NCBI GenBank assembly: GCA_977030845.1
Contig: OZ365118.1
Span: forward strand, 3,286,001 to 3,350,000
Direction of reading: 5' to 3'
Length of the DNA: 64,000 nucleotides
Source of the DNA: Fimbriosthenelais zetlandica
Lineage: Eukaryota
The notes beneath the pieces were generated by a model, which was given only the letters and a program-made list of their open reading frames with translations, was not told the origin of the DNA and searched no databases. Positions 1 to 64,000 of this stretch are shown one piece after another (the first letter of the stretch is position 1; the number at the start of each line of letters is the position of its first letter). Made by a program: the position numbers and the translations under genes.

Positions 1-24
1 CTAGATGTAGGTAGCCATTGACTC

Positions 25-97
25 GTTATGGTTTTTGACCTATATTGCCCAGTGTTATGGTTTTTGACCTATATTGCCCAGTGTTATAGTTTTTGAC
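25..97. repeat. 29-bp tandem repeat, about 2.5 copies
   Basis: GTTATGGTTTTTGACCTATATTGCCCAGT starts at 25 and 54, with a partial, diverged third copy at 83. Confidence 0.9.
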
Positions 98-3000
98 TTG
101 TATTTTTTGTCTAACCTTTATACCTCGCCGTCTCTACCCTTGTCCACCGCTCAGAGCCAGTCAGTGTTAACACTGGAGGATCTATGTGGCGGATATTAGC
201 GGATCTTACCCGCCTAGAGAATATTCACAGTGATGTGTATTTCTCCGGGGGTATAGGCAGATTGGCGGGCGCTGGGGAGATCTTATACATCCACTAGAAG
301 CAATATCCCACACTCCTATTTCCATCTGAAGACATCCCACAGTGTATGGAGGCCAGCAGGCCAGCAGGCAGGCAAATCAGTATTAGGACATTTCCCACCA
401 GGGCAAAGATTCATCCGGTCTGCCAGGAAATTGTCTAACTAAAGTCATTTCTTAAATATATTGCAAACTTCAGGTAAAGTTAGCTGAGATTCTACAGTAA
501 TTTGACAGCGAAATGGTATAGAATCTATCAATAGAAAATAATCTATCAGTTACTCTATTCTTTTCACCAATTGCTCATTCGATCATATGTAATTTTGAGA
601 TATTGTGATGGGTTGGTATTGCGAAATATATGGATAATATTGGGAGGAATGAAGTGCGCTGCAGCAGGCATGTAGGGTTAGTGGGATCCCGCCTTGTATT
701 GGGGTTGGGTGAAGCCTGTCGGGTTTTAGCATGGAGACCTTGTTTGATATGAATCCCAATCATCTCTGACAGTATGGTCGAGCCTTCCCCCCTGATGGTC
801 AGTATTCAGATAGCCTCCATTGACCAACTGGACAGCCGATCAGCCCCTCTTATAATATCATGGAAGCTTATAGGTGGACTCCATATAGAAATGTCCATCC
901 AGGAAAAACGCTATATCCCCCATGTTATAGCCCTTATGTAGGCCCTTACATAGAGTGCCCTGCTGGCTTAGTGCTATTGTATACAAACACGGAGAAAATA
1001 TCAAAAAGTGAATAAAGCTTTCTGCTGATCGATAAGAGACCATTTAATGGCTGTTGTTTGCTAAGCCACGGCCATATAATTACAATAAAACCAACATGGC
1101 GAGAAATGAAAGTGAAATTCGCAGCAGATCGATAAGATAGTGCGTCTGTGATAAGCCGATCTCCGGGTTATAGGGAGCAGTATAATAACAAGTGATTGGC
1201 CGCACTGCGAGCCGCTCCATTGAACAAGTGAGCGACTCGGTGCAAACAAATTGTAGTTCGATACTCCATACAGCGAGCAAATAGTGGGCTGCTCCACCAA
1301 GCAGCCGAGGAGAAAGGCTTTATGTATGGACGTCAAGCACTGATCATCTCAGTTCATGACAAGGAGGGAGAGACAGTGAGTTGGCGGAGTATCCAGGACC
1401 AAACTCTCCCCTGTCATGAGACCCAGACCTACCAAAAACACCAATGATTGATCACCTAGTAACAGTGCAGAATCAGATTCCCTTGTTTGTTTTTATTTAC
1501 CCCTGTTCGTCCCCTCGTGAAATGGCCTTTCATTACCTTTGGAGGAGGCGGGGATACCTCTAATTCACCAGTTATTGCATCTGATGTCTGCATTAATCTG
1601 CGAAGCTTTGCCGCTCGCCGATTTATCGCTGTGAATATAGTGGCTACCAACTCCTCAGAGATGAATATCTGTCCGCCATTGGTTTCCAGTTTAGCTAATT
1701 TCCTCTCATAATAGATATCTATGGCTGAAAAAACACAGTCTTCATGGCCCTTCACATGGCATGGAAAATGGGAAAACAAATAGTGGGAGATATCACGGCC
1801 ATTTGTGCCTTTGTATTTATATGCCAGGGAATGAACTAAACTTGTAATCGCTCATAAAACAACCCAAGCTCTCGTGTCTTCCCTGTTTATTCCCTATACA
1901 GATTTATATCGAATCCATCTTCAGTCTTTAGTATCCAAGGCAACACATATTTTTCTGCCTTCCTTCCACACAACATTGTCATTTAAATTTTTCACGGTGT
2001 TGCATCCGGCTTTTAATTTCATGCCCATTTACTGCATAATGAATGAACCTAAAATAAATTGGCTGTATCCATGCTAGCATTGGTCTGAGGAGCATATGTT
2101 TGCTATTGTGAATTCACGGCTGTGCATGAATGCTTGGAGCCTGCTTGTAGACGGGCGAGCGCCTGGGGTTATGTGAGCAGGACGGTGTTGCGTCACTTCT
2201 GTATGCATGTTCAGACATCCGACAAAATAAACCCAGCTCCACTAATAATACACTGACCTATAGGGTCCTGGTATACTCTGTACTCGCTCCCTAAAACCCA
2301 GAATCAAGCAGTGAAAAGGCCAGCGCGCCTACAAGCCATCCATTGTTAAGCCCAGCCTTCCTTTCTTTTCACTTTCTCTTCACTTTCTCCTGCTCCTGCC
2401 AGAAGCATTTAAATTCTCTCGCGTCACCAGCTGCGGCTCGACAGATTCAAGGAAATTACTGAGTGAAAAGCCAATCAGCCTGAAATGGCCTGATATGTCG
2501 AGCATGCGGCAAACAACACCGAGACAGCGGGCGTCAATTGAAGTGAACATTTGAACTCAATGTAATAGGTCCTCCATGAAATTTTAATCCCCAATATCTG
2601 AAAAACCCAATACCATTGATACCAACTTTCCAGCAAATGGACCTTTTGGGAATTGAAAGTAAGGCAGCATTGAAACGTTTAGAAATACACATAAAGGCAT
2701 TAGAGGCGTATAGCAAGCCTTTGATGGGCACTATTTTACTTTCTCAGCCTTGAAGCGGTTACTCAATTTGGTCTTAATTGCGAGAGGAAAGCCATTGTGG
2801 CAATAAGAGCAGTTGAGTTGAAGGAGGCTGGCAAGCAATGAGGATGGGTGAGCAAAAGGAATAGGGCGAGCTTCTCAGTCCACTGATGGGTGTGTTGGGC
2901 TGGATAGTGGCTTGTGACACTATGGGAGCTGCTCTATAATGAGCCCACCCCTCCCACCATGAGGGCATTCAGCTAAAGGTCAGTACCTAACATACAGCCA

Positions 3001-4291
3001 ATAACCTTTTTTAACCAAGTCCCCCAACATACACACGCGTGGAGTAAATATAACCAAACTTCTCCTTATTTTAGAGCTCGCCCCGGGCACTAATCGAAGA
3101 TGTTGTCCTTCCTCAATATACAGCTTAAATTTTGATATTAAACATGCATGAGAGTCGTCTATACATTGAGGTGTAACATGACTGTTTAATAGCATGTATA
3201 TTATACCGGTATAAAGGTGAATATGATTTAAAGCCGGTGTAAGTATAGTCATATAGGGGACAGTCATTGTTGGTGAGATGACTGCACTTCCCTTACATAC
3301 AATGGTACGACTTGTCTGCTGATTTATCTAAGTTTTTACATTGTCATTCACACCTTCAGTATAGATACTGTCCCAGGCACTGTGCGGTAACACATCCACC
3401 CAGTCAAATATAACCACACTTCATTTGATAACACACAACATTAGGTCCTAAATACCATGTTCAAACTGGCTCTTTTCTACACCCAAAATAAAAATTGGGG
3501 TAAAAATGCCACCCCAAAAAGTTCAAGCTTGGAATAGCAGGATCATTGTAGTACATTTCCACCTTTGCACCTCTGATCAAAACGATAAGTTGCCCGCGGA
3601 CCGGGCCTACTTCCCGCACCCCACCCCGAAACTTTAGTCGCCAGATCATTGATGCATGAAAAGTGGTATATCATTTTGATGAGGTGGAAATGGACCGAAA
3701 GATGTGACTGCATTGTGAATGAACGGTAGGATGGAGAAGTATAGAGGGGCTTGCATGTCTTTGGCTGGGCGGGTCGGGGGAGGCTGGGCAGGAGCATGAA
3801 ATCTTAATAATATGCTGGAGTTGTGAAGAAAAGCTCGTTTATGACCTGTTGGTATACAAAGACAGCCCGCTGGAGCCCAACCGTCCACCTACATCTCCCT
3901 CACCACCCATGCCTGAACCAGACGCCTCCATTTTCTCCCTCTCTATCTCTATAATTGCTTCTAATCTGATCAAAACGAGAGGGACAAGTCCCGAGCAAGC
4001 AAGAAGCAATGCATCCCCTACTAACTATCATCATTTTATATGAGAGGCGAATATTTCTAAATGAATGATTCCGTCTCTTAGAAGATAAAGGATCAGGGCA
4101 GTGACCAGAGAGAGAATTTAATCAAAGAGACTGAATAAGTTCAAAGTGTTCCGCCTTTGGATCTTTGATTCCCTTTGCTGATTATTTGTACGGACTACAA
4201 TGCCTTCTCTTTCATTAGATTTGGTGAAGTTTCAGTCTGAGGAAATAGATTTAAAATCTTTCCCCGCGGGTGTGTACAGTCTTCTTATCGA

Positions 4292-4324
4292 TGATTTATA
4301 TTTCTCTGACAGTAAAATAAATCA
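4292..4324. promoter_or_regulatory. Candidate Hox/Pbx-Meis composite element
   Basis: TGATTTAT (4292-4299), TGACAG (4307-4312) and ATAAATCA (reverse complement of TGATTTAT, 4317-4324) lie within 33 bp. Motif match only. Confidence 0.3.
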
Positions 4325-7300
4325 GAGAATGGAGCTGGGGGGAAATTAGCGAGCAGATGTAATATAATGACAGTGTTGCTCACAAGTTACGCGGGCCTGG
4401 CAGCCTGCACATTTACACCTTCACCAATATTTAATAAAGGAACTCCCACGGCCACTCCGCCCACAGTCCAAGGTCGCGGCCTTCACCTCTCACCCCTCAC
4501 CTCAGACCGACTGACCTTTCCTTCAGGTAGCGCGGGCTGCAAGCGACTCCTGTCGGCAAGAGTAATAACCCGTGAGATATGATAACGGCAATAAGGGCCG
4601 GAGTCACTCAACCGATCTCCACCGATTGTTGACCATCCCATGTCCGGTGCCAGTAACATTGAGCATTTCTCATTGCATTGCTTGACAGGTCTTGGGTAAC
4701 AGATGCCTGCCGAAGCACATTTTAAAGTATTTTTTTCATAACCAACGAAGAGGAAAACCATGCAATACCAACCTGATATGACCAAAGCTTAGAAATGGGT
4801 TAAAATCAGATTTTATTATTGGAGATTTATTTAGCATGTCAGGAGTTAATGTTGGTGTTAGACCATGGCCTGGATGGAAGGAGTTTCAGCTGTTAATGTT
4901 GAAGGAGAAATAATAGAAGCAGCAAATTGAGGTTTGCTTTCTGATCCTGGCTTTTAGAGGTTATGTGTGAATGCGGTCAATGGTGGGGAGAAAACTGCCT
5001 TCATTAAAGCTCTACCCAAACAAGGCCTTATACTGCGGAATAGAAAGGGGTTAGCAAAGCTTGGTCCGAGTCCAATCACAACAAGCACAACTCCTCTACT
5101 CTCCCGGGTTATATGAAGACATATGGCGACCAGGACAGGGTGACAATTGGGTTCACAGCTTTATTTACTTAATACTTGTCATTCTATTAATGTAGTTAGT
5201 CTGGATGGAATCTGTACATGGCCATATGCACACATCCAATACACATATCCATTCCATCCTTTTGTGTGGAGTTGGGTGCTTTTCCAGCCTTATGTTCCCC
5301 CGTCTTGGTAGTCCCCTCACTCAGGTCCCCAGTACACCATCCATTAACACATCAACCCCTATAAAAGATGCCATGCATTTTTAGATGCACCAGTTAAGAG
5401 GTTTCTTAATGAAAAGTCGGCTTTAAGCAGGCCTCAGTGGGCTTGTGGTGAGATCACCCGCCCCATCCTGAGAGCAGATCCCTCAAGATGAAGCCAGCTT
5501 CGTTCAACCTCGCCACATCCGGGCAGGATATGTTTTCCCTGCCAAAAACTGGCCAGATCAATATTTTCTGAAGGGTCCTACCATTGACGACCACTTAGCC
5601 ACTTATCCACTGCCCCGCTATCATAAATGTTGGGAGAAAAAGCTTTGGTGGACTAACGTGGTCTTAACACCTCCATGACATCTCCCCCCACAGATGTCGC
5701 CGACCCAGTCTCCAAAAAGACCTTCAAGGACCACTGGAGTTTGGGCTGTTAAGATGTTAACTTGATAAACTCTAAAGCACTTGGATAAGTCACACAATGC
5801 AGGACTTTATAAGGTAAACATGATGGCAGGTCTGAAACGAGGACATCCGAGAAAAGAAGGGGTTTGCTTCTCTATAATGTACATGGTTATTTGATATAGA
5901 GTATAAATAAGAAGCCCACTTGAGGCCTAATATGCCGGCAGCTGAGGGGCTTTGTATCAAATTGCCAGCTAAAATGCAGCACAATGTTAATGCATTAGAG
6001 GAATAATTCTGAGTTGACATTGTGTTTGAATTTATCAGGGGGTTATAGGGAAGCATCGTTGGTGTCTTTTTGAGGAGGTGTGGAGTAAGAAATATAAATT
6101 AATATGGAGTGTAGGAGAGGTGGGATTTATGTTAGATGGGTTGTAGGGGGCAGGGTGTGTCATTTAGGGCAGCACCGCTAGGGGGAGTAATACCACACTT
6201 GGCAATAGGGCTCCAGCCCGGCCTCCATTCCCTGAAAGGCCCTGACACCAAGCTCCCAATGCAATTCCATCCTCATTCGCCCGGGATGTGATTTGTGTGG
6301 ATAGGCATTTGTAGAAATATCCCTCCCGCTTATATCAAGGCATAAAAAAGATGCTATTATCCAATGTAAAAGCCATGTGTCATTGGATGCCAGCAGACGA
6401 CATAAAACATGTTAAATCAGCAGATTCTTCATAAAGAAGGCAGACTGGATGCGATTAGAGGCGGCTTCCCGACACACATGATCTAATGAGACATATTTTA
6501 TCACTAATTGAGCAGGTTGTATATTGATGTATAGAGGGGTCGCAGCTAGAAGTCCGCCTCTATTCTGTAGACTCTATAAGGCCTACACTATAGAGGCTCA
6601 CATAAAGCAGAGTGACCTTACAATCTGCTTATTTCCTCATTTGCCCCTTGTGGACCCTCATTTATGTGCATGCCGCTGTATAGAAAGCTAAGACTGCCTC
6701 TTTCTTGGGGGGATGTTCCATAAAAAACTCCATTTCGTATGGGGGTTTTCCACTCGTTCACTAAGGCATTGCATTTGTATTGCATTTGTATTGCAATCAA
6801 TGTTCGTAGTGGTTGTGGCAAGATAGTAGAGGAACTATTACGTCTGGCTCTTAGGTCTTACAATCTCGTCGCAAAATTTCAAAATAAACTTCATTTTAAA
6901 ACTGGTCAACACGATTCAAGTATTCCAAGCAGCTACTAGTAATTCAGGGGGCTGTTTCAAAATGAAATAAGGATGCTTGAAATGGACTCTATATATTATG
7001 GTACGTCTCTGGCTTTTCTGAAACTCTCCCCATGCCCCATGTACACACCCGCAAGCCTTTAACATATGGAAAAGGGCTGGAGCCTTCATCCTGGAGGAGG
7101 AAAGGCTTGGTGTTAGAGCCTATGTCACTCTACACCCTGACAGATCCGGATCCCCCCGTTACAGCCGGGAATTACAAGCAGGCCCTTTGTAGTAAAGGAA
7201 GGTCGTGTGTGAGAGTGGGCAGTGTAGAGGCAGGTACAGGCTCCACTGTCTCTCTACCCTCGTTATACTAGCTTCATATATGGGTATTGAGACACGCAAC

Positions 7301-10300
7301 AATACATACATGTATATAACCAAACCCATAGTACAAGACCATGAAAGGGGCTTATTTACTGTGAACCTGGGAGGTTTATAGGAAGGTTTTATGGGACCTA
7401 CATAGCAGTAGAAAACATCTTACATGGGTATACAAAATATAGGCCAACCTAAGTGTATAAGAAATAGTTAATCAGTGAGAGAAAATAGGGAAATCTATGA
7501 AGAGAAAATCTTTGTTACTGATATTTACAACAAGATAGTGGGAGATTGATATGGATGTATATTTGTGTCCTGTGTTGTGAAGATCCCATCTAATATGATA
7601 AAGCCTGCACGCCCCATCACCCCTTGTGCCGTGTATATCACCCATCCCACCAACGAGACAATACACTTACCTCCATAAGTGTGTATCCATGTAACACAGG
7701 TGACGTTGACTAAATACCTAAATGTCTTCCCTGACTTAACCAATCCATCCCACCTGTGGACTACAATAGCGCCCTCTCCTGTGATCCCACATAACACTGA
7801 TACTATCTTCTTGATGAATTCAACCCGACCTAGCACCTGTCTAGTTAGCTTCTATTTGACAGTCCTAATAGACAGCTCGCATAACACTATGCGGGACCTT
7901 CTTTAAGCTAATGGAGACACGCTCCCGTCTTAAGACTGTCAATCCCTAAGCTGGCCCAGATAGAATTTCCTTGATTAAAAGGGGACACTTGGTAACTCTG
8001 CCAGTTCCTATTCCATTTACAAGGTCGCACCGGAAGTGGGTCTTGGAATAATGACCCCAGCCCCCACCTTCCTTCCGCCATCCTTCTCCCTCTCCTATAG
8101 GGTTCCTGGGTGGTCAAGTTAATTTAAAAAGACTTATTCTTTAATAACATAGCAAGGCGGTTCCTGTATTGAAAGATCAAATGCCCCTTGAGTGATTGTT
8201 ATTGGAGAGTTCTAATTTTGTCTGAGATTTCCCCCGCTCCTTCCCTGTACATCTTAACAAAGCTGTTCTCAGAAAAGAAGAGCAATGTATTCAGAATCAA
8301 TACATCCATTATTTACGGGATAAAACCCAAGATGCCGTTTTCCCATTGAGGGTGGAGATTTAGTAAAGGAGGTACTAATCACTGAAGCGCCGACATAATG
8401 GGCCAGGTCGACCACGTATATAATCAAGGCAGGGAGCTGGCCATCCAAAAGACTTAGCTCTGAAGGAAGCCAAACAAGGCGTCCCGGAGAAAAGAGTTTT
8501 AGGTGAGCATATTGTCATACTAGTGGCGATGTATGTACCATGTTCTCACTCCCATTCTCTTATACTACTACCACTACACACCTATAGACCGGAGCATTGT
8601 TAATCTCTGTAGATTTAATTACCATCCTCTACCCCGGTAATGAGTGACTACCATTTAGAGACGATAACCTTAGTTGGTCCTCGCTATTATTTATAATTAA
8701 AAGGTCCTGGTAGGGAAGGTGTCCCTCATGCTGCAATCTCTCTATGTAATATTTACCCCGTGCCGGTGCTCTGCCCGCCTCTGCCCACACCCTACCGTGT
8801 ATAATAAGAAGCCTGATCACTTGGATTTCCCTTCACAATGTTCAATTAGTGTGGTCAATGCTAGTGGACATAGATGGACGCTCGGACAAAGCCTTTAGTC
8901 TCATGGGAGGGGCAGTAACGGGCGGACATTTCCCATGGACCGCGACCAGCTTCTGTAGAGGCGAGCCATATTATCCATACACTCCAAAAGACAACCCACT
9001 GTTTTTCAATACGTTACATAATAGAACCTGCTTAAAGGGGAACCTCTAGAGGGTCCCTGACAGCGCACAATCAATAGACCTCTATCTAAAACTGATTATT
9101 GGCCTGCCACCCCTACATTCAAGGACACTCCGAGAAGAAAAAAAAACATTTGTTAGCTCACATTGAAAGACGTACAGTAAGAGTGGTTATTTTGACCTTG
9201 AGTGTTACAAGATTTATGCATGACTGCCTGTCTAACAGATGTAAAATATCTGTTATGAGTTGGAGTGGGAAATCTCTTCTGGAGAAAACATTTTTTTTAT
9301 GAAAGAAGTAAAGAAGCGATGGGTTAAACTTTCAAAATATAGCAAAATATAAAACCAAAGATGGAGCTTAGTCTGGAGAATAGAAAAACGTGTCTGATGG
9401 ATTTTTCATTGAGAGAGACGCGCATTTGAAGAGATTTGAAAAGAGTGGTCAACGGGTAAAAACGTGAGATGTTGAAAGACTGGCTATCCCCCGGGACGCC
9501 AAAACCTGACACCTTGTCCATTATCGGCCATATCTGCAATTACTTTAAAGTGTTTCAAGAGATTATTTCTCCATCAGAGTCATGGGCAGGAGTCCTCTGG
9601 TGAGGATACAGTTGATGAAGGGACCACAAAAGACCTTTACTTTCGGTCCGACCAAACATCCAAATTAGGCCTATCGTGTAGGGTGTTTATGGTGGTTGGG
9701 GGGAGAGTCACAATGTTGCTGATTAAGTCTTTAAGTCCTATAGGAGAGATGGCTCATTTTACCTGGTCTGACCATGTGACCAGGTGCTGTATTTACACCC
9801 ATCTACCTGTCACTGCGGGCGTTCATCCTCACAAAAAAACTGCTTCGTCATCCACAGCAGGAAGTCGCCACCACAACGAGGCTGCCTCATTGTGAGGAGG
9901 CGACCCCTGTGGACTCGCTGAGTACTGAATTTCTCGAGATATGTTGAAGGGTCCCGGCCTCCTGTAGAACGGGCGCGGGGTCCATAATAAGCCAACTATA
10001 TGGAGCCTGGACCAGGGGCATTGTGTTCACTCGGGGCTTCAGTCCTCGTGCTTCTTTATACAAAGTTAGACATTGAAGCACGAGTCGAAGTCTACTTATC
10101 ACTTTTTACAAAAGCACAAGAGAGAGTTTTAGCAAGTCATGAACAAGTCTCAAAAGGAGTCCTTCTGTCACTGAGTCTCTTGTTTCGTGTGTGTATAAAG
10201 GTAATCTGGGTGTGAGAGTAAAAGCTAAGAGGAGCTTACCACTGATCACCCGACCAGCTTCTCACCTGACCCTACTGATTAAGCTCCAACACATTCCAGG

Positions 10301-13300
10301 GAAAAATGAGCGACAAGTTGATCCTGTCATGGGTGGATCGGGGGGAATAGGTGCAGAGTGGGCAGGGACGGGGAGAGAGATGGGACGGAATAATACCCCC
10401 AGCCTACTCCTGAAAACCCAGGGGTATCATTGTAGGCCTAATCAGTATCCCCTATACCTCCATATTACCTGGCCCCTCTCCCTGCCTTGTTCTCCCTGAT
10501 GGCCATCCTCCACTTCCACTCGGAAATAGACCTGCTTTATGGCTACAGTGCCCAGGAGACCACCGCATGATTTTCAAAAGAATATTTTCACTGCTTTCAA
10601 CTCTGTTCCCCATTTTTTGCCGCACCAAAGCGTGGCTAGATGCTAGCCGGCTGATTTCTAGTCGCCAGTATGGTGCTTTGATACCCGCCTTTGACAAGAT
10701 GTTAAAAATGCAGACTTGGGATCCATTTAATGGAATTTTGCATGTAATCGACCAACTTTCATAAAATGAAGGTAAAACTTGCGGCTTTGAAGCGGGGCTG
10801 GTTGAGTAATGGTAATGGAATAAATCCCATGATATTGCATGAAGTTAATGGATAGATTTTTCCATGCTTTTCATTTATCCCCCCGGGACACGAGCCCCAA
10901 ATCAGGAATTCCCCGGCCTCATCCCCTATATCCCACTTAGCAGGCCGCCTGACCATCCCCTCTAATGCCCGATCATTTGTTACCGCCATCAGGCATTGAG
11001 CATGCAGAGCATGTCCTCCACAACACCCGCGCTTCATTTACTTTACCAGGAGTTTCCTCCAATCCCCAGCTGCTCCCTTAGATCTCTACCAACAGGACCA
11101 TTTCTTTCCCACACACTTGGCGTTCCCTTAGGATTTCCAAAATAACAAAATAATGGCATGCCAGCAGAGCCCTATTTGAGCTATCAGGGCCCCACAGCCA
11201 ATCCACGATAGTGGCTTATAATTACACTAAAATTCCCATTCCTTTTGACGTGTCAAAAGTAACACAAAGATTTGTCAGAACTGCTTAAGATTCTATGAAT
11301 GTCTCAAGAGGGGAGCTCAGGATGCTTGGACGCCTTGCATGCTGACTAATTGCCTTTCTAATTGTCCTAAGGTGACTTATCTAATTAGTGCTAGATGGCC
11401 TGGAACAACACGATACCTGAAGCCATTGTGCTGGGAGGTGAAGCCTTCTGCATCATTGCAGGCACGACACTGGCCACTTATACATGCACTTACAGACCCG
11501 GGGCAATGGTTGACACTGATTCATATATATCATAGCTTAATGAAGGCCCCCGCCCGCCTACAGCGTCAAGATTACCTACTGTAAGCTCTAATTCTCCTGA
11601 TTGTTCATGATCCCCGCAATATAAGGCTCCCTTAATGATGGCTGTATTATATGACAAGCAATCTTACCTAACCACATCCAAACCCATCCCTAAAGCCTGA
11701 CAACATGATCCCCCCATCACTAAATGTGTGTGGTTTCTTATCATTTAAATCATATCAGTAGAATGATATCAGATTTAACCACCAATGGATTTAGTGTGAT
11801 GCTCATGAAGTAAATGGATCAATTTTTATGATCACTTGTTGTCAATCCAATCTTCCCATTTTTCTCGTTGAGAGGAAATCTTACAGGAGTGCGTATTGTT
11901 ATTGTCCAGGGAGGGGGAGCGAGTCCTCCTCTCTGTATATCTAACATCTCACCATATTGTCTCAGGCTGATGGATCAAGCCACTCAATATTAGCTTTACT
12001 ATAGACGAAACAATACAATCAGTCATCAAAGCCCCGCTCTCTTTGTCTTTCCTATAGTGGGCCCTCCATCCTGACTCTATATAATAAAGTCCTGCCAGAT
12101 TTGAGGCAGGCGTTGAATGGTTCCATTTGAAGGACTTCCTCCACTATTTGCCACATTGTATGGAAGCCATACATCAGGCGATGTGTGATTGACTCAGTGA
12201 TGGGCTGGGTCCCTAGTATCAGCTTTTCCATTACTACCACTTTACACCGCTATGCTTTCCCCATCTGTTCTCTGCATTGTGCACCTCTGACAGACTTTCT
12301 ATATAGTTTTGTTCCATTCCCGAGTTCTGTTTTGTTCTCGCTTCAGCTATAAAATGTGAAATGATGTCCTTGATTTATTCCTTCCCTTCTGTAATAACTC
12401 TTGCTGAAGCTGCATTTTGTTATTTACCAACTCTAAATATGCCAGATACAATCAAAACCTGAATTGAAAGGAAAACCCAAAAATACATATATCTCATTCA
12501 TTGCCCTTTGGTTTGTGTGTAAGGGCTTGTCAGGTGAAAACACTTAACCCAGAATGGTCTTCACAATAGTGAAATAATTCCACGCTTCGATATTCAATAA
12601 TCCAAGCCACTTTCCTTTTAACCTCAAATTTCACATCTCTAGACAACCCTTTAGTGTCCCTATAAGCCATTTAAACGTGGCCTAACGTGGCTTTTGGAGG
12701 GGAAAATAGACCTCTCAGGCTCTCTTCTCCCCAATAATAACATGTAATTCGAGAGATGGCTCCAAGATACAATTATGCATGTTGGTCGACAATTCTTTCA
12801 CCGGGTATGGAATGATTATTTTTTGTGGGGAGAGGAGAGAGAGCGAATGACAAGCGCAATGGTTTCACCTGCGGTTTCAAATTACCAGTGGCTACGTCCT
12901 GATGATAGTGTTAGGTGCGGGGGTCCGGGCAGTAATTGTCAACGCCATGCTTGCCAATGATGGGACATGGGTGGAATTTGCCATATATGAATGGCGTTAG
13001 TTGGGCTTATTATGATCACTGGTATGTCATCAAGAGATCAGGTGTACTGTAGAGAGATCACAACATATGCCCCTCTCCCTTCTCCCACTTCTCTCTCTTC
13101 TCTTTTGCCTGTAACTGGGCACATGTCAATGTACAGTACCATAGTCGCTTTGTGTTGGGAAGAAAGGCATGAAAGGTCTGGTATAGGAGAGATGGGTGAA
13201 AACATTATTATTTAGTCCTCTATTAAAAGTGTGGACATGAAGGGTAATATTGGTGATGATAAATGATAGACCCATATAAAGTTCACAGCAGGTCACTGCC

Positions 13301-16300
13301 TCAGACTACAGCTTGTTGTGGAGCAGGTCTATGAGGAATGGCTTTAAAGTATAATGTGTTAAAACAGTGGCCATTATATGGATTAATGTTGCCTGCCTCT
13401 CACACTCCCCATTACAGTCTATCCATGCCTTCTTCATTCAGCCTTCTATAATCAGTAGGAAGTCACCCAGTGGGTGCATTGTCAGACTAGCTTTACCCTC
13501 TCTTACCATAAAGGCCCTCCTCACTTCCGACTCCCGCTCTGTGCCTTCACCCACCATACATTCACACATTGCCTGTTTTTGTCCACCCTAACAATATGTC
13601 CCCTGTCTGGCTTCGACTTCTTCTGCCAACTAGACGTAAAATGCTGAAGGAACAAGAAATATATAGAGGGGCGGGAGAGGTGATATAGACTATCATAACG
13701 CCATGTATATTCCCCTCGTAGGAGACAGTTTTCTGTAGGTGCGGGGGGAGGTACAGCTTGAGGGGGCTTTTATAGGGTCCACAGGAGTGACTTAATGGGA
13801 CCCAGGGTGCTAATAGTGGGCGAGTGAGAGAGGAGCGCCAGATAGCCCCGCTCTTTTATCCAATCATCCTCTTGCTCCTACTTATCAGGTAAAGAATGTC
13901 TTATAGCCATCCGCTTTATAGTGGAAACACAAAGGGACATTGCAAAGCTTCTTCATTTTGAACGCCTGCACTATACGCCCGACCCATATACTACTGCTCG
14001 CCACAATCTCCGATAGGAAACTATAGGCAAAATATTGGTCCGTCGATAGAGATCTCTAAGGTCCCAGCTATCTCTCCCTATAGGTTTCCATGAGCTTTCC
14101 GGGGAGAATTTACAATCGGACTGAAAAGCGTGTTGGGAAAATACTAGCACTAGATCATTGTCTGATACCGCAGCCGCTTACTATAGGCTGCAATGGGAAA
14201 CAAAAGACAGCCAATCGAAGTCAGTGCGCTTCCAGACTACTTAACAAGTGTAAATTGAACGATAGAGGGTGGAGGAGATAGGCCTGGAAAGTGAGGCCAG
14301 GCTGGGAGCAGATAACGTAATATTGAAGCGTTTGTTGGCCGAGCAGTTGGAACTAAATACTGAAGAAGTGGTGGGGAAGTGGGCGGCATACATACCAAGT
14401 CTGTCTGACTGAGCTACTCCCCACCTACTCCTCCTTGCCCTCTAGTACTGTGTTTGGCCCGGGCAAGAACCAATAGGTCATATACTCTCTACAGTCTCTG
14501 TGTTAGCTCCCAACTGCTCCTTCTAGAGCTGCTCCCGGCGATCAACCACCGACCAAATGGCTGCATTCACCAGCAACTAATGACAAAGGTTCATCAAGGG
14601 TCAGTGAATGAGTTGGTGTCTGGTGCATTTCTCAACCTGCAGTTCTCTACTAACAGGCGCTGGGTCTGTGTGTGGAGGAGTGGCCGTATATAATCACGAT
14701 GATTTACTCCACCAAACACACTCTAACTACCCCTCCTTATCTCACTCACTGCGGAGTGCTCTAATAAACTCACATAAATGGACACATTCCAGACCTTATG
14801 AATATTTTACCCCGATCAAATAGACAGGTTTTATTGTGTCCCCATCCGATTCATATTCGCTGAGGAGCGATTGAATTTGCTGGTGGTGCGGAGGGCCTTT
14901 CCCATCCTTCTTTTCATGTAAGCAATGATTTCTGCGAATCTGAGAATCGCTTGATCATTTCTGCTTCTTTAAGCTTAATCCAGACTAGGTTTTACTATTC
15001 TCAGGGATCCTTTAACTCTTTATTTCCTATGGGATGATACCTTGAGTCATAGAAGCCCTAGGGAAACCCAACATTGAGAAATCCCAGATGGTACTATTAT
15101 AAACCCCTATCTGTATCCTACATTATCCAGGGGGTTGACAGTGGCATACACCCACAACCCCTGACTTCAGAGGTCTATTTATAGTCCCATGTCTCCTGTC
15201 CAGATAGGATTTTTAAAGAAAAAAGAACATACACCCTTCAAAGACAATATCCCCCTGTGCCCCGCCCCTCGGGTCCCTTCAGAACCCGCCTATCTCACTG
15301 TAACAAGTTTGAGGATCTGCCACTGGCATGTATATATGTATATATGTATGGTTGAAGGGCAAGAGGCTATCGCCAGCAGTAGCAGGTCGCCGGCAATGTG
15401 AGAATCCCGCCCCAGGGATGTTTAGTAAAGTACCATTGAATATACATGTCAGCATATCATTATAGCTGCAAAGTCTGCAAAACTGCAAAGTCCGATATAT
15501 ACCAGAACCATTCACAATCCCCTCAACCCATAAAACCAGTGCCCCTACCGGACTCAGTACTGCTGCTAATACCCATTGTAAGGCAAAACAAACAAGTAGT
15601 ATGTATGCATTTAAATTGGCCTTTCTCTCACTCTTCTTCCCTCTCCCTTTCCCTCTCCATTCTTGCTTTCTTTCTCTCCCTTTCTCATTTCCTCTCTCCC
15701 TCTCATTTATCAGATTCACACATTGTTTTTGTGCTCTTCCTAATTGATTATTAAACTCATTAAACACTTGCTGGTTTTCATGTCGCCGTGTATATATTGA
15801 GACATTGACTGAGTTAATGAATCAGACATAACGCTGTTATCAGTACTGGGTGAATTAACAGGTGAGAAGTAGGCTTGTTATTTGTCATGATGGCGCCATT
15901 CACCACTTACTCCCCTAATCACCCCTCTCCCCGTCTTACTCACACCTTTAATTGATATCATCTTAGATTGCTCCTTCTATCAATTACCTCAATAATGTCC
16001 TCGAGCACGGCGGTAAAATCTCAATTATTATTTGATTTATCAGCGACAGGGAGGAGGTCTAAACGCATGTATGTACATTTACATAAGGCTGTAATTTGGT
16101 TAATGCATTAGGCATGAGGCTAATGGTATTCAGGGTGACTCGTACATGAACAAGGCTCGGTAATTGGTACAAACTGTATACAAAAGACCAGGGATCCTAT
16201 GGTCCATCATACACACTCGTGACTTGGCTCCATACATCAGACGGCCAGCTTTGGACTGTGAAGCTGTCGGCCTTGTTAAAACACCAGGGTTTTTTTTAGT

Positions 16301-19300
16301 GATGGGACAGAGAGCTTTTGTAGTAACCTGATTGATTCGCTCCCTAGTTGGTTAGCCATGCCAAGTTAATACCACCAACAAGCCCGCTGAGGCCTCACCC
16401 TCTCTCAACCTATTGTGACTTGCGGCTTTAATTTCTTAATAAATCCCAGCCCCTGGAGTCTGTGCTTTTCTTTCCAAAGTTGGGCTGTGTACGTAGAAGT
16501 ATATAAGTCATGGAGTAGCCCCAGGCAAAATCAATCTGCCAGACTAGCGCCTGAATCAGTAGAACAATAACACGTGTTGCATGTGGCCCATGTTCTGCAG
16601 ACACTACCTTGGGCCAGCCTACAGGTCAGTAATTTATACGAGAACACTACCCCAGGGCCTTCTCCTTGCTGAGTGCCAACGGCCCAGCCCATGCTTGCTG
16701 GAGAGTGGCCCACCCCCTATTGTTATGTTTTCCACATCTTAAGCCCGGGAGGAGGGCCAGGCCTGGAGTCTTACCGGTCTGATAAATAGGCTTGCCATCC
16801 AAAAAAGGCCCTTTAGGGTAGCTAATGATTAGGTCCTGCCTGGAGTGGGGACCGGGGTGTATAGTGCCGGCGTATGCCTGGGGCAGATACATGGTTCTAT
16901 CATGTAATAAGTCAAAGAGGCAGGTAGAATGGAGGGTAAGTATGATATACTTACACTCATAACCAGGCATGTTGAGGGGAGATAGCTGAAAGTAGTCTTA
17001 AAACCCACCCCACCACCAACATCATCTATAAACCCAGATAAACTCAGTGAACCCTTTTGTGAGCTGCTCTGTATTGGGGTGATTTATATGGGTGTTTAGG
17101 GTTTGGGGTACATTATAAACCCCTGTCGTTGACGGGGCAGTGTTGTATTAATCGCTACATGTTATATCCCCTGATATGGCCATCCAACTTCCCGATGTCT
17201 CAATCACCAAGCTCCGACTACAGCGTGGGCGAAGGGTCAGGTTTATGGAGATAAAAGCAGATTTATATTATTGCTGTATATGTAGTGAGCCATCTCCGCC
17301 TGCCTTGTTGCATATATATAGCGTTTCAAGCACATAGCTGCGGTGGTCGAGGTTACAAATGTCCCTTAAAACTCCACATCTTGCCAACTGCTTCCGTGTT
17401 CGGATTCCACACCACTCTAAATGCTCCCATGTTTATTAATCGATTCATTAATTAAAAACAATGATACCATTATAGTGAACTAATGTAGAGATCACAGTTT
17501 TTGCTGCCATTTTGAAAGCATGAGGATGGAGCCGTAGCCCTGAGCGTAATGACAATGATAGCGCTTCCTTCCTCCTATACAATATGTGTCCTTAATGACA
17601 AGCGCTCCATGATAGACATCAAAGATTTACCACTGAGATGTATGTAAGAGCTGAAGGCTATATTTCTAAACTAGGTTACTTATGTTTCCTGCCGGCCCGA
17701 GCTCTCCCCGCTCGTTACCATGGTCCTCCTGACTATTCTTCTATAAGCCTCGAGAGAAGAAAAGAAACTTGTCAACCATCCACCCGAGAAATATCTCCTT
17801 GCCATGTTTTCTTGTTATGTAATGATGTCGTTTAATTGCATCTTTTAATGGAATTAGGATATTAAACTCTGTTTTCCTTCGAGTTTCTGAATAAGATAAT
17901 CGCATTGCTGGAAGGAAGGCGGGAGGGAATAATTACGAGCGATGACATGCAATTTTAATTGTGCCAAAAAATAAGCCCCCCGGGGTGGGGAGCAACTCGA
18001 CAAAACCCACTGAAATGTTTACCATTAGTGAAATGGACGGGGAAACATGAGGGGAAAATTGCATGTGGTCCTTTGCTTATGAAGTGGTAAGAGGAGAGGC
18101 GATGTCTTGTCTTCCAACATTCGGTTGGGCAGTTGGAGAGTTGAGTGAAAATGAAACACGCGATTCATGAGCTGGCCTGCTGCTCGCCACCACCCCCCAC
18201 CCGGCAATGTGAGCCACTCATGCCTGACACATCACTTTGAGGTGTTATCCAGTGAACTCATCATTAAAAACACGATCACATATCATTATTTCATGAAGCT
18301 TTGATTGGTAATTCTGTCTTGTTTTTTAAGCTGTTTTTGAAGCTCACCCCTCGCCAGTGTCAGTGGGTGAGGCTGTAAAAGATACTTTCTTATTGGAAGC
18401 GAGAGGTAAAAAGTCAGAGCAAGTTCGACACAAGTTGTAACTTCCCTTTAAACCAGCCCAGACCGGCGGGGCAGGGGCTGGTAAAATGGCTCCATTAGGG
18501 GAGAGAAGCTTCCAGAAATAGTCCCATAAAAGCAGCAAAAGTAAAATACCAACTTGCCGATGGCCCTCCAGCTGATGTGGTTCATAGCTTATCGAATCAA
18601 GTCCCAAAGAGAGTTCATTGATAGATAGATTTGAGTCAGACTCGGCCTCTGTATTGGGACCTACGATGGCCCCATAGGATTGGTGCGTCTGGCAGGGAGC
18701 TACATCTTATAGTAGCTCCCCAACATACGAGGTCTGGTCAAACCAACGAGATACTTCATGAAGAAAGGTCTTCCTTGACTGCACAAAGGAAAGCTTGGCG
18801 GTCTTCCTTTCAATATCAGACTGAAGGTAGCCGGAAAGAGGCAGTAGGGTAGATGCCTGAATCAAGGCTAACCAGTGACAAACTCCTGTATTTCAAACGA
18901 GTTTAAAACTTGCCTATACGCAGTGCTCTGTCCTGGTTGTTCCATTTGTGACTGCGTTATTAAAAGCAAGGTTACTGACTACTTAAATTATTCCAATACC
19001 AATATACCAAAGCAGAGCCGTGCCACCCACAGATGTGAGGTGGCACGCCAAATAATTTCAAATTTATCTGCTCACTTTCTGTTATAGTACTATAGGCTAT
19101 AAACATCATCTTTGTGTCTGCTAACTCAAATTGCCAGGAAAACAGGGCCAAATTTCAAAAGCTTTCATCTCAATTTCCCTATTGGTTCATTTGCATACTT
19201 AATAAAATTGTATTTAATCCCTCTGTGATGCTACGTGAATGGGAGCCTCTGTCGGACTGTTGATTTAAGTGAGTCAATATGCCTTGGGTGTCCCATGGAT

Positions 19301-21140
19301 TCTTAATAAATGAGAAAATACTGTTACATTTTAAGGAAAGCCCCATTAACAATGGGGCAATGCCTTTTGTGGTATGAAGTGTTGGCTATAAGCAAGGCTT
19401 GTCTTGATCTGCTAATGTTGAGATGATGTATAGGCCTTGGAGCTATTTAGCCATTGAAAATTGATCGATTGACTCGGGTTATTGCCCTGAGATGCAGCCT
19501 GGCTCACCTGCTTTTTCCCAGTTAACGTCTAAGGCAGGATTCTTTATTGTGGATTAATGGCTGGTGTTTAAAACCCCATCATTACTTAAACAGAAACTGT
19601 GGATCAATAATGGTATTAAAAATGCTTTTGAAGCCTACCTATAATCATAGTCTCAGGAGGCGTAGCAAGAAACAGCCATTAGATGTAATTGAATACATAC
19701 ACGAGTATTAAAGTCTGACAGGGAAGGCACATATTGACGAGTGGGAGACGGGACGGGGAGACGGGACGGGGAGAGGGTGGGGTGGGTTTTTTGTTTGTTT
19801 CGCTACAGCCGGTGTTTAAGCACGTTGCTGTAGCATGGCATGTGGACAATACGGAGGAGACGTCCCTGTATTGAAATGAGAAAAACTGAGAAACTAAAGC
19901 AAAGGTATGTGGCGCTTCTGACAAGGTTTGTATTCCAGCGCATGGACATTGCACTGATGAATAGCTAGCAGGGAAAGCAAGGAGGAGAATCAATATTTGA
20001 GTCTGGAGATTCAGTCAACAAACTCGGAGAGAGCAATGGTAAGCGAATGCCTCTCTCAGCGTAAACACGCGAATAATCAGAGCCAGTTAGAGCAAGTTTT
20101 GTCATGTTTTTGTGTGTGAATATTGGCGAGTTTTGAGCTATGGCCTGGAGGTGAGGGCCGCCATGTTTGAGGAGACCTGTGGCGTCATTAGACGGCCATA
20201 TGAGGAACAATTAAGACCGTTATCTTTAATGGCAGGCTGAGTTATAGCATCCGGCGAGCTTCTGTAGCAGCCAGGATTGCCTGGATATCCCCCCTCTACT
20301 TTTCAACCCTGGGACCCCGTCCTAACCCCATCCTTCCTGACTCCACCTCATTAACGCCCTTACCACCAGATTATCTAGTCTACAGGCATGCCCACAACCA
20401 CTCCCTTATACACAGATAAAAAACAGAGAAAAAAAACATCTAGAGACTATCTATAGAGGGGTGCGCCCAGTCCCTCCCCCACCCAGCCACATTCCAGCAA
20501 ATGTAATTTGTTGCCTTTACATTGGACTCTTCCTCTGCCTAGCTGACAACGTCTCCAAGGAACCCAGAGGCATATCTCAGCTTATCTAAACTTCAAATCT
20601 GATTCGGAAAGGTTCTGAACTCAGCAAAAGTTCAAATTGGATGGGTAATTCATCACGTGTTTGACATTGTTCAGAATTTCAAAAGTCCCAGAGAAGGCAG
20701 AAAGCTGGGGTTTGAGCTGTATGGACCAACATAGTGTCTGTTTTACGAGACTAGCTTCCCCGAGTGGGGCTGTGAGTAGTCTATGAATATGGTTCTTTAC
20801 TCAGGCTAGTGAGGTCAGCCATGCCTGGATTGAAACTTCCATACTGAGGAAATCATGCTACACACAATGGGCAGTATGATAAATGTATACAAACATCTAG
20901 TGGGCTGCGTCCCAATAAAACATGCCCTACATTAACCCACGGAGCTAAAGCCCATCTTTGTCATGGAACAGACCAGTGAGTTATAGACCGGACAAAATAA
21001 CTGTACACTAAAGCATGTAGTAAGCCATAAAATATTGTTTGCTTCTAAATAGCTTATGCCCTTAAAGCCCTGTGCCTTGTTTGTGCGGATCCTCCTGGAT
21101 TTCAAACTTAAAGGTCGCCAAAGGTCATCCTCCAAGCGAA

Positions 21141-21182
21141 CCGGAAGTCAGCTCATGAGGGACACTGAGCATGGCCGGAAGT
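21141..21182 (+). promoter_or_regulatory. Tandem ETS/GABPA-type CCGGAAGT motifs, possible promoter
   Basis: CCGGAAGT at 21141-21148 and 21175-21182, same orientation. Motif match only. Confidence 0.25.
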
Positions 21183-23869
21183 AGCAAGTGCATGGGATGC
21201 TGGGAAGTAGTGGGAGCAGCTCGCCTAGCGGGAGTTGGTGAGCAAACAAGACTCATGAATACTGAAGATGGGTAGTGTGCGAGCGGAAGGGGAAGAGAGA
21301 GGACTTATCTATTTATGATGCATCTTTGTGCTTGGCTACAAGTACTAATGCATAAAGTCCTGCCCGTGATCCAAACGATCCGGTCGTAACAGGTTAATTG
21401 TCCATCAGAGCAAACAGTAGACGAGCTGTGCCTTCTTATCACGGTGCTTGTATATGTGTCAGTATGATTTACGTCCAGCCCCTCGCCTGGCTTGCTCATA
21501 TCACTGTAAATTATTCTACCATCCATCAGATGAGCGTACAAGCACTAGATGACAACTAGCAACACTTCCCCTACCTCTCCTCTCACAAGAGCTCACAGAT
21601 AATTTGTCCTCATCAGAAAGTACAATCAGTGGAAAGATTGCTGATAGGAAACAACTTTTTTTTCTTCACCCAGACAGAATGTTGTGTTCAAGCAGTAGTA
21701 GTAATGGGTTGAGAGAATCCTGCCCTAACTCCATCATACTGAGTGATGAGTTGTTTTTTTGATTTGTAAAATGAGCACATGTAGCAATTGCCTGTTGTTA
21801 AATGATCTCAGATTGATGTCTTTGAGTTCCTGCTGCACTATAGACACCATTAACCGGGTCAACCATGCTATTGACTCACTCACTATTATCCTCTTCAATC
21901 CGCTCCCTTCAGTTTAAAATGAAGAGAGATGCTAATTAATTATTCATGCTTGAAGATTAATGAGGAAATATTGTCCATAATCTTGCGGACATGTCCCAAT
22001 TTCTGAGGCGTGTAGGCTTGAACATTATGTTCCAGGGATAACCGTGAATCAAATCAATCACTTTCTGATTACCACAGCCGTGGGAATTCACTAAGTGGAA
22101 TGGGTGCAAAAATATAATGTTATCACATTATGAGATGATGGGGACTAGGCAGGTGGGCGTGCAGGTGGAGGGTGTGTGCGAGTGATTTCTTACTTTGTAT
22201 CATTTGTATGGAATACTCGAGTCATTGCACGGAGAGAAACTTAAAATATATCTCTAAAACCAGTGGGTGATATTGTCTATTTTGCTCGCTATAAGATAGT
22301 ATCAGTTCACATGAAGATCATTTTCTGACGATCAGAAGCAGGGAGAGTGACGAGATTGAAACGCCACAAGTTGAGATGACTTATCCTCCCTCCGTCTCAT
22401 TTTTTCCACTATTTTCCTCTTTTTTAAGAATCCATCTTTGTAATGTAATACATGGCTTGGTGGAGGAATGGGAGATGAGCTGCGGTTCCTGGGAAGTCTT
22501 GTTACGACCACTGAAGTCTTATAGTCGGTACAAATTGTCTCCATTGGGGATGAGGGAAGAGCAGGAGATAGGCATGGAGTGATGGGGAAACGGGGAAAAA
22601 AGAGATGGAAGGTAGGAGACAGGGAGACGTTCTCTGTGATGAGCTCTAGATGATAAAAAAACCAATATAGAAGATACCTCGCCAATGATAGAGAATACTG
22701 AACCAGTAGTCATCAAACTCTTACATCCAATCCTTCTCCTATAGTGTTTTTTCATGTTACATTTTGTCTCCACTTATCTGTCCTTGCCAAGATGTGAACT
22801 TGCTTGCTCATATGAGCATTTTAAAATGAACTCTAGTGAACTGAGCAAAGGAATTCAAGGATGATAACATGGTATTAGAATGTGATTTGGATTGGCTTTG
22901 ATATCTCAACGTTTGATATATTATAGATCTATATCAATGGAAACCCTTGCTTGAAAATACTTTTCGAGTTGAGCTGTGTATTTGAGAGCAGCTCCGACTT
23001 TGTGGTTTATTCTGTAAGTTAGAGTTTATAACAGCTCCCTGTGGTATAGACCAGATAAAGAGAGGATAATACATGTCTTCTGCTTTGGCCCCGGAACCTT
23101 TCCAATTTCCTCGACTAGGGGGAGGCTCCACAGTGCCAGAGGTGCTATAAATAAAGGTATCTCTGTGGTGAATGTGATTCGCACTGTGGAAGCCATTTTC
23201 TCTCCGGCCATTAGATGGGCTTGGTGAGCAGGTGAGAGTGGGATGAGAGGTGTATAGAGAGAGCAGGGAGCAGCTCGCCACAGATAGACGTCACTTGTCT
23301 TCCGTCACACTCTGCGATTCCGGTCACGGTGACAGTGTGTGTGACAGATGTATGAACCGGTCATACACCACTGTACCCCAGATACCCTCCTATAACTCCC
23401 AACACCTACCATCATATACCTAAAATATAGTACACTATACTTGGCTGGTTTATATTGACTATTGCTTCAATAATCGGTGGATTTTTGTTACCATAATCCA
23501 TTGGTATGAAATCGGTCCAATCACAGCGTAACTAAAGTGTCCCTATTCCATCCCACCCACATTTTCTCAGGGCATTGTAAATTCATTTTAACCATTGCCA
23601 GTAAAGCCCGCAGCGACCTGCTCGGTTTTGTTTTTGTAGGACATGGGTCGGTTCTTGTTCTGTTTTTTGTTCATTTTGCTCCATCTGTGGTGAGATTTGT
23701 CTCCTCGTCTCTACCATTGTTACATCAGGCCTTCTGTGAGGCTCTTTATGTATTATAAGTAATAACACCCATCATACGGTCCCTGCTGGGTAAGGCAATA
23801 ATGGTATTGGAGCTTTAGTCACGGAGAATATGGGATTTGTTTCACTATGCTCATATCATCTCTGTCTTT

Positions 23870-24400
23870 CTTGTTGGCCTTGGCTTTCTTTATCTCTCTC
23901 TATCTGTCTCTCTTTCTTTCTCCCCATCTCAGTCTCCCTCTAACATTCTATCTAGTCTTCTATCCACTCTCTCTCTTCTTTCCCTCTCTAGCTGCCATGT
24001 CTACCATATATATCTCTCTCTCTCTTCTGATCTCTCTGCCATGTCTACCATCCCTCTTTCTCCCACTTCTCTTATCTCTCTCTCCCTTTCTCCCTCTCCT
24101 GATCTCTATCGCTCTATCGCTACCATGTCTACCATCTCTCTCTCTCTCTCTTCCTCTCCTGATCTCTCTGCCATGTCTACCATCTCTCTCTCTCTCTCTC
24201 TCTCTCTTCCTCTCCTGATCTCTCTGCCATGTCTACCATCTCTCGTTCTACCATCTCCCATTCCTCCTGATCTCTCAGCCTCTATAGCTTCCATGTTTAC
24301 CATCTCTCATTCCACCATCTCTCGTTCTATCATCTCTCATTCCTCCATCTCTCATTCCACCATCTCTCGTTCTATCATCTCTCATTCCTCTATCTCAGTA
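23870..24400. repeat. CT-rich low-complexity tract with degenerate internal repeats
   Basis: Recurring CCTGATCTCTCTGCCATGTCTACCATC(TC)n units, then ATCTCTCATTCCACCATCTCTCGTTCTATC units. This explains the S/L-rich spurious ORFs here. Confidence 0.9.
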
Positions 24401-27400
24401 CTATAAGCATGTCTGAGCTGTTCTCCGCATCAGTCCGCCGTCTATAAGGAACCAGCAGATTGCCGTGCCCGCCTTTCATTAATCCCTTGTTGAGGACTAT
24501 GACAGACTGGATGCCTTGTGAGCATTCAAATAGCCCCGTGTACCCCGGTATACATGGAGACAGACAGAGAAATGGCCTAATGTGGGATGTGGCGAGCATG
24601 GTACCATCCACCTCTACCTTGATGAATGCAGGAGCTGTAGTCATCATGTGCTCCATTTACTGCTCGTCCATGCTCCTGTATCTACCGAGCAGCTCGGAAT
24701 ATAGATGCCCCTCACCCACCACCTAATGTACCCCTCCCTACAATGGAACCACCAATGAAATATATCTTTTTTTTGTGATTTCATTCCTCCTGAGCATATC
24801 AAATAGAATCTCTGCTCTATGTTTTGTGGGATATATCTCCGTCTAAACGTGCAGGCTTTGACACTCTATTCGTGCCACATGTCCAGTTCCCAGCCCCCCC
24901 CCCCGACCCCGCCCCCTGAGATGTCTAACTACGGTCTGTTTGGTATGTGAGAACAAGCTCTGCTCCTCCATTGTTTGTGAGAATAAATCACTGTACCAGG
25001 AACAAAAGTGGGTGCGCGGGGCAAGATAAAAAGATTGTCAATCAATAGCTTCATTTTTTTTAACTCTACCAGTACCATTGGAATTTATTTCCTTGGGATG
25101 GGAATGGGAGGAACATGCCCTGGCAAGTATATAGGACAGATATTGTTTATCAAATACACCGAGGCCGTGACTGAGTATTGACCAGTAAAGAGCAGTCCAT
25201 GTGAGCGTCGATGTAGATTGATGGGAGCAGTAATCTCAGCTGACTTCTCTATAGGAAAATAACACTCTCCACTCTACATTCAGATGTTTGAATAGATGAG
25301 CAATTAAATAAGGATCAGTCGGGATGAGACGCTTAAAATAGCCTGATCCACTGAGGGGCATTTGACCTCCATTCAATAGATCCCCCGTCAGTGAGAATGG
25401 TCAGTGTACATTAAATCCCTACCTCCATCAAGATGCTATTTAATCCCTGCTTTTCCCTGTATTAAAGCATGGATTACACCCTAGGGGTGGGACCCATACC
25501 CCCTCATCATTCCCTAAGTATACACCCATTCAATCTCACAGGCCGTGATAAGGTTTAAGGTGTTTTTTTATTGCTGTCACACCTCGGATGTTGCACCATG
25601 GTCTAGGAAGGTATTTTCTGACTCCCTCTGACCTTTGTAAAGTGCCCTCTCCTTTCTCTCTCTCCCATACTCGTGAAAAACCTCCAGGTATGTGGGAGGT
25701 GGATGTCTTGGCCAATATGCCCCTGCTCTCTGCCCGGTCATTGTTGGCTGTGTGCTCAGCTACAGCAGGTATCATTACCTTGCTGGCTTGATATGGGCCG
25801 AGGCCATGAGGTGATCCGAGGACCCACCGAGGGCACCCAGGATAGACGCTCTTTTGTGGGGCCCTTATCCAGATTTACCCCTATCTACTTAAAATCAAGC
25901 TCAAGTGCTGACTTAGTAAGGTGCCACGAACGCTGTGAAAGGACTTTCCCAGTGTGGGCTTGAGATAGAAAAAGAGCATAAACGTATTAAAATGAAGGTT
26001 GCATTTCGCAATGCAAATCGCGTCATAGCTGAAATAAAATATTGAAGCTAAGCACTCGTTTTCAATCCCTCACTTCTTGTGAAAGCCTTGAAAATTTATA
26101 TAAGATTTTCTCATTCCCTGCAATTATTCCAAGTGACTTGTTTCGTTTCCACCTAATCATTAGAAAGCACTGACCCTTGCGAGGAAATGGAGTGGAGAAA
26201 AGGTGGTCTATTACAAGATTGAATGGAGATTCGGAAAGCGGGTCAAGATGTCATTGAAGGATTTGATAAAGATTTTAATTGGAAAACCCACACCCATAGA
26301 CACACTTACAAGTAGAGTGAGGTCTCTCCCGGGGGAAATAGCTGGCTTACTTTAGGGGCAAAGATAGTGAAGTATCGGCAGTGGTAAATATATGAAACTG
26401 GACCTTAGTGGTGGAACCGTACGGAATACTAATGTACGGCACTCATGAATGTCTCTAGAGGGACCAGGACTTGATCCGGGAGAAGGTGAATGAAGTATTT
26501 ATTAGTAACATTGTGACTGGTGGGAGTCCATGGTATCTAACATTATATAAGATCATGTAAGGTATTATCCATGATTAGCATGGGTCACAGCCTGTTCGGG
26601 ATGATCCGTGCGGCATTTCTTACCTCAATAACACTGGAGGGGATGATCTTCCCGGATTAAGGCTTAACGCCTCAGGGGTCTCCCCGGGCGCTAATCACCG
26701 GGGGCTGTTTCACAATAATCTTCTACACCTTAGAGCATTGATTAAGCACCGGGTAATTCATTATTATTTGTTTTCTGTGACGGCCCCTGAGGTCTCCCAT
26801 CAGGCCCCCTCCGCCCCCTTCATGACCTCCCTGGAGGGAGCTGTACATGCAGTATATGGCCTAAAGCTACTGTGGTTAAACCTCCAGGGTTTGGGGCCTA
26901 ATTAAACATGGTATTAGTAAATCAACATGTACAAAGGAAAACATCTGTTGTTTAGCAGATTATTGCCTATTACTTCTCCCAAGTGATTCAAACTCAACAG
27001 AAATATTTTAATCAAAGAGGACTCTTGATTAAATTGTGTTTTTGAAAGCAGTGACGTTTTACACTTTAATTGATTGTCTTGTCGCAAGATCCATTTTCTG
27101 GACACATGCTTTGCTTTGGGCTGCAAAACAAACTGCAAGTTAAGATCAATGATCATAAATCATATTACTGAAAAATGATTTCGTTATTAAATCATGGTCC
27201 ATCCAAAGCCACTCTGCCTGCCTTATAGCCACTCTGCCGACCATTCTCTGAGCTCCAAAAAAACCGGAGAGTGAGTGTGGCAAGCATTAGGTTCTAGTTC
27301 CTCTAAATCAAATGTAATGGCAGCGCTTACTATACTCTAGTCAAAGCCATATAGGCGGGCTTTTTTATTATAAAACAAAGCCAAGTTTACGGACCAGGTG

Positions 27401-29003
27401 TCTGGGAAAATAGACTGCAGCAATGTATTGCTTTACCTATAGATTCTCATTGAATGAGTGGATAATCATTTACTGCGACTCCATGAAATAAGAGACATAA
27501 ATCATCCCATAGACTGTGGTACTTTCCCTAATGGATTTGGAATTTTTTTTATACTTTTAGTAATATTTCAAGCAGTATACTATTTGAATATAGGAGGCCC
27601 CCATCTTAGACTGTTTCTATGGTGATATTATGATAGTATTCTGGGAACTACATGGAGGAGACAGCTGATAGCAATGCCATTACCTTCACAAACAATATCT
27701 GCATTCACTTATTTCTATAGGAAAAGATTCTTTGAAATGTATATGGAGCTTGTGGATAGAAGTTCCTTTGTCATTACAATTCTATATTCCATGAAAGTAC
27801 ATTAACATTATAGATACAGATTTACATTAACTAAGTTTTACCTGCATTCCGGTCTCTAAGTTACTCTGATGTGGATTTCCTATTTGGATGTTCTCACTCC
27901 TGCCCTCCCTGCCTCCCACATTTAACTGAGGTATTAATCAATTTGAAAACTAATCGCGTGCCTAATTGGAACCCTAGAGATTTTACAATAGATGATGCAC
28001 AAACCGTATTAGTCAGTATCTGAGATAACCGGGGTTTATCTTATTTGTGTAGGGTTTTATTCACAGTTTACAGGTGTCATAATGAGATGGTGTGTATGTA
28101 TGGTAGTATTATCCACCCACTAGTCCTGTCTATCCTTATCTTACTGAAGATATGTTCATCATGTCTCCTGTCTAAATCCACGACCTGTCACCTAATCCTG
28201 ATTATACATAGGCTCAGTGAGAATAAAGAAAACACACTGACACTTCCTCCCTCCCACCCTCCCTCACTCAACCCCTATAGTTATTTCCAGCAATGGATAT
28301 AATTTTGGCTATTCAGAAATTCCAGGGATGCAACAAGATTGCATTTGATCTATATTGAAATAGAAAAATCGCTATCTGAAAGTAAGTCAGTCCCATAACA
28401 GTAAGTCCCATAAACGATCGTATTTGGGTATCAAAATGAACTAAAACCAGTACTGTATGCTAACCCTCTCTCTTTCCATTACTTCCCTTCCTTTCCACTC
28501 CCCTTTCCTTTCTTCCCTCTCCCCTTCTGTCCCCTCTAGGTCTATATCTAATACCTACCAGCTGATAGCTGACCAGTATAGCCCCATCTCTCCCCCCTCT
28601 ATGTCCGTCCACGCCCCCCCACCTCCTCCTCCCCCCCCCTCCCCCCTCACACTGATCAGCCCTGAAGAAGTACATTGATGAGAAATCAATTGTGAGGCAA
28701 TCTTTTTGAGAGGCTGGAGACGGTGGGAGTTACACACGTCTGTGGGGTGGAGGGTGCTACATACACGCTATGGTATTAAAGCTGGGGGCTATACAATCTA
28801 CCCCCGACTACTCCCCCATATAGGTACCAGTAGTGCATCGGCCAATGTTATTCTCTACATGCCGATACACATCGCCACTTATCATCACTGAAACCCATGG
28901 TCAGTTATTACTACAAAAGCATTCTAAAAGGGCATTACACTTACCAAGCTTTATATCTCCCCCCTTCCCTTCCTTTCTCTTTCTCTCATATCTCCTTCTG
29001 TCA

Positions 29004-29052
29004 TCTCTCTCTCTTCTGTCTCTCACTCTGTCTCTGTCTCTCTCTCTGTCTC

Positions 29053-29096
<44 letters not shown>
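29004..29096. repeat. (CT)n microsatellite
   Basis: Pure (CT)n from about 29056 to 29096, preceded by a degenerate CT/CTGT run. Confidence 0.95.
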
Positions 29097-29099
<3 letters not shown>

Positions 29100-29734
29100 A
29101 TTTATCTATATTCTCTGATATCCCACCTACCTGTTCATTGTAATGGTCCTAGTATAGGGTCTTCCCTGTGTTCATCCAGAGTTTGCCTTGGGGAGGTTTA
29201 ACATGTGATCTTATATAGAACCAGCTGGTCCTCTCTCTCCATCAATAGATCCGTACCTCCCTCCTCCTCCTCTATATCCTCCCACCATTCAACAAGCTGT
29301 TTTTTCCTCACCTATGGTTCAATAATCAGCGACTATGAGTGATCGGCTAGTAGTACTAGCAGAGTAACTACCAGCGCTTGGTAACTTAAGCACTGGAGGA
29401 ATGATCCCAGTTTGGCTCCTTTACAAGTGAATGTGAATGAGTAAGTCCTTCATTCCTTCATTCTTTTTTGAATGTTTAATCCACAAGCTGTTATCATTGC
29501 ATATGGACTGACTCTCCCATGTGTCTGTGGTTATATATGGCTATGTCTTTAGTACGTTAGGAAGCTGGGATATTGTACTGGAGACTGCGTCTTTCCCTCT
29601 CTGTGGCTGACGGGACATGGAGCTCCTAACGCCGTGAGGAGAACACCTCCTCAACCAGCCTCCCCCTCCCGACACCAAGGCGCCACCAGTGGCACCTACA
29701 CCAACTACACAGGCACCTCAAACTGATAAGACCC

Positions 29735-29791
29735 CTCGCTCTCCGCTCTCTCTCTCTCTCTCTCCTCTCTCTCTCCCTCTCATCTCTCTCA
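29735..29791. repeat. (CT)n microsatellite, imperfect
   Basis: Interrupted CTCTCT run. Confidence 0.85.
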
Positions 29792-32520
29792 GTTAAAACC
29801 TAAACCCTCAAGGAAAGAGCTCATTTTGCACACAAAGGTGGCTAATCAATTTGAAAATGAAATTCGCCTCGGGTGAAAAATGAATTGATTGGGAATCAGT
29901 GCATGAATACCTAGATTAGAAATTGATGACAAATCAGGGGGCTCCATTTAACGTGGCATTGTTGAGCGGCTATCTCATATCTGAAGTACTCTATCAAATG
30001 TTAAATGTCACAGGTAAATCATATCTCTTTACCTGGACTATCTGATGTAGGCTTACATGTCCTTGTTACAATACAATATCTATACCGTTCATTTTGTATT
30101 TGTGGAAAGAGAAAAAAGAAAGATTAGGATTATGGAAAGGACATTTGCAGGCACACATGACTGCAGCCATTTTATTCTTTAAGCATTGGTTTGGCTAAAT
30201 TTCTAAAAGAAATCTTTAGACATGACTTTTACGTAATTGGTTTCAACTACAGGAATATCCTAAGTGACATAAACCTCCCGTCTGGCTATAGATTAAGCTA
30301 GAGACGTTCGCAGCATGAAACCCCATTTTCTTCTGCATCCTAAATTGAACCAATATTGTGAAAATTCTTTGCCTTTCTATCCAAGGCTTAGATCATGAAC
30401 ATATATATGTTGTTCGTGCAATTGTTTCAGAAAAGAGCAGTGATGGAATACATTGTAAAATCCATAGAATAAGCATGTTTTAACGGAGGCTGGGAGGTGG
30501 GTGAGAGTGCGGGACTGTCAACATGGATGTATAAGGTCCGTGACTGAGTGAATAGTAGGACTGAATGTACTTCATGCTTCCTACTGATACACCCATTCAC
30601 CTGTCTTATCACCACCCCTCACTCCTCCCTCCATCTCTCCCTACCCTAATACTCATGTTTGTTCACGTTTGGACATCAGAACGTGAAAAAACATCCATCA
30701 GTGTATGCTTCCTATCAGATGATGGCCGGTTAGTGCATCATGCAGTGGTGCTTGGTTTGAGGCGGGGGGGGGGGGGTGTGTTGGGGGGTGGACCCACTCC
30801 CAATCTTCACCCTAAATGCCCTTTCTACAGCCCAAGTGTCCTTTCCCCATGGTCTCTTTTTAAGCCAATGTGCTTTTCTTACACCCCATGATATGCTCTA
30901 TTGCATTTAGTACATACCTACTCATCTTCTCTACAAATTTCAAAATTATTTATCACTTTTTAATCGAGATTTTGACCAATTACGAAATCATAACATTGTA
31001 CCAGACGTTTGCCAATCCATTCCTCCCTCCCCCAAACACTTCATATGTCACCCAGGTCTATTCTAAGACCAGGCCATGGCGAAGGAGGTCAATTACTACT
31101 ACCTCCACATTCACAGGTCACCAATATCAGTAAGACTATACTGTTGATCACACAACTAACCACAACTTGTGTCCCATTTACACCTCGACCAACCCCGAAA
31201 CATAACCTAAGTGACAAGTACATCAAATATTCTAAATTAAGGCAGGTCAGATTTTTTTGCAATTTCCCTCCACTGACTGTTAGACCAAATTCTGTGGTGG
31301 TGCATGGGGCAAAGTGGCCTTTACCATGGCACCCTGCAGCATGTAAATCATGGATCCTGTACATGTATGGATCAATATGACAGGTTGATATTGTATAGAA
31401 TACATCCCATGTTCATATTTCATCCCATATATCCCTCCCTGCACCTTACCATAGATGGACACACTAATCAAAGATCTAAAGATCCGTGAGCCGAGATCCA
31501 CACTGAACACGCAACACCAGCCAAGCTAAGCTGAGGTGGTTATACATGATTCTACATGAAGCTCATGATTCATGACTGATGCTCATGTCTCATGACTGCT
31601 ACGCCAGCTGAAAATACCATATCATATCCATATACAATATCAGTCATGAGCTAAATCAGGGGATGTCAATTTACTCCCTTCACCTTTGAAATCCATATTT
31701 ATTAAATGTTTCTGACAAAATAATATTGTGCGGATTGAGATTGAGCTCGGAGATGTAATTTAATTTGGATTTATTATTTTAATACTCAACTCTGGATCAA
31801 ATTGTCTATAAAATAACATCAACTTTAAATCAATATTGTTTTTTCTAAGAGATATTAAAGTTTCTATTGAATGTGTTGAACAGTCGTGTTGAAATTGATA
31901 TAACATTACACTTGATATTTCTATATTTTTCAGATTGCCATCGCTAAGGTCATTGTCCGTGCTGGGACCAGCGGCCATGATATAGGAGCTCTCACGACAC
32001 TGGAAGACCATCAAAACCGGTTTGTATTGTTAAAGTTCTTCTAGTATAAATTAGTAAAAAAAGAAAAAGATACAGCGATATGCGAAGTATCATGCGTCTT
32101 ACTGCCATTCATGAACCAATTATGAATAATTATGTTGAATGAATTTAAAATTGTTAAAAGTACATGAAGTACAGTGAGTAAGAGTGGAGGGCCAGTCGTG
32201 CTGTAGTGGACAGTATGGGAGATGGCCAGTGATATTACTTGTACAACAGTAGACAGCTCTCTCTCTCTTGTCCTCTTTTCAATGGTCAGATTTATCTTAT
32301 GGGTGTAGTAAAGGTTCTGGTGGTGGGGGATGGGAGTTAATGGGTGTTAGCACGATCACAGGACACTCCCACCATCCTATGTCCAGTTATCCACTTAACC
32401 TAGAAAAATAATGTAACTAAACATTTGAATCCAAAGCAATGTTTCTTGGCCCTTGGTTAAGTAAATGTACAATAATGATTTTTTCAATTGTTGTACATAT
32501 GTTCCTATAGGTGGGAGGGG

Positions 32521-32663
32521 TACCGTATTTGCCAGAGTAGGACTTTTTTTCCCAAAAATCGCGGGTTTCTATACAAAGAAGCGGTTATATATGGGTTTTA
32601 ATCTGAGCGGCCAGGGGGTGCGGTTTATAGTCAGGTGCGGTTTGTACTCTGGTAAATACGGTT
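32521..32663. mobile_element. Small non-autonomous TIR element (MITE), probably Tc1/mariner-pogo superfamily
   Basis: Left end TACCGTATTTGCCAGAGTA (32521-32539) and right end TACTCTGGTAAATACGGTT (32645-32663) form 19-bp inverted repeats with 2 mismatches. The TA-CCGTATTT start fits TA-targeting elements. No ORF. Confidence 0.7.
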
Positions 32664-35600
32664 ATATTTGGAGTTTAGTGAGCATCTCTCTGACCGTGTG
32701 TGAGTGACCTATAAAGCTGTAGATCTAACCTGGACCAGGCTCACTATGATTGAACACTAGCGTGATGCGTATATCATGTACAAGATCCACGAGGCTTACA
32801 CTGCCCAGTACTGTATAGTGGGGCGAGTAGGGGGGGGGGGGTATCACAACCCCCACCCAGCCCCACCCAACCCCCACCCAGCCCACCAGGGAATGTCTCA
32901 TAAAACATCCACATCTGCCCCTTCATGGTTTTGGTTTAGAAATATTCACTGGCAACAGGATTTTAGATATTTCTTTTTGGGGGATTATGTTAGGGCTTCT
33001 TCTCTACCCTAAAATTATCTCTAAACTGTTTTGGATGAGATTCTTGTAGGGTTTCGTTGAAACCGTTCGTTGAAATATTGTTGATATTTTGAAATTCTGA
33101 TGGCAGTAGCGTTGTATAAAGTGACAATAATGAAAACTATGATGATTTTTTTCGTTGAGATGAACCCTGTTTTCCAGCTACAGGTGGAAGTGGCTGAAAA
33201 GGGCCATGATTTACAGACTAAAGCTGAAATAGTGAGTTAGTCTACAAGCCTCTTACAGTATCCATCACAGTGCGGGGAGAGGGGGAGCTTACCACCACCT
33301 CAACACCAGCTCAGAGCAGCTCACCTTACCCACCCACCCTATACATCACTCTCAATGCAACAATCTATTCCACTTTCATCATTTTTTTTTTTTTCAAATT
33401 TCAACATTTATCACATTTTCAATCTTCTTTCTTGTCATAATTCGATCTTCATGATTTGGAACAGATTTTAGAGTTAATTGCAGTGGTGTATTATACTTTT
33501 GTATTATTTTTTTTGTGGCGGGGGGGCTGCATTCTTCTTGATATATTACCTTTTTTATGACCCATACTTTTTGCTATAGGTCCGTGGTTGTCAGTTTTTT
33601 CTCATCCATACATGGAATCCACCTCCATGCTATGTTTTATCATACTATCCGAGTATACAGAGTTTTGATTTTATCTTATCTGTACAGAGAAAATGACTAC
33701 ACAGAGTCGGATAAAGATATAAAAGAGCTGGAGCTAAATACAGTTATTTCCCATCTATATCCCAGCTCTATATTACCCCATACAGTAATAGGTCCTATAG
33801 TAGATGAACTATAAAAACCCGCCCATGCTGTACATGGACTACAATAGGAGATATTGAAGCCATTGTAAAAACCTTCTCTGGTCAATTATTCCCTCTGCCG
33901 GCTCTACTTGACCGTCTCCCGCTCCTTCTCCTTCCCCAGAGCACGGACCCACCATTAAATACAAGTCGTGTCTTGTGACTTTTGATAGCTGGCCATTTTT
34001 TGTGGCTGTCCCTCAGGATAGCATGATATTGAGGGCTGTAAAAGGCTCATCAAAATGACACACGACTCGAGCATATCTGAATGTACTCGTGCAGGATCAG
34101 AGTGAGGTGAATTTGAGGGAATTAGGCGTTAAAGTATGAGAAAAAGTGGAGAAATATCCATCTCTCTCTGGATGAATGTTAAAATTGCCATGCTTGAAAC
34201 TGTCATGGAAGGGACGATTTCCATCTCCATCTTTCTCTCTATAGCCTCTACATAGCTGCATTGCTATCCATTCTTCACATCTATATTTCATAGATATTCC
34301 TTTTACACAGCTATATCTCACAGATATTCTTTCCTATAGTTGTAAACTAGATCCCCCCCCCCCCCCCCGCCCCTCCACTCTGTATTCCGCGCGATCCCGC
34401 GTATTCACATTTCCCTGTTATGAGCCACCGTACATGTAAGTAGTATATACAAATGTGCGTATATCACGGGCGTGAATGGCTGGGGTCTGAACGCTGCTGC
34501 GGCTATCACAAGATCACATGTCGTAAACTAGCTCAATGTCGTAAAGCAGCGCAATCTCTCGCTATTTGTCACCCGCCCGTCTGCCCTACACCATCTCTTT
34601 TTAGCTAATTCATCATTTGAAAAAATGGGCGCGCACTTGGAATGGGCGCGCGGCGGGCCTTTACGGCTGGCTTTAATTGTCATTGCTCACTGGAGTGACG
34701 ACTATAAAATGTTTAATCACGTTAAGCACATTTAGTTTGGATTTTGTTCTGTAGTAAGCACACATTGAGAGGGGTCGGGGGGCAGCGTGGAGAATGGAAT
34801 CACAATGGATCCAGTGTCATGCACGGTGGATAGCGCTGTTAGGGTTGTGATGAATGGTTTATATTGGGTTATGGTTGGACAAGATCTGAATGGGGTCGGC
34901 TGTGGTTACATGCCACTTTGTACCTTCATGTGAACCACAAGCTGGTGTTTTTCTGTGTGAAATTAGTTTATTTTACACGGGGTATTTGGAAAACCTGTGA
35001 GCAGAAAATTTAAATTGAGCTGATTGAGCTGCTCAATAGCATAATAGTGGAGCTAATTTGAAAACCACATGTTGATCATATTTTTGCCTGTGTATAGTAC
35101 ACCATTTAGCCCCAGATGTACACTATTTCCCTTGTGGAATATTAAATATCTGAGGTCTATATCATCTATTAGGCTTGTGTCAATGTGATGCACTATTGAC
35201 TTGCTAAATGCCAATATGCATTTCATCTTGGAGACAAAAAATGTACTTTCCGTGATTGTGGTGAGAATAGATAAGATGGAGGATTATCATGTCTGTGTTG
35301 TCATGTCTGTGTTCCATGTTATCTGCCAGTATATATTCTTTATCACCTCCCCCCAGCCCCCAGCCCCCAGCCCCCCGCCCCCCGCGCCCCGCCCCCAGCC
35401 CCATCCTCTCACCGCATCAGTTCCCCCTCTAAATACATCATGATTAACCATCGATTTTTCACCTCCCAACAGACCGCGAAATCCCACCAGGTTCCAACTG
35501 TGAACGCAATTAAGATACCATACCAATTAGACATGATGGGCTTGATATATAAACTATCAATAATGACAGATCAAAATACGATCCAAACATTTATAACAGA

Positions 35601-37403
35601 TTATTATCCCATGTTTTATGCAGTTGAGATGTTATCGGGAAGATATGGTGAGAGGGAACATTATTGACTTATTGCTGTTCACTCACGTATATCAGGGGAT
35701 GATTTTTCTATGTATCGGTCCCTTGTTTTACCCCCTTGTTTTACCCATGTTGACTAGCCATCCCTGATGCTAGAGTTTCTGATTCATATAGCAGCAGTTC
35801 TGTAAAAACAAGCATAGACAAGGCAGAATATATGAACGATCACACTGCTGCCAACCTACTCCTATCATATCTCAGCTGCGGCTTTTTAAGGGAATAGAAA
35901 ATATAATTATATTTTTACAAGTGTCGCTGGCTTGTATGTAGGAGATATGGACAGGTCTATACAGTATATAATCTATGGTTATGTGAACAGATAAAAACAG
36001 ACTAGCTCGGTGGGGCGAGGGGAAGGGTAGAATATTGTCTGGACCGTATATATCATCCTTATTAAGCAATACCATCCAGGGATCTTATCCCCCCCTGTCA
36101 AAAGTTTCAGGACAAACGTTTCAATATAATTGGGATTCTTAGAAAAGCTAACACTTATTGTTATATCTTCTGTGAGTGTGCAGCAAAAGTTAATACTGTT
36201 GCTTTCAAACTATGAATTAAAAAAAATAGTGGATCGGGTATATTTTAAAACATATTCGCATATTCTCTCAGATACAAAGACTCAAGTTTTAAATTTCAGT
36301 AACTTTAGACCAAAATAATGATAGAAAACCATGTGGAGGAGAGGACTTATATTCCTGTTTGAACACGACTTTGTTCACCTCAAACATCCTCCAATTTCCG
36401 ATTGTGAGAAGTACAATAAATGGATAATTTACTCGGACCATTAACTCGATGATTGGTGCAGTGGGACCGTGCAATGTATGGGACGTCAATCCTCACCTCA
36501 ATGTGTGACATAATGTATGAAGCAAATTGCTCAAATCCATATGTGAAGGTGGAGGGCCAGACTGGCGTAAATGTCAGAACACCCATGATTTGTGTCCTCC
36601 TATTTCCTCAAATTGCTCCTCTCAGGGCTGCTAGCGTTTCTACCGGGTGCTTTTCTCATGCTCCGACTCCACAATTACCATATTTAACTCTAGGTTTAGA
36701 TATATACAAACATCATATATATTTATGAGCATTCATCATTGAATTGTGGTATTCAAAATGTTTTATTGTCGGGATGTTTTGACATCTTTTGTGCGATATT
36801 ATATTCACCAAAAACTGTTATATTTGGTTGAATGTTCAGCCACAGTTTGTCTCCCACTGGCGGGAAGTATTTCAAGAATTTGAAGGGACTGAAGATATTT
36901 TTATGACCTATTCATGAAATATTAATGGGGAATTGTAAAATAATTGTTTCTACAAACTTTGGGTGTTCTTTTTTAAGTAATGCATTTTCTTTCTCCTAAA
37001 TGTCAGCTGTGTTTTTATTTACTTTTTTTGTGATGTTTCCCGGGAAATGTCACTTTGTCTTTAACAATAACTCAAAATACTGTACTTTAAATCTCCATTA
37101 ATGAAGAAAGTACATGTGAAACCTACATTTTTAACACTATCGCTTGATTGCTCATTTAGACAGATATGGTGATTCTGACATTCCCAGTGGCAATGATCTA
37201 GTGAATCAAATCAATAAAATCAATAAATCTAATGATAAATAAAGCAGACAACAAAATTATAACCTTTCACAGATATTGAAAGTATAGGTCATAGATATCT
37301 TATCACTCATAGATTTAACATCTAATTGGCCGGTTAAAAATGTACCTTGGATTAGCTGTTAATCAAGTGGGTGGATCGTATCCTTGAGGGATGTAGGTGG
37401 AGT

Positions 37404-37430
37404 GGGGGGGGGGGGGGGGGGGGGGGGGGG
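37404..37430. repeat. Poly-G run (27 nt)
   Basis: Uninterrupted G run. Similar G or C runs occur near 30763, 34352 and 48590. Confidence 0.9.
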
Positions 37431-38478
37431 TGGAGAGTGAGAAAAAAAGGCATGCGGCGGGAGGATATTGGTTAATGTAGTGTAGGCCCGGTTGTTAGTG
37501 GACGTTATAACATAACGTATGGAGACGTTATGCGCCTAGGAATTACCTACACCTTCACACAGATTATTTGGCTATTTTTTATTGCTGTCATTGTACAGTG
37601 GTGGGCGATTATTCAGCATGCCGCGAGGCGGTGATAAGGCATTACAAGGCGCAGCTTCAGTACAGTTAAGCCTCCCGGGAATACTTATTACATTATTCCC
37701 TCCATTGGAATGACAATGATGAATGAGATGCTGCATTGGCAGCGAAAAAAAACACAAGAAAAACCCTTTTTATGTCTGTTTTTATAAGGCCTGTGGAAAT
37801 CCTGGAAAATATGTTTTCGCACTCACACTCCCCCCTCCCCCTCCTGCTTTCTCCTTCCATATCATTCTCCATTTGGTTGTCTGTGTACGTGTTGATTATA
37901 ATCAAGAGTATCCATGAACTAGTTCTAACTAGTATTAACTATCTTGACTATATCTATTTTACCCTAGTGTGGGTGGGGAGTAAGCTGTATTATGAACACC
38001 GATAATTTTGAATGAATTGGCATTCGCTAAACTTTGGTACTAGTAAATTTCAACCTTGGGTGTTCCACTTCGAGTGCTATAGATGGCCCATGCCCGTCCT
38101 CCCCCGCGCTCTCTCATGGTTACGTAACAAACCTCGCACCTTTCCGGTTGAGTGATTTCAGAGGTGCGGGTGGGTGACCTATGGGTATCGGTCCAACCCG
38201 CGGGGGCGGGGGGGGGGCACACCTGAATGCACCTACATGCACTAGCTATAATTAGGTCAGTGCTTCAGTCACCCCCTCCATTAGTCGGTCAACAGGCACC
38301 CGCCCGGGTCAAAATACTATAGGATTACGGAGATTTAGTGGAGAAATGGAATATATTTTTGTGATTTACGCTTCATGGACAAATGAAATGTAATTGTGCT
38401 CACTGGACTGATGGATTATATTTCTGTGATTTGTGTTCTGTGGACAGATGGATTATATTTCTGCGATTTGCGTTTCAG

Positions 38479-38529
38479 GGCATCATAACCAAAGCCAAAC
38501 GCATGCACATTCCGCTTGTCATCGATGCG
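38479..38529 (+). CDS. NAXD: NAXD/CARKD (ATP-dependent NAD(P)HX dehydratase) internal exon, 51 nt, phase 0/0
   Basis: Acceptor TTTGCGTTTCAG, donor GTAAGT. Encodes GIITKAKRMHIPLVIDA, matching vertebrate NAXD GILEVSKARDIPVVIDA (recalled) in length and in the P-x-V-I-D-A motif. Confidence 0.92.
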
Positions 38530-38890
38530 GTAAGTAATGACGCAATACACATTTACCTTTACCTCATAAAAGCCATTACATGTATTAGTATTGAAAACTC
38601 AGCTTGTGAATTGTACATTTTAGTGAAGGTAGATATGAAGTATGAGCTAGGATATAAGATAGGATGTATGTATAATGTGGTAGTCTTGGAGTGTTTTCTG
38701 TTATATAATTTATGGAAGCCAATATGGCTGACCGTAAGTAATGACACAATACACATTACCTCAAACTTTATGTTTGAAATTTCGAAGCCATGATTTGTAT
38801 TGGAGAACTCAGCTTGTGAATTCTACATTTTAGTGAAGGTAGATAGGAAGTGTGAACTAGGATATTATAATTATAATGTGGTAGTCTTAG
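38530..38890 (+). repeat. Diverged 204-bp tandem duplication at the 5' end of the NAXD intron, including the splice donor
   Basis: GTAAGTAATGAC(G/A)CAATACACATT at 38530 and 38734. AACTCAGCTTGTGAATT(G/C)TACATTTTAGTGAAGGTAGATA at about 38596 and 38806. Confidence 0.85.
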
Positions 38891-39564
38891 TCGGGGCTTG
38901 TACTCTTATAATTATAATTGACTTTAGCTAATATCACTGACCGTGACGGGGGGAAGGCTGACATATTGAGATGATTTCAACTGTCACTGTCACTTCATGT
39001 CAGTTCATGGCGCCTTCATTCAACCTTCTATGATACCAGGCAAGATCAAGAGATCGGAACCCTGAGAGAAATAATTGTGATTCAACCAGAAATTGACTTG
39101 AATAATTTTACATGTTGTTTAGATCAGGCTCTCAAAACTTCCTTCTAATGTTGTTTGATTCAGGATGAAATGTGACATTTCTGTCTGTAATTCTAACAGT
39201 TTGAAGCTTGGTTCTCTGACAGTGTCTCAGTTCACGAACTGTAATGTAATGTAGATTTGTATGGAATTATCTTTCAATATTTTACAATTTGTTATGTGAT
39301 TTATCTCCTGCGCACATTCCACTGCGCACCTCTGACTGCGTTCCCTATTTCTCTCCCTCTCCACTCCCTCTCTTCCCTCCCCCATCTCTCTCCCTTCCCT
39401 TTCCTTTCTCTCTCCCTTCCCCTTCCCCTTCTCTCTCCCTTCCCCTTTCCTTCATCCCTCCTTCCTTTCTCTCCCCAATCCTCTCCTTTCCTTTATCTGT
39501 TTGACTTTAATATCCATGTTTCATTTTAATATCATGTGTTATAAATATTATTTTTCGCCTCCAG

Positions 39565-39669
39565 GACGGCCTTCATCTTGTCACTGAGAAGCCGGACCTC
39601 ATCAAAGGTTATAAACGCGCCACCCTCACCCCTAACGCCATGGAGTTCACCCGCCTCTACCAAGCGCTG
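39565..39669 (+). CDS. NAXD: NAXD/CARKD internal exon, 105 nt, phase 0/0
   Basis: Acceptor TTTTTCGCCTCCAG, donor GTCAGT. Encodes DGLHLVTEKPDLIKGYKRATLTPNAMEFTRLYQAL (35 aa), matching NAXD [35 protein letters not shown] (recalled). Splicing to the previous exon rebuilds the VIDA-DGL and LTPNxxEF motifs of the YjeF-C/ribokinase-like family. Confidence 0.95.
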
Positions 39670-42600
39670 GTCAGTTTATCATTTATCATTTATCTTTATC
39701 TCTTCACATGATTGTCACTGCCATATGTGTCTGCCGCAAAATGATTTTACCATTCAGACACTACTGGTTTGATTTCAAATATAAATACAACCATCTGGAC
39801 CTGTCCTGTTCAGTTCTAACGCCCATGCAGATGTAGATAGGTCCTCAAAGCGAGTATTGATACCATTCTAATGTTTACCATTTTTAATGTGTGATACTGG
39901 ATCACATATATATCTCAATCTCTCTCCTTTCTTCCCGCTTCCCATATCTGTTCCCCTGTCTAGCTTACTATTCCCTGTCCATATATAGGTACAGGGATCA
40001 AGCAGACCAAATGAGATGTCACCTCCAAATGGCACCATACATTAGCTAGTCAGAATATGGCTCATTTTTACCCTGTCTGACTTGAACTAATCGTCCCAGC
40101 TCCCCACCCCTCCCTCCCATCCCCCTCCCATCCCCCTCCCATCCCCCTCCGCCCAGTATCAGCCACAATAACCATCTCACCATATCTCACACAACACAAA
40201 AATAAAAGTCAAACACGACGAGCGGCAAATGTGAATGGGACTCCGACAAAATGGCCAGCGTCAGGCGATGCCGGTAACTGTACACCTTTTGTCTGCTCGT
40301 ATTTTTAATCAGTTCAACATTGCCATCTGACAGGCCATGAAATAACGTATGATTCTTTGTCTGTGAACGATGGGAATAATAAGTGAATAACTGATACGGT
40401 CATAGGGGCTGTTTTACATGCTACCTGCATTCAGTTATGTGAAAGGTGTCAAGGATAGATTGTAAAACGTTAGAGATCTTTCACCTAGCATTGAGTAACA
40501 GATGTTGGTGGCAGATAACTGACGTATCTGTGTTATAGCTTCCAGTTAAAACCTGCCCTGAAATATTAGATATTTACAGATAACCAACATCAACTCTGAT
40601 ATAAATTAGCAATAAATCATATTGAGAAGAATGGTTCAGTTTGGAATTCAACTCAATTTATGATCAAAATAAGGGAGATCTACCTGAAAACCATATAAGT
40701 GTTGATCTAGTTTTCAGTGATAATTTCCCTTTTACAGCCTGACAATGACATATATGGTCCATTCAGTATAGAGCTGTAGACTTTAAATAGATGGCGGGGG
40801 GAGGAAGGAGGGCACTCGGCGAGGGTTGTGACTTTGACGACCCAGCGCCCCTCTCATTTCAAGGTTAAATTGGTGGTAGCTTCAAGCTGCGGGCTGTGTG
40901 TATACAAGAGGGTGTGAGGCCAAGACCTGCTAACTTTCACCTCACCCTACTTCACCCTCCCCCCTTTTATAACAATATTCTCTCTCTTCCATCGGAGCCC
41001 GAGGGCACATTGCATTTCCATTCAAATTCACAATTAAGATGGAAAGATTGTAAAATAAGTTGGCAAAATTTTCACCAACAAACCCTCACTTTCAGGGACT
41101 TCATATCTGGTAACATAACATTTGATATCTTAGCCTAAGAAGGGGTGGGGGTAGAGAGGAAGTGGGTGGAGAAAGGGGGTTAAGGGGGGGGAGTGTCATG
41201 TCACCACACCTGTTGTCATGGCAATAGCTTAATGACCCACGCCTACCAACCTGTCACCCCCCCCCCAGATAACACACCTACAGCCTTTATCTCTCTACAA
41301 CCCCTATCTCCATCCATGTCCACACTTACAACCTGGCTTCCATTTTAGATTGATTTCAAATCATTCCTCCTACATTTTCTCCCCATTCATCAACTTTTAT
41401 CCATCTTTATCGATGTTTTTTCTCCCCAATTCACCAAGTTTTATCCATCTTTATCGATGTTTTTGTAAGGGTGTGAAGGGAGTGGTGAAGCATTACATTG
41501 CCGGATGTTGTGTAAGATTGAGAGTAGGCATTGTAACAGTTAATATGGAAGCTGGTATGGTGGAGGCAGAGGTGAGTGAGGGCAGGTCTGGTTGTCCACA
41601 ACAAATCATGTAATCACACACAATTGTAACTGTTGAATTATAGACTCAGGCAGAGACAGCCATAAATCATTTTACCCATATTTATCCCGGAGAAAGGGAG
41701 AAAGGATTTTAGAATAGAGTGAGGGGGAGAGACTAGAGGAGTGATGAAAGGGAGGGAAATAAGTGAAAGAGAGATAGAGAAAGGGAAAAGATGGAGAGCA
41801 AGGGAGAGGATTGAGGAAATTAAATAACTTAAATAGTAGAAAGGAGAGATTTAGAAGAAGGAATGGGAGAGGAGTGTAGGTAGCAGTAGATATAGAGGCA
41901 GGTTTCATTTAGCCATCGTTCAGACAGACGGCGTTGATTAAGTACATGGTATTCATCCATCATTGTAGACACCCAGCCCTCCTGTCAACGCGGTGTATGT
42001 ATATTACAAATGAACAGTAGGCAGAGTACATGTATAATAAATAGCTGCATAATTCATCATACCTTCCAATCTAAATTGATGGAAATTTAGTCAGCAGATA
42101 TACGGAGAAATGAATCTTGTCTTCTCGTCTGCGTTCGAAAACATTTCTCGTTAAAATGGGTTAATGATACCCTTAGTTATATTTGTGGAATTTTTATACT
42201 TTTTTGTCAAAAAATATTGAATTCATAATGAACAAGATAATGGTCCACAGGATGAGATAATGGTGAGATGTAAAGCCTGACTACTGCTCCACATGACCCC
42301 CAGCAAAAAACTTAATGACGTAACATTAGCTGGTACTATTCACATTGAAACTTATCACTAAGTATATCAATGGATGCCAAATAATCTTACTTTTGTACTA
42401 AGATTCTGAGCACACAGGAGAGTGAAGATTGACTGGGGAATTATACCTGGCCATCTCTGTAAAGAGAAAGGAATTCATTAGACTAAAAATAGTTTATTTT
42501 CTTGGAGATAGTGGAGTTATATCAATATATTTATCAGTAGAATACGTTGAGTGAATTGACTATGATTAAAGCTTCAATGTTTGTAGGAAAGTCATGAGGC

Positions 42601-42842
42601 AGACGTCCCATCTCCAGTCTACCATGAGAAGTTGATAAGATGTTTGTGTGGAGGTTGATGAAGATCAGCGGGTGACAAAGACTCTTGTTGTTGGTGAGAT
42701 TTCTGCCTCATTTCCCTCCAGACGCTCTTACATTGTTTCCCTGACAACACCTCTCACCACTCAGGGTGTGAGGAAGGGGAGGGGGACGGGATACCCCCCG
42801 GGGGATTCCCTCTTAAATTCCTCCCGCTAGGTGGCCTTTATA

Positions 42843-42901
42843 TGACGTCATGATGACGTCACTTAATGCGTTCCTTTATTGACGTGAGGAGGTGCCACGT
42901 G
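42843..42901. promoter_or_regulatory. Cluster of CRE/ATF and E-box motifs
   Basis: Two perfect TGACGTCA (42843-42850, 42854-42861), TGACGT (42880-42885) and CACGTG (42896-42901). Motif match only. Confidence 0.35.
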
Positions 42902-44707
42902 TCAGGAGGTCATACAATGACATTCACCAAACGCTCATACACGCCTTCACTTTCTTAATCCCTATTTTTTAGGTTCTGCCTTTTTGTCTCATATTTCAAC
43001 TTTAATTTGAACCTGAAATGAGTGCATTTTTATGGTTAAAGTACCCGAACTTTGTGTAATTTAAAGTTTAAATTTCTTAAAAGCACCATCACTCGTTAAG
43101 ATAACATAAAGGGCCTAGATTTCTGTGAAACTCTGTGAGGAATTGCTTGAATGTGTTTTGATTTCTAGCTTTTCTGTAGGTCTATTTCCTGGGCAGATGA
43201 ATTAATTTTTCTGGCCTATGGGCGTCTGCTTAAATGCAGGTGGGGGAGGAAGTGAGAGTGGTCAGTAGTGAGGGGTAAGAGGTAGTCCTCCTACACAACA
43301 AAAGGTGTTCACCTCTTACCTGTAATCATAGCCATTAATGACCAGGTGGTGAGGAAGTGTGCTCTCTCCCATCCCTCTCACATATACCTTAAATCTACCA
43401 TCTACTCTATCTAAAACACAGCTCAGTGACTAAATGCTCGACCTGATACCTCCCTACCTGTTAGCACCATTCATACATCATATAGATGCTATCTGAGACC
43501 TGTTTCATGAACTGAGATGCGCTACATTAGCGCGTGGCTAATGCATTGCATATTGCTCCTGAAATGGGTCCATTTAGATCATTGCTTCTCGTTCATATTT
43601 GGTTAAATTAGCTGCTTGTATACAACCATCGGAAGTGTTGACTCTAGATGCGTTCAGCTCAATGGGTTTATAGTTTTATAACCGTGGATCTCTCAATTAC
43701 GACAAAGAGTTCAATATCTGTCTTAGATCTTGGAGGAAGGGCAGGTGGGAGATAGAGATCTAGGCTTGAAATAGGTGAGGGTACAAAGCGACACCGCCTC
43801 GTGAAGGAGCTGTAAATACAGAGGTGTTAATGACCGTATAAAGTATGATAAGCTTAGCTGAGAACTTAGTCTGGTCCTCACTCGTGTCCATCACTCGTTG
43901 CCATTTAGTTGTGTCATTTTAATTTTGAAAACTCGGCATATTAAGATAATTCCACCGTTTTGGCGAATCTTCTAGTTCAGGAAAGTTTCAAAGCCCATGA
44001 GGAATTACAATGCCTATTTACAATAGACAGTAAACAATACACGAGCTATTTCAAATTTCAAAGACACAAGGAAATTTCTTAATGACCTTCAGTCTGAATT
44101 GTCTCAGAAGAATAACAAACAGTATATTCTGAGAGGAAAATCAATTTCCAAATTCCAAAATGTCCCGAAACTGCCGTCTGGGAGAAAACTTAAGTGATGA
44201 CTAGTTTTGAAGACAAGAGTCTGTTGTCTGTGAGCTCTAATTCACCAAACTTACACACAATGTCAGCTTTAATTCCAGTCCTAAACAGTAGAGTCTCACA
44301 GGGGCCCGCATGGGGAGGTTTGTGAGAAATAAAACTTTCAGCCTTGTCCACAGACAGGAAGAAATTCTTCAATTTAAGAGTGGGAGGCATTTAAATGTTT
44401 AGTTTGAGGTTGTAGGATTTAAGTGGTGACAGAGGTGGGGTGTTATTATGGTAATTACGGCTCATTCTCCTGGTGTACTTTACTTTACTGTATATGTCAA
44501 CTCACACCAACTGTTCTACCTCCAGACCTATACATTTAACAATAATCATTGTTTCCCCACCCTTAATTCCAGCTTTAATTCAACCTTCAATCCTATCCTA
44601 ACCCAAATCCAAACATGTTTTCATTACATTTCGACCCAAAACCCTTTATAATTACAATTTAATGAAGGATATGGTCATTTAACCTGGTCAGGACGTGTTG
44701 ATATTGT

Positions 44708-45512
44708 GTGAGTGTAGATTGTAGGCTATATTGTGTCAGTGTAGATTGTAGGCTATATTGTGTCAGTGTAGATTGTAGGCTATATTGTGTGAGTGTAGAT
44801 TGTAGGCTATATTGTGTCAGTGTAGATTGTAGGCTATATTGTGTGAGTGTAGATTGTAGGCTATATTGTGTCAGTGTAGATTGTAGGCTATATTGTGTCA
44901 GTGTAGATTGTAGGCTATATTGTGTGAGTGTAGATTGTAGGCTATATTGTGTCAGTGTAGATTGTAGGCTATATTGTGTCAGTGTAGATTGTAGGCTATA
45001 TTGTGTCAGTGTAGATTGTAGGCTATATTGTGTCAGTGTAGATTGTAGGCTATATTGTGTCAGTGTAGATTGTAGGCTATATTGTGTCAGTGTAGATTGT
45101 AGGCTATATTGTGTCAGTGTAGATTGTAGGCTATATTGTGTCAGTGTAGATTGTAGGCTATATTGTGTCAGTGTAGATTGTAGGCTATATTGTCTCAGTG
45201 TAGATTGTAGGCTATATTGTGTCAGTGTAGATTGTAGGCTATATTGTGTCAGTGTAGATTGTAGGCTATATTGTGTCAGTGTAGATTGTAGGCTATATTG
45301 TGTCAGTGTAGATTGTAGGCTATATTGTGTCAGTGTAGATTGTAGGCTATATTGTGTCAGTGTAGATTGTAGGCTATATTGTGTCAGTGTAGATTGTAGG
45401 CTATATTGTGTCAGTGTAGATTGTAGGCTATATTGTGTCAGTGTAGATTGTAGGCTATATTGTGTCAGTGTAGATTGTAGGCTATATTGTGTCAGTGTAG
45501 ATTGTAGGCTAT
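44708..45512. repeat. 27-bp minisatellite, 30 copies (last one partial)
   Basis: Unit GTCAGTGTAGATTGTAGGCTATATTGT. GTG variant in units 1, 4, 6 and 9; CTC variant in unit 19. Confidence 0.98.
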
Positions 45513-48500
45513 TTGATCCTCAATGTTTGTCGGGATAATAGCTGCCACCATCAGTTTTTCTTTATGGACACACGTCTACATTTACGAGTCTCGTAGACAT
45601 GACGTAGCAAATAGGCAGCTTTAAAATTTAATTGATGATTTTTACTCATGTCATACGTCTGTGGTTTTATGGCCGTGTATGGGGACAGACTGGAGGAATG
45701 ATATATGTTATAGGTGCATCTATAACTAAGACTTAGTGATGCACCTAATCACTCAGTGTAAGCTGGTATGATGCTTATAGACAAGATAGTGAACTAGGAT
45801 AGAGACCAGGAATGAGGTGATTATAGACCTGTATTATACACTCTATCTGCATTATTATTTACTCCATTATTTATCACCTTTGTCCATGTTTCCACTAAAA
45901 GTCTGTTGTACAAAACTCGATCATAAATCGTCTGTCTCTCCCCAACCCCTCCCAGCCGCCTTTCAAGCTCCAGGCTATTTATGTATTTAAGTCATTTTTT
46001 TTGTGCAATCATTTGAAATTTGACTTTAAGCTTCTCCTCTAATAATAGTGGTCCGACATGATGTTTGAGTTCCTATTGAGGTAGAAACATTTCAAGTTTG
46101 TCTTGGTCTGTTTTGAGTCCGCGATTTTCTTGTCGGCATGTTGCAGGTGTCTTCAGTTGATCCCTAATTTCTGGGGACCACCCTGCTCTCCCCCTAAAAA
46201 AATGACATTCCCGATTACGTTTCCTGATTTATTTTTAACTTCTTTCAAGGATGACTTTAAGTATTGCATGACATCCGACCCCGAGATGTTCAAGGCAAAA
46301 GAAATCATTTTTATTTGATTTTTTACTTTTCAATCCTATGGTAGTGTGAATACGTTGGGGGACTTGTCATTTATTTTAATATCTCCCGGGCAATAATTCT
46401 CAGGTCCGCGCCATGTTTTAAGTTGGTTTGTATTGCAATAAGCTGAAAAACTCATTAGAGACGAGGGCTTCCTTCATTTTCCCTATGCATACTAATGGTC
46501 ATCTCGCATGATTCAGGCTCTCTAAGCCTCTCTCCTTCTCACTCTCTCTTTGCTCTTCCCCATATTGGGAGCTGCCTTTCTCCCTCTTTGCCTCCCTATA
46601 ACAGAACCCTTATAGAGGGACGCGCCGGGAGAAGATGCACTAATGCCTAGCCTACATCCTGCCTTTCCCATTTACACAAAACATTTCTCTATTTCTCACT
46701 TGGTGCGACCATCGAGTATGTACGCCAGTGACATCTGATACCCAACCCCCGGGAGATGTAGTAAATGCAACCTTTCAGAGGGAAGAGAAAAAAATAGAGA
46801 AAATAAAAAGGCCAGGCTATAGAGTGAGATAGGAGAAGGTTGTATAGAGGGGATATGAATAGTCGCCATAATTGCATGTAGGACAAGTACCCTCTCCATT
46901 GCAATGGATTTTTTTTAATTCAAAGGACCTTCTAAGTTTCTATGACTGCCATAGCCTTGGTCGGCTCATATATTCGCCATGATTTGAGTCAATCATCGTA
47001 TTTCCATGAGCACAGGCCTGTTTTTTCTACCATTTTAATGGCTGAGGTCTTGACTATAGCCCTCCTACTATAGAATAGTGATGGCTTCAATGTTTATCTT
47101 TGCCCTATCATTACCGTGGTTTCCTTTAGGGGGAATAATGATAGTACTCATGGTTTTTTTTTGCTGACTCATCATTATGATAAGCCATACTTGTATAATG
47201 GAGGTCCTATATACCCCTACCACTTCCCCGACCACTCAAGATTTTTCTATATTTGACGAAGGAAGCAAATAAATCACCCGCGACAGTCGGGGTCACAACT
47301 TTAACGCGATCAGCATTAACGACCTGTGTGCTCCTGGCACTTTCTCCCTTTTTTGTACTGTACGGCCTTTTTTGTTTTTATTCAAACAAGCGAATCTGGC
47401 AGGTAGGCCTACAGGTGCGAGGGGGTGGGAGAAAGGAGAGAGAAGGGACTGGCCAAGGTTGTCATGGGTCCTCCTGCCTCTCGCTCTTCATGCCTTCTCT
47501 CTCAGCTGTTTGTACGTCGCGTCGCTTGTTAGTTATGTCCTATCGGGTGTCGTCTAACTCGGGGGGACAGTGGTGGTGTGAGGGTCAGCTCCATTGTGCC
47601 CGCCCAGTACACTTGACATGGACTCCTCATCCCTCATACAATAGCCATATGCTCGGGTTTCCTCCTCCCATCCCTGTCTTGGAGTATCCGCGACAAATCT
47701 GCTGGCTTTATATTTGCCCGCGCCCCGCAGAATAAGCCTATAACGTGTTCCTCCTATCAATATTGGGTTACCAGGTGAGCATTCTGACATTGATACCCCC
47801 AATACTAGCCCCTATACGTCCCTCTATTGGCCATTTAACTGACCGATAGCCACTCGGAAGTGACCACTAGAGATCGATAGCTGCCTCCCCCACCCATCCC
47901 TCATTTCCATAGCAACCCATTCAGCTGTGGTCGGCCTACCTTTTGGCGTGCACCCATCAAAGTGCGGACCACCAAGGCCGAGCATTGTGATAGCGGGCCT
48001 GTATGTATAATAAGGCATTATCTCTACCTCCACCGTGATTGATATTATCTAAATATGAATTTGATTTCATTTGTATTCAATTTTCTGGTCAGTGACTCCG
48101 TTGTGGGAGTTTGACCACATCTATGGGTGAGAGGGTTGGGCTGTCTCGGGGGGTTAATTTAGGTGGTACTGCCTTCCATACAAATGCTTCATTATAGAAG
48201 AACTATTCCCAGTTTTCAGACACACATGTCATAAGTAACCAGTGAACCTCTGGGTAAATGTCTATCTCAGTGCTATATTTCCATTCTATGCACTAATCTG
48301 TTTCCTTAATCCTTGACCAGAATAATCCATCTTTGATGTTATCAGACAGGGTCAGTGGTATCTGTGAGGAATAACGGACATTAAGGGCACACAAACAGAT
48401 TACAGAAGTGGCGGCGAGTGCACAAACTGGGACTGTTTCTCCATTAGTAAAGCAATCATGAAGGAAAGTGGAATGAGAGGAGATAAAGTTGTGAACATTT

Positions 48501-48589
48501 CATGATTTCCCAGCACCTTGATCCGAGCACAACAGCTGAGCCAACAAGACATGGTGGCAGTTCACACCCCGATATGACAGATCATTCTC

Positions 48590-48670
48590 ACCCCCCCCCC
48601 CACCCATCCTCACCCCCCCCCCACCCCACCTCAACCCCCAACCCCCCCCCCCCACCCCACCTCAACCCCC
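48590..48670. repeat. C-rich low-complexity tract
   Basis: Runs of C separated by A or T. Confidence 0.85.
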
Positions 48671-49374
48671 ACACATCCCTCATCCCTGCCCTCACCATTG
48701 ACATTCCGTGTGTGTGACTAAGTGTCATATAGCCATCGCTTTATGAACTCAAGGACCCGTGCACAATACTCTCAGCTGATGTGTGTTTTGGATTATTGAA
48801 TTCCCTTCCATGATATATTTAGCAAGACATGTTTACCCCATGTAGAAGTATTATAATCAATCCACTGGTTTTCAGTGTTGAGAGGGCCTCCATTAACTGA
48901 GATCTTTTTAGTAACCGTTTCTTGTCCTCGCCGGTTATTTTTTGGGATTTAATTTCCCCTATCTTTGATCTCAAGGTTGACATGCGGGCAAAAAGATTTC
49001 AGCTCGAAACCCAAAATCAAATTGGATCTTTTCAGCGAGATTAAGTCGCGGAGTGTTCAGTGGTAATACCCCACCCCTTCTTAGTTTATATTTTGCTCCA
49101 GTCATTTTCTTTTAGACATTGGTAAGTGATATGACCCTAAATAAATTCATTCTTGACCCAAAACATGAATTTATTAGCCATGGCATGTGTAGGTGGGATG
49201 GAGGCGGGAATATGAATATATTATAAGTGGAGTGAATGGTTAATGTGTAGGTAGACGGGTGTGTACTGTAGGTGTGCAGCCACTAGAGGCAGGGAGTCCT
49301 CCTCTCAACCTGCTCTAAACTTACTATTTGTACAGTCAACTCTCAAAGTCTACATCTCCAGACAGCCCAGGATC

Positions 49375-49825
49375 TCCCCATTCCTCCCCCCTCTTCCTAC
49401 TCCGTGCCCCCATCCCCCCCCCCTCTTCCTACTCCGTGCCCCCATCCCCCCCTCTTCCTACTCCGTGCCCCCATCCCCCCCCTCTTCCTACTCCGTGCCC
49501 CCATCCTCTTCTCCCCCATCCCCTCCCCCTAATTTCCGCCCCCTTCCCCCATCATCTTCTCCCCTATCCCCTCCCCCTAATTTCCCCTTCCCCCCATCCC
49601 CATCTACCCCATCCCCTCCGCTTTTCCCCATCCCCTCCGCTTCTCCCCCTACTCCACGTACCCTTCCCCTTCTCCCACCACTTCTACCCATCCCATCCCC
49701 TTCTCCCCCCCCTCCCCCCACCTCTTCTCCCCATCCCATCCCCTCTCCCCCCCCTCCCCCCACCTCTTCTCCCCATCCCCTCCCCTTCTCCCCCACCCCT
49801 CCCACCTGTTCACCCAAATCCCACC
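49375..49825. repeat. C-rich low-complexity tract with a short tandem repeat of about 30 bp
   Basis: CCTCTTCCTACTCCGTGCCCCCATCCCCC(C)n repeated about 4 times (49390-49505), then a CCCCATCCCC-type degenerate tract. Source of the Pro/Gly-rich spurious ORFs. Confidence 0.9.
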
Positions 49826-51299
49826 CCACAGATAAAGGCGTCACAGATAAAGGGATTAACATAGCGCTATACCTCAATACGCCAGGTGTCATAAACGGCA
49901 CGCCTTTCACCTGAGCCCAGCCTCAGGTAGTTACCATTGCTCTAATATAGCAAACTCCCACCCACATCTCCTCACTTTCTGCGCCTGTTTATTTGTCTAT
50001 CTCTCCTCTGGGATCCAAGAGTACAGTTGTGAGATCGCCGAGTCAAGATCTTCAATACGATTCCTGTTTGTCTTTGAAGGAGGAGGGATTTGGTGAAGGG
50101 TCTGAACTGCCACAAGAGTTTGATCAAATGAAAGACCTTCTCTGTCCACTCACAATGTTTCTCTGTTTCCACGGAGTTTATGTGTCAGAAAAAAATCTAA
50201 TAGGGGCAATGTTTATATTAGACATGTCAATAGTGACTTTCTCCAGTCTCCTTACTCTAATATTTTTGTGATATTTTATTTTAATTTCGAACCTTTAAAA
50301 CAGGGATTTTAGGACAAATGTCGTTGGCCTTTTAGGTGGAGTAAATTAGCATGGGTTGAGGCGTGAGTGATAGATATAGAAGGTAATTAGTGAGTATTTA
50401 TGATCGTCTTTCTGGTGAGAGCAGGTAATCAATACAACATAGGGTCACCACTATATATATCACCCACATGCTCCGGCCCCCCCCCCTCCATCTAGTGCCG
50501 GAGTCCCTTATTGAGATGTTTTGGGTAAGAATCCACCCATGCGGAACATAAAAATAATGCTACAGTGTCGCCCGCCCGCCCAAAAATGACCTTGTGATAT
50601 TACATTCTTCATGACACTTCTGATTGGTTGATATATTTGCAGGAACCAGTCAGAGACGTCCAATTGAAGTCCAGTGATTCCCTGACCAATTCTTGAGCCA
50701 ATTCTAGTCAAGGTAAGGTCGTTCCATTTATTCAAGTTTTGAGGTGGAATTTGTTATACAATGTACTTATGAATTTTGAAGTTGTGTACCGTGTGAAATC
50801 TAATTGAAATCACATATATTTGGGACTCAAGTGTATCTAAGATTTTGATATCGCAATATATTGATCTTAGAGTTATCCCAGCTGAGCTCCGGCTGGGATC
50901 AGCGAGAGATTGTTTTATCATTCACAAATTGTAGGGATCTACTGTAGTTTAGGCCATTTTATATATTCAATCGAGTCATCGACTCTTTAGTGTGTCCTGT
51001 CAGATCTATTATACATTCTTAAATCCTATTAAATGTTTGAGTACACAGACACGTTCATTATTGATCATTTATATCACAACTTCTACCTCAAGACTTTATA
51101 TATGAAACATGTCCACATGATAAGTTTGACGGCCATGTTGTCGACGTCCAGCTATAGGGCTTTAGGTTCATAATTTTGACATGCGTTTCGATTCTTTATA
51201 CAGTAAATAATGTAACCTTTTTTGCCATAATATAATGGACAAATTTGGCATCTATAAAATCTTAGCAATATAGTACATGTACTTAGCATTCTAAATTTC

Positions 51300-51630
51300 C
51301 CTCTCTGCCTTTCTACCTTTCTCTAGCTCTCTCTAGCCGTCTTTCTACCTTTCTCTACCTTCGAATCGTCTACTTTATCTATCTACCATTCTAGGTTTCT
51401 CTACTATTCTCTCAACCTTTCCCCTCTAACTTTTTCTCTAGCTCTCTCTCTCTCCCTCTACCTTTCTCTACATTTCCCACTCTACCTTTCTCTCCACATT
51501 TATCTAACTTTCTCTTCTTACCTTTCTCTTTCGTCGTATCTATCTACCTACCTCGCTAGCTCTCTCTCTACTTTTCTCACTCTCTACCCCTCTCTCTCAA
51601 CCTCTCAACCTTTTACTCTCTACCTTTTAC
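51300..51630. repeat. CT-rich low-complexity tract
   Basis: Recurring CCTTTCTCTA and CTCTCTAC motifs. Confidence 0.8.
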
Positions 51631-51662
51631 AGATTTACAGTATATTTTACTTATTTTAACAG

Positions 51663-51820
51663 ATGGAAACTTCCACTTCTGGGTGGAAGCCGTGGAATTG
51701 GGCGAATGAAACGAAGAAAAGAAGCAGGGAGAAGGTCACGACGAGGACCTCACCACAAAAGCTGGCAGACCAACAGCAACAGGCCCGTCAGCGAAAGGAA
51801 AGATACCAAGCCTTGAGATC
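51663..51820 (+). other. Candidate spliced exon of an unidentified transcript (not NAXD)
   Basis: Strong acceptor CTTATTTTAACAG and donor GTAAGT. 158 nt, purine-rich against an AT/CT-rich background. One fully open frame: METSTSGWKPWNWANETKKRSREKVTTRTSPQKLADQQQQARQRKERYQALR. No family recognised. Confidence 0.45.
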
Positions 51821-52088
51821 GTAAGTAATAAACGTTTCAAACATTCGTGTGTAGGATAAAAGTAAGTCCAGCAAAGGGTGGACCTCAATATTCTTAATAA
51901 GTTTTCAGTGTTTGATGAAAAGTACTTCTCCAAGGACATATAAGGTGAAGTGTTTTTTTCTTTTTTCCTGCGATTAATATATATTTTTTTAAATGCATGT
52001 CTAAATATATTTAAGTTAGGTTTCCTTGCGCACTACAGCTATATAAATAGAATTAAACTAAAGGAACTCACAATAATTTACACCATAG

Positions 52089-52556
52089 CTTCCCTTATTG
52101 TTATTCATCATCAGTTTTTATTAGTCTCAGTTTCTGTGAATGGTAACCTCCCCTGGACAGGAATTACTTTCAAGAAAAATTGGGAATTGTTTTTCTGGGT
52201 GGGTGTCCTGATACAAATACGAGCATTTGACCGAAAAGGACACCATGTATGCGGTCGTTTTTCCCCCACGCGTGATTGATAATTCATAGAAAATATAGTG
52301 TATTATTGAACTTTAATATAGATGTCTTTCAAAAGGAATCTCCAGTACAAGGGAACCATAAACTTAATGTACAGTAACTGTTAAGAATGGGCAAGAATTT
52401 TAGTGTGCTAGCCTAAACAGATCTATATCCCAACCTTTAGGGCCGGGGCAAATCTGTGTATAACTCTATTTATTTATTTGTTCGTTCGTTCGTTCATTCA
52501 TTCATTCATGTATTTATTTATTTGCTGACTTGCTCATTTGCTTATTCATTTGCTTG
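52089..52556 (+). repeat. Interspersed element copy 1 (about 460 bp), direct repeat of 53911-54362
   Basis: The two copies share ...AATTACTTTCAAGAAAAATTG...CTGGGTGGGTGTCCTGATACAAAT...CCATGTATGCGGTCGTTTT...CCACGCGTGATTGATAATTCATAGAAAATATAGTGTATTATTGA... and end in an ATTT/GTTC/ATTC tetranucleotide tail. Confidence 0.85.
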
Positions 52557-52585
52557 TTTACTTGCCTACTTTCTTAATCTTTCAG

Positions 52586-52713
52586 AATGACTCGGCAAGA
52601 TAGGACCGTCACAGGCAGACCTCCCATAGTCATGTGATCCCGCAGGTCAAGCAGCCATTGTTTCTCGCCCCCTCTCCTCTCTGGACCTCGGGTGTAGGAG
52701 GATGTGTGCTCAG
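52586..52713 (+). other. Candidate second exon of the unidentified transcript
   Basis: Acceptor TTCTTAATCTTTCAG, donor CAG|GTAGGT, 128 nt. Joined in frame to 51663-51820 it reads ...S-MTRQDRTVTGRPPIVM-stop. Confidence 0.35.
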
Positions 52714-52915
52714 GTAGGTGTTTTTTTTAATTTTCTCATTCACAGCAGTGGAATCTGGGTGAGATATATTTCTGGTTCTTTGAAATTACATGTGTGCACC
52801 TATTGTCTTTGAATAATCAATCACGCGTGGGAACGCATACATGGCGTACTTCTCGGTCAAAATGAAAACTGACCCAAAGGACGCCATGTATGCGGTCGTT
52901 TAGAATGTTAAATGG

Positions 52916-53920
52916 TAAGTTTCCCTTATTGTTATTCATTTCTTATCAGTTTTTATTAGCCTCAGTAGCTGTGAATAGTAAGTGTCCCTTATTGTTATTA
53001 ATTATAAGTTTTATTAGCCTCAGTAGCTGTGAATAGTAAGTGTCCCTTATTGTTATTAATTATAAGTTTTATTAGCCTCAGTAGCTGTGAATAGTAAGTG
53101 TCCCCTATTTTTATTAATTATAAGTTTTATTAGCCTCAGTAGCTGTGAATAGTAAGTGTCCCCTATTTTTATTAATTATAAGTTTTATTAGCCTCAGTAG
53201 CTGTGAATAGTAAGTGTCCCCTATTGTTATTAATTATAAGTTTTATTAGCCTCAGTAGCTGTGAATAGTAAGTGTCCCTTATTGTTATTAATTATAAGTT
53301 TTATTAGCCTCAGTAGCTGTGAATAGTAAGTGTCCCTTATTGTTATTAATTATAAGTTTTATTAGCCTCAGTAGCTGTGAATAGTAAGTGTCCCTTATTG
53401 TTATTAATTATAAGTTTTATTAGCCTCAGTAGCTGTGAATAGTAAGTGTCCCTTATTGTTATTAATTATAAGTTTTATTAGCCTCAGTAGCTGTGAATAG
53501 TAAGTGTCCCTTATTGTTATTAATTATAAGTTTTATTAGCCTCAGTAGCTGTGAATAGTAAGTGTCCCTTATTGTTATTAATTATAAGTTTTATTAGCCC
53601 CAGTTGCTGTGAATAGTAAGTGTCCCTTATTGTTATTAATTATAAGTTTTATTAGCCCCAGTTGCTGTGAATAGTAAGTGTCTCTTATTGTTATTAATTA
53701 TAAGTTTTATTAGCCCCAGTAGCTGTGAATAGTAAGTGTCCCCTATTGTTATTAATTATAAGTTTTATTAGCCCCAGTTGCTGTGAATAGTAAGTGTCCC
53801 TTATTGTTATTAATTATAAGTTTTATTAGCCTCAGTAGCTGTGAATAGTAAGTGTCCCCTATTGTTATTAATTATAAGTTTTATTAGCCTCAGTAGCTGT
53901 GAATAGTAAGCTTCCCTTAT
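52916..53920. repeat. 58-bp AT-rich satellite, about 17 copies
   Basis: Unit AGTAGCTGTGAATAGTAAGTGTCCCTTATTGTTATTAATTATAAGTTTTATTAGCCTC. AGTAGCT register runs from 52964 to 53892 (16 x 58 bp). Confidence 0.98.
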
Positions 53921-54362
53921 TCATTTTTTATCAGTTTCTATTAAACTCTGTAGCTCCCCTGGACGAATTACTTTCAAGAAAAATTGTGGGAATTGTTTTT
54001 CTGGGTGGGTGTCCTGATACAAATGCGAGCATTTGGCCGAAAAGGACGCCATGTATGCGGTCGTTTTTCCCCCACGCGTGATTGATAATTCATAGAAAAT
54101 ATAGTGTATTATTGATGTCAAGCCTTTCAAAAGGAATCTGAAATACAAGGGAACTTGTAATGTACTTGTAACTTGTAACTTTAATGTACAGTTAAGAATG
54201 GGCAAGATTTTTGGTATGCTAAATAGATGTAAAACCCAACCTTTCTTAACTATAACTTTAAAGCAAATCTGTGTATAACGATATTTATTTATTTATTTAT
54301 TTGTTTTTTTTGCTGACTTGCTAATTTGCTTGCTCATTTGCTCATTCATTTGCTTATTCATT
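53911..54362 (+). repeat. Interspersed element copy 2, direct repeat of 52089-52556
   Basis: See copy 1. It begins exactly where the 58-bp array ends. Confidence 0.85.
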
Positions 54363-54377
54363 TTTTGAAAATGTCCT

Positions 54378-54425
54378 TCCCCGTGTGGTGAAGGTTGCTG
54401 GTTCGAAACACGGCCAGGTCAAATA
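54378..54425 (+). mobile_element. Partial tRNA-derived (SINE-like) fragment with a B box
   Basis: GGTTCGAAAC (54400-54409) in the context GGTGAAGGTTGCTGGTTCGAAACACGGCCAGGTC. No A box seen. Confidence 0.35.
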
Positions 54426-55017
54426 AAAACCACACTCAGGTCAAACCTTATAGGTCTTTGGTCAAACGTTGCAATAAGAGAACACTACAAGGGCTGGTCG
54501 GCCTGGTGTAGGGATATTGGTGACATAGCTAATGTGACATGTGCCTGTGATATGAGGCATCACTATGATCATTGAGGCACCCTGGCTCACTGTCACAAGT
54601 AGGCGCCGTCATGATATCAGTATCATCTGGCTCACTGTCACCGTCATGAATGATATCATTAACTGAAAAAGTGTTGAAAGTGAAATTAAACAACCATTCA
54701 ATCAATACGATAAAATCACCCTTGAAAACCAATTGCCTTTCTTTATACCCACTTAAACACATCCTTTCTCTCCAATTCTACTAAGGAAATAAGTTGTTAC
54801 TTACGTCCATAGTTCAACGGACACAGCCGATATTACCGTCCATTATTTAGAAATGCAACAATGAGCATCTTGTCTCAATGAGCATCTTGTCTCAATGAGC
54901 CTCAGTCTGTCACCTTAATTAACACTGACATACATCATGTATACGTCTATATCATTATAAATTACTTCTGCATTTTAAAATATATTGACATATGCATACT
55001 TTATGTCGTTTTTCTAG

Positions 55018-55127
55018 GAAATTAGAGCAGCAGTGACGGAGGAAGAGTCCAGAACAGCCATGCATTCATCATGTACATCGCGTCACATGGCGTGGACAAA
55101 CTTCATCAATGCGTGCCAGACACTTAA
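55018..55127 (+). pseudogene. Possible frameshifted caspase-like (p20, His motif) exon remnant
   Basis: Acceptor GTCGTTTTTCTAG, then EIRAAVTEE; a shifted frame gives QNSHAFIMYIASHGVD, resembling the caspase hydrophobic-strand-SHG motif. The similarity is short and needs a frameshift. Confidence 0.3.
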
Positions 55128-55479
55128 GTTAAGTCAAATGTTCTCTCCCCTCCCTACATTGTAGAGTACAAGACATGAGTAAACCTACAATTAACGTCAT
55201 ACAGATCAGATGATTTAATGTCATACGCCAAATGATTGTAGAAATGAACTGTTGTATGAGCATTCATTCCCAATATGACTTAGCTCAATTTCAGATTGTT
55301 AGTCTGTATAGACGCTATTATAGTCCGGGCTCAAGATCCCTCAAAGAGCTCTAAACATGATTTTATCCTACCCCACTTGCTCCGTACAATTTCTTTTTTC
55401 GATAGCTAAATCCGAGTTTTGTAGAAACCCTTTCTTAAAAAAAAAACAGACAAATTTTATAATTTTCGAAAAATTCTAC

Positions 55480-56216
55480 ATCCGATATGGGCATGTCATT
55501 CCTCATATGGAAGTACCCCCAGAGGGCGTTCTAAATATTTAAAAAGTCACCCTGATTAACTGGTTACCATGGCAACATGAAAACTGTAATTTTGTCGATT
55601 TTTCAGCAAAGATTTTCAGTTTCCATAGCAACTGCAGTAATTGGTATTTCAGAATTTTTACATTTAATATTCAAGGTATGTCAACTACCTATCTCATGCT
55701 TATATAATTAAAGACAATTGTATTGAATAGTTTTCATGGTGATAAGGGCGAAATGCAACATTCACATCCTCCTCTCTGCTCCCTTCCTCTCTCTGGTCAG
55801 GTCAGGTATAGAAATACCTTGCGCTGCTATGGCTTGCTTGCGCTGCTATGGCTCGCTTGCGCTGCTCTGATCTGTATGCATTAAGCCATGCTTTGCATGC
55901 ATTTCCTAGCCTTGCCCGCGCTCCTTAGCCCCGCCTGCGCTCCTTAGCCCCGCTCCTTTACATATACTCACACTCTGTTTATCTGTTATGTGAATGTTCC
56001 TTTTTGCCCTTATCATCATGGAAACTAACCGATACAATTATCTTTAATTATACATGCATGACATAGGTGGTTGACGTACCTTGAATATTGAATGTAAAAA
56101 TTGCTGAAATACCAATTACTGCAGTTGCTCTGGAAACTGAAAATAAATCTGCTGAAAAATCGACAAAATGACATAGTTTTCAGATGGCCATGGTAACCAG
56201 GTAATCAGGGTGACTT
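55480..56216. mobile_element. Foldback-type non-autonomous element, copy A
   Basis: Imperfect inverted arms 55544-55767 and 55988-56216 (AAGTCACCCTGATTAACTGGTTACCATGGC ... GCCATGGTAACCAGGTAATCAGGGTGACTT). The loop of about 220 bp holds short 19-bp tandem repeats. Homologous to 56882-57060 and to 62991-63673. Confidence 0.75.
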
Positions 56217-56370
56217 ATATTTTCAACAAGGTCGATTTCTATGGTTGGCACCCAGAAAAGTGGTCTTAATATGCACTAAACGGGTGGCCTTGTTACATAG
56301 AGGATATATAGAGGAAAAGATTCAGGGAAAAAGTAGTATTATAAACCTGGTGGTCTAGTTGGAGGGACCT

Positions 56371-56481
56371 GTAACATTGTAGAGCCATAACATTGTAGAG
56401 CCATAACATTGTAGAGCTGTAACATTGTAGAGCTGTAACATTGTAGAGCCTTAACATGTAGAGCCATACGTGTGTAGAGCC
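56371..56481. repeat. 16-bp minisatellite, about 7 copies
   Basis: Unit TAACATTGTAGAGC(CA/TG). The same AACATTGTAGAGCC motif recurs near 56857 and, inverted, near 63693. Confidence 0.9.
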
Positions 56482-56553
56482 GAGAAGATAGGCCAATTTT
56501 AGACACCTTAATTAGGCTACGCCAATAATTACTTGTTTATACTTTCCTTACAG

Positions 56554-56730
56554 CTACATCTTAAAATCGCAAGGAACATCTGTGCTGCGTATGCCGCATG
56601 CCTGCTGACAAGAGACTGCAACCACCGAGCATTTCAACAACACCAACGTTCAATGACCACTATCGAAATGATCCATTTCATTTCTAAAAGCTTTCAAAGG
56701 AACTTTGAAATAATTAATTATGGACAATAG
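56554..56730 (+). pseudogene. NAXD: NAXD C-terminal exon copy (+ strand), probably frameshifted
   Basis: Acceptor CTTTCCTTACAG. Encodes ...NICAAYAACLLTRDCNHRAFQQHQRSMTTIEMIHFISKSFQRNFEIINYGQ-stop, matching the NAXD C-terminus [44 protein letters not shown] (recalled). Lacks 4 nt (TCCA) that are present in the minus-strand copy. Confidence 0.8.
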
Positions 56731-56881
56731 ATAGTAATTAGAGGCTCGTAATATTGTGATCTACCGGCGAAATGAAGTGTTACAGAAACAGGAAGCGGAA
56801 TTAAAGCAGACGACATATAGCTGATGGTGGTGCCAGAGGAAGTGAAGTTTCTAGAAACATTGTAGAGCCGTGATATTGTAG

Positions 56882-57060
56882 ATCCATATGGGCATGTCAT
56901 TCCTCATATGGAAGTACTCCCAGAGGGCGTTCTAAATACAAAAAAGTCACCCTGATTAACTGGTTACCATGGCAACCTGAAAACTCTGTACCAACTGTAC
57001 CAAAAAAATACTAATTACTGCAGTTGCTATGGAAACGGAAAATATATCTGCTCAAAAATT
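56882..57060. mobile_element. Foldback element copy B, internally deleted
   Basis: Direct repeat of 55480 onward (ATCCATATGGGCATGTCATTCCTCATATGGAAGTAC...CACCCTGATTAACTGGTTACCATGGCAAC), joined directly to right-arm sequence (TAATTACTGCAGTTGCTATGGAAAC). Confidence 0.75.
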
Positions 57061-57199
57061 GAGTAAAATGTCATTGTAAAATATCATAGAATGCACAATT
57101 GGTGTACAATGTTCAATTATTGTATAATACACAATTAGTGTACAATGTGTCTAGGAAATTAGAGCAGCAGCAGAATGACACGTTAACATAATTGCCTGC

Positions 57200-58315
57200 C
57201 CCCTCTCCTATAATTGAAGTTTGTCCTTAAACTTATTCCCAGCCCTTCCTATAATTGAAGTCTATCCTTGAAATATTTCCCAGCCATTCCTATACTTAGT
57301 CTATCCTTGAAATAATTCCCATCCCTTGCTTTAATTAAAGTTTGTCAAACTTGTTTCCATCCCTTCCTTTAATTAAATTTGTCCTTCAACTTATTCCCAG
57401 CCCTTCCTATAATTGAAGTCTATCCTTGAAATATTTCCCAGCCATTCCTATACTTAGTCTATCCTTGAAATAATTCCCATCCCTTGCTTTAATTAAAGTT
57501 TGTCAAACTTATTTCCATCCCTTCTTTTAATTAAATTTGTCCTTCAACTTATTCCCAGCCCTTCCTATAATTAAAGTCTATCCTTGAAATATTTCCCAGC
57601 CATTCCTATACTTAGTCTATCCTTGAAATAATTCCCAGCCCTTGCTTTAAAGTTTGTCAAACTTATTTCCATCCCTTCCTTTAATTAAATTTGTCCTTCA
57701 ACTTATTCCCAGCCCTTCCTATAATTGAAGTCTATCCTTGAAATATTTCCCAGCCATTCCTATACTTAGTCTATCCTTGAAATAATTCCCATCCCTTGCT
57801 TTAATTAAAGTTTGTCAAACTTATTTCCATCCCTTCCTTTAATTAAATTTGTCCTTCAACTTATTCCCAGCCCTTCCTATAATTAAAGTCTATCCTTGAA
57901 ATATTTCCCAGCCATTCCTATACTTAGTCAAACTTATTTCCATCCCTTCCTTTAATTAAATTTGTCCTTCAACTTATTCCCAGCCCTTCCTATAATTAAA
58001 GTCTATCCTTGAAATAATTCCCATCCCTTGCTTTAATTAAAGTTTGTCAAACTTATTTCCATCCCTTCCTTTAATTAAATTTGTCCTTCAACTTATTCCC
58101 AGCCCTTCCTATAATTAAAGTCTATCCTTGAAATATTTCCCAGCCATTCCTATACTTAGTCTATCCTTGAAATAATTCCCATCCCTTGCTTTAATTAAAC
58201 TTTGTCAAACTTATTTCCATCCCTTCCTTTAATTAAATTTGTCCTTCAACTTATTCCCAGCCCTTCCTATAATTAAAGTTTATCCTTGAAATAATTCCCA
58301 GCCCTTCATTTAATC
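57200..58315. repeat. 158-bp higher-order satellite built from four related subunits of about 38-42 bp, about 7 copies
   Basis: The TTATTCCCAGCCCTTCCTATAATT register recurs at 57233, 57391, 57549, 57703, 57861, 57974, 58093 and 58251. The short periods (113 and 119 bp) correspond to loss of one subunit. Confidence 0.92.
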
Positions 58316-58883
58316 AAAGCCCAGTCCATCTATCAGATTAGTGATTAGAAAATGTGTCTGATATAGTAAGATGGATATTATTGTGGTTTTGAATCATGTA
58401 CTTTCTTATGGAAACAAGACAGGTTACAAGTTCTTAAAATGAATTAATCAAAATGTTCTTAAAATAGGCAGCAAAACAGGTACATGTACTTACTTTTAAT
58501 GATTTCTTCTGAGGAAAAATCTTAGTTGATTGTGATTATGTTATGAGCATTGAAATATTGTGTTCATAGGATTCATGGAATAACTTCATAGAACTAATGA
58601 AGGTGCTCATTAGTACTGATTCCTCAGTTCTTAGGTTCAGTGCTTTCAATATTGCTATATCAATCTTAATTTAATGTTCTTTGCCTTTCCACACTGCCTT
58701 GTGAATTTCCTAATAGTTTTATTAACGAGAGGATTTATTTGAGATAATGTAATATTCTAAAACGGTGAATATGACTGCTGAACCCAAAGTATTAATAAAA
58801 AGAACATTCTGACATAAAAGTGACGTTTTCAATATGTGTCATACCAAACCCCTCCTACCTTATCGTGCTGTGGCGTTCCACCA

Positions 58884-59841
58884 CTTCAAACAGCTCAGAC
58901 AACTCAAACAATTCTGAGACAAGGTCTGAGACCTTGTATTTTACTTTTCTTATTTTTTAGATTTTATTTTTTAATAAGTCGGCTTCAAACAGCTCAGACC
59001 ACTCAGACCACTCAGACAACTCAGACAACTCAGACCACTCAGACAACTCAGACCAAGGTCTGAGACCTTGTATTTTACTTTTCTTATTTTTTAGATTTTA
59101 TTTTTTAATAAGTCGGCTTCAAACAGCTCAGACAACTCAGACCACTCAGACCACTCAGACAACTCAGACCAAGGTCTGAGACCTTGTATTTTACTTTTCT
59201 TATTTTTTAGATTTTATTTTTTAATAAGTCGGCTTCAAACAGCTCAGACAACTCAGACCACTCAGACAACTCAGACAACTCAGACCAAGGTCTGAGACCT
59301 TGTATTTTACTTTTCTTATTTTTTAGATTTTATTTTTTAATAAGTCGGCTTCAAACAGCTCAGACCACTCAGACCACTCAGACAACTCAGACAACTCCGA
59401 CCACTCAGACAACTCAGACCAAGGTCTGAGACCTTGTATTTTACTTTTCTTATTTTTTAGATTTTATTTTTTAATAAGTCGGCTTCAAACAGCTCAGACA
59501 ACTCAGACCACTCAGACAACTCAGACAACTCAGACCAAGGTCTGAGACCTTGTATTTTACTTTTCTTATTTTTTAGATTTTATTTTTTAATAAGTCGGCT
59601 TCAAACAGCTCAGACAACTCAGACCACTCAGACAACTCAGACAACTCAGACCACTCAGACAACTCAGACCAAGGTCTGAGACCTTGTATTTTACTTTTCT
59701 TATTTTTTAGATTTTATTTTTTAATAAGTCGGCTTCAAACAGCTCAGACAACTCAGACCACTCAGACAACTCAGACCACTCAGACAACTCAGACCACTCA
59801 GACAACTCAAACAGCTCAGACAACTCAGACAGCTCAGACCA
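58884..59841. repeat. Composite tandem array: seven 73-bp constant blocks separated by variable runs of a 9-bp repeat
   Basis: Constant block CAAGGTCTGAGACCTTGTATTTTAC...AAGTCGGCTTCAAACAG at 58920, 59054, 59170, 59286, 59420, 59536 and 59670. Spacers are made of CTCAGACAA and CTCAGACCA units. Confidence 0.97.
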
Positions 59842-59898
59842 GGTCACTTGGCCAGTCTCAAGATAAAGCCCCCATTTCCCACTCTGTATATCAGCCAT

Positions 59899-59967
59899 GT
59901 TCATAGCTCAGTGGTAACGTGCCTGCTTCTGGCACGAGAGTAGAGGGTTCGAACCCTGGTAAAACGA
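59899..59967 (+). mobile_element. tRNA-derived SINE head or tRNA pseudogene
   Basis: A box TAGCTCAGTGG (59904-59914), stem GTGCC-7nt-GGCAC, and T arm AGGG-TTCGAA-CCCT with B box GGTTCGAACCC (59946-59956). The acceptor stem does not pair and the anticodon loop is non-canonical, so it is not a functional tRNA. Confidence 0.65.
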
Positions 59968-61024
59968 GGTCTGGGCCAACTTCTGGAGCGTTCACTACAT
60001 CAAAATATTTTATTATATATATATTATTTCACATCTGATTGTCGGACGGGGTTTTGCTTCACGTCTGGGGTACAACAGATGGGGTTGATTATTTTCATTG
60101 TTTAAATAAACAAGATTCGCCATAATATTATACATTATTTACTTCATGACACAAAAATAAACATGATTACAAGTCTTCTTAGTATACAAAAAGCATAGAG
60201 TACTGGGCCATGTTATCATTGTATGAAATGAAAAACATTACTCCGATAAAGCCCTCGTGTTTTGACATTTATGCAATGGAACAACACTAAGGATAGTCTG
60301 TATATATAACACTATACAACATACAAAATCTAACCTCCATTAATCAACTTTGAGCACTGGTTCTGATGTGCCAAAAAGGAAGCGATCATTAATGTTCATG
60401 TGCCATCATATCATCTCAAACTTTTCCATCGTCATCGTCAGCAAATGCCCTAGTGTTGTACAGAAAAACAAACTGTAGAAGGCAAATTCTCAAATCTTTA
60501 AAAGTCTGCTTGTCTCCTAATCACAGAGTCACCAGAATAATTAGTCAGAATTGTGTGCTTCAAGAGAATCAAACATGAAAATAAATTAATCTCCCATTGT
60601 ATAAATGGCAGTTACTAACGGTAAAATACTGGAAGGCACATCAAAGTGAGAAGAGGCCGAATGCGACATGTGTCAATAGGACCTATTTCAGCTTCCTCCA
60701 CGTGGCATTAAACACATAGAAAGAGCAAGTCTGAGTGGCTCATTTGAAGGGAGCAGTTGACAAAAGATGACAGGCGGCTGCATGAAAGTACGAGCTCCCC
60801 TTCCCACACCGGGCCCGCTGGGTCACAGGCGTCTCTCATGCCCTCTCTTCAAATTATTTGACAAGTTTGCATGATGAGAAATCTGTGAATCGATCGGCAC
60901 CGGGGAAGTATTTGATATGAATTCTCGCATGTCAGAATGAATCTGTATTTGATGTAAATCTGTATTTTAGAGGAAGCAGCTGACAGTTGTGTGGTGCGGG
61001 GCGGTTTTACAGGAAACATGAGCC

Positions 61025-61080
61025 AGGCTGAGGGCACAGGCTGAGGGCACAGGCTGAGGGCACAGGCTGAGGGCACAGGC
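61025..61080. repeat. 13-bp tandem repeat, 4.3 copies
   Basis: AGGCTGAGGGCAC x4. Confidence 0.95.
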
Positions 61081-61147
61081 GAGGACAAGCTCCCAACAAT
61101 GACCCAACAACGACTACAACCAAGGTATACCATGTAGCCTACCATAT

Positions 61148-62670
61148 TGGGGTATAAATTAATAATACACAGTAGAACCTGACAAATAAGACAACCGATC
61201 ATGACAGTAGCAACAATTGATCAAATAATTTACACTGACAAGTGTTCTCTGATCCACTGTACAAGTTGGTAAATGGTTAAGTAAGTTTGAGGTCTAATAA
61301 TATATAGTAGAACCTCACAAATAAGATAACCGATCATGAGTAGCAACAATTGATCAAATAATTTACACTGACAAGTGGTCTCTGATCCACTGTACAAGTT
61401 GGTAAATGGTTAAGTAAGTTTGAGGTATAATAATATATAGTAGAACCTGACAAATAAGATAACCGATCATGACAGTAGCAACAATTGATCAAACAAATAA
61501 TTTACACTGACAATTGGTCTCTGATCCACTGTACAAGTTGGTAAAGGGTTTAAGTAAGTTTGGGGTATAATAATATACAGTAGAACCTCACAAATAAGAT
61601 ACCGATCATGACAGTAGCAACAATTGATCAAACAAATAATTTACACTGACAATTGGTCTCTGATCCACTGTACAAGTTGGTAAATGGTTAAGTAAGTTTG
61701 AGGTATAATAATATATAGTAGAACCTCACAAATAAGATAACCGATCATGACAGTAGCAACAATTGATCAAACAAATAATTTACACTGACAATTGGTCTCT
61801 GATCCACTGTACAAGTTGGTAAATGCTTAAGTAAGTTTGAGGTATAATAATATATAGTAGAACCTCACAAATAAGATAACCGATCATGACAGTAGCAACA
61901 ATTGATCAAACAAATAATTTACACTGACAATTGGTCTCTGATCCACTGTACAAGTTGGTAAAGGGTTTAAGTAAGTTTGGGGTATAATAATATACAGTAG
62001 AACCTCACAAATAAGATACCGATCATGACAGTAGCAACAATTGATCAAACAAATAATTTACACTGACAATTGGTCTCTGATCCACTGTACAAGTTGGTAA
62101 AGGGTTTAAGTAAGTTTGGGGTATAATAATATACAGTAGAACCTCACAAATAAGATACCGATCATGACAGTAGCAACAATTGATCAAACAAATAATTTAC
62201 ACTGACAATTGGTCTCTGATCCACTGTACAAGTTGGTAAAGGGTTTAAGTAAGTTTGGGGTATAATAATATACAGTAGAACCTCACAAATAAGATACCGA
62301 TCATGACAGTAGCAACAATTGATCAAACAAATAATTTACACTGACAATTGGTCTCTGATCCACTGTACAAGTTGGTAAAGGGTTTAAGTAAGTTTGGGGT
62401 ATAATAATATACAGTAGAACCTCACAAATAAGATACCGATTATGACAGTAGCAACAATTGATCAAACAAATAATTTACACTGACAATTGGTCTCTGATCC
62501 ACTGTACAAGTTGGTAAAGGGTTTAAGTAAGTTTGAGGTATAATAATATATAGTAGAACCTCACAAATAAGATAACCGATCATGACAGTAGCAACAATTG
62601 ATCAAATAATTTACACTGACAAGTGGTCTCTGATCCACTGTACAAGTTGGTAAAGGGTTTAAGTAAGTTG
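61148..62670. repeat. Satellite of about 139 bp, 11 copies
   Basis: AGTAGAACC register at 61171, 61306, 61439, 61579, 61717, 61856, 61996, 62135, 62274, 62413 and 62552. Unit contains ...GATCATGACAGTAGCAACAATTGATCAAACAAATAATTTACACTGACAATTGGTCTCTGATCCACTGTACAAGTTGG... Confidence 0.97.
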
Positions 62671-62990
62671 GAGAGTTTTATCAGTGATAGGTAACAGAGT
62701 TCCTTGCCTGTCTTATAGTGTGGCTTCACTAGGAGCACTGAATGGCTTCCATCATTAGCTCACCTAGAGTAGATGATGAGCAGCTCGTGGAGCATCATAC
62801 ACACCATACACGGCTGGCGGATTACACCTGAGGCTATAAAGCCGGGGGTCCACCGCCCAGCTCACATTAATCTTAATCTTCATCATATCAAAAGATGATT
62901 ATCACTTTGGCGGGGTGGCTGTGTATTAAGAGAACATATATCGAGGATAGTGGTTGCTTACTGGGCACGGCTCAGCATTCTCACACTGAC

Positions 62991-63673
62991 TGAAAACTAT
63001 GTAATTTTGTCGATTTTTCAGTAGATTTATTTTCAGTTTCCAGAACAACTGCAGTAATTAGTATTTCAGCAATTTTTACATTCAATATTCAAAGAACGTC
63101 AACCACCTATGTCATGCATATATAATTAAAGACAATTGTATCGGTTAGTTTCCATGGTGATAAGGGCAAAAAGGAACATTCACATAACAGATAAACAGAG
63201 TGTGAGTATATGTAAAGGAGCGGGGCTAAGGAGCGCGGGCGGGGCTAAGGAGCGCGGGCAAGGCTAGGAAATGCATGCAAAGCATGGCTTAATGCATACA
63301 GATCAGAGCAGCGCAAGCGGGCCATAGCAGCGCAAGCGGGCCATAGCAGCGCAAGGTATTGACCTGACCAGAAAGAGGAAGGGTGCAGAGAGGAGGATGT
63401 GGATGTTGCATTTCGCCCTTATCACCATGGAAACTATCCAATACAATTGTCTTAAATTACATATGCATGACCTAGGTGGTTGACGTACCTTGAATATTGA
63501 ATTAAAAATTGCTGAAATACCAAATGCTGCAGTTGCTATGGAAGCTGAAAACATGTCTTTGCTGAAAAATCGACAAAAATTACAGAGTTTTCAGGTTGCC
63601 AAGATAACCAGTTAATCAGGATAATTTCGAACGCCCTCTGGGAATATATGAGGAATGACATGCCCATATGGAT
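62991..63673 (-). mobile_element. Foldback element copy C, inverted relative to copy A
   Basis: Its reverse complement aligns with 55480 to about 56182 (arm, loop with GCGCTGCTATGGC and GCGCTCCTTAGCCCCGC repeats, second arm), with scattered substitutions and indels. Truncated on its left side. Confidence 0.8.
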
Positions 63674-63825
63674 CTACAAATACAATATAACGGCTCTACA
63701 ATGTTTCTAGAAACTTCACTTCGAGGTTGTCCTCTGGCACCACCGTCAGCTATGTGTCGTCAGCTTTATTTCCACTTCCTGTTTCTGTAACACTTCACTT
63801 CGCCGGTAGATCACAATATTATTGT

Positions 63826-64000
63826 CTATTGTCCATAATTAATGATTTCAAAGTTCGCTTGAAAGCTTTTCGAAATGAAATGGATCATTTCGATAGTGGT
63901 CATTGAACGTTGGTGTTGTTGAAATGCTCGGTGGTTGCAGTCTCTTGTCAGCAGGCATGCGGCATACGCAGCACAGATGTTGGATCCTTGCGATTTTAAG
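63826..64000 (-). CDS. NAXD: NAXD C-terminal exon copy (- strand); frame intact as far as visible, truncated by the window edge
   Basis: Reverse complement reads c-LKSQGSNICAAYAACLLTRDCNHRAFQQHQRSMTTIEMIHFISKSFQANFEIINYGQ-TAG. By alignment to the + copy the acceptor should lie about 6 nt beyond position 64000. Functional status unknown. Confidence 0.7.
   Translation of the reverse strand, partial: LKSQGSNICAAYAACLLTRDCNHRAFQQHQRSMTTIEMIHFISKSFQANFEIINYGQ

What the first reader, a model, noticed from the sequence alone, without database searches (positions are those of the whole stretch)
55480..64000. NAXD terminal exon carried twice, in opposite orientation, by a foldback element (candidate exon-capturing composite transposon)
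Seen: the last coding exon of NAXD, with its acceptor, sits between two directly repeated copies of a foldback element (A 55480-56216, B 56882-57060). A second copy of exon, linker and foldback lies inverted at 62991-64000. The exon copies differ by 4 substitutions plus a 4-nt indel in about 175 nt, while the flanks carry more indels. Established: gene-fragment capture is known for Pack-MULE/CACTA elements and Helitrons; Drosophila FB elements mobilise DNA lying between two copies; composite-like eukaryotic transposons with long terminal direct repeats exist (KolobokP). Inference: this is an animal non-autonomous element that has captured and is spreading a NAXD exon, with copies landing within or next to the parental gene. 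A plain inverted segmental duplication of the NAXD 3' end is the main alternative.
Basis: partly seen in the sequence, partly recalled or inferred. Interest (0 to 1): 0.75.

Follow-up and report, generated by a model that had tools for sequence, protein, structure and literature searches.

The report
NAXD last exon amplified on one chromosome
The last exon of the NAXD repair-enzyme gene, together with a hairpin-forming repeat beside it, has been copied about 16 more times along one chromosome of this worm-like animal as decaying pseudo-exons; this is a real but not unprecedented case of gene-fragment amplification.

Summary
Foldback A (55480-56216) is a strong hairpin. B (56882-57074) is an internally deleted copy of it. 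An exon + flank + foldback module recurs inverted at 62990-64016.

The two exon copies are not equivalent. The minus-strand copy is the true last exon of the genome's only NAXD gene, which runs about 37 kb beyond the window. The plus-strand copy (56554-56730) is a frameshifted pseudo-exon.

Genome-wide there are 16 further near-complete copies plus fragments, all on contig C37. Each keeps part of the last intron, the acceptor, the coding part, the 3'UTR with its poly(A) signal, and the same junction to the foldback. All dispersed copies share a second junction that the native locus lacks, so they descend from one founder. Their substitutions look neutral.

Homology between copies runs for kilobases beyond both foldbacks, boundaries vary, exon-less units exist, and I found no target-site duplication, fixed terminus or transposase.

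The best reading is a chromosome-restricted mosaic duplication family (duplicon) seeded at the NAXD 3' end, with breakpoints in the foldback. A large non-autonomous transposon remains possible. No sequencing runs were listed, so there is no read-level check.

The scan had noted other foldback repeats in this genome, but not this family.

The parts
38080..39798 (+). Second inverted NAXD fragment. It carries copies of two internal exons (38476-38553 and 39565-39672) with their splice sites. Only two copies exist genome-wide: this one and the native gene.
   Evidence: Both exons are identical to the native ones. Well-aligned intron blocks are about 95-100% identical.
51229..55479 (+). Upstream part of the repeated block ('U'), including a 58-nt satellite at 52911-53921. 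It is shared with other C37 copies, which start at different left boundaries (about 51229, 52600 and 54214).
55480..56216 (+). Foldback A. It has a 64-nt left lead, arms of 225-270 nt and a GC-rich core with short repeats. The lead plus left arm is the monomer of a 357-nt-period tandem repeat on contigs C10, C11 and C34.
56217..56373 (+). Linker L1. It follows the foldback in all class 1 and class 3 units and is absent from the native NAXD intron.
56374..56553 (+). NAXD-derived remnant of the last intron: a 16-nt minisatellite (56372-56481), then a conserved intron stretch and the AG acceptor. This copy lacks 87 nt that most other copies keep.
56554..56730 (+). Pseudo-exon, a copy of the NAXD last exon. 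A 4-nt deletion shifts the native frame, and a stop follows after 17 codons.
56731..56881 (+). Copy of the NAXD 3'UTR and flank. It has the ATTAAA variant of the poly(A) signal at 56800 and ends with 16-nt-motif units next to the foldback.
56882..57074 (+). Foldback B, internally deleted (lead + arm positions 1-42 + right-arm positions 120-187). Its right junction to the TGTAAA... sequence is shared by all dispersed copies and is absent at the native locus.
57075..60573 (+). Downstream part of the repeated block: the 158-nt satellite (57201-58314), the 116-nt satellite (58886-59803), a decayed tRNA-like module with A and B boxes (59904, 59946), and a shared tail.
60574..62989 (.). Spacer between the block and the native foldback, including a 139-nt satellite of 11 units (61160-62673). 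The copy of 60084-63173 at C37:18.66 Mb has only one 139-nt unit.
62990..63673 (-). Foldback at the native NAXD 3' end. Its right arm is cut at about position 196, at a junction specific to this locus; that junction is itself duplicated at 18.66 Mb.
63674..63825 (-). Native NAXD 3'UTR and flank, with AATAAA at 63765-63770, 56 nt after the stop codon.
63826..64000 (-). Native NAXD last exon. It runs to 64006, just outside the window, and is in frame with the penultimate exon at 64289-64406 across a 282-nt intron.

Best explanation
Shown:
- The minus-strand exon is the ordinary last exon of the genome's only NAXD gene, which lies on the minus strand over about 37 kb.
- A foldback repeat, an inverted dimer of a satellite monomer, lies about 150 bp after the stop codon, just past the poly(A) signal.
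- A DNA segment was copied once into a neighbouring non-coding, satellite-rich repeat block. The segment holds the 3' part of the last intron, the acceptor, the last exon, the 3'UTR and most of the foldback.
- That block was then amplified to at least 16 exon-bearing copies, alongside at least 8 exon-less sister units, all on contig C37.
- The copies decay neutrally. The plus-strand copy in the window is one of them, a frameshifted pseudo-exon.

Inferred:
- The founder arose next to the gene by an inverted duplication or template switch provoked by the hairpin-forming foldback.
- Later spread was by recombination- or replication-based intrachromosomal duplication of mosaic blocks with variable ends. 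This is a 'core duplicon' style of spread, not cut-and-paste or rolling-circle transposition.
- The exon is a passenger. Because each copy is a complete terminal-exon cassette, it could occasionally trap transcripts.
For: - Native gene: eight exon blocks are collinear with full-length NAXD proteins on the minus strand. The penultimate exon carries the GGQGDLLSG motif and matches PF01256. No other NAXD exons exist anywhere in the genome except the extra last-exon copies and one 1.7-kb fragment.
- Amplification: 17 near-complete exon+flank matches including the native one, all on C37. All 19 protein-level matches are on C37. Every near-full-length foldback match among the 40 candidates scored is also on C37.
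- DNA-level copying: the copies keep 70-170 nt of intron, the acceptor and the 3'UTR.
- Single founder: all copies share the native 3'UTR|foldback junction. They also share a foldback|TGTAAA junction that the native locus lacks.
- Neutral decay: 14 synonymous against 30 non-synonymous distinct substitutions, spread 14:14:16 over the three codon positions. Six copies are frameshifted and nine are still open.
- Not bounded by the foldbacks: homology extends from about 51.2-54.2 kb to 60.6 kb of the window. Class 1 units carry a different cassette at the same place.
- Variable boundaries. Breakpoints lie inside foldback arms.
- Another block from this same locus, 60084-63173 including the native-specific foldback junction, is copied at 18.66 Mb.
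- No ORF of 120 aa or more lies inside the repeated block itself, the only one in 50-64 kb (117 aa) lying in the spacer; no Rfam match and no tRNA call.
- The tree is star-like. The window's plus copy is identical over 454 nt to the 22.17 Mb copy and is not sister to the native exon.
Against: - The mechanism is inferred from anatomy only.
Full block ends were not seen for most copies, so a large element with eroded or distant termini is not excluded.
- Three units do begin within about 0.6 kb of each other on the left.
- This genome has active Helentron-type elements carrying tRNA-like arrays according to earlier, unchecked scan notes. The right part of the block contains such modules.
- A foldback element carrying a gene and transposing is documented in Drosophila (Ssk-FB4, PMC8277862).
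- No reads were available to confirm the assembly or to look for insertion polymorphism.
Confidence: 0.6

Rival explanations
1. A true mobile element has captured the exon. It would be either a Pack-type foldback or composite element, or a large non-autonomous rolling-circle (Helentron/HINE-like) element carrying satellites, tRNA-like modules and gene fragments. It would spread by transposition with strong local reinsertion.
For: - There are many dispersed copies from a single capture event.
- The exon sits between two direct foldbacks in class 3 units.
- The block is built of internal tandem arrays plus tRNA-like modules, like HINEs (PMC7492417).
- Class 2 units join a fragment related to a contig C29 family to the NAXD fragment in the same orientation, as Helitrons often do.
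- There are precedents in animals: Ssk-FB4 and the Pack-TIRs (PMC8277862).
Against: - Homology passes both foldbacks.
- I saw no target-site duplication at foldback A, at the native foldback or at the cassette.
- Left and right ends are not shared sharply.
- All copies lie on one 23.8-Mb contig that is 5% of the genome.
- The block has no coding capacity.
- The captured piece lies outside the foldback arms, not between them.
Confidence: 0.27
2. Nothing more than a local inverted segmental duplication of the NAXD 3' end: a palindrome with two exon copies.
For: - The two window copies are inverted and 7 kb apart.
- A second inverted NAXD fragment (two internal exons) lies 17 kb further on the same strand, in collinear order and with similar divergence.
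- With about 17 copies on 23.8 Mb, a chance neighbour within 7 kb is unlikely, about 1% by my estimate.
Against: - Sixteen further copies exist elsewhere on C37.
- The plus copy is nearer to the 22.17 and 1.18 Mb copies than to the native exon.
- It carries the derived foldback junction of the dispersed family.
- The DNA between the two inverted NAXD fragments is not NAXD intron.
Confidence: 0.06
3. An assembly artefact: collapsed or misjoined repeats, or haplotigs, create apparent extra copies.
For: - The region is dense in satellites and inverted repeats.
- Several copies come in near-identical pairs, some of them mirror images.
- No reads could be laid.
Against: - The copies differ from each other by 2-12% and by private indels. 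They fall into three structural classes and sit in different flanking DNA.
- The window has no N.
Confidence: 0.04

Closest known systems
Primate core duplicons, e.g. LCR16a/NPIP on human chromosome 16 (PMC3530683, PMC7419210)
   Same: An ancestral module is shared by many interspersed duplication blocks of a single chromosome. The blocks are mosaic, their boundaries vary, they occur in both direct and inverted orientation, and repeats sit at the breakpoints.
   Different: Here the blocks are small (about 5-10 kb seen), non-coding and satellite-rich. The core carries only a terminal exon that decays neutrally, not an expanding gene family. The host is an annelid-like invertebrate. The duplication mechanism is equally unresolved.
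Ssk-FB4 and animal Pack-TIRs (Tan et al. 2021, PMC8277862)
   Same: A foldback element is associated with a host gene fragment that became multicopy. Capture happened in cis close to the parent gene. The authors propose fork switching followed by spread.
   Different: In Ssk-FB4 the gene lies between the inverted arms of one element, copies land on different chromosomes, and they have 9-10-bp target-site duplications. Here the exon lies beside the foldback or between two direct copies, I found no target-site duplication, and all copies stay on one contig.
   Same: Host DNA is flanked by two foldback elements.
   Different: The amplified unit here is not delimited by the two foldbacks.
Helitron/Helentron gene-fragment capture and satellite-carrying HINEs (PMC7492417, PMC4778049)
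   Same: Non-coding elements with internal tandem arrays, no target-site duplication, and mosaics of gene fragments in one orientation.
   Different: No subterminal inverted repeats, 3' palindrome or fixed ends were identified. Helentron families in the literature are spread genome-wide, whereas this family is confined to one contig.

Membership tests
NAXD / Carb_kinase (PF01256), for the native minus-strand gene | Exons collinear with full-length NAD(P)H-hydrate dehydratases, including the GGxGDxLxG region and the C-terminus | tested here: met
   tblastn gives 8 collinear blocks. The reference proteins score 165-172 bits on PF01256, and the penultimate exon alone scores 25.3 bits, E 1.2e-5. 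It is the only such gene in the genome.
Foldback-type Pack element (Ssk-FB4-like Pack-TIR) | Long inverted arms able to form a hairpin | tested here: met
   (z = -41.7)
Foldback-type Pack element (Ssk-FB4-like Pack-TIR) | Captured fragment lies between the two inverted arms of one element | tested here: not met
   The exon lies outside the foldback, 150 bp from its left end. In class 3 units it lies between two direct copies.
Foldback-type Pack element (Ssk-FB4-like Pack-TIR) | Target-site duplications at independent insertion sites, including other chromosomes | tested here: not met
   No duplication flanks foldback A or the native foldback. The flanks are themselves family sequence. All copies are on C37.
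Composite transposon bounded by two foldbacks | Homology between copies ends at the outer ends of the two flanking elements | tested here: not met
   Homology continues at least 1-4 kb to the left and at least 3.5 kb to the right.
Helitron / Helentron (HINE) | Fixed 5' and 3' termini with subterminal inverted repeats and a 3' palindrome; insertion at TT or AT without duplication | tested here: inconclusive
   No shared sharp end was seen on the right or left. Full units could not be fetched, and the sub-structures were not searched for systematically.
Helitron / Helentron (HINE) | Autonomous Rep/helicase partner sharing the termini | not tested
   Earlier scan notes report Helentron parents in this genome. 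I did not compare them.
Segmental duplication family / core duplicon | Blocks of at least 1 kb with high identity, interspersed on one chromosome | tested here: met
   Blocks of about 4-9 kb at 80-100% identity, at more than 25 sites from 0.39 to 23.5 Mb of C37 only.
Segmental duplication family / core duplicon | Mosaic blocks with variable boundaries around a shared core | tested here: met
   There are three structural classes, a cassette swap, a fragment related to C29, and different end points.
Processed retrocopy | Intron loss and a poly(A) tail | tested here: not met
   The copies keep intron sequence and the acceptor, and run past the poly(A) signal into the foldback.

The most novel reading that the evidence does not exclude
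The amplified module is a complete terminal-exon cassette: acceptor, 59-codon reading frame, stop codon and poly(A) signal. It rides on a chromosome-restricted foldback/satellite duplicon and would act as a natural 3' gene trap or exon-shuffling vehicle. In class 2 units it sits about 420 nt downstream of an exon-like piece related to a contig C29 family. In the C29 locus and the copies near 6.33 and 6.62 Mb, though not in the 12.20 Mb copy, that piece has an ATG and a GT donor in the phase that would read into the NAXD frame, which would give new small chimeric genes.
Probability: 0.1. Interest if true: 0.7.

Novelty: new variant of a known kind. Interest (0 to 1): 0.45.

Why it matters
This is a clean invertebrate example of a gene fragment seeded from a single-copy housekeeping gene and amplified about 16-fold on one chromosome only. 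The founder junction, the neutral decay and the foldback-associated breakpoints are all readable from the sequence.

Three things follow if it holds:
- 'Core-duplicon'-style intrachromosomal spread is not confined to primates.
- Hairpin-forming satellite dimers are implicated as breakpoint makers.
- There is a set of dated, complete terminal-exon cassettes with which to test exon trapping.

It also warns annotators: at least nine of the stray NAXD last exons still read open and could be mis-joined into gene models.

Tried and rejected
- Reads: the look-up of sequencing runs listed no run. Read laying was therefore not used, and neither the assembly nor expression could be checked.
I worked from 3-8 kb per site plus coordinate-only searches.
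- tRNA and Rfam scans of 50-64 kb found nothing, although a tRNA-like module with A and B boxes is visible at 59904-59956.
- ORF scan: the only ORF of 117 aa or more, in the spacer at 60849-61202, looks like low-complexity non-coding translation (not searched against any library).
- Target-site duplications: I inspected the flanks of foldback A, foldback B, the native foldback and the cassette junction and saw none.
- Common termini: right-end and left-end alignments showed no sharp shared boundary.
- Parent of the class 1 cassette 'M': it occurs only inside the 8 class 1 units.
- Selection on the copies: rejected.
- Special conservation of the two internal duplicated exons (0 differences): rejected as remarkable once intron blocks proved 95-100% identical where they align.
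- Large segmental duplication for the 12.20/13.27 Mb pair: rejected. Homology stops about 2.6 kb upstream of the exon.
- The spliced model was checked exon by exon only.
Full report
**Observation.** The window is G000:C37:3286001-3350000 and contains no N.

- Foldback A (55480-56216) has arms 55544-55767 and 55988-56216 that are 87-94% complementary. As single-stranded DNA it folds at -220 kcal/mol, against -71 for shuffles (z = -41.7).
- B (56882-57074) is the same element with its middle deleted.
- Between A and B lie a 157-nt linker, a 16-nt minisatellite, a stretch of intron with an AG acceptor, an exon-like ORF (56554-56730) and about 150 nt of flank.
- The module exon + flank + foldback recurs inverted at 62990-64016.
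- The exon copies differ by 4 substitutions in 177 bases and one 4-nt indel.

**The minus-strand copy is the real gene.** I fetched 50 kb beyond the window. On the minus strand, 282 nt upstream of the inverted exon, lies an exon (ext 64289-64406) that encodes the GGQGDLLSG region of NAD(P)H-hydrate dehydratase. It has good splice sites and the right phase to read into the last exon through to a stop codon.

This exon alone retrieved 517 relatives from the protein representatives library. Full-length relatives score 165-172 bits on PF01256. By tblastn they align to eight collinear minus-strand blocks from ext 101033 to 63826. An earlier scan note (s1-183031) places an ATP-grasp gene head-to-head with NAXD just beyond that point, which fits.

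A genome-wide protein search finds no other NAXD gene. AATAAA lies 56 nt after the stop codon, and the foldback starts about 150 nt after the stop codon.

**The plus-strand copy is a pseudo-exon.** In the native splice phase its 4-nt deletion gives a stop after 17 codons. It also lacks 87 nt of intron that most copies keep.

**Genome-wide copies.**
- The exon plus flank (341 nt) has 17 near-complete matches including the native one, plus fragments. All are on contig C37, between 0.39 and 23.48 Mb. Other contigs match only a 52-nt piece of the flank.
- At the protein level all 22 candidates were scored, and all 19 matches are on C37.
- The foldback has at least 36 long matches, all on C37. On C10, C11 and C34 only its lead plus left arm occurs, as a tandem repeat of 357-nt period. 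The foldback therefore looks like an inverted dimer of a satellite monomer.

**What was copied, and how often it was captured.** Alignment of 18 copies shows that each carries one or two 16-nt units, 70-170 nt of the last intron, the acceptor, the exon, the 3'UTR with AATAAA or ATTAAA, and the same junction to the left end of the foldback as in the native locus. None carries the penultimate exon. This is DNA-level copying, not retroposition.

All dispersed copies also share a right-hand junction (foldback right arm cut at position 187, then TGTAAA...) that leads into the 158-nt satellite. The native foldback instead ends at a different, locus-specific junction. One founder event therefore explains all copies.

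The tree is star-like, with later pairwise duplications (0.39/1.92, 12.20/13.27, 3.34/22.17 Mb). The window's plus copy is identical over 454 nt to the 22.17 Mb copy, and it groups with the 1.18 Mb copy rather than with the native exon.

**No selection on the copies.** Nine copies keep the frame and six are frameshifted. Distinct substitutions are 14 synonymous against 30 non-synonymous, and they fall 14:14:16 over the three codon positions. Divergence in the exon is similar to that in the 3'UTR.

**The amplified unit.** Segment maps give three classes:

| Class | Layout | Sites |
|---|---|---|
| 1 | upstream block U, foldback, linker, a 200-nt cassette 'M', a 16-nt foldback relic, 158-nt satellite, downstream block; no NAXD piece | 8 |
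| 3 | the same, but M is replaced by the NAXD piece plus a second foldback in direct orientation | window copy and 6 others |
| 2 | a different upstream segment X, then the NAXD piece, a full foldback and the same downstream block | about 10 |

Homology with other copies runs from about 51.2-54.2 kb to 60.6 kb of the window, far beyond both foldbacks.

Boundaries differ between copies on the left and on the right. I saw no target-site duplication. The block has no ORF of 120 aa or more, no Rfam match and no tRNA call.

X is 87% identical to a five-copy family on contig C29, so the blocks are mosaics of pieces from several sources.

A further block from this same locus, window 60084-63173, is copied at 18.66 Mb. 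It includes the native-specific foldback junction and ends inside the foldback arm. It holds only one unit of the 139-nt satellite, which has 11 units here. Breakpoints thus recur inside foldback arms (right-arm 187, left-arm 42 with right-arm 120, and 63173).

**Local context.** A second inverted NAXD fragment (38080-39798) carries two internal exons with their splice sites. It exists only here and in the gene. Its substitution divergence is low and similar to that of the last-exon copy. The 11 kb between it and the repeat block is not NAXD intron.

With about 17 copies on 23.8 Mb, one landing within 7 kb of the parent by chance is unlikely, roughly 1% by my estimate. The founder therefore probably arose here.

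**Interpretation.** The shown facts fit best a chromosome-restricted mosaic duplication family seeded at the NAXD 3' end. The hairpin-forming foldback would act as a breakpoint or template-switch site, both for the founding inverted copy and for later rearrangements. The exon is a neutral passenger. The mechanism itself is an inference.

A large non-autonomous transposon is the main rival, at about 0.27. It could be a Pack-type foldback element (Ssk-FB4 is a precedent, PMC8277862) or a Helentron/HINE-like element (PMC7492417; earlier notes report such elements with tRNA-like arrays in this genome). I could not see complete units.

A plain inverted duplication is refuted as the whole story. An assembly artefact is unlikely, but it was not tested with reads, because none was listed.

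**Comparison and novelty.** The closest analogues are primate core duplicons (PMC3530683, PMC7419210) and animal Pack-TIRs (PMC8277862). This case differs from core duplicons in scale, content and host. It differs from Pack-TIRs in the position of the cargo, the lack of target-site duplications and the confinement to one contig. I rate it a new variant of a known kind, of moderate interest.

**Limits.**
- Only 3-8 kb per site was available.
- Copy counts are lower bounds, because the search tool scores only the best candidates.
'Annelid-like' comes from earlier notes and was not tested.
- The spliced NAXD model was examined exon by exon only; the joined sequence was not built or searched.

Noticed in passing
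window 38080-39798 (+), against C37:3384471-3385916 (-): A 1.7-kb inverted duplicate of two internal NAXD exons with intact splice sites. The exons are 100% identical to the native ones. It exists only as these two copies in the genome and lies 17 kb upstream of the pseudo last exon on the same strand.
   Followed up: partly
L014:839-1295 (C37:12.20 Mb) and L070:695-1137 (C29:8.61 Mb): Class 2 units carry, about 420 nt upstream of the NAXD exon, a piece 87% identical to a five-copy family on contig C29. It looks like an exon, with an acceptor, an ATG and a GT donor. In the C29 locus and the copies near 6.33 and 6.62 Mb, the donor phase (2 nt) matches the 1-nt start of the NAXD last exon, so a small chimeric reading frame is possible; the 12.20 Mb copy has a stop after the ATG. 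No RNA data were available.
   Followed up: partly
L038:2408-2600 (C37:7.55 Mb) and 7 other class 1 units: At the exact place where class 3 units hold the NAXD piece, class 1 units hold a 200-nt cassette 'M' preceded by a good polypyrimidine/AG acceptor. No separate parent locus was found.
   Followed up: partly
C11:47623169-47624352, C10:42113700-42114887, C34:210074-210360: The 64-nt lead plus left arm of the foldback occurs on other contigs as a head-to-tail tandem repeat of about 357-nt period. The C37 foldback is therefore an inverted dimer of a satellite monomer.
   Followed up: no
window 59900-59967: A decayed tRNA-like module with A box (59904) and B box (59946), not called by ARAGORN. 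It is repeated many times on C37 and a few times on C1, C25 and C27. In other units it is followed by a second, tRNA-Ser-like module. It resembles the tRNA-like cassettes that earlier notes ascribe to Helentron-type elements.
   Followed up: partly
window 61160-62673, against L071 (C37:18.66 Mb): The 139-nt satellite has 11 units here but a single unit in the paralogous block at 18.66 Mb, which indicates local array expansion after duplication.
   Followed up: partly
L014:270-542: A 270-nt element with dozens of 96-98% identical copies on nearly all contigs. It is a young, high-copy SINE- or MITE-like insertion inside a class 2 unit.
   Followed up: no
window 56784-56835: A 52-nt stretch of the NAXD 3' flank matches many sites on other contigs at 85-91%, so part of the 3'UTR-derived flank is itself an old dispersed repeat fragment.
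   Followed up: no
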